Assembly: GCA_964016885.1 (NCBI GenBank) | Contig: OZ024741.1 | Coordinates: forward strand, 350,920,001 to 350,984,000 | Length of the DNA: 64,000 nucleotides | Source: Eledone cirrhosa | Lineage: Eukaryota | Reading direction: 5' to 3' | Shown here: one piece after another, positions 1 to 64,000 of the stretch | Layout of the letters: every line of letters starts with the position of its first letter | Numbering within the stretch: position 1 is the stretch's first letter | Notes under the pieces: model-generated | Database searches by the model: none | The model's input: the letters and a program-made list of their open reading frames with translations, nothing else | What the model was told of the DNA's origin: nothing | Program-made: the position numbers and the translations under genes

Positions 1-24
1 TGTTTTATAACAAAAGTCATTTAC

Positions 25-135
25 TTTGAAGGACACACAGGAGATTCTTCGGTTGCTTCTTCTAACTGCTTCCCTTCTTTCTTCCGTACCATTTTGGATT
101 TCAAAGAATTATCAAGTTTCGAGTTTTCTTTACCA
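25..135 (-). CDS. USP37-like deubiquitinase, coding exon 4 (gene continues beyond left edge)
   Basis: tttgtag acceptor and gtaaat donor on minus strand; reads GKENSKLDNSLKSKMVRKKEGKQLEEATEESPVCPS; phase matches exon 701-797. Confidence 0.7.
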
Positions 136-700
136 CTACAAACAAACAAATAAAACAGTGAATATATATATATATATATATAACTCCATGACTGACATTA
201 ATTTCAAACTGTTAAACTTATCTTTAAAGATGGGGGTGAAGAGAGAAAAACGTTTCATACAGTGGAAGTTGCATTCTGATCATTTTAAGATGAAACTTTT
301 TCATTAACAATAACCAGCTGATAACATTCAGTAAATGAAGAGTTTAGAAGCCACTAATTTTGGCAACAATAACAAGGTGATGACATCAGTGATGATAAAC
401 ATAATATACTTTGTAATGTAGTAGTGCTGATGCTTTAACATGCACCCAGTACACACTATAAAGTGGCTAGCATTAGGAAGAACATCCTGTCATAGAAACC
501 ATACTAAAACAAAATATATGAGCAAGTTGCAGTGATCTGATTTGTCTAGTCACAGACCATGACAACTCGCCCAACTTGCACCAGCATGGAAAACATGTAA
601 AACAATGATAGTCTTATTTTCAGTCAAAAGAAGAAGAAAGGAAGATTAAGGGGAAGAAAAGAAAGATTAAGATACGAGCGCAATGGGGATAAAGGATCAC

Positions 701-797
701 CTGTAAGCTTGGCGAGTCATCCTTTCAGCTGAGAAGTTATTAAACGTCCTATCTGACAAAGGTGTAACAGCACTGACTTCCGCACGGTTGACCGACT
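701..797 (-). CDS. USP37-like coding exon 3
   Basis: tttcag acceptor, gtgatc donor; SVNRAEVSAVTPLSDRTFNNFSAERMTRQAY; phase 1 in, phase 2 out, consistent with both neighbouring exons. Confidence 0.7.
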
Positions 798-1143
798 CTG
801 AAATTTACAGTAAACACAATTAAGTGTCAGTTTATATAACACACTGTGAATTAATACTTACCTGGACTATATTTCTAATTAAAATCTGACACCTTATTTA
901 CGTAGAATTTGAAGTTGGTGAAAATTGTCAAAATATTGACCTCAAGTATAAGTTGACTCCACCCTTTCTATCATAGATTTTTTTTTATCACACATTTTTC
1001 AGCTTATATTTAAGTATTTATTGGTAACTGAAACATCTCATATTTTAACCTTCTAGTTATATACCTAATGAAAGATACTGCCTAGGATTTTCATATCCTT
1101 TTGAAAATAATCAAGAATTAGGAGATCCTATTTAAAGCATAGC

Positions 1144-1357
1144 TTAACCTTTTAGCATTTACATTAATGTATATTTACAATTGTATTTTCATGATAATGG
1201 CTTTATCTCACATAATATTGAATCTGAGATTTTGGTGATATTTATTTTGAGAATAATACCTTAACATTAGTATGAACAGCCAGTTACAACTGGTTTTAAC
1301 AGAAAGAGGTGAGAAAATTCTGGCCGGGTACAGCCAGTTTAAATGTTAAAGGGTTAA
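1144..1357. mobile_element. piggyBac-type MITE (TTAA-flanked); related copies at about 4361-4568, 5946-6160, 22514-22694, 40371-40574 and 46225-46400
   Basis: TTAA + CC(C/T)TTTAGCATTTA ... TAAATG(C/T)TAAAGGG + TTAA inverted termini; shared internal sequence among copies. Confidence 0.75.
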
Positions 1358-1699
1358 AGGTTCCACGATAATTTTTTGTAAGAGAAAACAATAAAACATC
1401 TGAGCATCGTAAACCTAAAGTCCATTTAGGATCAAAAGTGTTAATTTCCGTAATAATAAAAAATTCTGAGGTGATTTAGATGAAAACTAACTTTTTATTC
1501 ATTTAGTAATTTATTAGTATGGTGATTGTTATTGATTAGTACTCGATAGTATGGTATAACTTAGCCTGTGTTTGGAACACAAAGTTCTTACATAAAAATA
1601 TATCATGTAAATACAATTTAATAGAAAAAGTAAAAAAGAAAATTTAGATTGAGAAAAAATATATATATATATAAACGGAAAAGGAAGGGAATGGCAAGG

Positions 1700-1985
1700 G
1701 CTCTAGTGTCACAGAATGGAGATGTGGAGGGTGATTGGGCTAGGAGCCTAGGGCTGCACCCACTACGGAGAAGACTGCAAAAGCATTCCTGCAGACAATG
1801 GCCAGTGACACCCGCTGCAACAACCACTCCACCTTTCTGGGCTCCTTCTTCAGACGGGTCGCAACATTCCAATCTTGCGGAGGAACTTGACAGTAGTGAG
1901 GTCTCTACGGTGATGCGAAGCGGAAGCAGCCAGACAAATAATGAAACTTCTGTTTCAAGCATCTTTGTCTCAGAAATACCTTAAA
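1700..1985 (-). mobile_element. 3' fragment of a CRE-like (restriction-like endonuclease) non-LTR retrotransposon
   Basis: Minus frame EWLLQRVSLAIVCRNAFAV matches the C-terminal WLxQRLSxAIxRGNA motif of RLE elements; GC-richer than flanks. Confidence 0.55.
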
Positions 1986-2339
1986 ATTTGTTTCTATTCT
2001 TCTGTGTTTGGCTCAACAAAGAAACAACTAGAGGCATGAAATTGATGGACAAAGTTATGAAAGTAATACAATGTAGTACAGCTAATTAGCTAAAGAATTA
2101 ACTGGAACAAAATGTTTGTGCCAGAACAAGGGCTCTATTCCTGCTCCCTTTTTCTAATGAGACTACTACAGCAAGACAGTGTACAACAAGGAATTATGAG
2201 TACAGCCCAGATAACAATCTTCCAAACAGTTTACGTCTGCCTAGACTCATTGACCAGGCCAGGTCAAACTTCATAACCAATTGGCCATACTGCACCAAAT
2301 AATTCAAATTTCCCCCAAAAAGTAACCAAAAATACTTAC

Positions 2340-2496
2340 TTTTCCCAGCATTATTATCTTTGAAACATTCCTCAAAGAAATCAGATATTTTTGGTATTAA
2401 ATGATTATCTGGATTAAAATGCACTGAAAGACCATCAGCAAATTCCAGGACAAGCCGCTTCTTAAAAATCAATCGCTTTATATTTGATCGAATTAA
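2340..2496 (-). CDS. USP37-like coding exon 2 (N-terminal PH-like domain)
   Basis: ttctag acceptor, gtaagt donor; LIRSNIKRLIFKKRLVLEFADGLSVHFNPDNHLIPKISDFFEECFKDNNAGK, similar to USP37 LSHNIKNVVLR...RLMLTL. Confidence 0.75.
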
Positions 2497-2724
2497 CTAG
2501 AAATATAAAGAAAAGAAAACGAGGAATCAGTTTTTTTTTTTAAATAGAAGTTTATTAGGATACAAATTAAGGGGTGTTTAGTAGCAGCAAGTATTTTAAG
2601 CCAATTTTCCCTTATATTCAAAAGGTTGCCTTGTGATAGACTTCATACTCATCATGGGGTCCTTTTGAGACAGGATTGCTCTTCCTTTTAGTTACCTAAT
2701 GACATACAGAAATATGGTGTACCC

Positions 2725-2877
2725 CAGGCATGTCAAACATGCGGCCCTTTACAAGCACACACCAAGGTTTTTACAGCGTGAGCATATATCTTCGTAATAT
2801 AAAATTTAAAAAATTTGTTTTAATGTGCGCAATTAGTTGTGTGTGGCCCTCGAGGGACCCTCAGTTTGACATGCCTG
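2725..2877. mobile_element. hAT (Charlie-like) MITE
   Basis: TIRs CAGGCATGTCAAAC / GTTTGACATGCCTG; 8-bp TSD gtgtaccc / gtataccc. Confidence 0.8.
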
Positions 2878-3405
2878 GTATACCCATTTGAAGCTGGATA
2901 TACATAGATACTTAAAGATAGTGATTTCCTTATGCACTGGGTAAAAGTTTAGAAAGAGATGAATACTCAATTGAAACTATAACAATACACTACTACTGCT
3001 CACTTTATTAATTGTGGAGATATAGAAATTGGTGGGACATAAACATGTTAACCATTTGTCATGACATGAGTCACCTCCACTGCTCCAAGCAAATAGAATA
3101 TTGAAACAAAACATATGTGAAGGTTTTTTACATATAGTATAAACTTGCCCATTAGGAACAACCATCTCCAACCATCTTGTTCATGGTCTATCTCTGGATC
3201 TCCTGCCCATTGGCTTTGCCCATAAAATCTGTCCAGTAATTCTTTCCTTAGATGTACTAATCATGGGGTCCTATTTAAGGCAATGCTTTATAGTTGAATG
3301 CCCTTTCTGGCAACAACTCTTTTAGTTACTTCTAATGACTTGCAGAGATATGGTGTACCTATATGTACCTCTTCAGGTGACGTGAGTAATAAATAATTCA
3401 TGTAC

Positions 3406-3576
3406 CTTAAATGTTACAGCAGGGTAAAGTTTATTGGTACTCAGCATCACGTTACAGCACCAGACATTGTTGATATTCTTTAAATCAAGGGAACCACTCT
3501 TCCAGCTGACGTTGCCTGTCTTCAGAGTATAATACTTAACGGAACCAGACCATTCCAATGTTTCCGGAAGCTTCAT
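3406..3576 (-). CDS. USP37: USP37/USP26/29-like ubiquitin carboxyl-terminal hydrolase, first coding exon
   Basis: MKLPETLEWSGSVKYYTLKTGNVSWKSGSLDLK... resembles the recalled USP37 N-terminus (GPIRIRSMQTGITKWKEGSFEI); acceptor at 3606-3608, donor aag|gtacat; 57 codons; catalytic domain not in window. Confidence 0.65.
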
Positions 3577-4894
3577 GTTGACTGCTAGGTGAATGAGCTA
3601 TAATTCTGAAACAAAAAAAATATAACACATAACGTCATTTAAGAGTTCTTGAACAAGACACTTTTTTTCAAACTGCACCAGTTCACTTAGTGGGGGAAGA
3701 ATGAGTTGTGGCATCAGTGATGTCACTGATGCCAGGATACATCAGCCTTTGCCTTTCCATTGGACAATATTAGTGTCATAAAGAGGGAAGACAAGCATGC
3801 ACAAGCGACTGTTGGTCTTAATGCACTTTTCCATGTGCAAACCCATGGCCAGTTTAGACTAAAGGGGGTTCATATTTGTGTGTGTACAAAAATATATTTA
3901 TACTTAATATAAAAGAAGTCCAATGTAGAAATGCAGATTTCATAAGTAAATATATAAACATTTTTTAATACTATAACACCACACTAGTGTGATGGTATAA
4001 AATTACAGTTAACTGTGCTTAATCTTTCAAATCATTTAAAGTGTTCATATATCTGTGTATATTAGTGTGTATATGCATTTATATCTATGTCAACCAATTC
4101 CTCTTGAGTGAATTCGGTCGATGGAAACTGAGGAAGATCATATGTATATATCTGCATATAAAACCATTGGTATCTGAAATAAAGTATAAGTTGGCATCTA
4201 GGTGTAAAAAAAACTGCCTTCAAATGTCTCATCCAATCCTTGCTAGAATGGAAATGGTGGATGTAAAAATGATAAACGCGGATACATTTATTAAACTGAT
4301 ATTTGGAATAAACCTTCCATCATAATTTTATGTAAGACCCTTTATGTTCCAATCACCAGCTTAACTCTTTAGCATTTAAACCGGCCATAATTTTCTCACC
4401 TCTTTCGGTTCAAACAAGCTGTAACCAGCCGCTCATACTGATGTTAAGGTATTGTTCTCAAAATAAATAATATCAAAATCTCATAGATTCGATATCATGT
4501 GAGATAAAGCTTTTACCAGGAAAATACAATAGTATTATATATAGAGTAATGTAAATGCTAAAGGGTTAAATGAGCAAGCTAGTTATATTACTAAATCTTT
4601 GAATCACTATGAAAATGTAGGACATCAACAGCACCATATTTTTTTTAAACGATCGACAAGATCTCTGACCTCATTCATTTACCAAGTGGAGTGGAACTTG
4701 TCAAATTAGACCAAGGAAACAATGTTTCCATTATCAGTATAAACATAAATATAGGCATATATATCAGGATTCTGCAATTTCTGTCTATCAAATTTCCCCA
4801 ACAAGGTTAAATAAATTAGGAGAAACTTGCCCAAGATGCAATGAAGTGGGATTAAACTCGAAACCAAATATTTGCAAAATAAACTCCTTAACTA

Positions 4895-5210
4895 GCTCAG
4901 AGATCAGAGAGTCACTCCAGATAGAGCCGCTACTTCTTCAAATGAAGAAATCACAGCTCCGATACTATAGGCATGTGGTTAGAATGTCTCAAGAAAGAAT
5001 TGCTGGACAGATTTTACTGGCGAAACCAACAAGTAGGAGACCCAGGGGTCAGTCCCGAGCAAGATGGTTGGATAACATCCATGAGTTTGGCCAGCCACGC
5101 TTGGGGATCCAGTCGGATCAGTTAGAGATGGTTGCTTCTAACAAGACCCGCTGGAGGGAGTGTTTGAGGACTCTGCCCCCACAACCCTCTTAGGAATAAG
5201 TGGACAAAGA
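4895..5210 (+). mobile_element. RTE-clade LINE 3' fragment
   Basis: EIRESLQIEPLLL..QLRYYRHVVRM..RRPRGQSRARWLD is the typical RTE ORF C-terminus. Confidence 0.7.
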
Positions 5211-5658
5211 AAAACTCCTTTACACAGCTATGCCTTTTCAATTTCTTAAAAATACATTCAATGTATATTTTTAGCAACATTCCTTTCCCTAAGTAACCAT
5301 TGTATTATAAGAGGATGCACTGATTTCAAGTTTTGCAAGTGGTGCAAGTATGAGTCATGCTGACTTAATGTACAAACAGATTTCAATATAATTTTTGATA
5401 AAAATTTTGTCAAAAATGTTTTATTGTTTAGCCATAGTCAACCCTGATAGAGGGATATTCCAGCTCTGACTGTCTTTTTAAAGGTATTATCTATCTAATG
5501 TGTCTTTATTTCAACTTTTGATACAAGCCTGGTCAAAACTGGCTCTACTTCTATGGAACACCATCCTCTTTAAATGGTTCCCATTCAAATAAAAATCTTC
5601 CAACAATTTTATACAAGAACCATATGTTAAGTTGCTATTTTAGTAATGGAATAAATAA

Positions 5659-5840
5659 TAATTGTTTCTACTTTTGGCACAAGGCCAGCAATTACCCAGT
5701 GCATTGTTGTTACTTTATTTTATCGACCCCGTAAGGATAAAAGGCAAAGTTAACCTCGGCGGGATTTGAACTCAGAATGGCAAGGGACGTAACTATGCGT
5801 CAAAGCATGGCGTCCGACCCTCTACTGATACTGCCATTCC
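5659..5840 (-). mobile_element. tRNA-derived SINE with Nin/Deu-like core; further copies at about 10392-10495, 12268-12446, 15798-15903, 21970-22180, 33513-33730, 37975-38090 and 38551-38742
   Basis: B-box-like GAGTTCAAATCCC followed by GCCTTTCATCCTTACGGGGTCGATAAAATAAAGTACCAG core; (AAT)n tails; many near-identical copies in window. Confidence 0.75.
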
Positions 5841-6734
5841 AATGGAATAAATAATAATATTAGTAACTCTCTCAAAATTATTCATTCATTATGGTCATGA
5901 AAGGGTTAAAATCTGGTTTCAAGATATTTGGCTGCTTCAATTGGTTTAACCCTTTAGCATTTACATTACTCTATATTCACTATTGTATTTTCACGGTAAA
6001 CACTTTATTTCACATATCGAATCTATGAGATTTTGATTTTTTTTTTTAGAACAATAACTTAACATAAGTATGAGCAGCCAGTTTGAACAGAAAGAAGTGA
6101 GAGAAGTGAGAGAAGTGAGAGAATTCTGGCCGGATATGGCAGGTTTAAATGCTAAAGGATTATTAAGGAGACATTAAAGTACAGTAACATTAAATTTCCT
6201 TCCAGCAGTGCAAAAATCCCACAGCCCAGTAAATCCTTCAAATCTTTTCACTAATTAATTGAAATTGTGTATTCCATTAGACAGTCACAATGAGATGGTT
6301 GCCACTGCTTTGTTGGTATTATGTTCCAAGTTCTATAGCAGACAGTTTTAAACATAAATTAGATTCTAAAAGGCACATAAAAATATTAAACTATTCTTGT
6401 AAATTTAGAAATAATTAAAATATTTTAAGTTTATTTTTATCAGCTTTGTTAAGAGAAATTATAAATTTTACCCTGCAGCCTTTTGAAAAATGTTACTTAG
6501 TTCACCAAGCTTGTGTATGACCAAGAATTCCCAGGGGTCCACAGGTTTGGGAGTGTGTATATGTATGAAAGAGGCATGATCTTTTATCCATTTCTACAGC
6601 CCTTTACATTTTGAGTTTCAAATCCTATCGAGGTCAATTTTAACTTCCATCCTTCTACAGGTCGATTGAATCAACTTCCTCATCTCCAAATTGCTGGCTC
6701 TGTGCCTAAATTCAAAATGTTCTTTTATCTATAA

Positions 6735-6905
6735 AGAGGGGCAGCTGAAAAGTTCATAGGCTGACTATGAAGGAGTGATGTTAGAGCCGTGAAATCGTGC
6801 ATGTATTAATTTCAACCCTTATTAACTGCATTGTTTCTTGCCAGAGACTATGTTGAAAAATAAACCTCATTTGGTCAACCTATGAACTTTTCAACAGGCC
6901 CTCAT
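6735..6905. mobile_element. mariner-type MITE
   Basis: Inverted termini GAGGGGCAGCTGAAAAGTTCATAGG / CCTATGAACTTTTCAACAGGCCCTC. Confidence 0.6.
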
Positions 6906-7389
6906 AACACCACAGACACTGGAATTAGGCATCAATTCTTACAATTTGCTGATGGATAAGTGGTTTATTAAGCTGTATTTTTCTTTTCCTGTTTTAGTGA
7001 GATAAGTTGCAAAGTACTTCACATGACACTATTATATTTAACATCTTAGGCTATTGAGTCAAGTGTTTTTTTCTGTCAGCCTGTCGCCTCTTTTACCACT
7101 CAAATATTACAAGTTGTAAATGAAAGAGGAAAACGATATGCAATACATGGTAGTGAGTATATTCTTTATGTATATTGAATTATTTTTTCTAATGGGTCAA
7201 TTTCCACACCAATGCGTGTATGCGTGGCTGTAATCTTTATAATGGTCCCTTGTCCATGGGTAACTAATAGGCTGTAGGTTTTGCTCCATTTCCCTTCAAT
7301 GTAGATGCCCTAATAAACTGTTCTCTGACAAGGCTATGTTGGAGAAACACTCCCAAAAAACCTACAAGGTTTTGCCACACATGAAGTGT

Positions 7390-9060
7390 TTTGTAGTCAG
7401 TGTTGAGACATGTGGCTGGAATAAAGCACCAGTCAGACAGAGAGTGACCTGGTAATGGAACAACACAGTAGATAGAATCATTAAGGGCAAGAGACAAGTG
7501 TGGAAAAACTGGAAAAATGGTGGTAGCAGATACCAGTACCAGGAGAAAAGTTAAACGACAAGTATACATAGCTCTGAAAGAGGTTTACCAAAGTCTTGTG
7601 ACATGTGTATCAGAAAGGTGTTCTACATTGTAAGGCAATGTCAAAATGAATTGGGATGTTGTTGGAGAAAAGTGTGTTCAAAATGACTGGTGCACTAGCA
7701 TCACTGCTGCTCAAAAGAAAGAAGCCTAGAAATGTTACTATGAGAAACTACTCCCTACCGTCCAACAGAGTGACCAGCTATCAAAATCAACAGTTATAAA
7801 GTAAAGAGATGAAAAATGGTAAAACCACAGGACCATCAGAGATAGTTGCCGAAATGCTAAAAGCACCAGGAAATGTAGGAACTGAATTAGTTACTCGCAT
7901 AGTCAATCAGGTAATGCAGGATAGTGTCATAACCAATGACTGGCACAACAGTACTCATTAATGCCCTAAAAAGAAAGTGATGGAATGAGGAATGAGATCT
8001 AGCACAGCTAATTAGGGAAAGAGTAAAGTTAGATGAGATGCAGTTTGGTTTCATGCCTGGGAGAAGTACTACAGATGCTCGCTTCCTAATGAGACAACTA
8101 CAAGAAGTTCCAGGCTAAGAAAAAGCTGCTTTATATAGTTTTGTTGATCTAGAAAAAGCCTTTGACAAAGTACCTTGATCTGTCATTTGGTGGTCCCTAA
8201 GGAGACTAGAGATAGAAGAGTGGCTTGTGAGAGCAGCGCAAGTCATATACAGAGGAGCTGTTATTAAAGTATGAGTAGAAAAGGAGTATAATGAGGAATT
8301 CAAGGAGTTCACCAGGGCTTGGTCCTCAGCCCACTTCAGCTCCAGGCCATAACAGAAGAGTTTAAGACTAGTTGTCCAAGGGAATTTCTGTGCTAATGAT
8401 CTGGTAGTCAGCTGAAACTATGGAAGAGCTAGAGATTACGTTCCGACTGCAGAAACAAAATTTGGAATCAAAAGGGCTGAGAGTAAACTGAGCCAAAACT
8501 AAAGTGCTAGTAGTAAGTAAGAAAGATAGGACCCTAATTTCTTCAGGAGATATGTAGAAAAGGAGTAGGCATAAACTCTATATAATGTACACAATATAAA
8601 TCTTGGATACACAAGAGATGTAGTGGGATACGAGGTAGACTAACAGGAAGGATGTAGATGTTCAGGGTTAATTGATAGTAACAGCAGCAATGATATAAAT
8701 CTTTTCCAGGAAGGATCCATAGAAGTGGTCAATAGTTTCTGCTATCTAGGTGATTTAATTAGCAGTAAAGCATACTTCGATGGATGCGCAACAGTTTAGT
8801 TGAACTGAGACAAAAACTGGGTATTAAAGCAATCAGAAATAGCATACAAGAGAGAAGACCGTGTTGGTATGAATATGTGATGCACATGGATGGTGATCGC
8901 TGGGTGAAAGAGTGCCAGGACATCCCAGTGGAAAGAGGAAGTCTAAGATCTGGCAGAGGTAGTGAGAACTGATCTCAAATTGCTGACACTCACAGTGGAG
9001 ATGAAGGATTGCAAGTGTGGAGCAATGCTGTGCTGAAAGGGACCTGTCTAACCAATCCAA
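7390..9060 (+). mobile_element. Highly decayed RTE LINE (same group as 19158-21516)
   Basis: Fragments DEMQFGFMPGRSTTDA, FVDLEKAFDKVP, WIHKRCSG, IQERR..WY; many stops and frameshifts. Confidence 0.8.
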
Positions 9061-9265
9061 CAATGAAAATGATATATATATGTGTATGCTTGATGAGCTA
9101 TTGATTCCAGTGTCAAGCCCGATCACAACCGATCGTACCTTGAGCTGATTGATTGCGAAACACGCACCACACGTGAATAAATATATGTTATATAGATACT
9201 TCGTTCCTGCTCCTCATTATTAATAGTGCTTTTTAACAATATCATCAGTAACTAAACATAACAAA

Positions 9266-9307
<42 letters not shown>

Positions 9308-9497
9308 GATAAATCTACCAAGAGTTTACGGTAGTGTCCAATCCGTATGAAGAACTCAATGTATTCCGGATATCATGGAAAGAAGAGATGTAATGAAAAT
9401 CCACTTTCGGTGAAAGATAAACGGTATACAGAGTCAAGATAAAATATTAAACAAATAATGAACAAACAATTCCTTATATTAAACAAAAAAAGTTCAC

Positions 9498-9642
9498 TAT
9501 TTAACGATCGTTTCTAGGGTATATATGTGTTATAATTGGTATGCATATTTAACAGATCTATGTACAAAATTATACAAAATTATACAAATTATCAAGATTA
9601 AATATACATACCTAACTCATATATACGCCGTCTTCAGATATA
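9498..9642 (-). ncRNA. Type I hammerhead ribozyme motif in a Penelope-like pLTR relic (about 9305-9640, between TA microsatellites)
   Basis: Minus strand CTGAAGA, long stem II (gtatatatg/catatatac), GAAA-CGATCG-TT with palindromic stem III; stem I imperfect. Confidence 0.55.
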
Positions 9643-12600
9643 TATATATATGTGTGTGTGTGTGTGCGTAATATATAATTATATATCCTTGAAAGGATTG
9701 ACTATACCTTCTGTGAAACAAAACAATGCTTAATTGATAGCTTTTTCTAGTTGTCTTATAATGGTGATGGTATCTACATATGAAGACACCTGAAAATACC
9801 ATGACAAAGTGTTTTATATAATTACATGATTTGCGCTAGGTAAAAGATCATGCATAACCAATCAATGGAATTGTAAATAATTTAAATAACCTATAAATCC
9901 TAAGGGGCTTGTTATTGCTTAACTCCATGTCAATCCTGGTTGATATTTCAATGACTAGTCCATTTTTTATTTAGAGAATCTAGAATTACAGTATATACTT
10001 GAATGTGAACCCCACCCCAAAAATGGTAGATGGGGAGGGGGTCACTTTATATTTGGGGTCAATTCTACATAAGATGTTTGGTTTTTTTGCTCATTTCTAT
10101 ATGGTACATCACCCTATACACTCTTGTACAGAAGAATTGGGCATGATTTCAAGAAGTTTCGGTTATTTCCAGCAGATCAGTACAAAATAGCTTTTATGCA
10201 GGAAAGTAATAAACCTTCATTTCGATAGGACATTAAGCCATTTATATTTATCTAAAAACCTTCCATCATAATGCTATGTTTAAGAACCTTAAAGTTATGA
10301 TCCAAATTTTTGATTATTTCCATAATTTGAAAAACCCAGGCACTAGAGGTTTTCATTAGAAATTGATCATGTTCAAAGGACATGAAAAGAAGTTTGAATC
10401 CCGCCGAGGTTAACTTTGCCTTTCATCCTTACGGGGGTCGATAACATAAAGTACCAGTAATGTACTGGCCTTGTGCCAATAGTAGAAACAATTATCAAAC
10501 TTATTGACAACACATTAGACTTGCAAACTGGTGTAAGAGTACAACTAGATAGAGATTAGATTAATTTTAACATTTTTTTTATTACAAAAGGCTTACTAAA
10601 GAAAAAGCAATTACAAGTCCTTGACTAATATTTTGGTTCTTTCAGCAAGTACATGAGACAACACTGGGCATATTTTGATATTACCGGACCTCTTCAGCAA
10701 AGCAAAACCATAGCTGTACTTTTACAAGTGTACTGGGTGCGATATATATGTTTGTGTACATACATACATATCATCATGATTAAATAGCACATCATCTAGT
10801 AATGTAACCTGCAACAGATTTGTGCTCCAACCATGCTGAGATCTATTCTAACATCATTAACCTAGAGCTATATATGGGCCTCAAAATTCATTTAAAGCAC
10901 AGAGGTTTATACTAACTACATTGATGACACTACTCACGAAAGATGGAAAAATGTTTCTTGTGTTAGCACAGAATCACAAATCTGCAGGGGGTTAGGGTAC
11001 AGACAATTGAATTGATATTAGTATATGCTTGCTACTCCTTTTACAAACTGTGAGAGAAGGGTGAAGGTCAAAATAAACTACTAGTGTGATTTAAACTAAG
11101 AATGAACTGACAAAACTATATACTATACTGTTTTGTAATTTGTCACATTGTTGCAAGGACATTTATAGGATAGGAAGCAAATCCTACAAATTAAGTTGAC
11201 CTTGAGGCAGGCCTCGTATGTATTTATTTAATCAATTCAGGATGGGTGGGTAAGATGAAAGTCGACTCCTTGAAGAGCTTTATTTTAGAGTATAGAGGGA
11301 CATAACTGAATCTCTATACAACAATACAAATTCATAAACTCAACTAAAGTTTGCAAACAGCCCTTTCCTTCGTATCACCTACTACTAATATACACGATGT
11401 TACTCCAGCTTTGTGGATGGATCCTTGATTGATCAAATCGCAGACCAACAGAAGGTACTTTTTCACATATTAGATAAGGCCAGAAAGACCAAGTAATTAA
11501 CCATTTAAAAGTATATTTCAAGATTCTATTTTTCATTCTAAAATATTCGTATCAAAATATTTTTTTTATCGACAACAGATTGTTACAGACAATCCTTGAG
11601 TTAGCCCTTTGGTTCAAACATTAATAAAAATAACGAAAGTGTTAATTTACTGAGTGAGAGTTTCTTTCTATATTACCACTTTCACAATATTATGAAATAC
11701 ATTTTTTAGGCCGCTAATATATACACACACATTCAGGAGAGAAAAACACGAATATCACAATTTTACTTCCGCTTTCTAAGACACAATTAGAACATGTTTT
11801 TATTTTAACCGAAATCAAATACAAATATAACTTCAGTATTTCCGTGACTAGTCCGCAATATATTGTGAAAACATGTGTAATCAAAATAGATATACTGTAG
11901 CTTAATCATTTAAAAATTAAAGGTGATACTAGCGGTGCCGGTAAATTTCAAGTTAACACATGAATGGTTACTTGCTAAATAAAACATCGCCATATGATGG
12001 TAAAACAGATACGTAGTTGGCAGCTAATCGAGCTCGGTAGTTTGTATCCAGCCACTAATTGCTTATTTATCTATGGCCAAAACTTTTAAACATAAAATGA
12101 CCCAATCCAGCTAGTTGTAAACAGATTTCGGTAAGATAGGAATAAATCATTCCTGTAAAACTAATCAGTGTTTCAATAGATAACAGTATCCCGTTCAAGT
12201 GTGAATATATATTAGGGAGCGAGAAACTGATTCCATTAACATGAACTTCAGTGACGCCTAACAGGTTAATAATTGTTTCTACTTTTGGCACAAGGCCAGC
12301 AATTACCCAGTACATTACTGGTATTTTATTTTATCGACCCCGTATGGATGAAAGGCAAAGTTAGCCTCGGCGGGATTTGAACTCAGATCGTAAAGGGACG
12401 TAACTCTATGCTAGAAAGCATGTCCGACCCTCTACCGATACTGCCAAAATGATCCACGTGTATGTGTGTACACACAAAATACACAGGCCATCAGTTTAAC
12501 AAACAAAATACCCTTCAACTACACTATCAAAGGAAAAGTAAAAATTATATATTCCTTGTTATAATTGAAAATGGGCCACCAAATCATATAGTCTATGGAG

Positions 12601-15540
12601 CCTTGACTCAAATACTTCTAGGGGATTTCAAGTTTCGGTTTACCAAAACACACACACGGTTTTGGTCGACTTGAGGCTATTGTAGTAGACACTTTACGCA
12701 AAGTGCCACGCAGTAGCATGGAACTTAAAATAACGTGATTCTGAAGTGAAATTAATCAGACTTATGTCTGTGTCTATTACGTGCCTTAATTCTTTGGCAG
12801 TTTTGAATGGTCTCATAAATTGTAGAGGAAACGGATGTTATGAAATTTGCACCTTTGTTTTTCTACGAATGCAATTAGCGTAAGCGAAGTGGAATAGCTA
12901 CCAACTGAAAATCGAAATCTCTATGCTGGGGACATTACCTGATGCGCTATAGTCCTCGCTAAAAACTGGATCTCCCACGTGGTTTCAATACTCGCTTTAA
13001 GAGCAAATTATTTTACTGTCTATTAACAAAACTTTGTTTAAAAAAAAAAAAACTGTATGTATGATTCAAAATGTTTAAAATCGCGTTATATTTACATATA
13101 GAAGAACAGATAGGTGAGATGGCCGACAACATTGTTTTGTACAAAGGCTAGTGAGATTCTTCTACAGAACTAGAAGGGCTCCACAATTGTCTCCAATAAC
13201 CTTAAAACTAATCAGACAAAAATGATTCTGTTAAGTGGTTGAAAAATCTTTATCTGCCGATAAATGAACAAGAGGCGTAAAAACGACACTGGAACAGGAC
13301 TTGATGCAAAAGAATACACGACAGTGAAATCTCAGAGCAAAGCAAAGTGTCCCCAAACTCCAAGGATAGTGTTATACCATTTGATTCGTTACAAACCAAT
13401 TGGCTTCCAGGACATCCGGAATACTGACAGCCAAATAACCACTACATTATCCAATTTTACTTGGATCGCTAATAATCTTATGAAAAACCAACGTATAGAA
13501 TCACTTAAGTAAATTCTCAGAGATCCGGTTTCTTCCCGCTAACGCTTTAGAACCCTCCTCTAAATATAGTAGTTGTATTAAAAAACATCATTACTATTAA
13601 TTACTATTTCAAAAAAATATATTCCTTCTAATACAAAGCGAAATTAATTACGCATGTCGATTGCTTCTACCTGACCATATTTGCTAACCTACTGCCTTAA
13701 AAAGTAAATAAATAAATAAAAAAATACATTAAACACCCGCCAAAAAAGTTACGACTGGAATGCATTTGATAATAAAGTCTGCTCGATCAGGGATGACAAG
13801 AGACTAAACAACAAATATTTTTTTTATCAACCCGCCAGAGATAGTTCAAAATAAAACGTAGAGCCTACACTAAATACCGATTCGTTTGTCACTATACAAT
13901 TAGATTCATACCTAATTACTGACTAAAGAACAACGCCACTTATTAAGCAACGATTATTCAAAGAAATCATTTTCAGCTATACTGAACGAAAAAAAAAACT
14001 TTTCAGATATAAATTTAAACGAGCGCTAGATTAGGACTTAATTTTAAAATATTATAATGAAAAATATGAACTATATATGTATATATTAGTCGATATACCA
14101 TGTTAAAGTTAATAGAAAATATAGCTAACATTTAAAATAAAATTCGGTTACTCAAAAGTTATGGCAAAAAAACAGGACAAATTTCTTTTAGAGAGGCTAG
14201 TTTTATGATAATACGTCGACCCAATATTATACATACATATAAACATAAGATTTTTTTTTTTACATGAACAATAACTATACATATAAGCCAAATATATGTT
14301 AAGTTTAAAATCCCTTTTCGTATTCCTTCAATATGCATCGACCGTTTACCGGCATTAAATTGTTGAATATATGCCATGTATTACTCAGTATATATTTGCT
14401 TTAGAGTTCGAAATAATTTCAAATGTTGGTTAAATTTCAGTGACAACATAGTTCAATTAAAGTCTTGCTGTTAGACTTTGTTTAGACCATAGAGAGAACA
14501 GAAACATATATAAAATTGATGTTAACGTGTTGATCTTATTCAGCGTAAGGTCAAGTCCGATCGATCTCCATTTCAGTATCGCATAGAACTTATTTCAAAA
14601 ACACTAAAAAAGTATATAGTGCTGAAAGTAGAACCTCGTGTTATTTGCTAAGACGAACAAAGTAGAATTGATGACCAATAAACATGTACAGGTCTTGAAA
14701 GAAGCGCCATAATTTTATATTAGTTTTCTTCTCATAAAGCAAAAGCTAGAATTAGTTTCACAACTATTGAATTTGTAATCGATAAAAATTGACCGAAATT
14801 TCTCTTGCTGGTATTTATTTTATAAATTTCGAAAATATGAAATGAATCGACCTCAGCCAGATTTGAACGCAGAATGACGAAACTAAATGTACTTAACAAA
14901 GTCGCGTTAACTCCGTTCAGTATTTATTTTCGTCCTTGGCGATTCAGTTTAATTTAATATTGGGACACCAAATCCGAACTCGATAATTTAGCAATGTTGA
15001 ATTTTCGAAGTGTTTCAATTCACTTGTGTCATATGTCCCCACGTGCCTTCATTTAGTTATAAGTTAACTTGGGTAATATTATTGAATATTTATTACTAAT
15101 TTTATTTTGGTGGTGGAAATATGAAAATATTGCGAGTGAGAAGTGTCAATCGCCACCAAATATAAAATTTGTACCGGTTAATTTCAACTAAAGTCTTTTC
15201 TATCCATTTGTCTATCAAAGAAAAGCTAAATACTTTAAGTAATCAGTTGTTAAAAAGATAAGACACCTGTTGTGTCTACAACTTTATAATACTAAAAATA
15301 TCGTCTAGGATAAGTATATTAAATAAAAACCAAAAATGGATTTTGAAAAATCAATTAAAAACGATCAGGTTATAAAAAAAATTATACTACTTACCATATA
15401 ACACAGGATAATTTAAGACATAATTCAAACAACATTAGTGAGATCAAAGAGAAAATAATACTGTTAAAAATATAACAAAAAAAAAAAAACCACTTATACA
15501 ACTACTAATAGTATTGTTAATAGCAATACTACTATTAGTA

Positions 15541-15760
15541 CCTGTGGTTTAGAATATTTCCCGCTAAACAAACGAAGATAGCAAAGATTCACGTGGTGGA
15601 AGCCTCGTCCAAACATCGTTGTTAGGTTTCAACCATTTAAAAAGCTGGTTAGAAACATCGTTAAGGAGTTAATACGTTAAGGTTTCAGTGTGGTAGTTGA
15701 CTGTACAACCAATCAGAAAGCTTCTTTCATTTACACACTCGAAGCTTGTTTACGACAACG
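15541..15760 (-). promoter_or_regulatory. Possible promoter / first non-coding exon of the USP37-like gene
   Basis: Region 11.4-16 kb appears relatively CpG-rich; minus-strand donor cag|gtacta at 15540; TTTCCCGC (E2F-like) at 15557-15564, CACGTG and CCAAT motifs; link to the gene is inferred only. Confidence 0.3.
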
Positions 15761-15997
15761 CTCATTATGCCGGTTGATATCTATGGATTAATTCTAATAA
15801 TTGTTTCTACTATTGGCACAAGGCCAGAAAATTACCCAGTACATTACTGGTACTTTATTTTATCGACCCCGTAAGGATGAAAGGCAAAGTTAACCTCGGC
15901 GGGTTATTCTAATAATGGTAATTGCTATATTTGCCACAACAGCAATATTAAAACAAAACATTTTAATAAAGAAAAACGACTATACAAAATAGCAGGT

Positions 15998-16035
15998 GTG
16001 TATTTACACTTTATATATATAAAGTGTAAATACAC
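15998..16035. repeat. Perfect 38-bp palindrome
   Basis: gtgtatttacacttt-atatatat-aaagtgtaaatacac. Confidence 0.9.
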
Positions 16036-16261
16036 GACTGATCATAGGTTTTGCACCTAGTCCCCTGTCAAAGGGAAAGAGAAAAGCTGATAGAGCAATG
16101 TGAAATAAAGTGCATTGGTTAAGGACACAACGCACCGCCTGGTCCGGGAATCGAACTCACAACATTAAATTGTAAATCCAACGCTCTAATCGCTAAGCCA
16201 CGCGCCTTATATACATTAAGAAGTGCATTAGCAGCCGAAGTTACATCTATAAATGCAGAGT

Positions 16262-16540
16262 GTATAACCGAGTCTGCAACAATGTGTATATAAATATACA
16301 TATTTTTAATATGTAAACGTGCCAGAAAATACGAATTCCCCTCTAAATTGAAATGATGTTTCTTTGTGGGTAATTGGATGATATACATGCCATCTTATTA
16401 GAATACAATTAGATCCGAAAATCGATTAAAGGTGTTTGTCATTATTTCAATTTACAGGGAAATTCGTATCTTCTGGCATGTCTACATATTAAATATGTGC
16501 ATATCTATATACATAGTGTTGCAGTCGTCTCCGTTATATA
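16262..16540. mobile_element. MITE with long (~90 bp) imperfect inverted termini
   Basis: ctgcaacaatgtgtat...ccagaaaatacgaattccc...aaattgaaatgatg is mirrored by cattatttcaattt...gggaaattcgtatcttctgg...gtgttgcag. Confidence 0.7.
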
Positions 16541-16854
16541 TTTACACTACTACTGACTACTAAATTCATCCACTTCTTTGTGGTGACATAATAAAACCTT
16601 TCCATCACACGCGATACAACATTAACTACCTCAGTTCTTCACCGGACAATACTGTCTCTTACTCAATGACTCTTTTTAATGTCTTGAAAGGGCTTTCGTG
16701 TTTGCGTTTCACATTAGTTAACTCCCATAGTAAAAGTTTTGTAGCAGGTTCGTTGTCTCACATGACATGACCTGCATGTTGAAGACGATATGGATGGTAT
16801 GACTAATAGGCGGGAATAAAAGCGTAAAAGGTAAAGACCCCCCCCCCCCCCTCC

Positions 16855-17135
16855 TGTCACAAATGATTATGGGATTTGCGCCTAGAAAGTTCCCCTACCG
16901 AGGCAAGGTTGTTTGCGGAAGACCAGCAGTCGCCCATGCATACCAGTCTCCCCTCTCCACGCCAACGATGTTGTTCAGCTTGGCACGAATGACGTCGCAA
17001 CTCATTTCTACAGCTTAGTGAACTGGAGCAACGTGAAATAAAGTGTCTTGCTCAAGAACGCAACGCAAACCCTGTCCGAAAATCGAACTCACAACCTTAC
17101 GATTGTAAGCCCGATATTCTAACCACTAAGCCCTA
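16855..17135 (-). mobile_element. CORE-like tRNA SINE; related copies at about 16090-16208, 36925-37050, 48376-48650 and 54667-54985
   Basis: tRNA-like head (A-box TGGCTTAGTGG, B-box GAGTTCGATT) plus GTGTCCTTGAGCAAGACACTT CORE-like motif. Confidence 0.65.
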
Positions 17136-18420
17136 GGCGGAAATACAGTAAGATTAATTCCACTGTAGCTTTGAATTATCTTTTGTTTTTGTAGTTATGT
17201 TAGATGCCCACACCTTATCTAGTGAGTTCATAGCTGACCATACTTGTGTTATCCTGTTGTTTATATTTGACGAGTTGGTGTATTTGAAATCATCTACTTC
17301 GAGAACAGTATTGCTTAATGATTTGATGTATGTTGCTTGATCTGAGTTAATGGTCATGTGTTTGGGTTTGTTGGCATTTAGGAAGAGTTCCTCCCATAGA
17401 ACGTACATATGTATAGTGTGGGTGACTGTCTTTAGTATAACTTTTTTAACTTTTACGAGGTTTGTTCCAAAATTAAGGGTACTGATTTTCCTATGTACGA
17501 CATGGTAACGCCTCTCCACGTTGATGTGTATAGGCGTAATTAATTATGACACTGACTGTACGTACATACATCTTTCAACATGATCGGTTGAGTCAGTCAT
17601 GAGTTATTGTTGTTTGTGTACAGACGTGTTTATAACCTCTGTTACGTTTGCAATGCAATAAATATCGAACATCGGAATGCGATCAAATTTTGTGTGAAAT
17701 TCAACAAATCTACCACCGATACATTTAAATATTTAACACAAGCTCTATTGAGAAGTAAGGTTTCTAAGTGGCACAAAGCTTTAAAACTGGGCCGCGAAAA
17801 TGATAAAGACCAACCTCTTTCTGGAAGCCCAATCTCGTCAACAAATGAAAAAAATGTGGAAGTGGTGCGAGCACTGGTGGCAAAAGATTGACGATTAAGT
17901 GTGATGGTTGCAGAAGAAGTGAGCTTAGATAAAAATGCAGTTCACACAATTTTAAGAGACCATTTGCACGTGTGAAAAATGTGTGCAAAACTCGTGCCCA
18001 AACACTTGTCTCTGGAGCAAATAGCGAACTAGTTGGGAATTTGTCAAGATTTGCTAGAAAGACTCAAAATTGAGCCAAATTTCTTGGATAAAGAATGACT
18101 TCAAAAATGAATCCAGCAAGTCTGAAAGGACATTGCAGGAGATTGGATACTGCACCACAATAATGCGCCTGCTTACACAGCACTTTCAATTACCCCCCCC
18201 CCCCCCCCCAGATCTAGCTCCATGTGATTTCTATCTCTTCCCTAAGTTGAAATCAAAGTTGAAGGGTCATCATTTTGGGACTAGAAAGCATACAAAAAAT
18301 TGTAACCAACGAGCTTTAAAGACTCACAGAAAATGACTTCCAGTACTGCTACAATCAATGGAAAAAAACATTGGAACCTCTGTGTAACTTCTCATTTTGA
18401 AGGTGATAACTTGTAATTTC

Positions 18421-18758
18421 ATCATCATCATCATCGTTTAACGTCCATATTCCACGCTTGCATGGGTTTGGACGGGAATTTTCCCACTTGAGGCAAGACT
18501 GGTTGTCTTGCTCGTATAGGACTGTCTGGCGGGTTTTCTACAGCTGGATGCCCTTCCTAACACCAACCACGTTTACAGTGTGAACTGGGAGGTTTTTACC
18601 ATGTTACCTACACGGCCACATTACAGCATGGACTGTGTGTTTTTTTTATCGTGACACCTACACAACCTCATTTATTTAGGACTGGATGTTGTGGTACCAA
18701 CATAACTTTACATTGAAAGGGGGGTGGAGTAGATGGGGTGGGGTTAGTGGGACGGGGG
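18421..18758 (-). mobile_element. RTE family A 3' UTR fragment with (GAT)n tail
   Basis: Reverse complement matches 3' UTR at 30767-31245 and 45880-46225. Confidence 0.75.
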
Positions 18759-19157
18759 TATATATATATATATAAATACATATACATACATACATATATA
18801 TATATATAAATACATATACATACATATATATATAAATACATATACATACATACATATATATATAAATACACATACATACATACATATATATATATATAAA
18901 TACATATACATACATACATATATATATATATATAAATACATATACATACATACATATATATATATATATAAATACATATACATACATACATACAAATATA
19001 TATATATATAAATACATATACATACATACATATATATATATATAAATACATATACATACATACATATATATATATAAATACATATACATACATACATATA
19101 TATAAATACATATACATACATATATATAAATACATATACATACATATATATAAATAC
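18759..19157. repeat. Compound TA/TACA micro/minisatellite (~26-34 bp units)
   Basis: Repeats of (TA)nAATACATATACATACATACA; explains the spurious YIYM ORFs. Confidence 0.95.
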
Positions 19158-21516
19158 ATCATCATCATCATCACCGTTTTACGTCCGTTCTTCCACGCTA
19201 GCATGGGTTAGACGGGTTGTCCTGTTGTGGGCAGTGTCTGGTCGGCTGACCATGCCTTGCTCATACAGGAACTGATCTGGCTTGATTTCTACAGCTGGAT
19301 GCCCTTCCTAACACCAACCTCATTTACAGTGAGTGCTGGGTGCTTTTTCGTGGCGCCTACACGTCCACTTTACAGTGTGGGCTGGGTGCTTTTTTGCCGT
19401 GGCACCTCCACGACCACCTTGCGGTGGGGGGGGGGGGGGGGCATATTGTTTATATGCTTCAGCATGTACCCATGGGAGGTCGGGTACCCTGTATTACTGC
19501 GTGACGCCAGAGGTCACGGTCGTGTGTCATTGACTTTGAGAGGTGTAGTTGGGTAAAGTCGGCTTTTATCACCTCATCCCAAGTCATCTTGGGTCTCCCC
19601 ACTCCGCGGTTTCCATCAACTTCTAGTGCTCTGCACCTTTTTATGCAGCTGTCATCCTTCATACGCATCACATGTCCATACCAGCGTAACCGCCTCTCCT
19701 GCACGCAGCATTTGATTCCTCTTATGCTCAGTCTCTCTCTCAATTCATTTATGCTTTGTCGTTCACGTATATTGCTGTTACACATCCATCGGAGCATGCA
19801 GGCTTCGTTTCTCTCTAATCTACGTAAGTCTTCCACCTTCAGCGCCCAGGTCTCACTACCATGCAACATCGCTGTTCGGATACACGCATCATACAGTCTG
19901 CCTTTCATTCTGAGGGAGAAGCCTTTTGCAGCTAGCAGTGGTAGTAGTTCCCTAAACTTCTTCCATCCTGTTCTTACCCTAGTTATTGTACTTTCTGAGC
20001 ACCCACCTCCGTTGCTAATTCGGTCACCTAGGTAGCAAAAGCTGTCTACTGTTTCTACAGGGCCCTCCCAGAGATTGGTGGTACTTGTTTCCTGTGGCTG
20101 TTTGCTTGCTGTTTCAGCACAGCTGCTGCATGTGAATCCTACATTCTTAATTAAGCTTCCTGAGATCCCGCTACATCTCTTGTGTACCCATTGTTTGCAT
20201 TTGGGGCAAAGAATGGAGTTCCTACCTACACCTTTCCTACATACTGAGCAAGGCCATTTCCCTGAGGGGATCTGGGTTCTGTTTTCTCGTCTACTTATAA
20301 GGACCTTAGTCTTTGTCATGTTGACTTTGAGGCCCTTTCTCTCTAGTCCCTGCTTCCAGGTTTGGAATTTATTCTCTAGTTCTACCATAGATTCAGCTAT
20401 GAGTGCGAGGTCATCAGCATACAGGAGTTCCCATGGGCATCCGGTCTTAAACTCCTCCGTTATTGCCTGCAGGACTATGATGAACAGGAGAGGGCTAAGA
20501 ACAGAGCCCTGGTGGACCCCAACCTGTACGCTAAATTCCTCGCTATACTCATTGCCAATCCTAACTTTGCTGACTGCTCCCCTATACATGGCTTGTACCG
20601 CTTTCACAAGCCATTCATCTACTCCTAGTTTTCTAAGAGCCCACCAGATTACTGCACGTGGAACTCTGTCAAAGGCTTTCTCAAGGTCGACAAATGCCAA
20701 GTAGAGTGGCTTACTTTTAGCTAGGTACTTTTCCTGTAATTGCCTCACAAGGAAGAGCGCATCAGTGGTGCCTTTCCCTGGTACAAACCCAAATTGCATC
20801 TCGTCTATATTCACCCGGTCCCTAATCAGCTGTGCTATAACTCTTTCTGTTACTTTCATGACCTGGTCCATCAACTTTATACCTCTATAGTTTCCTCTAT
20901 CTAGTGCATCGCCTTTACCTTTGTAGCAGTTGACAATGATGCTACTGCACCAATCTTTTGGTATGGCCCCCTCTAGTATTACCTGGTTAACGATACGTGT
21001 GGTTATAGTGTGACCTACAGACCCAGATGCCTTCAGCATCTCGGCAGCTATACCCGATGGACCGGTTGCCTTCCCTATCTTCACATCTCTGATTGCCTTA
21101 CTTACTACGCTGCCGCTGACTTGTACTGCTGGTCCCTCTATAGGGTCTACTTGGGGTAGGGTCTCTTCTTCCCATGCATTCTCCTCATTTAGTAATCTAT
21201 CATAATGACTCTTCCATGCATCTTTCTTCTCAGCACTTGTGAGGGCAAGCTCACCTTTATCATTCCGGATACACTTCTCTCCAATGACATCACAACTATC
21301 TCTGACACACTGCCTCGCAATCTTGAATACCTCCTGTTTCTGGTCCTCACGTTGTAAAACATGCTTGAATTTTCTATCCTCTGCTTCCCTCCTAGCTAAG
21401 TATACTTGTTGCCTAGCTTCCCTCTTGGTCTCTATGTAATGTACCCTGCTCCCCCCGTTCTTCCATTCTTTCCATGCCTGTCTCTTGGCCTTGACTGCTT
21501 CATCTACCTTATTGTT
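19158..21516 (-). mobile_element. Young 5'-truncated RTE LINE (family B); uninterrupted 686-aa RT ORF at 19459-21519 with an internal Cys/His finger
   Basis: YRGIKL, QFGF, FVDLEKAFD, GVHQGSVLSP, YADD, LRWYGHVMR; 3' UTR and (GAT)n tail at 19158; APE domain missing. Confidence 0.95.
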
Positions 21517-21749
21517 CAATATATGTCAAATATACATTTAAATAAAACATCAGTACCCTTACTTTGGGGACAAACCACTAGAACTTTTTAACTTTTTATT
21601 ATAAATTATTAAACCCATATAAGTTTTAGACTTTTATAACTTAACTTTTTAAACTTGTTTCTTCTTTGTCACTGGTAGAGTAGGTTGTGTGCTTCAGTGA
21701 ACAGGTCAAAGGAAAGCAGCTAGACTAAGCTAGTTAATTTACATATTTA

Positions 21750-21805
21750 CAAAATTGAGCCAAATTTCTTGGATGAAGTAATAACAGGAGATAAATCATG
21801 GGCGT
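21750..21805 (+). mobile_element. Second mariner transposase fragment
   Basis: KIEPNFLDEVITGDKSW, the first catalytic-Asp motif that is deleted from the 17456 copy. Confidence 0.6.
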
Positions 21806-24362
21806 TCTAATTTACATAATCATATTTATTAATTATATTTCTGTGATACCAGCATGGGGCTGTTGTGCAATTGGTACAACAGCGACCTGTACCGCAAAGG
21901 GACGTAACTATGCTAGAAAGCATGGCGTCCGACCATCTACTGATACTGATAATAATAATAATAATAATAATGATTTCTACTATAGGCACAAGGCCAGCAA
22001 TTGGGGGGGGGGGGGGGGGCATTAAATCAACCATAATGCATTACTGGTGCTTTATTTTATCAACCCCATAAGGATGAAAAGCAAAGCTAACCTTGGTGAA
22101 ATTTGAACACAGAATGTAAAGGGCCGTAACTGTGCTGTGAAACGTTGTGCGACGCTCTATCAATACTGCCAATCGACCGCCCTAATGATAAACATAATAA
22201 TGAAACACAAAAAACAAATAACAAAAATAATGTATCTTGCTGGGAATCACTCACAGTTTCACAGTTTAATGACCATGAGTTAAACAACCTAACCACTAAA
22301 TTACATGCTTTTATGGTTAGCCATGTATGATAAATATATGTGGGACATGGCAGCTAAAGGCCAAGGATCATTGAATTAGTCCAAAAAAATACTTATAACT
22401 ACTAAAGTAGTAAACAACGACACTAAGGCTAACATTTACATGAGAAATTGTCAAATTGAAGAAAATTCTAAAAAAGAAACAAAAAACAATAAAGAAAAGA
22501 ATTTTATATGATTTAACCCTTTAGCATTTATATTACTTTATATTTATCTCAGATATCGAATCTATGAAATTGTAATATTTATTTTGAGAACAATACCTTA
22601 ACATCAATATGAGCAGATGGTTACGGCCAGTTTGAACAGACAGAGGTGAGAGAATTCTGGCCAGATACAGCTGGTTTAAATGTTAAAGGGTTAAACAAAA
22701 ATAATGGTTTCTAATTTAGGCACAAGGCTAGCAATACTTGACTGATACTTTATTTCATTGACTCTGGAAGGATGAAATGTAAAGTTAGCCTCAGTTGGAT
22801 TTGAACTCAGTACCATGAACAAGAATAATTACCACCAAGCATTCTATCTGATACTCTATCAACCCAGCCAATCCATTACCCATATTAAAACAAATAATGA
22901 AAAAGAAAGATAAAAGGAAGATTAACAAAGAATATTAAAACAAAAGTTTATTCACATGTTTTTGTTCATGAAATATAGCTGTATTAAATTTAGTTTAGAA
23001 ATGTCTTTTATCTAATCTTTCTGGTATCAAGAAGACTTTAGTTACAAATTTGTAAATCTTTATTTCTTTTTTTTTTATTCAATTCAAACACATATCAGTT
23101 GCCAGGAGTTGTACCCACTACTTACATACACATGCAGATATACATAGAGGCAGTCTTATCAATGTAAATGTGAATAGCATAAGCCATTGTGTCCAAAAGT
23201 GTATAACTTAAAAACTGTTTTCCTGTAGTAGATATATGTAGAATATACATATATGGTGATCTACATGATAAACGATGTAAAGTAGTTAGTGATAGGATCC
23301 ATCCATAGAAATGTTGCCAAACAAAGGTTTGGGAGGACCCTTCAGTTGTGTCAAAGATATGATGGCCTCCATACTTTTGGTGTCATGATCAAATGCACTC
23401 AGTAGTGCGAGACTGTATGTAAGCAAGATGCAATCCCTGGCCCATCTGAAGAGTCAGTAGCCTTGGTTGAGTACTGACTTGATCTGTGAAGATACGTCCA
23501 GCCATTGCTAGCAGGAAAAGTGGACATTTAATGATGATGATGAGGATGATACATTGATAGAACTGCATCTGTGTGTGAGTATCAATACCAAAAGGTAGTT
23601 GTGCCCATTGATGCATGACTTCAAGAAAGCAGTCTTCATGTTAGGGCACCCTTCATAAAACTATATCCATAAGGAGTTGAACTTAGCACTGTAAATTAAC
23701 AAAACGTGTCTATCATATACAGCACTTCTACTACTTGTAACAGTAGACTCTACCATACAGGGTATCTATTCTACAGCTAAATAGACTGGGCAATTTGAAG
23801 ACTAAATTGTTATAATTTCAGGCACAATTCAATTCTGGTGAAAATATACAAACTAATAAGCCTTTTGGCTGATAGTTCAATACACTAGAGACTTCACCAG
23901 TTCTGACTCACCATCAATTCAGATTACCATTGTTTTGGTAGAGAGTTCATAGAAGAATTTGGTAACTTCATTTGTTATGATACAAATTGACAAGGGATCA
24001 AAAGTTTGTATTTTTCACTGTCAAACCAACTGAATTTACCAAACTCTATAAAACTCTCTTATGAAAGATAGGACTAGGGTTCCTATAATAAAAAAACACT
24101 AAAAAAACCTCCAGTGTGGTGCAGCCTCATAGGAGGCCAGATAGATGTGCTAGATCTAAGCCATAACAATAACTCTCCTATGAACTACTTGTTACTGATG
24201 TAATAAGACCCACCAACAGTTTTCTACTTTTGTTCCATCTTAGATATCTCTCTTTTTTGTTTCATTCTTTTTTTTTTTCTTGCTCAATTATTTTTATTTA
24301 TTTATTTCATTAGTTGAAAATTCACACAAGAAAAGAAAAACAAGAATTCAACTTAAATATAA

Positions 24363-27300
24363 AATATTTTTCAACAAACAATAAACTTTGGAAAAATAAG
24401 AATTATTTTAAAATCAAAATGCTTCAGCATCAAAAAATAAAATAAACAAAATAATGTATTAATATCACATGAAATGGTTTAACCTATACATATATGTGTG
24501 TGTGTGTGCATGCACGCACACATATCACATATCACTGCTGTAAATAGATAATTACAGTAAATAAGTTTTTTTTTAAAAAGGGAGAATTTTAATAAAAAGT
24601 CAATTACATCAACTCCAGTACTTGATTGGTACTATTTTATCAACCTCAGAAGGAAAGGCATAATAGAACTCAGTATGGTTTGGATGTAAAGGGAAGGCAT
24701 TTTGTCCAATGTTCTAATGATTCTGCTAATAATACTCAACTTCTGTGGGTTAGAAATAGTGCTGTGACATGCATGCCTTTCCCAAAGGCTTTAATGAAGT
24801 TCAATAACTGCAATAACAATGATATTGGTAATAATAATGGTTTCTAATTTAGGCACAGAGCCAACTGCTTGAAAGGAGTGAAATCAACCTTAGTACTTGA
24901 GATGGGTTTTGGCACTGGGGCTTTTTTCCTTCTACAAACAGCTGTGTACCATTTGGCAGTTCAATAGTGTCAGGAATGTTTTGTAGCTTTACCTGATCTA
25001 TTTTGAGCAAAAGCTCCATCCCAAATCCTGTCCAGCTCTTGTCAGATGATTTGGAGGATGTTTTCATTATCCTTTTTGCTTTCCAGGATGGTAGCTAATA
25101 GCAAGATCTTTATCTCAGGCAACACATCTCTCACAGTCACCTTTGTTACATATTTTCCCATAGAAGTTGAAATTATCAGAAAATCTTCACTCTTTAGGGG
25201 GTGTTAATAGTGTGAGGCTATGCCTAACTTTCAGAGACAAATCTTACTTCATTCATCTTGCATTCCCTTCCTCGAGAAACAAAAGTTTTCCTTTTCCATA
25301 TCTCCTGTAAGACATATCGAGCTTCCAAAATGGAAGGTTGCTCCCGGTGTCTATTGCAGAAGTTTATGCATTTATAAATAATTGTACATTTGTTAAGGTT
25401 CAAGATGACGTTTTCTGGCACTGCCAACTGAATTTTCTTCCATTTTTTTGTACCAGTTTCTTAGCTTCTCTGAAGGTGACTGAATCCATCTTCTTGTCTG
25501 TCATTGCCTTGTCATGACACTATATCAACTTGTTTCTATGGCAGTGTGGATGCCATTGTTATTGTCAGCAGTGATGATCTACTACTGCTCAAAGCAGAGA
25601 AATATTTCTCAAAGTCTGTAAATATGGTGGTATTTTTGTATTAGTCATCATTGCCTTTCATGTTTGCTGTCATAGTAATTGTAGAATTACTAATAAATGT
25701 TTCATCAACAGCTGCCAAAACTGCTCAATCATGTACTTTCTGTGAATGAACTCACCACATTTGAATTTAGGGAACTGATAATAATTTTCATTGTGGGGAA
25801 AATACCTGTCTAGCAGATAGATTATCACCTTATGTAACCAATGATAACAAGATTTTGCAACCAATGTTGACAAAAGTAAGCAAAATTTTTTTTAAATTCG
25901 CCAATGGAGAAGACAGTGTATCACAGTCCTACATGTGCAAATAAAAAAAATAATAATGATTTTTTTTTATAGATGAAGGGGAACAGAGATGTTATGTTAA
26001 TGCCTTTCCCCAGAGCATTACATATGAAAGAAAGTGGCCCACATGTAAAAATCAAAACCATGAGTTCATGTGAGGAATTTATCACTAATAATAATGATAA
26101 TTATTATCATTAAGATAATAAGGGCTCAAGGCCATGCATTTCATGGCGATAGGGGGGGAGGATACAGTTGATTTAATCAACCCAGTACTTGACTGGTACA
26201 ATTTTATTGATCCTGGAAGATAGAATGTAATGTTGAAAAAAAAAGTTCAGAGAGCTTATACCACTATTAGCCACTAGAGGGTTCTCCCTAAAAATGAAAG
26301 GCAGGTTATACGATGCCTGCATACGAACAGCAATGCTGCATGGCAGTGAGACCTGGGCATTGTGTGCAGAGGATATACGCAGACTAGAGAGGAACGAAGC
26401 TTGCATGCTCCGCTGGATGTGCAATAGTAATATACGTGAACGGCAAAGCATAAACGAACTAAGGAAAAAATTAGAAATAAGAGGGATCAGATGTTGTTTA
26501 CTCGAGAGAAGGCTACGTTGGTACGGTCACGTGATGCGCATGAAAGACGACAGCTGTATAACAAAGTGCAGGGCAATAAAGATAGACGGTAGCCACGGAG
26601 TAGGCAGACCTAGAAAAACATGGGACGAGCTGATAAATTCCGACCTCACACGCTTACACCTCTCCAAGACAATGTCACTGGACCGAGACCTTTGGCGGTA
26701 CTCAGTAATAGAGAAGACCCGCCTTACCTAAATACAAAGTAAAAACCTACTACAGTCAGTAGGCATCTCTATCAATATTTTTCAACAAACAATAAACTTT
26801 GGAAAAATAAGAATTATTTTAAAATCAAAATGCTTCAGCATCAAAAAATAAAATAAACAAAATAATGTATTAATATCACATGAAATGGTTTAACCTATAC
26901 ATATATGTGTGTGTGTGTGCATGCACGCACACATATCACATATCACTGCTGTAAATAGATAATTACAGTAAATAAGTTTTTTTTTAAAAAGGGAGAATTT
27001 TAATAAAAAGTCAATTACATCAACTCCAGTACTTGATTGGTACTATTTTATCAACCTCAGAAGGAAAGGCATAATAGAACTCAGTATGGTTTGGATGTAA
27101 AGGGAAGGCATTTTGTCCAATGTTCTAATGATTCTGCTAATAATACTCAACTTCTGTGGGTTAGAAATAGTGCTGTGACATGCATGCCTTTCCCAAAGGC
27201 TTTAATGAAGTTCAATAACTGCAATAACAATGATATTGGTAATAATAATGGTTTCTAATTTAGGCACAGAGCCAACTGCTTGAAAGGAGTGAAATCAACC

Positions 27301-30300
27301 TTAGTACTTGAGATGGGTTTTGGCACTGGGGCTTTTTTCCTTCTACAAACAGCTGTGTACCATTTGGCAGTTCAATAGTGTCAGGAATGTTTTGTAGCTT
27401 TACCTGATCTATTTTGAGCAAAAGCTCCATCCCAAATCCTGTCCAGCTCTTGTCAGATGATTTGGAGGATGTTTTCATTATCCTTTTTGCTTTCCAGGAT
27501 GGTAGCTAATAGCAAGATCTTTATCTCAGGCAACACATCTCTCACAGTCACCTTTGTTACATATTTTCCCATAGAAGTTGAAATTATCAGAAAATCTTCA
27601 CTCTTTAGGGGGTGTTAATAGTGTGAGGCTATGCCTAACTTTCAGAGACAAATCTTACTTCATTCATCTTGCATTCCCTTCCTCGAGAAACAAAAGTTTT
27701 CCTTTTCCATATCTCCTGTAAGACATATCGAGCTTCCAAAATGGAAGGTTGCTCCCGGTGTCTATTGCAGAAGTTTATGCATTTATAAATAATTGTACAT
27801 TTGTTAAGGTTCAAGATGACGTTTTCTGGCACTGCCAACTGAATTTTCTTCCATTTTTTTGTACCAGTTTCTTAGCTTCTCTGAAGGTGACTGAATCCAT
27901 CTTCTTGTCTGTCATTGCCTTGTCATGACACTATATCAACTTGTTTCTATGGCAGTGTGGATGCCATTGTTATTGTCAGCAGTGATGATCTACTACTGCT
28001 CAAAGCAGAGAAATATTTCTCAAAGTCTGTAAATATGGTGGTATTTTTGTATTAGTCATCATTGCCTTTCATGTTTGCTGTCATAGTAATTGTAGAATTA
28101 CTAATAAATGTTTCATCAACAGCTGCCAAAACTGCTCAATCATGTACTTTCTGTGAATGAACTCACCACATTTGAATTTAGGGAACTGATAATAATTTTC
28201 ATTGTGGGGAAAATACCTGTCTAGCAGATAGATTATCACCTTATGTAACCAATGATAACAAGATTTTGCAACCAATGTTGACAAAAGTAAGCAAAATTTT
28301 TTTTAAATTCGCCAATGGAGAAGACAGTGTATCACAGTCCTACATGTGCAAATAAAAAAAATAATAATGATTTTTTTTTATAGATGAAGGGGAACAGAGA
28401 TGTTATGTTAATGCCTTTCCCCAGAGCATTACATATGAAAGAAAGTGGCCCACATGTAAAAATCAAAACCATGAGTTCATGTGAGGAATTTATCACTAAT
28501 AATAATGATAATTATTATCATTAAGATAATAAGGGCTCAAGGCCATGCATTTCATGGCGATAGGGGGGGGAGGATACAGTTGATTTAATCAACCCAGTAC
28601 TTGACTGGTACAATTTTATTGATCCTGGAAGATAGAATGTAATGTTGAAAAAAAAAGTTCAGAGAGCTTATACCACTATTAGCCACTAGAGGGTTCTCCC
28701 TAAAAATGAAAGGCAGGTTATACGATGCCTGCATACGAACAGCAATGCTGCATGGCAGTGAGACCTGGGCATTGTGTGCAGAGGATATACGCAGACTAGA
28801 GAGGAACGAAGCTTGCATGCTCCGCTGGATGTGCAATAGTAATATACGTGAACGGCAAAGCATAAACGAACTAAGGAAAAAATTAGAAATAAGAGGGATC
28901 AGATGTTGTTTACTCGAGAGAAGGCTACGTTGGTACGGTCACGTGATGCGCATGAAAGACGACAGCTGTATAACAAAGTGCAGGGCAATAAAGATAGACG
29001 GTAGCCACGGAGTAGGCAGACCTAGAAAAACATGGGACGAGCTGATAAATTCCGACCTCACACGCTTACACCTCTCCAAGACAATGTCACTGGACCGAGA
29101 CCTTTGGCGGTACTCAGTAATAGAGAAGACCCGCCTTACCTAAATACAAAGTAAAAACCTACTACAGTCAGTAGGCATCTCTATCAGGGGGTGTTAATAG
29201 TGTGAGGCTATGCCTAACTTTCAGAGACAAATCTTACTTCATTCATCTTGCATTCCCTTCCTCGAGAAACAAAAGTTTTCCTTTTCCATATCTCCTGTAA
29301 GACATATCGAGCTTCCAAAATGGAAGGTTGCTCCCGGTGTCTATTGCAGAAGTTTATGCATTTATAAATAATTGTACATTTGTTAAGGTTCAAGATGACG
29401 TTTTCTGGCACTGCCAACTGAATTTTCTTCCATTTTTTTGTACCAGTTTCTTAGCTTCTCTGAAGGTGACTGAATCCATCTTCTTGTCTGTCATTGCCTT
29501 GTCATGACACTATATCAACTTGTTTCTATGGCAGTGTGGATGCCATTGTTATTGTCAGCAGTGATGATCTACTACTGCTCAAAGCAGAGAAATATTTCTC
29601 AAAGTCTGTAAATATGGTGGTATTTTTGTATTAGTCATCATTGCCTTTCATGTTTGCTGTCATAGTAATTGTAGAATTACTAATAAATGTTTCATCAACA
29701 GCTGCCAAAACTGCTCAATCATGTACTTTCTGTGAATGAACTCACCACATTTGAATTTAGGGAACTGATAATAATTTTCATTGTGGGGAAAATACCTGTC
29801 TAGCAGATAGATTATCACCTTATGTAACCAATGATAACAAGATTTTGCAACCAATGTTGACAAAAGTAAGCAAAATTTTTTTTAAATTCGCCAATGGAGA
29901 AGACAGTGTATCACAGTCCTACATGTGCAAATAAAAAAAATAATAATGATTTTTTTTTATAGATGAAGGGGAACAGAGATGTTATGTTAATGCCTTTCCC
30001 CAGAGCATTACATATGAAAGAAAGTGGCCCACATGTAAAAATCAAAACCATGAGTTCATGTGAGGAATTTATCACTAATAATAATGATAATTATTATCAT
30101 TAAGATAATAAGGGCTCAAGGCCATGCATTTCATGGCGATAGGGGGGGGAGGATACAGTTGATTTAATCAACCCAGTACTTGACTGGTACAATTTTATTG
30201 ATCCTGGAAGATAGAATGTAATGTTGAAAAAAAAAGTTCAGAGAGCTTATACCACTATTAGCCACTAGAGGGTTCTCCCTAAAAATGAAAGGCAGGTTAT

Positions 30301-30765
30301 ACGATGCCTGCATACGAACAGCAATGCTGCATGGCAGTGAGACCTGGGCATTGTGTGCAGAGGATATACGCAGACTAGAGAGGAACGAAGCTTGCATGCT
30401 CCGCTGGATGTGCAATAGTAATATACGTGAACGGCAAAGCATAAACGAACTAAGGAAAAAATTAGAAATAAGAGGGATCAGATGTTGTTTACTCGAGAGA
30501 AGGCTACGTTGGTACGGTCACGTGATGCGCATGAAAGACGACAGCTGTATAACAAAGTGCAGGGCAATAAAGATAGACGGTAGCCACGGAGTAGGCAGAC
30601 CTAGAAAAACATGGGACGAGCTGATAAATTCCGACCTCACACGCTTACACCTCTCCAAGACAATGTCACTGGACCGAGACCTTTGGCGGTACTCAGTAAT
30701 AGAGAAGACCCGCCTTACCTAAATACAAAGTAAAAACCTACTACAGTCAGTAGGCATCTCTATCA
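24363..30765. repeat. Near-identical tandem segmental triplication: 24363-26773, 26774-29185 (period ~2411) and partial 29186-30765 (period 1579)
   Basis: Identical ORFs recur at offsets 2411/2412 and 1579; junctions read ...catctctatcAAtattttt and ...catctctatcAggggg. Confidence 0.95.
24907..25660 (-). mobile_element. Decayed LINE ORF1 (gag-like) fragment, repeated in the duplicated units
   Basis: GFGMELLL..IPDTIELPNGTQLFVEGKKPQC resembles the LINE ORF1 segment preceding a zinc knuckle; broken frames. Confidence 0.4.
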
Positions 30766-31245
30766 ACCCCCCCCCCCCCCCCCCCCGTCCCACCACCTCC
30801 ACCCCATCCACACCGCCCCTTTCAATGTAAAGTTATGTTGGTCCCACAACATCCAGGCCGAAACAAATGAGATCGTGTAGGTGTCACGACAAAAAAACAC
30901 ACAGTCCACGCTGTAAATGTGGCCGTGTAGGCAACACGGTAAAAACCTCCCAGCCCCACACTGTAAATGTGGTTGGTGTTAGGAAGGGCATCCAGCTGTA
31001 GAAAACCCGCCAGACAGTCCACGCTGTAATGTGGCCGTGTAGGCAACACGGTAAAAACCTCCCAGCCCCACACTGTAAATGTGGTTGGTGTTAGGAAGGG
31101 CATCCAACTGTAGAAAACCCGCCAGACAGTCCTATGCGAGCAAGACAACCACTCTTGCCTCAAGTGGGAAAACCCCCGTCCAAACCCATGCAAGCGTGGA
31201 ACACGGACGCTAAACCTGATGATGATGATGATGATGATGATGATG
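30227..31245 (+). mobile_element. RTE family A 3' end (ORF C-terminus + complete 3' UTR + (GAT)n tail); copies cut before the UTR at 26236-26773 and 28648-29185
   Basis: MKGRLYDACIRTAMLHGSETW...LRWYGHVMR; C20 tract; ~121-bp internal duplication in the UTR; (GAT)n tail. Confidence 0.9.
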
Positions 31246-33476
31246 TTGACCGGGACTAGATTTTAACTCAGAATGTAAGAGATGTAAATAAAAAATTATT
31301 TTGTCTGGATTGCTACTTCCATTCTAATAACAACAATGATAATATTTCCATTCTAAAAGATTTAATAGCATTTGAATTAAAAATAAAATGCTTTACAGTG
31401 CATTCAAATAGAAGAGATGTAGACATTTTTACACAATGTCGGGAATACCAAAAAACAACATATATATGTATATTTTTTACAATGATTCTTTCCACATATG
31501 AAGCTTCATTGTAAGTGCCAGCCTTCAAAATTCATCTACTAAGGTTTTTTTACAGCACTCAAGCTCCACCTCACATGTTATCACCAGCTAAATCAATCTG
31601 ATAAATTTCAGCACACTCAATATATTTACAGTGTTTTATTGCATTTGTTTAGTATTTCTAACTATTTCGTGTTTCCTGTACTTGTTTTATCATGAATGCC
31701 TTTTGATAAATCAAAGACTTCTCAGTGAAATTAAGTAGACAGGAACTATTTGGAAGCCTGTTGGATGGAATGTAGCTGCAATTTAAAGAACCAGCCTTGT
31801 GTCATCCTGAATTTTCCTGAAAATTGTTATTGGTACATATGTCTGTGGACTACTCAGCCATTTACACATTAATTTCACAAGCAGGCTGTTCTGTTGATTG
31901 AACAACAGGGACATTCATCATCAAAGCTGATGTAGGTCCATTCTATTCCACAAGGTTCTCATACCTAATTTCACTACCTATAATGTGCTACAACTAATTA
32001 ACACACCAATCAACACAAAATTATGAGATAACAATTATATAGCCACTTAATATGCTGCTTAGTATAGTAGTTAAATTTGTGATAAGAAACTCTCTGTTGT
32101 GTTTAAACTTTTCATGACTGTATCGAAAATTAATTACAACATATAGACAATGAGTAAACTGCTATATGTTTTAATTAATAAATATAATGAAGATTTTTGA
32201 ATGGTTTAGTAAAATATCTAACTTTATGCTGGTATTGATCAAGTGAAATTTCACAATATCATGGATAGTATAAGGATATTTTCAATGAATATGACTTTTC
32301 TGCAGGTGATCTCAGAGGAGTTAGTATTAAAAGTATTAAAGTACACATCATGTGTCTTGAATCTGAGATCAGCATACTTACAAGAAAGAGGTAAAAATAT
32401 ATACATGCCTCTTAAGTTCCAAGGGTTTTTTTTTAGGGACCAATGCTTAGCTCCAGTTGAGAGATCTCATCCTAGTTTTACAGGTTGGGCTATCTCATGG
32501 TTACACATTTAGTGGAGGGAGTATATATTTAGAGGGAAGAGTAAACATTTAGATGAATGAGTCAATTGATTGAAGCAACCATTGTACATGTCTACCATTC
32601 TAATTTATCAATCCTTGAACAACATAAGATAGAATTCAATTCCAATGCAATTTGAACTCAGAATATAATATATTAGAATTAAATAATCTAGAGTTTCACC
32701 ACTCTCAGAACAATACTAAATAATAGTCATGAATTAAAGTCAGAGAATAACAATGTTTCTAATGTTTAATTATAAGATTATGTATTTGTATGTGTGCGCA
32801 TGTATCACATAAGAACATGTATTAGATACTGTGTGTGTGTGTAAACAATTTATGATCAACAGTTTGTGATTGAAAAGTTTACAATAAACCCACTGGCAAA
32901 AATTGAACTCTGCACCTTTAGTTTTCTGGACAAACATACATTTACACCCAGTTGAGATTTTGTGACTTTCTCTCTCAAATTAAGCTTATTGCCCAGCTAC
33001 TTTGTAATAAGTCTCATATGTTTCACGTGAACTTGTTGCCATATTTGCTACACAATTAGGTTTCATCCTAAGATATCACATCTTGTTTCCATATATAGAG
33101 AAGTAAGTCTTAAACCCAAATAATACATTATTGATTAATAGCTAAGATTTTATAAACAATACTGATTTCTAACATCAGGCTAAAAAGCTACACATTTTAG
33201 GAAATGGAGAAAATAGAATTAAATAGACCTTTATAGTATGTGACTGGTCCTTATTGTATTATTGACCCTGAGAGTTTGAAACGCAAAGTTGATCTTGATC
33301 AGATTTGAACACAGAACATAAAGTAACTTAACTGAATAAATACAAGGTATTTTGTCCATTGCTCTGATTCTGCTTATTTCCAAAATTCAAACATAAACAA
33401 TCATAAACATTTTTTAATGACTGTCTACAATAAGAAAAATACAAAACACAAAGAACTGTAATTTACAATCACATCA

Positions 33477-33514
<38 letters not shown>

Positions 33515-34859
33515 GTTTCTACTTTAGGCACAAGGCCAGCAATTTTGGGGGAGGGGAAAGTCGATTAAATCGCCTCCAGTGCGGGACTGGTACTTTATTT
33601 TATCGACCCCGTAAGGATGAAAGGCAAATTTAACCTTGGCGGGATTTGAACTCAGATCATAAAGGGCCGTAACTCCATGCTGCAAAGCATGGCGTCTGAG
33701 CATCTACCGATACTGCCAATCCAACACCCTACATCAGAATAATAATAAGTAATAATAATAATAATTAATAAATAATAATAATTTCTAATTTAGGCACAAG
33801 AACAGCAATGTTAGAGAGTGAGGTATAAATCAATCCTAGTACTTGACTGGTACTTTATTTTATCAACCCATGAAGGCTGAATGGCAGAGTTAACCGTGGC
33901 AGGATTTGAACTCAGAACATAAAGAACCAGAACTAAATTTCACAAGGTATTTTATCCAACACTAACAATTCTGTCAATCAATAATGAATAACTTATGAAA
34001 ACAATAAAGTCAGCACTGAAACATTTCAAAACTATCAGAAGCAACTAGCACTCATTATGAGTTGTTGAAACAGAAAAAAATGTGTTAAACCTTATGAAGA
34101 TCGGGGAACATCATCATCATTTAACCTCTCTTTTTTCTATGCCTGCTACAGCACAGCATCATACCTCATTTCACTTCCATTGTGAGGTCAAGCACCCTGA
34201 GATTAGCTTTCACCACTTCTTCCAGTCTTCTGCCGACTGTTTCCATTTAGACCACTATAGTCAACAAATATATTGTCATTTATCGTGAGGCCCAGTAGTT
34301 AGGGTGTTAGACTCATGATCATAAGGTGGTGGGTTTGATTCCTGAACCAGGTGGCACGAATTTTGAGCAAGATGTTTTATTTCATGTTACTTTTCATGAT
34401 ATGACTGGTGTCCCTATCATTAAAACACCTAAAACCTCATAGGAAGCCAGTTAAACATGAATAGGTGAGAGTTGTAAATTTCATTTCATTTTATGCTACA
34501 ATGATGGACCAAGCAGTTGTATAATAATTTACATGTGGTTAGGAACCCTTTTAAACCATCAGAATCCACTCATAGTTTTATGATACAAAGCTGTTTATTT
34601 TAAAACATATCTATCTAAAAACCTTACATGATAATTGTGTGTAACGATCTGAGTAAAGTTATGTTCCAAACACCAACATAAAATGATAAAGTTAGATATA
34701 TTACTAAATCCCTCCAAGTTCTTGATTATTTTCAAAATGACTTGAAAATCATAGGCAGTGTCTTTCATTAGAAATATGGTGATTAAAGGGTTAAATGTGT
34801 GACCATGAAATTTCTAGTTTGTTCAGGGAGTTACTACCACTGTAAGCTCCAAAAGGTTT

Positions 34860-35805
34860 TTTTCCTCAAAATGATGAGCAGAGGACCTATGAAGATTGGA
34901 AAGAAGTGAAGCTTGCATGCTTCGATGAATGTGTAATAGTAGTGTGCATGCATGATAAATTATCAATGAACTGAGAGAGAAACTATGCATAAGAGGACTC
35001 AGATGCAGTGTGCAAGAGAGGAGATTGTGATGGTATGACATGTGATGCATATGGAGGATGACAGCTGTATAAAAAGGTGCAGTGAGTTCAAAGTTGATGG
35101 TGACTATGGAAGAGGAAGACCTAGGAAAGCATGGGATTAAATGATAAAAGCTGACCTTGCCCAATTGCACCTCTCAAAGGCGATAACACTGTTTGAGATC
35201 TCTGGTGTCATGCTGTACTGCAGATGACCTGCCTTCCCATGTGCTCAGAATGAAACAAACATGTAGAGGACACTAGTCTGCACTAATATTGTCTTCACTC
35301 CTCCCCGGTCTTAATACTCTGCCCTCACCAACTAAATATTCCATGCACCTCGTCCATGTCAAACTTGTTTATTTGTCCCCCTCGCCAAACTCTCAACCCT
35401 GATACACCCCACCAGCTCAACCCACACATGAAAGCTGGACATGGTTTACATCTGATCTCCCATAATGATATTGCTATGACAAAAAAGTACTAAGTCCATG
35501 CTGATTTGGTGCCACAATAACAAAAGCACCCAGTCCATCCTGTAAGGTGTTCGTGCTGGTGATGCAACAAAAAAGCACCCAGCCCACCCTGTTACATGGT
35601 TGTTTTGATGCGATGATAAAAAGCACACAGTCCACACTGTAACATGGTTGGCATTAGGAAGGGCAGCCAGCTGTAGAAACCAAGTCAAAATACAGATCTG
35701 TATGAGCAACATGTGGTCACTTGACTTGACTTGTCTAACGTGGCAACCTGTCTAACCCATGTTAGCTTGGAAAAATAGATGTTAAATGGTGATGATGATG
35801 ATGAT
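34860..35805 (+). mobile_element. Decayed RTE 3' fragment
   Basis: EDL*RLERSEACMLR*MCNS..., 3' UTR similar to other RTE copies, (GAT)n tail. Confidence 0.75.
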
Positions 35806-36460
35806 AATGATATATATATATATATAGTGTGTCGAGTTAAAAACTCATAATATTCCCATATAATCAAATAAACTTTATATCCCTTATAATTTGAACACAT
35901 ATTTATGTGCATTTCTCTCTTTACTGATTATATATATATACATACATTATATATATACTGGTATACTGGAAAATCAACATTTTTGATTAGTTTAATAGAA
36001 AATTATATTATTCATCAATCTTTCTTTTGGTGACCATAAAAAAAAATCAACAAAACATGCAAACAATCCCTTATAAAAGACAATGTAGTGATTTGAGTAT
36101 GGGTGTGGTCTTTAAATAATAAATAACAATCAATAGAAATGAGGTGAAATGTATTTGTACAGAGAACAGAGAAACACTCATAGTTTTTATGTATTTTAAA
36201 ACAAAGATGCTGACACACACATATACACTAGTATTCACCTATTAATGGTGGGGTCGACAACGTTGTTAGAACTCAATGCAGCCTTGAAGAGATGGTTTCA
36301 ACGAGATTAGGTTATGAGAGCTATAGTTTTTGTAGTAGGTTCCCATCGCATAAGGTTCCATCGATATACATGTTTGCATGTGTGTATATGATGTGTATGT
36401 GCATGTGTGTGTGTGTGTGTATGTGTTAGCGTGTGTATATCTGCATGTGTATTGTGTGTT

Positions 36461-36634
36461 TTATTCCTCGATGATATCACTAACAGGTGTCTGGACTAAA
36501 GTCAATTTATCATCCACACCACTAACAGATGAGCTTTTGTACAAATTGATATTATATCGATAAAACATGGACATGATGCTAAACAAAAGCACGTCGGCAG
36601 CCATGAGGGCAGCAAACAGGAAAAATTCTGAAGC
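36461..36634 (-). CDS. SLC15A1/2-like peptide transporter, last coding exon (TM12 + C-terminus)
   Basis: ttttag acceptor; ASEFFLFAALMAADVLLFSIMSMFYRYNINLYKSSSVSGVDDKLTLVQTPVSDIIEE*. Confidence 0.9.
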   Translation of the reverse strand, partial: ASEFFLFAALMAADVLLFSIMSMFYRYNINLYKSSSVSGVDDKLTLVQTPVSDIIEE

Positions 36635-38099
36635 CTAAAAAATAAGAAAAATACAAATTGAAAAGACATTAAAAAATAAATAAATAAAAATAAATAAATA
36701 GGAAAGACATGTTAAAAATATCCTTGCTGATCTTGGCCAAATGGGATATATCCATGAGAGCCCTATTCCCTGCCTAACCTCTAGCCAGAAATCTCCAGAC
36801 ATATCGTTCTTTGATCGAGCGACAAGATCCCAGACCTCAGTCGCTTGCTTAGTGGGGTGAATCTCGTAAAATCGAACCAATTGGTTTCCATTGCTGATAC
36901 TATCTACTGGTCACAACTCCTGGCAGAAAGAGCAATGTGAAATAAAGTATCTTGCTCAAGGATACAACGCATCACCCAGTCCGAGAATTGAACTCACAGC
37001 CTCATGATTATGAATCCAACTCTCTAACCAATAAGCCACATGCCTTCACAAGACATACTAGATCTCAAAACATAGACATGTCCAATCAACAAGGCAGTCC
37101 AGAAAAGAAATAGGACCACACCACTAGTTGTTCCTCTTAAGTGACATCACCTGGTCCCCTCCTTCCGGAAAGGAGTTCAGTGATGTAATTGAGTCCTGTA
37201 TTTCCAGCAAGCCCCCACGCCATAGTAACATTTTGTTTAAAATATATCAAGTGTTTCTTTTTAACATTTTTTTCTAAGTTCTTTTGACCAAATATGTCTA
37301 CAAGAGACAAAACATACTACTCTCTCTATAAGGTGAATATTATCAAAATATCTAACATTATAACAGTTTGTCCCAAATCCAGAGGCTCATCTGAATAGAG
37401 CTTATCCCAGTTTCATTTGCATTGAATGACTAAGAGTACAAAACTCTCTCCTGGACAGGTGTCAGTTCATCCCAAGTTTAACCTCCCAGCAGCTTTTGCT
37501 TGTACTAATTTTCAGCAGAGTAGACTAGAGCAATGTAGACTTCAGAGCAGAGTAGACTTCAGCAGAGTAGACTAGAGTTATGCTCAAGAATATAACATGT
37601 TGTCCTGTCCAAGAATCAAACCTATGACATAATGATTGTGAGCTCAACACTCTAACCTCTAGGATGTGTGCCTTCACATTATTAGTATTATGAACACTAA
37701 ATGAATGTTTAATCTTTGGACAAGACATACCATTCGACATCAATACATCAATATTTCTATTATAAATACTAAATGAATGTTTAAATGTTAGACAATACAT
37801 ATATGAATACATTGATATATCTAACACTACTTGTATTATGAATATTAAATGAATGCTTAACCCTTTTGATGCCAAGCTGATCAAAACCAGCGCTAGGTCT
37901 ATGGAACAAAACCACCCATTTTAAATGGTTTCTAGTTAAATTATAATCTTCCAACATGATTTTATAATAATAATAATCGTTTCTACTTTAGGCACAAGGC
38001 CAGCAATTACCCAGTGCATTACCGGTGCTTTATTTTATCAACACCATAAGGATGAAAGGCAAAGCTAACTCCGGCGGGATTTCAACTCTGATATAATAA

Positions 38100-38385
38100 T
38101 AATAACAAAAATTATTGTGTACAGCGCTCAGGTACACTACAACTCATCAAAGGTGCATGTATAGTACATAGAATAATGTACAAATGTCAGGAAAGTGAAC
38201 AGTGTATGAGTCATGAATAACACACATGCATGCGCGTGTATGGAGGGGGAATATTAGGTGTAGTGTTGGCGAATTTCGGGAAGCATGGAAGTTTTGAAGG
38301 ATGCAGTGTCCTGACAGCTAACAACTGATGCAGGTAGTTTGTTCCATGCTTCAGCAACTCTGAGCATGAACAAATATTTCTGAAT
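38100..38385 (-). mobile_element. 3' end of the CR1/L2-type LINE family
   Basis: Reverse complement matches 44940-45357; (ATT)n tail. Confidence 0.75.
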
Positions 38386-39038
38386 GAAAACTTTTGTTAA
38401 GTTACTATCTTAAAAATGAAATAATTAATAATTTTAGTAAATCTCTAAAAATATGTTATAATTAATTGAAATAGAAAGTATTTCATTAGAAATATCGTCA
38501 CAAAGGGGATAAAATTCAGACAAAACACACTATTCTATATAAATACAAGGGCAGTGGATTGGCAGTATCGGTAGAGGGTCAGACGCCATGCTTTGCAGCA
38601 TAGAGTTACGGCCCTTTACAGTCTGAGTTCAAATCCCACTGACGTTAACTTTGCCTTTCATTCTTACGGAGTCGATAAAATAAAGTACCAGTAATGCACT
38701 GGGATAATTACTGGCCTTGTGGCAAAAGTGGAAACAATTATTTATATCTTGAATGTTAAATAAATGTTAAACATCAGCAGAGTGCTGAATGTTGAGAAAA
38801 TAAACATCAACATTTCAGCAAATAGGTCTGTAACTTATTGACTCAATCAGCTATGGCTCTAGTATCTGTTGTACAGTTTAGTATGTTGAAACAGGTAGTG
38901 TTAAGTTAACCATAGGTAACATTATTGTAGTAGAGATAATAATTGGAACACCTGATCATTGATCCAAGATCTTGAAAAACCTAATGAACTGGCCACAATA
39001 CCTCCCACTAACATTACGAAAGTTGAAGATGGACTTAC

Positions 39039-39146
39039 CTGATTTTCAATAATTGATGTTTGAGCTACTAACACAACAATAAGATTTCCTACTGCGACTG
39101 TCAACAACCAAGCTGCTTGAACGACAGATTTCATTGATATAGGAGC
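39039..39146 (-). CDS. SLC15A1/2-like exon (TM11)
   Basis: APISMKSVVQAAWLLTVAVGNLIVVLVAQTSIIENQ, cf. PepT1 APSNMKSVLQAGWLLTVAVGNIIV; AG/GT boundaries. Confidence 0.95.
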
Positions 39147-40683
39147 CTGTTAAGCAAACAAACAAAATTTAAACATATTTAAACACAAAAGGAGTCTAAA
39201 TATTCTGTACCTACTGTTGCTAAAAGCACATTGCAAAAAAAATAGGTTTTCTCTTTAGGGTACAAATACACTTTATCTTTAAAACAGCTACTAACCTATT
39301 ACACATTTTAAATATGTTCTACACTAGAGTATTGCTTGCATATTTAAGATAATGTACCCACAACAAAAAAGTTCCACTTACTGGTAATATTAACTCATAG
39401 CTAGACCCCTAGGGCATTCAGGTTATTTCAGACCTACTTTAACCATAGGATCCCTGTAGCACAAGAAACAGTACTTCACCATAAGAAAGAAAAAAAATTA
39501 ATTGGCCTCTGGTTCCTGCAGGGTCCCTAGGCATCAGCCTAGTCAGCCACATGAATAATATGGCTCTGGTCATACAGTATTCAAGAAAAAGCCATCAGCT
39601 TAATAGTAGAAGTGAAATAATCCAGAGGATAAAATATATTATTGTCACATCATAGGTATTTAGTTCAAATTCCCTATAGGATATAAGAAATCTCAATCAA
39701 CTCTGGATATGTCATGTTTTACTCAGTTCTGGGACAAAGCTGCATTAAATGAATTTGTTGAAAGTGTGGCAGTTAAGTATGTTGCATCCATTTTCATGTT
39801 TATACACAAACAAACTATTATAGGCTGAAGCAACATAATACTTGGTTGGTGTATGATAATCTTGAATATTTAATAAATCCAGAACAAAGTTAACAATAAA
39901 ATAATAATAAATTAAAAAATAATAATTTTTTAATTATTATTATTTGAAAAAATTATTTTATCAGAGAGGGACAATAACCATGTGGCTTCTAAAACTGGTG
40001 GGAAGGAGGAAAGTAACCTTAAATCAAAGACCTGTTCCAAATGCTTGCCAGGTTATGCTGTTAAAGTGAGTTTCAAATTAAATCTACCTCCCAAATAAGA
40101 TACAACAGGATTGGAACTCAAGGCACAAAGTGCAAATTTTCTAAATGTACCTAATTCTGTTTAAAACAAAAGAAACTCTACACATATCTGTCCTATCATG
40201 AATAATAAACAAAAGTTTGCATAAAAATTAACTTTTTTGATACCAAATCACTGAAACCATCCCTTGTTCTGTAATACAAATTGTTTTTTTATAGTGTTTA
40301 TATTTATCTAAACACCTTCAATCATAATTTTATGTAAGAATCTTTGCTAAATTATGTTCTAAACACCAGTTTAACTTTTTACTCTATATATACTATTGTA
40401 TTTTCATGGTAAACACTTTATCTCATATAATATTGAATCTACAAGATTTTCACGTTATTTATTTTGAGAACAATACCTTAACATCAGTATAAACAGCCAG
40501 TTATGGCTGGTTTGAACAGAAAGAGATGAGAGAATTCTGGTCGGATATGGCCAGTTTAAATGCTAAAGGGTTAATAAAGAGAAAGTTAATTATGTTACTA
40601 AATCCCTCCAAATTCTTGAATATTTTCAAAATTATTTGAAAACCAAATTAGAAATGTTGTAAAGAGTTAAAAAATAAACTTAC

Positions 40684-40815
40684 TTCAGAATAAGCAAATG
40701 TGAGACCAGTCACCGAGAACATCACTTCACCAATAGTAATTAGAAGGTACTGTGGTATTTGGAGTAACATTGATGCAGATGGTAAAATTAAGCCATTATA
40801 TAATTTTATATCAAA
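40684..40815 (-). CDS. SLC15A1/2-like exon (TM10)
   Basis: FDIKLYNGLILPSASMLLQIPQYLLITIGEVMFSVTGLTFAYSE, with the conserved QIPQY..GEV.FSVTGL motif; AG/GT boundaries. Confidence 0.95.
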
Positions 40816-41011
40816 CTGAAAAAAAAAGGAAAAATATGCATATGAAACAATATAAAATTATTTTATTATTTCTGTTATAAAAATAGAATTGCTCTGTTTT
40901 ATGTTGTTATTTATGGTGATAACAGAAAATGGAAAGGAGATATTTTATTCATTAAGAATATAACTTACACATTACAACAGGAAATGCTGGTGTTGCTCTC
41001 TAAAACATTTT

Positions 41012-41347
41012 AACAGCATTACTGCAGGCAATTAAAGCAATCGATACACTAACAGCATTACTGCAGGCAATTAAAACAACCCCATACACTCACAACATTA
41101 CTGCAGGCAATTAAAGCAACCCCATACACTCACAGCATAACAGCAGGCAACTGAAGCAACCCGATACACTCATAGCATTACTGCAGGCAACTGAAGCAAC
41201 CCCAAACACTCACAGCATTACTACAAGCAATCAAAGCAACCACATACACTCACAGCGTTACTGCAGTCAACTGAAGCAACCCCATACACTTACAGCATTA
41301 CTACAGGCAATTAAAGCAACCCCATATATTCATGACATTACTGCAGG
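41012..41347. repeat. 40-bp minisatellite, ~8.5 copies
   Basis: Unit cacagcattactgcaggcaattaaagcaaccccatacact, directly adjacent with no unique spacers. Confidence 0.9.
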
Positions 41348-41489
41348 TACTGTATATACTTGTGTATAAGCTAATCCAGATACAAGCAAACCTTCTCATT
41401 CTATGCCTGAGGAATGGACAACATTTCAAGCCCATGTATAACCGGGATAGCTAATCAACAATTTTTTTGATATCTAAAATGTTTTTAGG

Positions 41490-41710
41490 TGTCAACCTGT
41501 GACGTCCAAGACATTTGGTGGAGTCGGGCTGCTGACAGTGAAGTTCTTGTCATCGCTGATGGCTCGCCTTACTGAGGTGTCAGATAATGCCCGTGAGGAT
41601 GCCTGGTTGTTTCAGCGTCTTCGCCTCGCCATCACTTGTAACAACGCTGTGAGCGTGTTGTGCAGTTGATTGTCGCACTTGGTGGTGAATTGCCCCCTCC
41701 CCACACTTTT
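41490..41710 (+). mobile_element. 3' fragment of a CRE-like RLE non-LTR retrotransposon
   Basis: TFGGVGLLTVKFLSSLMARLTEVSDNAREDAWLFQRLRLAITCNNAVSVL matches the RLE C-terminus pattern ETxGxxG...WLFQRLSxAIxxGNA. Confidence 0.65.
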
Positions 41711-41939
41711 TTATATCTTTCTTTTTGCCTTTATATTTGTATATATTATATGTGTTTTCATTCTGTAAGCATTATATTATTATATCTTTATCATAGCAAT
41801 TTTGATCAAGAAATAATTTCTTTTGTTAAAAAAATTTTTTTAAAAATTAGAGTATAGTATTGATATATGATATTTTACTATTTTATCTATTTCATAAAGC
41901 TTCATTTTAGTTTTCTCTCTTTTAGTAAGTAACAGGTTT

Positions 41940-44900
41940 TTATTTAATAGGCTGTGTTCCCCCAAAGGGTGTTCTCTGCCTCGGTTGACCTGGTCCAAAA
42001 CCCAGACTCATCAGGCTGTCTTTTTCGGACCCCGCTGAGGTAATCTCATACCATCTGGCCTCTGTTAAAGCTGGGCGTGAAAATCGGATTACCTTCCGAA
42101 CACGCCCAGGCCTACCACCCCATGTACATCCAAAGCTCCATGCTGCAGCTTCCTTGAATCGGAACTCAGCACAACATGAAAGTTTTAGTCTGCGTGATGA
42201 TGGGCAGATCTGGAGGTTTGTTAAGGCTGGTGAAACGTGGAAGAGAGATGCCAGCTGGTCTGAGTGTGATCTGCCCACAGTGGCTGGCAATGAGAAAACG
42301 GCTACAGCTCTGGGAAACTAGGCCAGAACAACCTGCCACCCTCTACACACCATCATAAACTGCAAGCAGGGTACAAATTGTTGTCCTTAAATGCTCGCAG
42401 TTTATGCAACAAGATACATCTGTTTGAATCCTACGTCAGAAGCATCAACCCTAACTTCATCACAGTCACGGAAACATGGGCACATTCCTTACTCTGTGAT
42501 GGGGTTTTCAGCATTACTGGGTACAACCTTTTCCGCAAGGACCGCATTAATCGCTGTGGTGGTGGTGTGATGGTCTACGTTCGTTCAAACTTTTCGGTAA
42601 TTCCTTGCGTTGATTTGAACGAATCACAGGAAGAAGTTTTTATCTGTGACATACGTATGACCATGTCAACACTTCTGCTTGGTGTTGTTTATCACCCCCC
42701 AAACTACCATCAGGACACACAGCTTTGCGATATCCTCAGAGTTGCTGCCAAGAAAACAGCCACTTATGTGTTTATTGCAGGTGACTTCAATCATCCTGAG
42801 ATCGATTGAGAAACCTTTCATTGGCCACAAGGTGCAAACGATTTCCTTGAACTAGTGCTGGACTCAAACTGGTCACAAGTAGTCACCTCTCCAACAAGAG
42901 GTGACAACACTTTGGACCTGATCTTCACCACTACTCCTGAAGTGGTTATCAGTTGTACTACTGAGGAACCTCTAGGCGACTCTGATCATGCTATGATCAT
43001 TGCCAATCTGGCACTTGAGGGCAGCAACAAAAACCAGAGCCATTTCCAATCTGCTTGCTTTGATTGGAAGAAAGCAGATTGGAACTTGTATTGCACTGAG
43101 CTACAGCGCCCAAACTGGCATGAGATGTATAACTCTGGAGATGTGAAAACTATACTCCAGAGCATCCTGGACTCAATATGGATAGCGTGTGCAGCATCGG
43201 TGCCATGTAAGCAGAAAAAAAAACCACCCCAAAAGTGCAATTTGGGAAACTTCAGCGGTCCGACTTGCCAGGAAAGAACGTCGGAACACTGAACGGGAAT
43301 ATAAACTGCATAAATCAGATGCCAACAGAAAAAAGTGCATAGCAACCAATCCTGACAGTAAGGTGTTCTGGAAATATGTTCATTCAAAGCAGAGACCTCA
43401 CTCTCCAGTTGGTCCTCTTCGCAATCCCCACACAAACCAGATCACTGACGATCCCAAAGAATGTGCAGAACTCATTGTTGAGTGCTATGCAAGTATTTTT
43501 ACTGTTGAAAACCAGAATGTACCATTTCCACCATCTCTAACATCAAATTCCATAACAACTATGGAATTTACACCTGCAATGTTGTGACGTCACCTTAAGA
43601 ATAAGCACAACTATGCCTCCCCTGGTCTTGATGGTGTTACATACCTGCTTCTCAAGCGTGGCGGGTATTTCCTTTTGCGCCAGCTTTCTTTCTTCTTTCA
43701 ATACTGTCTCAACAATGGTGCTACTCCGGAGCAGTGGAAAACTGCTAGTGTGATTCCCCTGTTCAAAAAGGGCAACCGCATGTCACCTGTCAACTATCGT
43801 CCAGTCAGTCTTACTAGCTGTATGGCCAAACTGATGGAATCCTGTGTCAGAGAAACACTTTGGAACTTCTGGAGCTCTCACAGCCTCATCTGGCCCTCGC
43901 AGTTTGGATTTATCCCTAACTCCAGTTGCTGTGATTAGCTTATCGAGTTCCTTGAAGACATCACCAGGATCATTGACAGCAGCTCATGGGTGGATGTTGT
44001 TTACCTTGACTTTGCTAAGGCTTTTAATTCTGTGCCACACAAAAGACTTATGGCAAAACTCTCTGCAATGGGTGTGAGGGATGATCTTTTCGACTGGTTG
44101 AAATCCTTCATTCTCAGCCGAAAAGAAGTAGTTACGGTTCTAGGACAGCATTCTTCACCATATGAGATGTCATCTGGTGTACCACAGGGATCTGTTCTTG
44201 GTCCCCTTTTGTTTGTGGCATATATTAATGACATAGATGCCAACTTACAGAATGCCACGGTACTGAAATATGCAGATGACATCAAGCTGTACTTTGAAAT
44301 CAAAAGGACTGATCCTGAAATCTACAACTCTTTCCTACAATCGGACCTGGACACAATGCAGCAATGGATCACAGAAGCTGGCTGTGGACAAGTGTACCAC
44401 CATGCATTTTGGGAGGAAAAATCCAGCGTCCACATACTCCCTCCACAACACTGATATCAAGAAGTCCTCTTGTGAACATGACCTGGGCATTACTGTCAGC
44501 AGCGATTTGCGTTGGACAAAGCATGTCTCTAAGATTGTCAAGAAGGCCGAGGGTGTCTTGGCATCACTCAGCAAGACCTTTGTTAGCCGCTCTCCAGCCA
44601 TCTATTTAAAACTGTATACAGCTATGGTACGACCACACTTGGAATTTGCATCATCAGTCTGGAACCCCTATCTTGCTCAGAACATTGACCTCCTGGAAAC
44701 TGTTCAGAGACGTGCAACCAAGCGCATACCCTCCATCAGACACCTACCATACTCTGAACGCCTTGCTTCCCTGGGCATGGATTCATTGAAGCTCCAACGT
44801 CTGGCAATGGACTTGGTAAATACCCACAAAGTTATTAACTATCTCGCCAATTGCAACCCTGAGCACCTTTTTGATCTCCATGTGTCTAACACACGTGGAC

Positions 44901-45357
44901 ATGCCTACAAAATCAGAAAACAGCACGTAGACATTTTTTCACGCTCAGAGTTGCTGAAGCATGGAACAAACTGCCTGCATCAGTTATTAGCTGCCGAGAC
45001 ACTGCATCCTTTAAGACACTCATGCTTCCCGAAATACGCCAAAACTACACCTGATGTACCCCTTCCATACACATGCACACTTGTGTGTATCATGACTTGT
45101 GCACTGTTCATTTTCCTGATGTTTGTGCATTGCCCTATGTAGTGTACATGCACTTTTTGATGAGTTGTGGTGCACCTGGGCACTGTACACAATATTTCAT
45201 TATTATTATTATTATTATTATATCATGACTCATACACTGTTCATTTTCCTGACATTTGTACATTATTCTATGTACTATACATGCACCTTTGATGAGTTGT
45301 AGTGCACCTGAGCACTGTACACAATAATTTCATTATTATTATTATTATTATTATTAT
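41940..45357 (+). mobile_element. Decayed CR1/L2-group LINE (APE endonuclease + RT), with a duplicated 3' end
   Basis: LNARSL, TETW, GDFN, LDL, SDH (APE); NYRPVSLTS, QFGF, YLDFAKAF, GVPQGSVLGP, YADD (RT); VRPHLEFASSVWNP; stops and frameshifts; (ATT)n tails at about 45200 and 45340. Confidence 0.9.
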
Positions 45358-45407
45358 ACAAATCAAATGAAATGAGTACCTTAAAAAACTTAGAAACCAT
45401 TTAAAGA

Positions 45408-45463
45408 TTAATAACTTCACAAAAATGGATCTACAAGTAGATCCATTTTTGTGAAGTTATTAA
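45408..45463. repeat. Perfect hairpin, 27-bp arms with 2-nt loop
   Basis: ttaataacttcacaaaaatggatctac-aa-gtagatccatttttgtgaagttattaa. Confidence 0.9.
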
Positions 45464-45669
45464 ATCTTTAAGTTATTAATATTAAATCTCTATACAATGG
45501 ACTTGATACCCATATATTGTACAATAGGAAAATAAAAGCTTGTGCGAAAAAATAACTTTAATATATAAAATTCACAGAATAATTAAAAACAGAAATGTTT
45601 AATGACCTGGTCATCAAGCACTGGAACGAGTTTGAAAACACTGTTAAAAGTATAGCTTGTTTAGCCCTA

Positions 45670-46225
45670 AAAATGCAGGGCAATAAAAATAGACGGTAGC
45701 CACGGAGTAAGCAGACCCAGAAAAACCTGGGATGACTTGATAAATTCCGACCTCACACACTTACACCTCTCCAAGACAATGTCACTGGACCGAGATCTTT
45801 GGCGCTACACAGTAATACAGAAGACCCGCCTTACCTAAGTACAAAGTGAAACCTACTACAGTCAGTAGGCACCTCTAACAAAAATACACCCCCCGTCCCA
45901 CTATCCCCACCCCATCCACACCACCCCTTTCAATGTAATGTTATGTTGGTACCACAACATCCAATCCGAAACAAATGAGGTCGTGTAGGTGTCACAACAA
46001 AAAAAAACACACAGTCCACGCTGTAATGTGGCCGTGTAGGTAACACGGTAAAAACCTCCCAGTCCACACTGTAAACGTGGTTGGTGTTAGGAAGGGCATC
46101 CAGCCGTAGAAAACCCGCCAGACAGTCCTATGCGAGCAAGACAACCACTCTTGCCTCAATTGGGAAAACTCCTGTCCAAACCCATGCAAGCGTGGAAGAT
46201 GGACGTTAAACGATGATGATGATGG
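45670..46225 (+). mobile_element. RTE family A 3' fragment
   Basis: High identity to 30555-31245; (GAT)n tail. Confidence 0.85.
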
Positions 46226-46959
46226 TTACTCTATATATACTATTGTATTTTCATGGTAAATCACATAATATCGAATCTATGAGATTTTGAAAGTATTTAT
46301 TTTGAAAGTATTCAGTTTGAGCGACCAGTTACAGCCAGTTTCAACAGAAAGAGGTAGAGAATTCTGGTCGATTTTGGCCGGTTTGAACATTAAAGCGCTA
46401 GTGTTCCTTTATGAAATTTTTTTCATTTATTTGTTCATGCACGATAACGAAGGGAAATAACTCATGATGTAAAATTGAAATGTATATTTGTGTTCAGCAT
46501 TGTAAGCTTATTGTATAGAAATTTGTATTTAATTGTGGCAACATGTTTAGTATTGGAAATATAGATGTAGACATCCTTTAAAAACCATGTTCTTAAGAGT
46601 TCAGGTAATTATTTGCAGAGGACAAACCTTGTAAAATCCTAAATTTTTTCATTTAAACAGATTTAACATCTCTTGGTACAAGGTCTGAACTTTTCAAGTA
46701 TCTTCCAAGTAATTCTATGTGGGACTCCTTTATCATTTAATTGCCAGGACTATGCTTGTTCTCATATCAAGGTACTTAAAGGAGTGGAGATGCAAGAAAA
46801 TTCATTGTTTAAAAGATCTTGTACCATTTGTGTATTATTCTATGTACTATACATGCACCTTTGACGAGTTGTAGTGCACCTGAGCACTTTACAGAATAAT
46901 TTCATTATTATTATTATTATACCCACATATCTTTTGCTAGCTTCAGAATTTTCTGTGGT

Positions 46960-47520
46960 GGTGTGTCATCTCTGCCTATATACAATAGATTTTATATTAC
47001 ATTTCTGTTGCAGAGGGCAGTTCTCCTTAATCCCACAAGAGCAACTTGGATTTATGTCAGGTTTGTAATTTTTGATCCCATGGATGGCCACAGGAATAGG
47101 ATATCTTCACAGAATTCTGATCGAATATTTGACTATATCTATGTTGTGGAGGGAAATATCTATCAATTAAATCTAAAAACTTCTTACCTACATTAGTCTT
47201 TACATTAAGAAAATATGAAGGGCGTAACAAAGAGATTTTTTTCTGTTTACATTCTTAGTAAGGTTGGGCTGGGATTGATTTGATGTGTACTTAATCTTGT
47301 CCTTGAATCCACTATCTAGCAGGGCCTGGTTGTAATATGGCACAGCGACATCGAATATCTCGGAGGCTGATAGATTTGAGATTCTATGATTTATATTAGA
47401 AACTAGGTTTTCAAAAAGGGGGGGGGGGGCTTTATTAGGATTATTAAGCTTATTAGAATTATCAAGGTTGTCTAATGTAAAGATGTGTTTCCTGATTTTC
47501 ATATTATTGCTAAGGCTGAG
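46960..47520 (-). mobile_element. Decayed Penelope-like element fragment
   Basis: LVSNINHRISNLSASEIFDVAVPYYNQALLDSGFKDKIKY is homologous to the PLE ORF at 51318-52859. Confidence 0.75.
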
Positions 47521-47849
47521 ATAGTCTACTAAGGTGTAGTAGACTTAATACTATTTTCATTTAAAAGCCCATGGTATCTATGGTTGAGTGGAAAGTTTCT
47601 TTCTAATATATAAAAAGATATTTTTGGTATATTTGAAGCTAATTGCCAGCCAAATGGTGGATAAAACCAGGCAGAGCAATGGCGGTAGTTACTTTTCTTA
47701 AGGCTGAAAAAATTATATTATGGGAAATGTTAAAGGAAGGATTAATTGTACTTTGGACACACTGAATAATAGATGGGATGGTCATAGATAGAATGGGTCT
47801 GCTGTAATCTGGAACTCAAGAACAACTACATATTAAAGTAGAACTTTAC

Positions 47850-47970
47850 CTTATGTTTACGCCCATGGGGTACAATAACAACTGTATATGTAGCACCTGC
47901 TCTTAATTCTAATTGGTGTTGTGTTTTTACCCAATCACTGCTGTTTTTACCTTGACTATATACTGTATAC
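47850..47970 (-). CDS. SLC15A1/2-like exon (extracellular domain)
   Basis: tttcag acceptor, aag|gtaaag donor; YTVYSQGKNSSDWVKTQHQLELRAGATYTVVIVPHGRKHK (G.YT motif); phase consistent. Confidence 0.85.
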
Positions 47971-49579
47971 CTGAAACATAAATGATAACATTACATATAT
48001 GTGCAGTAGTTACACTAATATCATATATTTAATTACATTAAAAGAAAGGAGCCAAACATCAGATCAGACCAAGAAAATTATGCTTCCATTGGTATTTCCA
48101 TTGCTGACACTGTATGCCAGTTGCAACTTCTGGCAAAAGGCTGAATCATATACTGCAAAGCATCCTATCTGACTCTTTAACAATTTTCCCAATCTACTGC
48201 TCCTGGACTGGTACTTTATTTATCAACCATAAAAGGAAGAAAAGCAAAGATAACCACGGCAATTAATACAACAAAACTGAAAAAGATGTCACTCTCTAGA
48301 AATAGCAAACACTCTGCTCTTTTTAAGATGTTCGGAAAAGATTTGAACACATTACGTAATGTAGTCCTACATGCAGGCGTGTGGCCTAGTGGTAAGGGTG
48401 TTGGACTTATGATCATAATGTCATGAGTTTGATTCCTGGACTGGGTTGTGTGTTGTGTTCTTGAGCAAAACACTTCATTTCACGTTGCTCCAGTATACTC
48501 AGCTGTAAATGAGTACCAGCAATAGCTTGGGGTTTAACCCTGCGATGGACTGGCATCCTGTCCAGGGGGAAGTTTTGAATACTCAGTCACTTCACGCCAT
48601 AAAACTGGGAAAAGGACCGGTCTAACGAGCCTTCTGGCTTAAGACAGGCATTAGGTTAAGAAGTATACTTTGCTATCAGAAGGTCCAAGGTTTAATCCCT
48701 CAGCATGGCATCTTAGGTAAAGTGTCTTTATCATAGTCTCAGATCAACCAAAGCCAAGTGAGTGAAATTGGTAAGACAGAAACAATGTGGCTTATATCTA
48801 TAATTCAAAAGTCCAGCAATGTCATATACTGTGTCATATTTTAAAGGTACACCATCTATGTACTTAGCCACTTACACATTAATTTAACATACATAAATAC
48901 ATGTTTATATACATCCATATAACGTCCTAGCCCTAAGGTTAGTAAGCGGAGCTGCTACTAACTGAGCCACGTATACATGTACATCCTTAGAACAACCATG
49001 TCCACACAGTCATACATACACATATCTCTGTACATCTATACAAAAACAAACAGAACTCAGATCTAACACATACATACATGCATTTGCATAAATGCAAATA
49101 CATACATATATACAAACACACATGCATATACATTTATAACCATTAAATCACATTCATATATAAATGCAAACACAATCCCACAGATACTAGCATATCAACA
49201 GAAACACACACATACAGAGATACATAGCTACATATATACATAAATACAAACATCACTACAGGAACAGATACATAATACAAATCAACCTTTTTGATATGAC
49301 ACCATTTAAAACCAGCCCTGGTTCTACGATACAAAACTATTTGTTCTACAGAGCTTTTGTTAAGTTATGCTCCAAACACCAGCTTAATAAAGAGAAAGTT
49401 ATTTATATTTCTAAATCCATCCCAAATTTGATTATTTAAAAATTGTAGAGAGTATCTTTAATTAAAAATGAGGTAATGAAAACGTAAATTGACATTTTTT
49501 CAATGAATTTTTTAAATATTAAAAACATTTCCATTAAAAAAAAATCATTTTTTTTGTCTTTTCGTGTTGTTTTACTTAC

Positions 49580-49702
49580 ATTCCATCTTCAATATTCATA
49601 AAAGGGGACACAGACGTCTGGGTAGTGTTTATAATGTTCTCAGAAGAAGAAGATTTCAGTTTAATTTGAGAACCATAGGATATTGGAAGCATACTGAAGA
49701 AA
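49580..49702 (-). CDS. SLC15A1/2-like exon (extracellular domain)
   Basis: ttgcag acceptor, gtaagt donor; FFSMLPISYGSQIKLKSSSSENIINTTQTSVSPFMNIEDG; phase 2/2. Confidence 0.8.
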
Positions 49703-49797
49703 CTGCAATAAAAAAAATTGAACAATCTATAACAAATATTAAAGATGTATATTTTATGCAAAACATGTCACACTGGAGAGGGGATAGTAAGAGTGCA

Positions 49798-49833
<36 letters not shown>

Positions 49834-50077
49834 CAGTTGTGGTAGTGGTTAGTGGTAATGCTGGAAATTTTATTTTTTAGATCCGAGATTACTATATTAT
49901 TTGAGTGTTCATATATATATATATATGTATATATGCATATATATATATATAATGTAGGAGGTGAGTTTTATTGTAGCACAATAAAGCAATGCAAATATTG
50001 GATAAGTAGCACTCCACACTTTATAGGACTGGAGTATAAATAATATAAGATCAAAAGATGGTTAAAAGAGTTCCAAG

Positions 50078-50148
50078 TATTTTATTATGCGCATTTCAAA
50101 AACAAATATCATCATGGGATGATATTTGCGTTCTCATCAGATAAAATA
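50078..50148 (-). ncRNA. Type I hammerhead ribozyme in the PLE 3' pLTR
   Basis: Stem I tattttat/ataaaata, CTGATGA, stem II caaatatcatc/gatgatatttg, GAAA-TGCGCA-TA with palindromic stem III. Confidence 0.85.
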
Positions 50149-53091
50149 GGGAGACATGATATGAAGCTTAAAAAACACTTGCGAGCAGTGAAGTGTTAAA
50201 TCAACATACAAAAAATAAAGTAAGATGGATATATGAGATTGGGAAAAAAAAAGAAAAAGAGGGGGTGGGGGTAGGAAAAGGTGAGGAAGAAAGAAAATAA
50301 AGGATGAAAGGATGACGAAGGAGGAGTATAAGGAAAGATGAGAGAGGAGGAGAAATGAGTGATAGAGAGAGAGAAATAGGCTTTACAACTGAGAAAACAT
50401 TGTCTTACAGAGAGAAATAAAAAAACCGTTGGAAGATAATAGATAATTTTAAAAGATTTTGAAATTAAAAGTTAATGAGGTTTATGAATGGTGATGTTTA
50501 TGATTAAAGAAAAAGGAATTAAGAATAGTATTTATTTAAGGTTTATATATTGAAGGGTTTAATAATATATGCGAAAAAAAGAATTTATTAATATGTATTA
50601 TTAAAATAAAAACATTAAGGATATAATGTGAAAGAAGGAGAGATTGAGTGAATTATGAACTTAGAGGAATTAGTTAGGGTTTAAGTTTGTTTTTAAGTAT
50701 TGTAATATGTAAAAGTAAATAATAGGTTTAATATGAGCATGGAAGGAGAGAAGAAAGAAGAAAATTTAAGGAAGAAAAAATATCTAACGTCAAAAAGTAT
50801 ATATGTTTATAAAATTTTCTAATGGTAATATTATTATATATTAAAAAAATATAGTTTCTATGGCCAATAATATAAGGAAAAATGGAAAAATGGAAAAAGC
50901 TATAGTGAGTAATAATATGAATTAAGAAGTGAGTAATAATATGAATTGGGAAGTGAAAGTTACAGATTAAAGATTAGAAATTAAAAAGGAAGAAAGGAAA
51001 AAGGATAAAAAGAAGAAAGATAGAGGACCTCTAACGACATAGAATGAATAAATTGTATAATATAATATACTGAAATAAGGTAGAAAGATGGGTATATTTG
51101 TAAAAGATATAAAAGCCTTTGAGAAAAGGAGATTTTAAACTAATTAGGTATTGAGATATTAGCTGTATACTTTATGGAAAGTTCTATGGGATTTATGCGA
51201 AAATAAATCCGTACGTCTATTTATTATAGAATTAAAATTAGATATAATGGTAAATTTCTCGGCTAGGCAGAGATTATATGTTCTGGATAGGGAAGAATTT
51301 CGGTAAGGAAAGGCGTTTCAAACCTTCCTCCAAGAGATGTTATAGTTAATATTTTTGTCTTTTAAGGACCATATGAGTTCCGAGAGTGCCGTGTTAGTTC
51401 TTTTAAGTTGGTATTTAAAAGACGATTTGTGCTTATAAAATCTTGCTTTAAAGGAAGTGGAAGTGGAACCGAAATAGGTAAAAGAATTAGTATCAGTTAT
51501 AACCTTACATTCATACACTAAGTTTTTATCTAGACATTGGTTATTAAGAGGACATTTAGTTCTAACAGGGCAATTACAATTACGATTAGAGAAATTAACA
51601 GAGTTATTAACAAATGACCTAGTATTATTTATAGAAGGAATTGGATTGGAGAAGTTATTTACGATAGGAACTATAGTTTCCTGATTTAGATTGGTGTTAT
51701 GAACATTCAACAAAGTTACGTTTGACGTCGTATTTAAATTTACTGAATCTAGCCTAGAGTTAACAATGACGTCGAGTTTACTATTGTTATTATTATGACG
51801 CTCAGTGTTGGATGGATATAATTTATTATTTAATATTTTATTATTGTGTTTAGAGATAATGTTAGAGATGTTGGAAGTGGTGGAATAAGAGAATTTGATT
51901 GTATGTTTGTTAAAGATCTTACTATAGATATGCAAGGGAGGGAAGCATTTATCTAAGGCCCTAAAGAATAGTTTAGGAATATTACTAGTAATAGATAGAG
52001 AAAAAGGAGCATTATACCAAATCATATTTTTGTATCTAGGTCTTTTATTTAAGTTATTGGAATGTTCATAATTAACTATTTTACTATAAGTCCTTCGATG
52101 ATTGGTTTCTTTACTGTATTTAATTTTATCAGGATAACCGGCTTTGGAAAGCGCATTATTATAGTAATTGGCATTAACGTCGAAGATAACTTTATTAGAG
52201 GATAGATTTGAGATTCTTTTTTCAATATTACTGACTATAGCATTTTTAACGTTAGTGGGGTGGTTAGATTTAAAATTAACATAATTTAGATTCTCATTGT
52301 CTTTATGGTAAGGGTAATATAGGCCAGTGTCAAGATTAAGGGATATATCCAGGAAGTTAGCTAGTTTGACGTTGTTATCAAATTCAATTTTAAGGTTATG
52401 GTGCTTAAATAGATCAAGTATATTGTTCTTAATAATATTAAGGTTAACTAAGTTACAGTTTAAGACAGTAAAAAGGGCATCGTCACGATAAATTCTACCA
52501 CGAAGTTGAGGATTTTTCCGATTTAAAGAATTTAAAATAAAGATACCAATTAAGTCCGTCAGTTGCGATGAATCGGACGCACCCATTGTGATATCAAAAT
52601 TGTTGGAAGTATCAGTTCTAGTCCAATATTCGATGTTGAATTCCAGGATAGTTTTTCTTGCGGTGAGAATGATGTAAAGTTCATCTGTGGTAATGTCAGA
52701 ATATTTAAATGCGAAAGATAGAGCGTTGTTGAGAATAAATTTTTGTTTGTTTTTATTATTTAGGTCATTGAACCAGTCAATTACTTCAGATGTACCAATC
52801 CATAAATTTAAGTTAGAAATAGAGCAATTAGAACGAACCTGTGGGATAATTCTATCCAAGATGGATTTATGAACAACCCCCAGATCTGATTTAGATGGGG
52901 CGATTAGTCTAACAGGCAGTTCCGTTCGAAAGTTACTTTTATGATCCTTGAGATTTATCCTCGGAGTTCTTGGGAAGAATGGTTCGGTCTTTTTCTCGAT
53001 GCCAAGTTTAGACAGAAGCTTCCAAATTGTCGTGGTTAGTTTTACGATAATTCTTCCTTAGTTCCTTAAGGATAAGGTTATTATACTTATC

Positions 53092-53938
53092 GTACCAATA
53101 ACAACGCTTTGCCTGTGTCACAGGACTTTAACTTTTGGCACACTTAGTCCCCGGGGAAGTCTTCGCGGATGGTCAGACTTCCACGGTTTAAGCCCTCTCG
53201 CCACGTCAAGGCGGTGCCGGGAAGGAGACCAACGGGCGATCGCCATCCGCGGCGAAATGTACCGTCCACCAGCCAGAGACGCCATCTAATCAGAACTGCA
53301 ATGGCATTTCACGCTAACCTGTGAAAGACAGGTGGAAAGGCACACGATGCCTGAAAGCCTCCAAGCCAAAACTATACGTCATCAAGCTAATCTAAACGAA
53401 CCGAGACGCTGTTGTCCCTCGCCCGGTGACAGCTGGCAAAAGGCTGCTCTAAGAGGCCAAGCCGTTGTGTCCGTAATCTAATCTAATCTAATCTAAACGC
53501 TCCGTCACTCGCCCTGTGACGGGTGGCCGGGAAATCCTAAGACAACCTGGCCCATGCGTTGTAAACTAAGCTAACTAACAAGAGGCCCTCGTCATCGCCC
53601 GTGACGGGTCATTTGGCTACCTTAAGAGATTTTATTTTAAGACAGGTGGAAAGGCACACGATGCCCGAAAGCCTCCAAGCCAAAACTATACGTCATCAAG
53701 CTAATCTAAACGAACCGAGACGCTGTTGTCCCTCGCCCGGTGACAGCTGGCAAAAGGCTGCTCTAAGAGGCCAAGCCGTTGTGTCCGTAATCTAATCTAA
53801 TCTAAACGCTCCGTCACTCGCCCTGTGACGGGTGGCCGGGAAATCCTAAGACAACCTGGCCCATGCGTTGTAAACTAAGCTAACTAACAAGACGCCCTCG
53901 TCATCGCCCGTGACGGGTCATTTGGCTACCTTAAGAGA
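53092..53938 (-). other. GC-rich non-PLE insert, R2-leader-like: begins with the 28S rRNA target-site sequence; ~314-bp tandem duplication (53327-53640, 53641-53949)
   Basis: Minus-strand TCTCTTAAGGTAGCCAAATG at 53610-53629 and 53919-53938; abrupt GC shift relative to the PLE. Confidence 0.6.
53137..53218 (-). ncRNA. Candidate HDV-like ribozyme core
   Basis: P2 ggcac, P3 gcc, L3 ttgacgt, P3' ggc, P1'-like gagaggg, P4 ggaagtct/agacttcc, J4/2 actaa, P2' gtgcc; P1 and P1.1 not assigned unambiguously. Confidence 0.45.
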
Positions 53939-54404
53939 TTTTATTTTAATAATACATATTAATAAATTCTTTTTTTCGCACATATTATTAAACCCTTCAA
54001 TATATAAACCTTAAATAAATACTATTCTTAATTCATTTTTCTTTAATCATAAACATCACCATCCATAAACCTCATTAACTTTTAATTTCAAAATCTTTTA
54101 AAATTATCTATCATCTTTCAACGGTTTTTTTATTTCTTTCTGTAAGACAATGTTTTCTCAGTCATAAAGGCTATTTCTCTCTCTCTATCACTCATTTCTC
54201 CTCCTCTCTCATCCTTCCTTCTTATACTCCTCCCTCGTCATCCTTTCATCCTTTATTTTCTTTCTTCCTCACCTTTTCCTACCCCCACCTCCTCTTTTTC
54301 TTTTTTTTTCCCAACCTCATATATCCATCTTACTTTATTTTTCGTATGTTGATTTAACACTTCACTGCTCGCAAGTGTTTTTTAAGCTTCATATCATGTC
54401 TCCC

Positions 54405-54475
54405 TATTTTATCTGATGAGAACGCAAATATCATCCCATGATGATATTTGTTTTTGAAATGCGCATAATAAAATA
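54405..54475 (+). ncRNA. Type I hammerhead ribozyme in the inverted PLE terminus
   Basis: Inverted copy of 50078-50148; predicted cleavage after AUA at 54467. Confidence 0.85.
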
Positions 54476-54566
54476 CTTGGAACTCTTTTAACCATCTTTT
54501 GATCTTATATATATATATATATATATATAAACGGTTGTTTTTCCTTTTCCGTACAACTTCATTCAG

Positions 54567-54609
54567 ACCGAGCTGAAGATCCGCACAAGGTGAAACATTT
54601 GTTCTCAGT
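54567..54609 (+). ncRNA. Minimal type I hammerhead motif in a ~110-bp relic between TA runs
   Basis: accgag-CTGAAGA-tccgcacaaggt-GAAA-catttg-TT-ctcagt. Confidence 0.55.
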
Positions 54610-55274
54610 ATGGTGAGCTAACTGTTGTGGAACTACTTCTATATATATATATATACATATATATATGGTGAAGGCAGATGGCTTAATGGCTAGAGCATCG
54701 GGCTTACAATCATGAGGTTGTGAGTTTGATTCCCGGACCGGGCTTTGTGTTGTGTCCTTGAGCAAGACACATTATTTCACGTTGCTCCAGTTCACTCCAC
54801 TGTAGAAATGAGTTGTGACGTTATTAATGCCAAGTTATATCGGCCTTTGTCTTCCTCTTGGAGAAGACTGGTATGGATGGGCGACTGCTGGTCTTTCACA
54901 AACAACCTTGCCCAGACTTCCCCTCAGAGGGGAACTTTCTAGGTGCAAATCCCATGGTCATTCGTGACGAAAGGGGGTCTTTACTTTACTATGCTATATA
55001 TATAATTTATAAATACAATATCTAGAATGTCATAATGATCTTCAATACTTGGTGGTTGTTTCTAATGAAACTGTGGAATGTCTATGGAGTCAGCTAGTAA
55101 TAATGGATAACTTAAACAAAAGAAAACCCACTAAAAATTGTTCCTAAATTCAAGCAAATAAAAAAATTAGATCACTGTTGGATGTTCAGTATTGGCCAAG
55201 ACGGAATATGTAAATCAACAGAATCACATTGACTAATATCTCTACTGGACAATATATAAAGGTTTAGTATAAAT

Positions 55275-55712
55275 CAGGGGTTAGACTAAAGGAATCAAAA
55301 AGGCTATTACATCTTGGGGAAGAGGCACAGTGAGCCAAAGGCGAGATGAGGCGGGTGTGGGGGGTCTTGATTTCCACCAGTTATAATGCTAATTTGTATT
55401 ACAACTGATAGGCTGTTATTTTTCTCTTTTTGTTTTCATCAAGATGAACACACATATGATAGTAAATGGGATATGAGAATTAGTACAAAATATAGGGGGT
55501 CAAATTTTCCTTAATTCCATTTTTACTTTTGGTAAACTCCTTTTTTCAATTTTATTGTATTTCATGGGTCAATTGCAATAAATTCTATTATAAATATTAT
55601 TAAAACAGGGACAAATTACTAAGTTTTGGGAAAATATTAATAATGAAATGGGACATAAAAAAGTAGTTTACAAGCTACATGTGGCTTGTAGGTCACATAT
55701 TTAAGACCCCTG
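55275..55712. mobile_element. Non-autonomous hAT element
   Basis: CAGGGGT...ACCCCTG termini with exact 8-bp TSD gtataaat. Confidence 0.75.
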
Positions 55713-56241
55713 GTATAAATATCAGTTATTACAGCCCACACCTATGAGGGCTTATCTGGTCTTTTACATGGTTACTTCTCATAGGCAGTTTCTTGGATGA
55801 CTTAATGATAGAGGCCCCAGTCATATTATTAAAAGACTTACCCTTAGACTGAATGTCAGTCTGTTGAATGGGTTAAACCCCAGCTGTATAGTACTCATTT
55901 TTGTTCACCTGAGTGGTCCAGAGTGATGTGAAATGAAGTGTCTTGCTTAAGGACACAATATGCTGCCTGATCCAGGAATCACACCCAAGACCTTATGATT
56001 TTGAGTTCAACAACCTAACCCTAGGCTATATGCCTTCTATATAAATATTAGTGACAGATGTTAGATATAAGTCTCAAAGCCAGTGGTTTATCCTCTGTGA
56101 ATCAATGAAAGGCCTCCATCTGGTTACACAGCCTGCCAGAAATAGCAGCTAAATCTCTTCTACCTAAAACCACATTCCTGCTGTTTTAAAAAAAGAAGAA
56201 ACAAAAAAGATAATGTCATATATAATCTGGCAGGAAGGTAT

Positions 56242-56284
56242 ACGTTGCTGACGATAGCTAATAAGCTTGAAACTAGTACAGCGT
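56242..56284 (+). ncRNA. Type I hammerhead ribozyme (unit 1)
   Basis: acgttg-CTGACGA-tagctaataagctt-GAAA-ctag-TA-cagcgt; cleavage after GUA at 56278. Confidence 0.85.
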
Positions 56285-56657
56285 TCCTTTGTCAGTGTTG
56301 AACAAACGAGCAACGATGGTTGCTAGACACTACGGCTTAATACGGGATGTTTGTTTACAAACACACCAAGCATTATAATAAATGTTCGGTGAATCCATAC
56401 GTACATATATATATGTGTGCATGTATGTATATATACATACTACTGTACGTCTGTATACATATATGTATGTACGTGTACATACTTGTATTTAAGTAACAAC
56501 CGTACTAAGGGTGAGAAATGAAATTTCGTTTCATTTTTTCCGTTTATCGTTTTCGGTGCATCCGGCTGATTAACCCACTCAATATCCAAATTGGGCTACT
56601 CAGCCATTAATATGCATAAGGTAAGTATATACGTTCAACAATCTGGCAGGAAGGTAT

Positions 56658-56700
56658 ACGTTGCTGACGATAGCTAATAAGCTTGAAACTAGTACAGCGT
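56658..56700 (+). ncRNA. Type I hammerhead ribozyme (unit 2)
   Basis: Identical to unit 1; cleavage after 56694. Confidence 0.85.
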
Positions 56701-57581
56701 TCCTTTGTCAGTGTTGAAAAAACAAGCAACGATGGTTGCTAGACACTACTGCTTAATACGGGATGTTTGTTTACAAACACACCAAGCATTATAATAAATG
56801 TTCGGTGAATCCATACGTACATATATATATGTGTGCATGTATGTATATATATATATACATACTACTGTACGTCTGTATACATATATGTATGTACATGTAC
56901 ATACTTGTATTTAAGTAACAGCCGTACTAAGGGTGGGAAATGAAATTTCGTTTCATTTTTTCCGTCATATATAAGCTATGCCTAAAAAAAAAAAGAATGG
57001 AGTGGTCACAACTGGAATGCCTTTGATCACATGTCTGCTCAATGAATGGCAACCAAGGTCTGAACAACAACAATAACAACATCATCCTCTGAGATAGACC
57101 CATCATTACTGAGTGAAATATCAGTATTGACAGTGTGATGTTATCCTCAATGACTTAGCAGATAAAACTTGCCAATAAAATAAGTACCAGTCATGTACTG
57201 GTGCCAATGTTAGAAATCTTCAGCTTTAAGTTCAATTTCTGGCAAAGTTGTCAACTTTATCTTTCTGTTATTTTTCAGTAAGGGTGGGGTTTATTGAAGG
57301 ATGGGGTTGGTTAAGGGAGTGGGGGTTATGTAGCATCGGATTAACCTAGTAGTAAGAGTAGCATTTGCTACAGGTTCCTCATTTTCAGGACCCCAACACT
57401 CAGTGCTTTATACTATAGTAATGTCACCTTTTTAAAAATTTAGGGCCTCTTTATAGTATAACCTAATCTGGCACTGGCTTTGTGGATAAGTAGCAGGGAC
57501 ATTGTGAAATGAATAACTCTAAACCCTCCTCCTTCTCCCAACTTAGTAATTGGTTTATATCCTAAGAGGTGAAATCAATTA

Positions 57582-57792
57582 CTGTATATACTCAAATATA
57601 AGCTGACATGAATAGAAGCCAACCCCACTATTTTATGTTTGAGAAATGGGCAAAAACCAAAATCTTATTTACATAGAATTTGAAGTTGGTGAAAATCATA
57701 AAAATATTGACCCTGAATATAAGCCAACCCCCTCCCTTCTACCAACCATTTTTTGGTCATATATTCCTCATCTTATATTCGAGTATATACAG
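57582..57792. mobile_element. TA-flanked Tc1/pogo-type MITE (related decayed copy at about 860-1020)
   Basis: TIRs ctgtatatactcaaatataag / cttatattcgagtatatacag. Confidence 0.7.
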
Positions 57793-57806
57793 TAGGTCAA
57801 ATTTAC

Positions 57807-57853
57807 CTGACAGCAGCTGTATTTATGGAAGGTTTCTCTGATTGTTCCAATGC
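57807..57853 (-). CDS. SLC15A1/2-like small exon
   Basis: ttgcag acceptor, ag|gtaaat donor; ALEQSEKPSINTAAV; provides the needed phase 0 to phase 2 bridge. Confidence 0.75.
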
Positions 57854-58037
57854 CTGCAATGACAATATCAACATGTTCATTATCATCATCATCATCATCA
57901 TCGTTTAACGTCTATCTTCCACACTAGCATATAATAATAATAATAATAATAAAATTATTGTGTACAGTGCTCAGTACACTACAACTCATCATCATTATCA
58001 TCATCACCATTTAACATCTATTTAGATTTGTATATAC

Positions 58038-59241
58038 ATCATCACCGTTTTACGTCCGTTCTTCCACGCTAGCATGGGTTAGACGGGTTGTCCTGTTGTG
58101 GGCAGTGTCCGGTCGGCTGACCTTGTCTTGCTCATATGGGAACTGATTCTGGCTTGATTTCTACAGCTGGATGCACATCCTAACACCAAACTCATTTACA
58201 GTGAGTGCTAGGTGTTTTTTTTCCGTGGCGCCTAGACGTCCATTTTACAGTGTGGGCTGGATGCTTTTTTGCCGTGGCACCTCCACAACCACTTTGCAGT
58301 GGGAGGGTGTGGGGACATATTGTCTATATGCTATTGCAGGGAAGAGTGGCTGTAAAATGATGATGATGATGATGATGATGCTTCAGCTTCGGCTTGTACC
58401 CATAGGGGGTCGTGTCATCTGTATTACTGCGTGACGCCAGAGGTCACGGTCGTGTGTCATCGCCTTTGAGAGGTGGAATTGGGTAAGGTCGGCTTTTATC
58501 ACCTCATCCCAGGTCTTCTTGGGTCTCCCCACTCCGCGGTTTCCATCGACTTCTAGTGCTCTGCACCTTTTTATGCAGCTGTCATCCTTCATACGCATCA
58601 CATGTCCATACCAACGCAACAGCCTCTCCTGCACACAGCATTTGATTCCTCTTATGCTCAGTCTCTCTCTCAATTCATTTATGCTTTGCCATTCGTGTAT
58701 ATTACTATTACACATCCATCGGAGCATGCAGGCTTTCTTTCTAATCTACGCAAGTCTTCCACTGTCAGCGCCCAGGTCTCACTACCATGTGACATTGCTG
58801 TTCATATACACGCATCATACAGTCTGCCTTTCATTTTGAGGGAAAAGCCTTTTGGAGCTAGCAGTGGCAGTAGCTCCCTGAACTTCTTCCATCCCGTTCT
58901 TACCCTAGTTATTGTACTTTCTGAACACCCACCTCCACTGCTAATTCGATCACCTAGGTAGCAGAAGCTGTCTACTGTTTCTACAGAGCCCTCCCAGAGT
59001 TTGGTGGTACTTGTTTCCTGTGGCTGTTTGCTGCCTGCTGTCCTATCACAGCTGCTGCATGTGAAGCCTACATTCTTAGTTAAGCTTCCTGAGATCCCGC
59101 TACATCTCTTGTGTACCCATTGTTTGCATTTGGGGAAGAGAATAGAGTTCCTACCTACATCTTTCCTACATACTGAACAAGGCCATTTCCCTGAGGGGAT
59201 CTGGGTTCTGTTTTCTCATCTACTTACAAGGACCTTAGTCT
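58038..59241 (-). mobile_element. RTE family B 3' fragment
   Basis: High identity to 19165-20312, with frameshifts. Confidence 0.9.
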
Positions 59242-59858
59242 TATATACATATAAATAGGCAGCAAAATGGCAGTCTTTAGAACATCAGATAGAATACTTT
59301 GCAGTATTCATTCTGGATTTCTGATCTTTGAGTTCAAATCCTATTGAGGTCAACTTTGCCTTTCGTCCTTTTGAGGTTGATAAAAAAAATACCAATTTAG
59401 TACTGGAATTAATTCTTCCTCTGCATCTCTTTCTCATTTCCTCTCCTCTCACTTCCTATCATCCTTCTCTGGAAGAAATCTCCTTTATTCAGACATGGAG
59501 AGGAATGGGCTCTGCGAGGCTTAAAATACCATAGAAATGCCATTAAAGTGCCCCTATGAGTCCATCAGGAGTTATGGGACCATGCATACGAGCGAAAGAT
59601 ATCTGTCATCTGACCAATTTTGCCTCAAGTGGAACAACTCCCGTCTAACCCATGCTAGCATGGAAGATAGACGTTAAACGATGATGATGATGATATATAT
59701 ATATATAGCAATTATTTAACACTGGAAATATCAATGTGGTTAGATTTGTTTAAGGATGTCTGACCCTGGATTTAATAGACTTGTGTATGACAGCAAAAAA
59801 TAACTGCAGATATCATGTTTAATGGTTAACAACAAAACCAGTTTATGAATTGACATAC

Positions 59859-60017
59859 TTGTATGGCATGGATTTTAGTGTCCTGTTCATATAAAAATAG
59901 TCGACTTGCATGGCCTTTGTTAAGATGAATTTCAAGTTTGGTCATATTATCATTTGTACAAGATTCAGAATAGCTGACTGAGATGTTTTCTGGTTTATTC
60001 TTGCTTATGTTTGACGA
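59859..60017 (-). CDS. SLC15A1/2-like exon (extracellular domain)
   Basis: aaacag acceptor, gtatgt donor; 53 open codons SSNISKNKPENISVSYSESC...KIHAIQ. Confidence 0.8.
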
Positions 60018-60588
60018 CTGTTTAAAATAGAAAACAGAAAATTAAACAAACATCATTATTTCTTTTATTCTTCTATTGGTTTCAGTCATTCGGCTACAGA
60101 CATGCTGGGGCACCACCATCTTAAAGAGATTTAGTAGATGATATTATCTTATCAAGTCTAGTACTTACTGATTTCTTTCTGTCAAAATGCTAAGTTATGG
60201 GACATACACACACACAAGCTCCTGCACAATTTTCATCAACCAAATTTCACTGACAAGAAACATTTGGTAGATTAAATATGGTAGAAATTTGAGAAAGTTA
60301 GTGATATTATTAAATCCCTCCAAATTCTTGATTATTTTCACAACTATTTGGAAATCATGGGCAGTGTTTTTCATTAAAAATATAATAACAAATATATAAG
60401 TATTTGTGGAATACTCAGCCACAAATACTATAATTCAATGATTAAGTAATTTTGTTGATCAAACAACTGGAACTGTTGTTCATTGAAAATAACAAGAGAC
60501 CCATTAATTTATTATTGTTAGATATTAAGGTGCATCTGTATTAAAATATTTTTTTAAAATAAGGCATCATTAAGAGTTATATACTCAC

Positions 60589-60705
60589 CTGAAGATACTG
60601 GAGGTCCCCAGTAAAATAAATGGACTCTACTGATACTTCACATGAAGCTATATTTATAATAGTCAGCCCACTTTGGCCAGGGGGAATCTGAATATCAGCT
60701 GTATC
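60589..60705 (-). CDS. SLC15A1/2-like exon (start of extracellular domain)
   Basis: gtatag acceptor, cag|gtgagt donor; DTADIQIPPGQSGLTIINIASCEVSVESIYFTGDLQYLQ. Confidence 0.85.
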
Positions 60706-61024
60706 CTATACAAATTTAAAAAAAAAAGATAAATATAAATGTAATAAATTAATAAAAGTATAATTCAGGCTACAAAAGTATATAAACAATTTTACAAAAA
60801 AAATTGTTATTTTTAAGTAAATAAATTAATACAAGTGCTTTAAAGCCATTTTCCCCTGCTAAAGCAGAGGTTAGCTCTGCAGGCCCCATGACAAGCTTCA
60901 TAGTTATTTTTGAGGCCTTTCTTTGTCACCTTTTCAACATGCAGGGATACAGTGTATCTAAGAAAACAACAAAATTTGAGAGAAAATGATTGTAAGTATT
61001 GTTAAGTGATTATAGTGAACTTAC

Positions 61025-61106
61025 ATTGAGATGAAGTTGGACAAAGCCAGCCATTAGGAAAGCTGAGGTTGCAAATATCATACCAGTTACCATCCTTTGA
61101 AGTGGT
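61025..61106 (-). CDS. SLC15A1/2-like exon (TM9)
   Basis: PLQRMVTGMIFATSAFLMAGFVQLHLN, cf. PepT LKKMAVGMVLASMAFVVAAIVQ; AG/GT boundaries. Confidence 0.92.
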
Positions 61107-62529
61107 CTAGAAAATAGGACATTAACAACAGAATTAGAAACAGAAACAAACAACAACAAAACTACTAATTGAATACATTTGCCTAGTCTTACTATAACTC
61201 TTAACATGAAACTGCATTAGCAAAATATTCATAAAATGCACTGCATCACATTAAAATTAAAGTCTTTAGTTTGCTTCAAATTTTTACACAGGTTCACTGG
61301 TAAAGATACTATAATCATTTGAATAAACAAACCTATTTTTAGACATTTTCCATTGAACCATTATAGGATGTTAAGAGTTAATATAATACCTGTTTCATAA
61401 TTGTGTAGTATGTTAATTAGATATGATAAATTAGTTCAGATATTTTGGTTGATAAGTCCAGCTGTTATTTAAATTAAACAGTAGTTATAGTGTGTTGGAA
61501 CATATGGTTACTGGTATGTTCAAGCTGGTATCATGTGTAGAGAAAGACTTATACTCAGCTGAGTTATGTTACTGGAAGTGATATTTAGTTATTTATAATT
61601 TGGACAGAATGAGCTAGATTAATAACAGTTTATAGCTGATACCTAGTTCATTGACCCCATGGAGGGACAAAAGGCAAAGTTGACTCTAGTGATATTTGAA
61701 TTCTAAATCTGAAAAATACATCGAGGAACTTTGTTTGCTGCCTTCTTGTTTCAGTCAATTATGTTGAATTTACTTTGGCACAGAGCCAAAAATTTATAGA
61801 GAAAAAGAATGAACAGAATATATAGAGATTAGCAAAGTAAATAATGTAGGATTTAATAAATATCCGACTTCATTTATATACTAGGCAATATCATTATCTA
61901 ATTTCCGTTCCTTTGAAATATAAGGCTTTTGCATTTTTTTTCTTAATTGCTAGGACTGTACACATGATCTTTGCAGGCCCTCCAAGACAGATTGATGCTG
62001 CTGATGTTTAGTTTAAATTATTGCAGGTCAACTCCTGCAAGGAAGACATGGGAAGGGAGAGAATTCCAGATGGCTGACATTCTGAGGTTGAAGGACTGGG
62101 CAAAGAGGTAGGTGCAGGGTCTGGGGGAAAGGGGATAATATGGTTGATATGTAAAGTAAGAATGCCTGAAGTGGCATGTGGTCAGCCAACTTCGAGGAGC
62201 CATTAGTTAAACAAAACCAATATTATTATTATCTAAATGGATTATCTGAAGCTAGTAACATAATTTAAAATGTCTGATCTGCTCTATTAAGATTTATCAG
62301 TGGAAAATCTCATAAACCACTTTGGTAAAAATATTCATTCAAATTTATAAACTTTAAGTAAAACTCCAAATCAACACTCAACTAAAAAGCATAGCTAATT
62401 GAATAATAAGATACTGCTTTTTGATAAGCAATTACAAAACAGACTTATACCCAGCTCTAAAAAGAGGCAATGATTGAGAGTAAAATAGTCCAAATAGACT
62501 TAATCTTACATCCAAGTGAAAGGTAGATT

Positions 62530-62920
62530 GTATGAATGCAGAGGATGTGTGAAGGTCGAAAAGAAAGGAAGCAAGTATGCTCCATTAGATGTGTAACATT
62601 ATTGTTCATGAACAATGAAGTATAGCTGAGTTGAGAGAAAACTGGATACCAGACGAATTGGATGCTGTGTGTAAGAGAGAAGACAAGATTGAGTTGATAT
62701 GGAAACGTAATATATATGGACAATGATGGCTGAGTAAGGAAGTGACAGGACTTCCAATGGAAAGGAACTGCAGAAGAGGTAAACCAAAGAAGATGTAGGC
62801 AGAGTTGATGAAAGCTGATCTCAGGAACCTGAATCACACAAAGCAAATGACAAAAGAATGCAACAAGTGGCAAAATTCTGTTATAAAGGACCTGTCCAGC
62901 CTATGCAAGCATGGAAACTA
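62530..62920 (+). mobile_element. Decayed RTE 3' fragment
   Basis: Degenerate AEDV*RSKRKEASMLH*MCN...RGKPKK. Confidence 0.6.
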
Positions 62921-62957
62921 TACTAACAACAACATATATACTTAAATAACAACATAC

Positions 62958-63046
62958 CTGTTTGGGATATGACATCGATCCATCAATGGGTAAATTACAG
63001 TTTCAAAAAGAGGAATCAGTAAAATAATCAGAATAGGATTTATAGC
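62958..63046 (-). CDS. SLC15A1/2-like exon (TM8); upstream exons lie beyond the right edge
   Basis: AINPILIILLIPLFETVIYPLMDRCHIPN, conserved NP.LI...IP.F...IYP motif; AG/GT boundaries. Confidence 0.92.
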
Positions 63047-64000
63047 CTATTATAATAAAAGACAAACAAATGATACAATTTATAAGATTAAGTATAACAA
63101 ATACTAATTTCTCACATCAATACAACAGTAACTAAAATCACAAATGTGTAAGGAAGAGGTATATTTATTGACTACAACAAAAAGAAGCATTTCAACACTT
63201 TTGTTATAATATTTCTAATGAAAAACATTGCCTATGATTTTCAAATTATTTCGGAAAAGAAATCAAGAATTTGGAAAGAGTTAATAATATAACTAACTTT
63301 CTTGTTATTTAGAGGGTGTTAAAGATTCTTACATAAAATTATAATAGAAGATTTTTGGATTAATATAAATACTTTAAAGCAAATTTTTTTTATCATAGTA
63401 CGTGGGGCAGTTTCAAGTAAGTTTGTAACAGGGGGTTGGCCTTGCAGGAGCCCCGTGACAAACTTCATAGTCATAGTGGGGTCCTTTTTAAGGTGAGGCA
63501 ATGTTTTATGGTTAGACGCCCTTCCTGGTACTAGCTCTTTTAATCACTTCTTGCAACATTCAAGGGTGCAGTGTACCTATTCTAAACCAAACACACATCA
63601 GTATATGTAACGGTGTACAACCTAGTGGACTCATGACTGTAAGGCACTTAATTTTACATTGCCCCATTGGACAAAAATTCATACCAGCAGTTTTCTAGGA
63701 GTTAACTTTGCAATGGACTGGTATACCAGGATAAGCTTTGGCTTGATGAGTATCTAAGCTCAAAGAATACATTTGGTTTTAGAATATTGCTGGTACTCAG
63801 AATGTAAAGGAACACAAATATTACAAAACAATCTATAGCTTCTGTTACACTGTCTTAAAATATTACAGATATCATTTTAATCAAAAGAAAAAATGTAGTT
63901 ATATAAGTTACAGATGGATAAGTAGTTGTTGTATCGATCCAAGTCAGCCATGATTCAGCTGACCTATGATCTGAAATGCTCTAACCATGACCATCTTGTC

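Follow-up and report, generated by a model that had tools for sequence, protein, structure and literature searches.

R2 elements are present in Mollusca (PMC5035012, PMC13188248). No paper on cephalopod R2 was found in the literature, and the main text of PMC13188248, as far as it was available, names neither octopus nor cephalopods. At the R2 5' end, 28S bases take part in the P1 stem, with cleavage 9–36 nt upstream; J1/2 is 216–498 nt long in silkmoths, and the P1–P1' distance exceeds 700 nt in the honeybee (PMC3774820). The same paper describes a fixed 22-bp duplication of downstream 28S sequence in the earwig R2, and a model in which 5' duplications lengthen J1/2. The R2 SIDE (Short Internally Deleted Element) of Drosophila willistoni, 529 bp long and non-coding, has an HDV-like ribozyme at the 5' end, an unrelated middle and an R2-like 3' end, and its host has an autonomous R2 (PMC3414825). 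R2 SIDEs outside Drosophila were not found in the literature.

L1–U6 fusions are chimeras produced by template jumps. R2 chimeras of this kind, with snU12 and tRNA, were described in PMC3414825. No direct report of Penelope-like elements (PLEs) switching templates to cellular RNA was found among the papers listed, nor was a template-switch passage found in the available text of PMC11167929. The Hydra clade of PLEs is marked by the DKT motif, a CxCX5C linker, an endonuclease without CCHH, insertion at (TA)n, and 5' truncation with an inverted terminus (PMC8557442).

The locus considered here lies in a window of 64,000 nucleotides from Eledone cirrhosa, and each of its ingredients has a precedent. 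It is a decayed PLE with a foreign block at its truncation point. We consider it fairly probable that the block derives from a non-coding RNA, of which it represents the 5' 550 nt; this RNA is likely a SIDE-like non-autonomous R2 parasite and was likely copied by template switching of the PLE reverse transcriptase (RT). Like the D. willistoni SIDE, the element is non-coding, has an HDV-like ribozyme fold near its 5' end ahead of an unrelated middle, possibly ends in R2-like sequence, and shares its host with an autonomous R2. However, it is about 1.1–1.2 kb long rather than 529 bp, has a leader of about 400 nt built from repeats, and resides in a genome that is not insect-like; moreover, P1 is supplied by 28S here (predicted cut at -11), whereas it is at the junction in D. 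willistoni (PMC3414825). A further difference is that the family copies found so far lie outside 28S. As in the earwig, silkmoth and honeybee R2 (PMC3774820), 28S bases are part of the predicted P1, J1/2 is long and downstream 28S is duplicated, but, unlike in the earwig type, an antisense 28S arm comes after the duplicated stretch. As in template-jump chimeras, a foreign RNA copy would be fused in sense to a retroelement at its truncated 5' end; in contrast to them, the RT would belong to a PLE, the donor would be a retroelement RNA, and the landing point would be internal to the donor. This R2-SIDE-like family itself was not found in the literature.

The block and its host element

The window PLE occupies 49952–53091 on the minus strand. 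It is 5'-truncated and decayed, with a stop-free frame at 51318–53057, followed by the 3' UTR and terminus to about 49952 and then by (TA)n. About 130 N-terminal codons (some 400 nt of the 5' ORF) are missing, and the copy is further damaged by two deletions, one of 23 bp and the other within the RT domain, and by a frameshift near the C-terminus. The frame and its relatives have DKT and the CxCX5C linker; their C-terminal domain is GIY-YIG-like and lacks CCHH, and their flanks are (TA)n. The Pfam scan of the frame yielded no family, and Rfam listed no hammerhead ribozyme in 49500–55000. An inverted PLE 3' terminus (pseudo-LTR) is situated at 53939–54510 on the plus strand and is bordered by (TA)n at 54507–54530; its alignment with 50043–50611 has 555 matches, 14 mismatches and three gap columns. 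Hence the window copy has the DKT, CxCX5C, no-CCHH, (TA)n and inverted-terminus features given for the Hydra clade in PMC8557442, but differs in being decayed and in carrying the putative foreign RNA copy at the truncation point.

Elsewhere in the window, a piece of another PLE-like ORF is seen at 47200–47544 (minus strand), the decayed remains of an RTE-like LINE bearing a PHD-type finger (Pfam E 5.9e-6) at 58383–59215 (minus strand), and a tandem duplication of about 420 bp at 56224–56965.

Between the truncated ORF and the inverted terminus, at 53090–53938 (minus strand), lies a GC-rich block. The GC content is 0.50–0.51 across 53000–53899 and 0.26–0.35 on the flanks on either side, so the contrast described in a sequence-only reading of this DNA is real. 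However, the block of about 850 bp described there is not unique sequence: about 550 nt are foreign, a tandem duplication supplies a further 309 bp, and the foreign sequence ends at 53090 rather than 53092. The junction with the PLE ORF, 53090–53091 (minus strand), is a 2-nt microhomology common to both partners. Its position is fixed by L006, 96% similar to the block, which shows the foreign continuation, and by 29 PLE copies, which show the native PLE.

These 29 copies, counted besides the window, come from a set of 1332 candidates, of which 40 were scored and 30 fetched. The earlier proposal to check whether other copies lack the insert is answered by all of them: they continue in the ORF or reach the inverted terminus directly, and several, such as L116, L125 and L136, have the same inverted-terminus arrangement without the block. 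The block as a regular PLE part was rejected on this count (0/29), and the insertion is a dead, single-copy, one-off chimera.

The upstream tandem duplicate, 53640–53949 (minus strand), consists of 11 terminal nucleotides of the PLE terminus and the first 298 nt of the presumed captured RNA, without the ribozyme core. It is paired with 53325–53640, with two substitutions and one 5-nt indel. Since the duplicates differ less (2/309) than the inverted PLE arms (14/569) and share an identical terminus join, the duplication is probably younger than that join. An assembly artefact is unlikely, as the copies differ, a contig spans the internal join, and the depth roughly doubles: in three runs (X1–X3) contig depth over the duplicated part is about twice that over the unique part.

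These public runs belong to one sample and study, possibly the source of the assembly, and hence are not independent. Contigs were matched at a likeness of at least 85%, which leaves subfamily B (72–79% to the window, see below) under the threshold, and 28S-bearing records were possibly filtered. The depth is 9–12 on the unique part of the block, about 16–30 on most of the duplicated part, and hundreds to thousands on the PLE; as the block depth is single-copy-like (9–30), the sample appears to hold no abundant source of the window type. None of the matches listed (24 of 170 pieces and part of the loose ends) links the head to upstream 28S. Among the sequencing runs listed, no RNA run holds the block, and one RAD run has a single divergent read on it.

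The 20-mer at the block start, recognised as the 28S target site in the sequence-only reading, is indeed equal to host 28S -10 to +10 (reference L019), with a chance expectation of 1.6e-7 in the window. Because of the tandem duplication this head is present twice, at 53919–53938, directly after the inverted PLE terminus, and at 53610–53629, the latter containing the predicted P1 5' strand without its first base (-11); both are on the minus strand. The block does diverge from rRNA behind it, with the L019 match spanning just 20–28 nt; in relatives the head has 18 downstream nucleotides and then the antisense arm. This arm, an antisense copy of L019 28S +11 to +20, is located at 53586–53596 and again at 53895–53905 (minus strand). 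It folds back on the head; the hairpin folds in subfamilies B and C and is weaker in the window copy.

L019 carries the standard sequence, and a diverged host 28S was rejected as the identity of the block. Ordinary host rDNA, the 28S/IGS explanation that had been named as the alternative, also failed, given the short 28S match and the lack of an rRNA family in Rfam: the scan of 49500–55000 (E up to 5) gave seven weak matches, none to rRNA or ribozyme families. A group I or II intron and a Pokey-like DNA transposon were dropped by eye in view of the R2-type core and the fragment pattern.

Ribozyme fold and leader

The block contains a complete HDV-like fold of the R2 type about 400 nt behind the 28S head, a feature absent from the sequence-only reading. 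The core is at 53137–53218 (minus strand), with P2 at 53218, P3 at 53212, L3 at 53209–53203, P1' at 53199–53193, P4 at 53186–53151, and the predicted catalytic C at 53147. It was detected solely by comparison with the R2 elements of this genome, using a descriptor made for this analysis (P2, P3, L3, P1', P1.1, P4 and the CYAA joint). The full descriptor was observed in none of 2000 shuffles, and the partial core in 12 of 2000. In an alignment of five related rows, 97 of 100 cells are paired and four of 20 pairs show compensatory changes, while slid controls yield 28–52%; the covariation score, for these few and related rows, was reached in none of 500 shuffles. P2 differs on both strands between the two R2 lineages of the genome.

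Among the 36 heptamers of 28S -40 to -5, the best P1 partner is -11 to -5, and the same holds for subfamilies A, B and C, both R2 lineages, and the SIDE. P1' is predicted to pair with this heptamer, with the cut before -11. The predicted fold has a C-G first pair and a G-C P1.1 pair, neither of which is usual. The -11 cut falls in the published range of 9–36 and is not among the sites named in the available text of PMC3774820. In the window copy the base at -11 is replaced, and hence the captured ribozyme is probably impaired.

The J1/2 leader, about 405 nt at 53219–53623 (minus strand), is formed by diverged units of about 90 nt with starts near 53629, 53544 and 53456, each opening with a decayed target-like motif. 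The similarity of unit 1 to units 2 and 3 was reached in none of 300 shuffles in either case, and that to a fourth unit in six of 300. The unit structure is also seen in subfamily C (unit 2) and is not significant in subfamily B (15, 193 and 275 of 300 shuffles). Taken on their own, the internal decayed target motifs give a poor signal (54, 247 and 7 of 500 shuffles). A leader built in this way fits the published model of J1/2 growth.

The ribozyme core alone is not diagnostic, because an unrelated dispersed family (L147, L160, L162), which we take to be RTE-like, has nearly the same L3 and P1', with alignment scores of 10–17 compared to 12–22 for copies of R2 and of the SIDE1 family described below. 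The HDV-like cores of these three loci lie near position 1500, and the internal P1 partner in L160 also begins with C.

Related loci and the R2 site in the genome

A genome search with three query sequences identified 20 distinct loci with family pieces, all outside rDNA. Subfamily A comprises the window and L006, and probably also L023, L027 and L031; subfamily B, L004 and others that are 92–99% alike; subfamily C, L003; and L090 represents a further type. Along the window-type path the likeness is 96% for L006 and 80% for L003, and the three subfamilies are 20–28% apart. The pieces are scattered internal fragments rather than a uniform full-length repeat. Two B copies, L008:1445–1686 and L010:1501–2195, have the same internal re-start junction of about 145 nt, which suggests a source variant with a duplicated leader unit.

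Since all 20 loci are outside rDNA and the catalytic loop recurs in L147, L160 and L162, the family might be a dispersed SINE-like element that combined a 28S-derived head with a ribozyme from another LINE and never resided in rDNA. The fragment pattern just described, the complementarity of P1' to 28S kept in all three subfamilies despite their divergence, and the fusion of the 3' module to the R2 site at L062 make this very improbable.

The longest copy, L004, runs for 1092 continuous nucleotides from the head to the 3' module. L023 and L027 reach about 100 nt further and stop at one shared point, hence the full-length RNA is probably about 1.2 kb. The A, B and C pieces show no similarity to R2 proteins (tblastn with two R2 proteins, best E 0.46). 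L004 has a stop-free GC-rich frame of 215 codons, broken by an indel in L005. The 3' part of the family matches the last 560 nt of L062/L098 (59% over 429 nt, range 59–72%, E 6.5e-13, none of 200 shuffles), a 5'-truncated R2 with an R2 ORF that ends at the canonical site and is possibly itself a chimera. No match was found to the 3' UTR of the main R2 lineage 1 (L048), for which 138 and 189 of 200 shuffles were as good.

Alternatively, the block might be 5' UTR sequence from an R2 subfamily that is autonomous, such as that of L062/L098. L098 does have an R2 ORF together with the family-type 3' module, its own 5' end being missing, and the window piece stops before any ORF could appear. However, L004 passes from the head to the 3' module with no R2 protein similarity, and the window type takes the same path in L006 and L003; we regard this explanation as quite improbable and retain the non-coding derivative.

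Two R2 lineages are present in the genome, together with two or more SIDE-like families. Lineage 1 (L048, a 995-aa frame) and lineage 2 (L095, 1214 aa) have zinc fingers and RVT_1 (Pfam) and are flanked by 28S; at L095:1264–4905 the 1214-aa frame is seemingly intact, with a long 3' UTR and 28S on either side. An abundant non-coding R2 SIDE of 1.2 kb (SIDE1), also with 28S on either side, is seen at L042–L047, L050–L052, L034–L036 and L041. Its 5' and 3' ends are common with R2 lineage 1, and a dispersed SIDE1 copy, L159, begins at 28S -9. At some SIDE1/R2 junctions (L034, L112, L045, L047) the duplicated 28S reaches back as far as -19, -21 or -25; by the published model, this could place the RNA end of that family further upstream.

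The 28S fragments are scattered across many large contigs, mostly with R2 or SIDE inserts. Among 19 exact upstream-28S sites, 17 then lead into this R2-type ribozyme core and belong to the two R2 lineages and SIDE1, one is intact and one is other; four sites with one mismatch add no family member. None of these 23 upstream junctions leads into the family; with a single intact site assembled, the rDNA array is probably collapsed. For this family, the junctions do not give the hit inside 28S followed by an ORF that the sequence-only reading had named as support, nor is R2 coding similarity seen in the longest copy. The 32 downstream sites comprise 26 element 3' ends at +1, four B heads, one intact site and one short filler, and a second, further-downstream pattern gave one more 3' end, also at +1. 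At each of the 27 element 3' junctions found, 28S picks up again at the canonical +1.

The heads of the family start on 28S at -10 in the window, -12 in L004, -11 in L008, -9 in L005, and -6 in L003 and L010. All six head-bearing loci start within -12 to -6, and none extends into upstream 28S. In the B relatives L004, L005 and L008 the 28S sequence continues up to +18, and in all heads it is followed by the antisense copy of +11 to +20. The heads of A and C carry lineage-specific substitutions and always the same arm behind them; the downstream 28S bases are therefore passed down with the element rather than created anew by every insertion. The earlier proposal of an R2-related 5' leader, probably non-autonomous and with a defined 5' end, agrees with the ribozyme fold, the clustered heads and the lack of R2 coding.

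The companion proposal, an R2 forming target-site duplications or using a shifted site, with the top-strand nick 10–18 nt downstream, seems highly improbable. The head does contain 28S +1 to +18, lineage 2 also starts with downstream 28S bases (L032, L099, L112), and the head may go back to one aberrant nick at a downstream position. On the other hand, not one of the 27 3' junctions is shifted, the head is passed on with its substitutions and constant arm, and the earwig R2 likewise passes on 22 downstream bases (PMC3774820). In stacked insertions (L099:2270–2330, L112, L101, L036) the SIDE or R2 3' ends directly abut the lineage-2 5' start, and the lineage-2 head looks as if it rebuilds the target for them.

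Proposed origin of the block and its meaning

We favour a non-autonomous R2 derivative as the source. It would work like an R2 SIDE, an assignment resting on the fold, the non-coding nature and the R2 elements of the host. The family would have resided at the 28S R2 site and been co-transcribed with rRNA. With 28S -11 to -5 paired to P1', some 430 nt further downstream, the ribozyme would cut in front of -11 and free an RNA of about 1.2 kb. The PLE RT, stalled about 400 nt before its own start codon, would have jumped onto this RNA at the 2-nt microhomology and copied it to one base from the predicted 5' end. The cDNA would then have been linked to the inverted terminus of the PLE, the usual arrangement in truncated PLEs, and the 309 bp spanning that join would have been duplicated later at the DNA level. 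The agreement of the predicted cut before -11 with the head starts at -12 to -6 points to processed RNA, or its cDNA, as the substrate. Counting against this origin are the 23 upstream junctions without a family copy, the single-copy-like depth of the block, the mismatch with the lineage-1 3' UTR, the core shared with L147, L160 and L162, the SIDE1/R2 junctions that reach back to -19 to -25, the small share of loci next to an RT ORF, and the few, related rows behind the covariation.

The main rival concerns only the last steps: a free R2-made cDNA, or an rDNA fragment, might have been patched in by microhomology-mediated repair with no PLE switch. Run-off of such a cDNA would stop at the same place, and PLE capture of host DNA was proposed in PMC3846280. 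The neighbourhood of the 20 loci can be read in the same way, since 14 have no adjoining RT ORF, three adjoin an antisense LINE ORF and three a sense one, that is, the orientations are mixed. However, an rDNA fragment should pass -12 into 28S, and none of the six heads does; besides, the window piece is in sense and fused directly to a 5'-truncated ORF, and likewise those of L012 and L009 (RTE-like). L012:1453–2024 is a second PLE chimera, a B fragment joined in sense to a truncated ORF from another PLE family (41% protein identity); L023, where the neighbouring PLE is separated by (TA)n, was left out of the chimera count. We consider the DNA-level route unlikely and, for the window, infer template switching by the PLE RT.

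More tentatively, and with the balance somewhat against it, these loci may represent a distinct family of R2 parasites, whose leader lengthened as the target site and a hairpin were copied again and again, whose head rebuilds the full R2 landing site, and whose self-cleaved RNA was taken up by Penelope, RTE-like and other LINE RTs.

The leader provides a natural example of the published model of J1/2 growth by repeated 5' duplication, and the captured heads open the cleavage site to a direct test. If this more tentative reading is true, these heads would be a fossil in vivo map of a cut at -11, made by an HDV-like ribozyme whose first pair, C-G, is atypical. The PLE mechanism is poorly known; the two independent sense fusions, in the window and L012, suggest that the PLE RT can switch to foreign RNA and, if true, would provide genomic evidence of a Penelope RT jumping onto foreign RNA.
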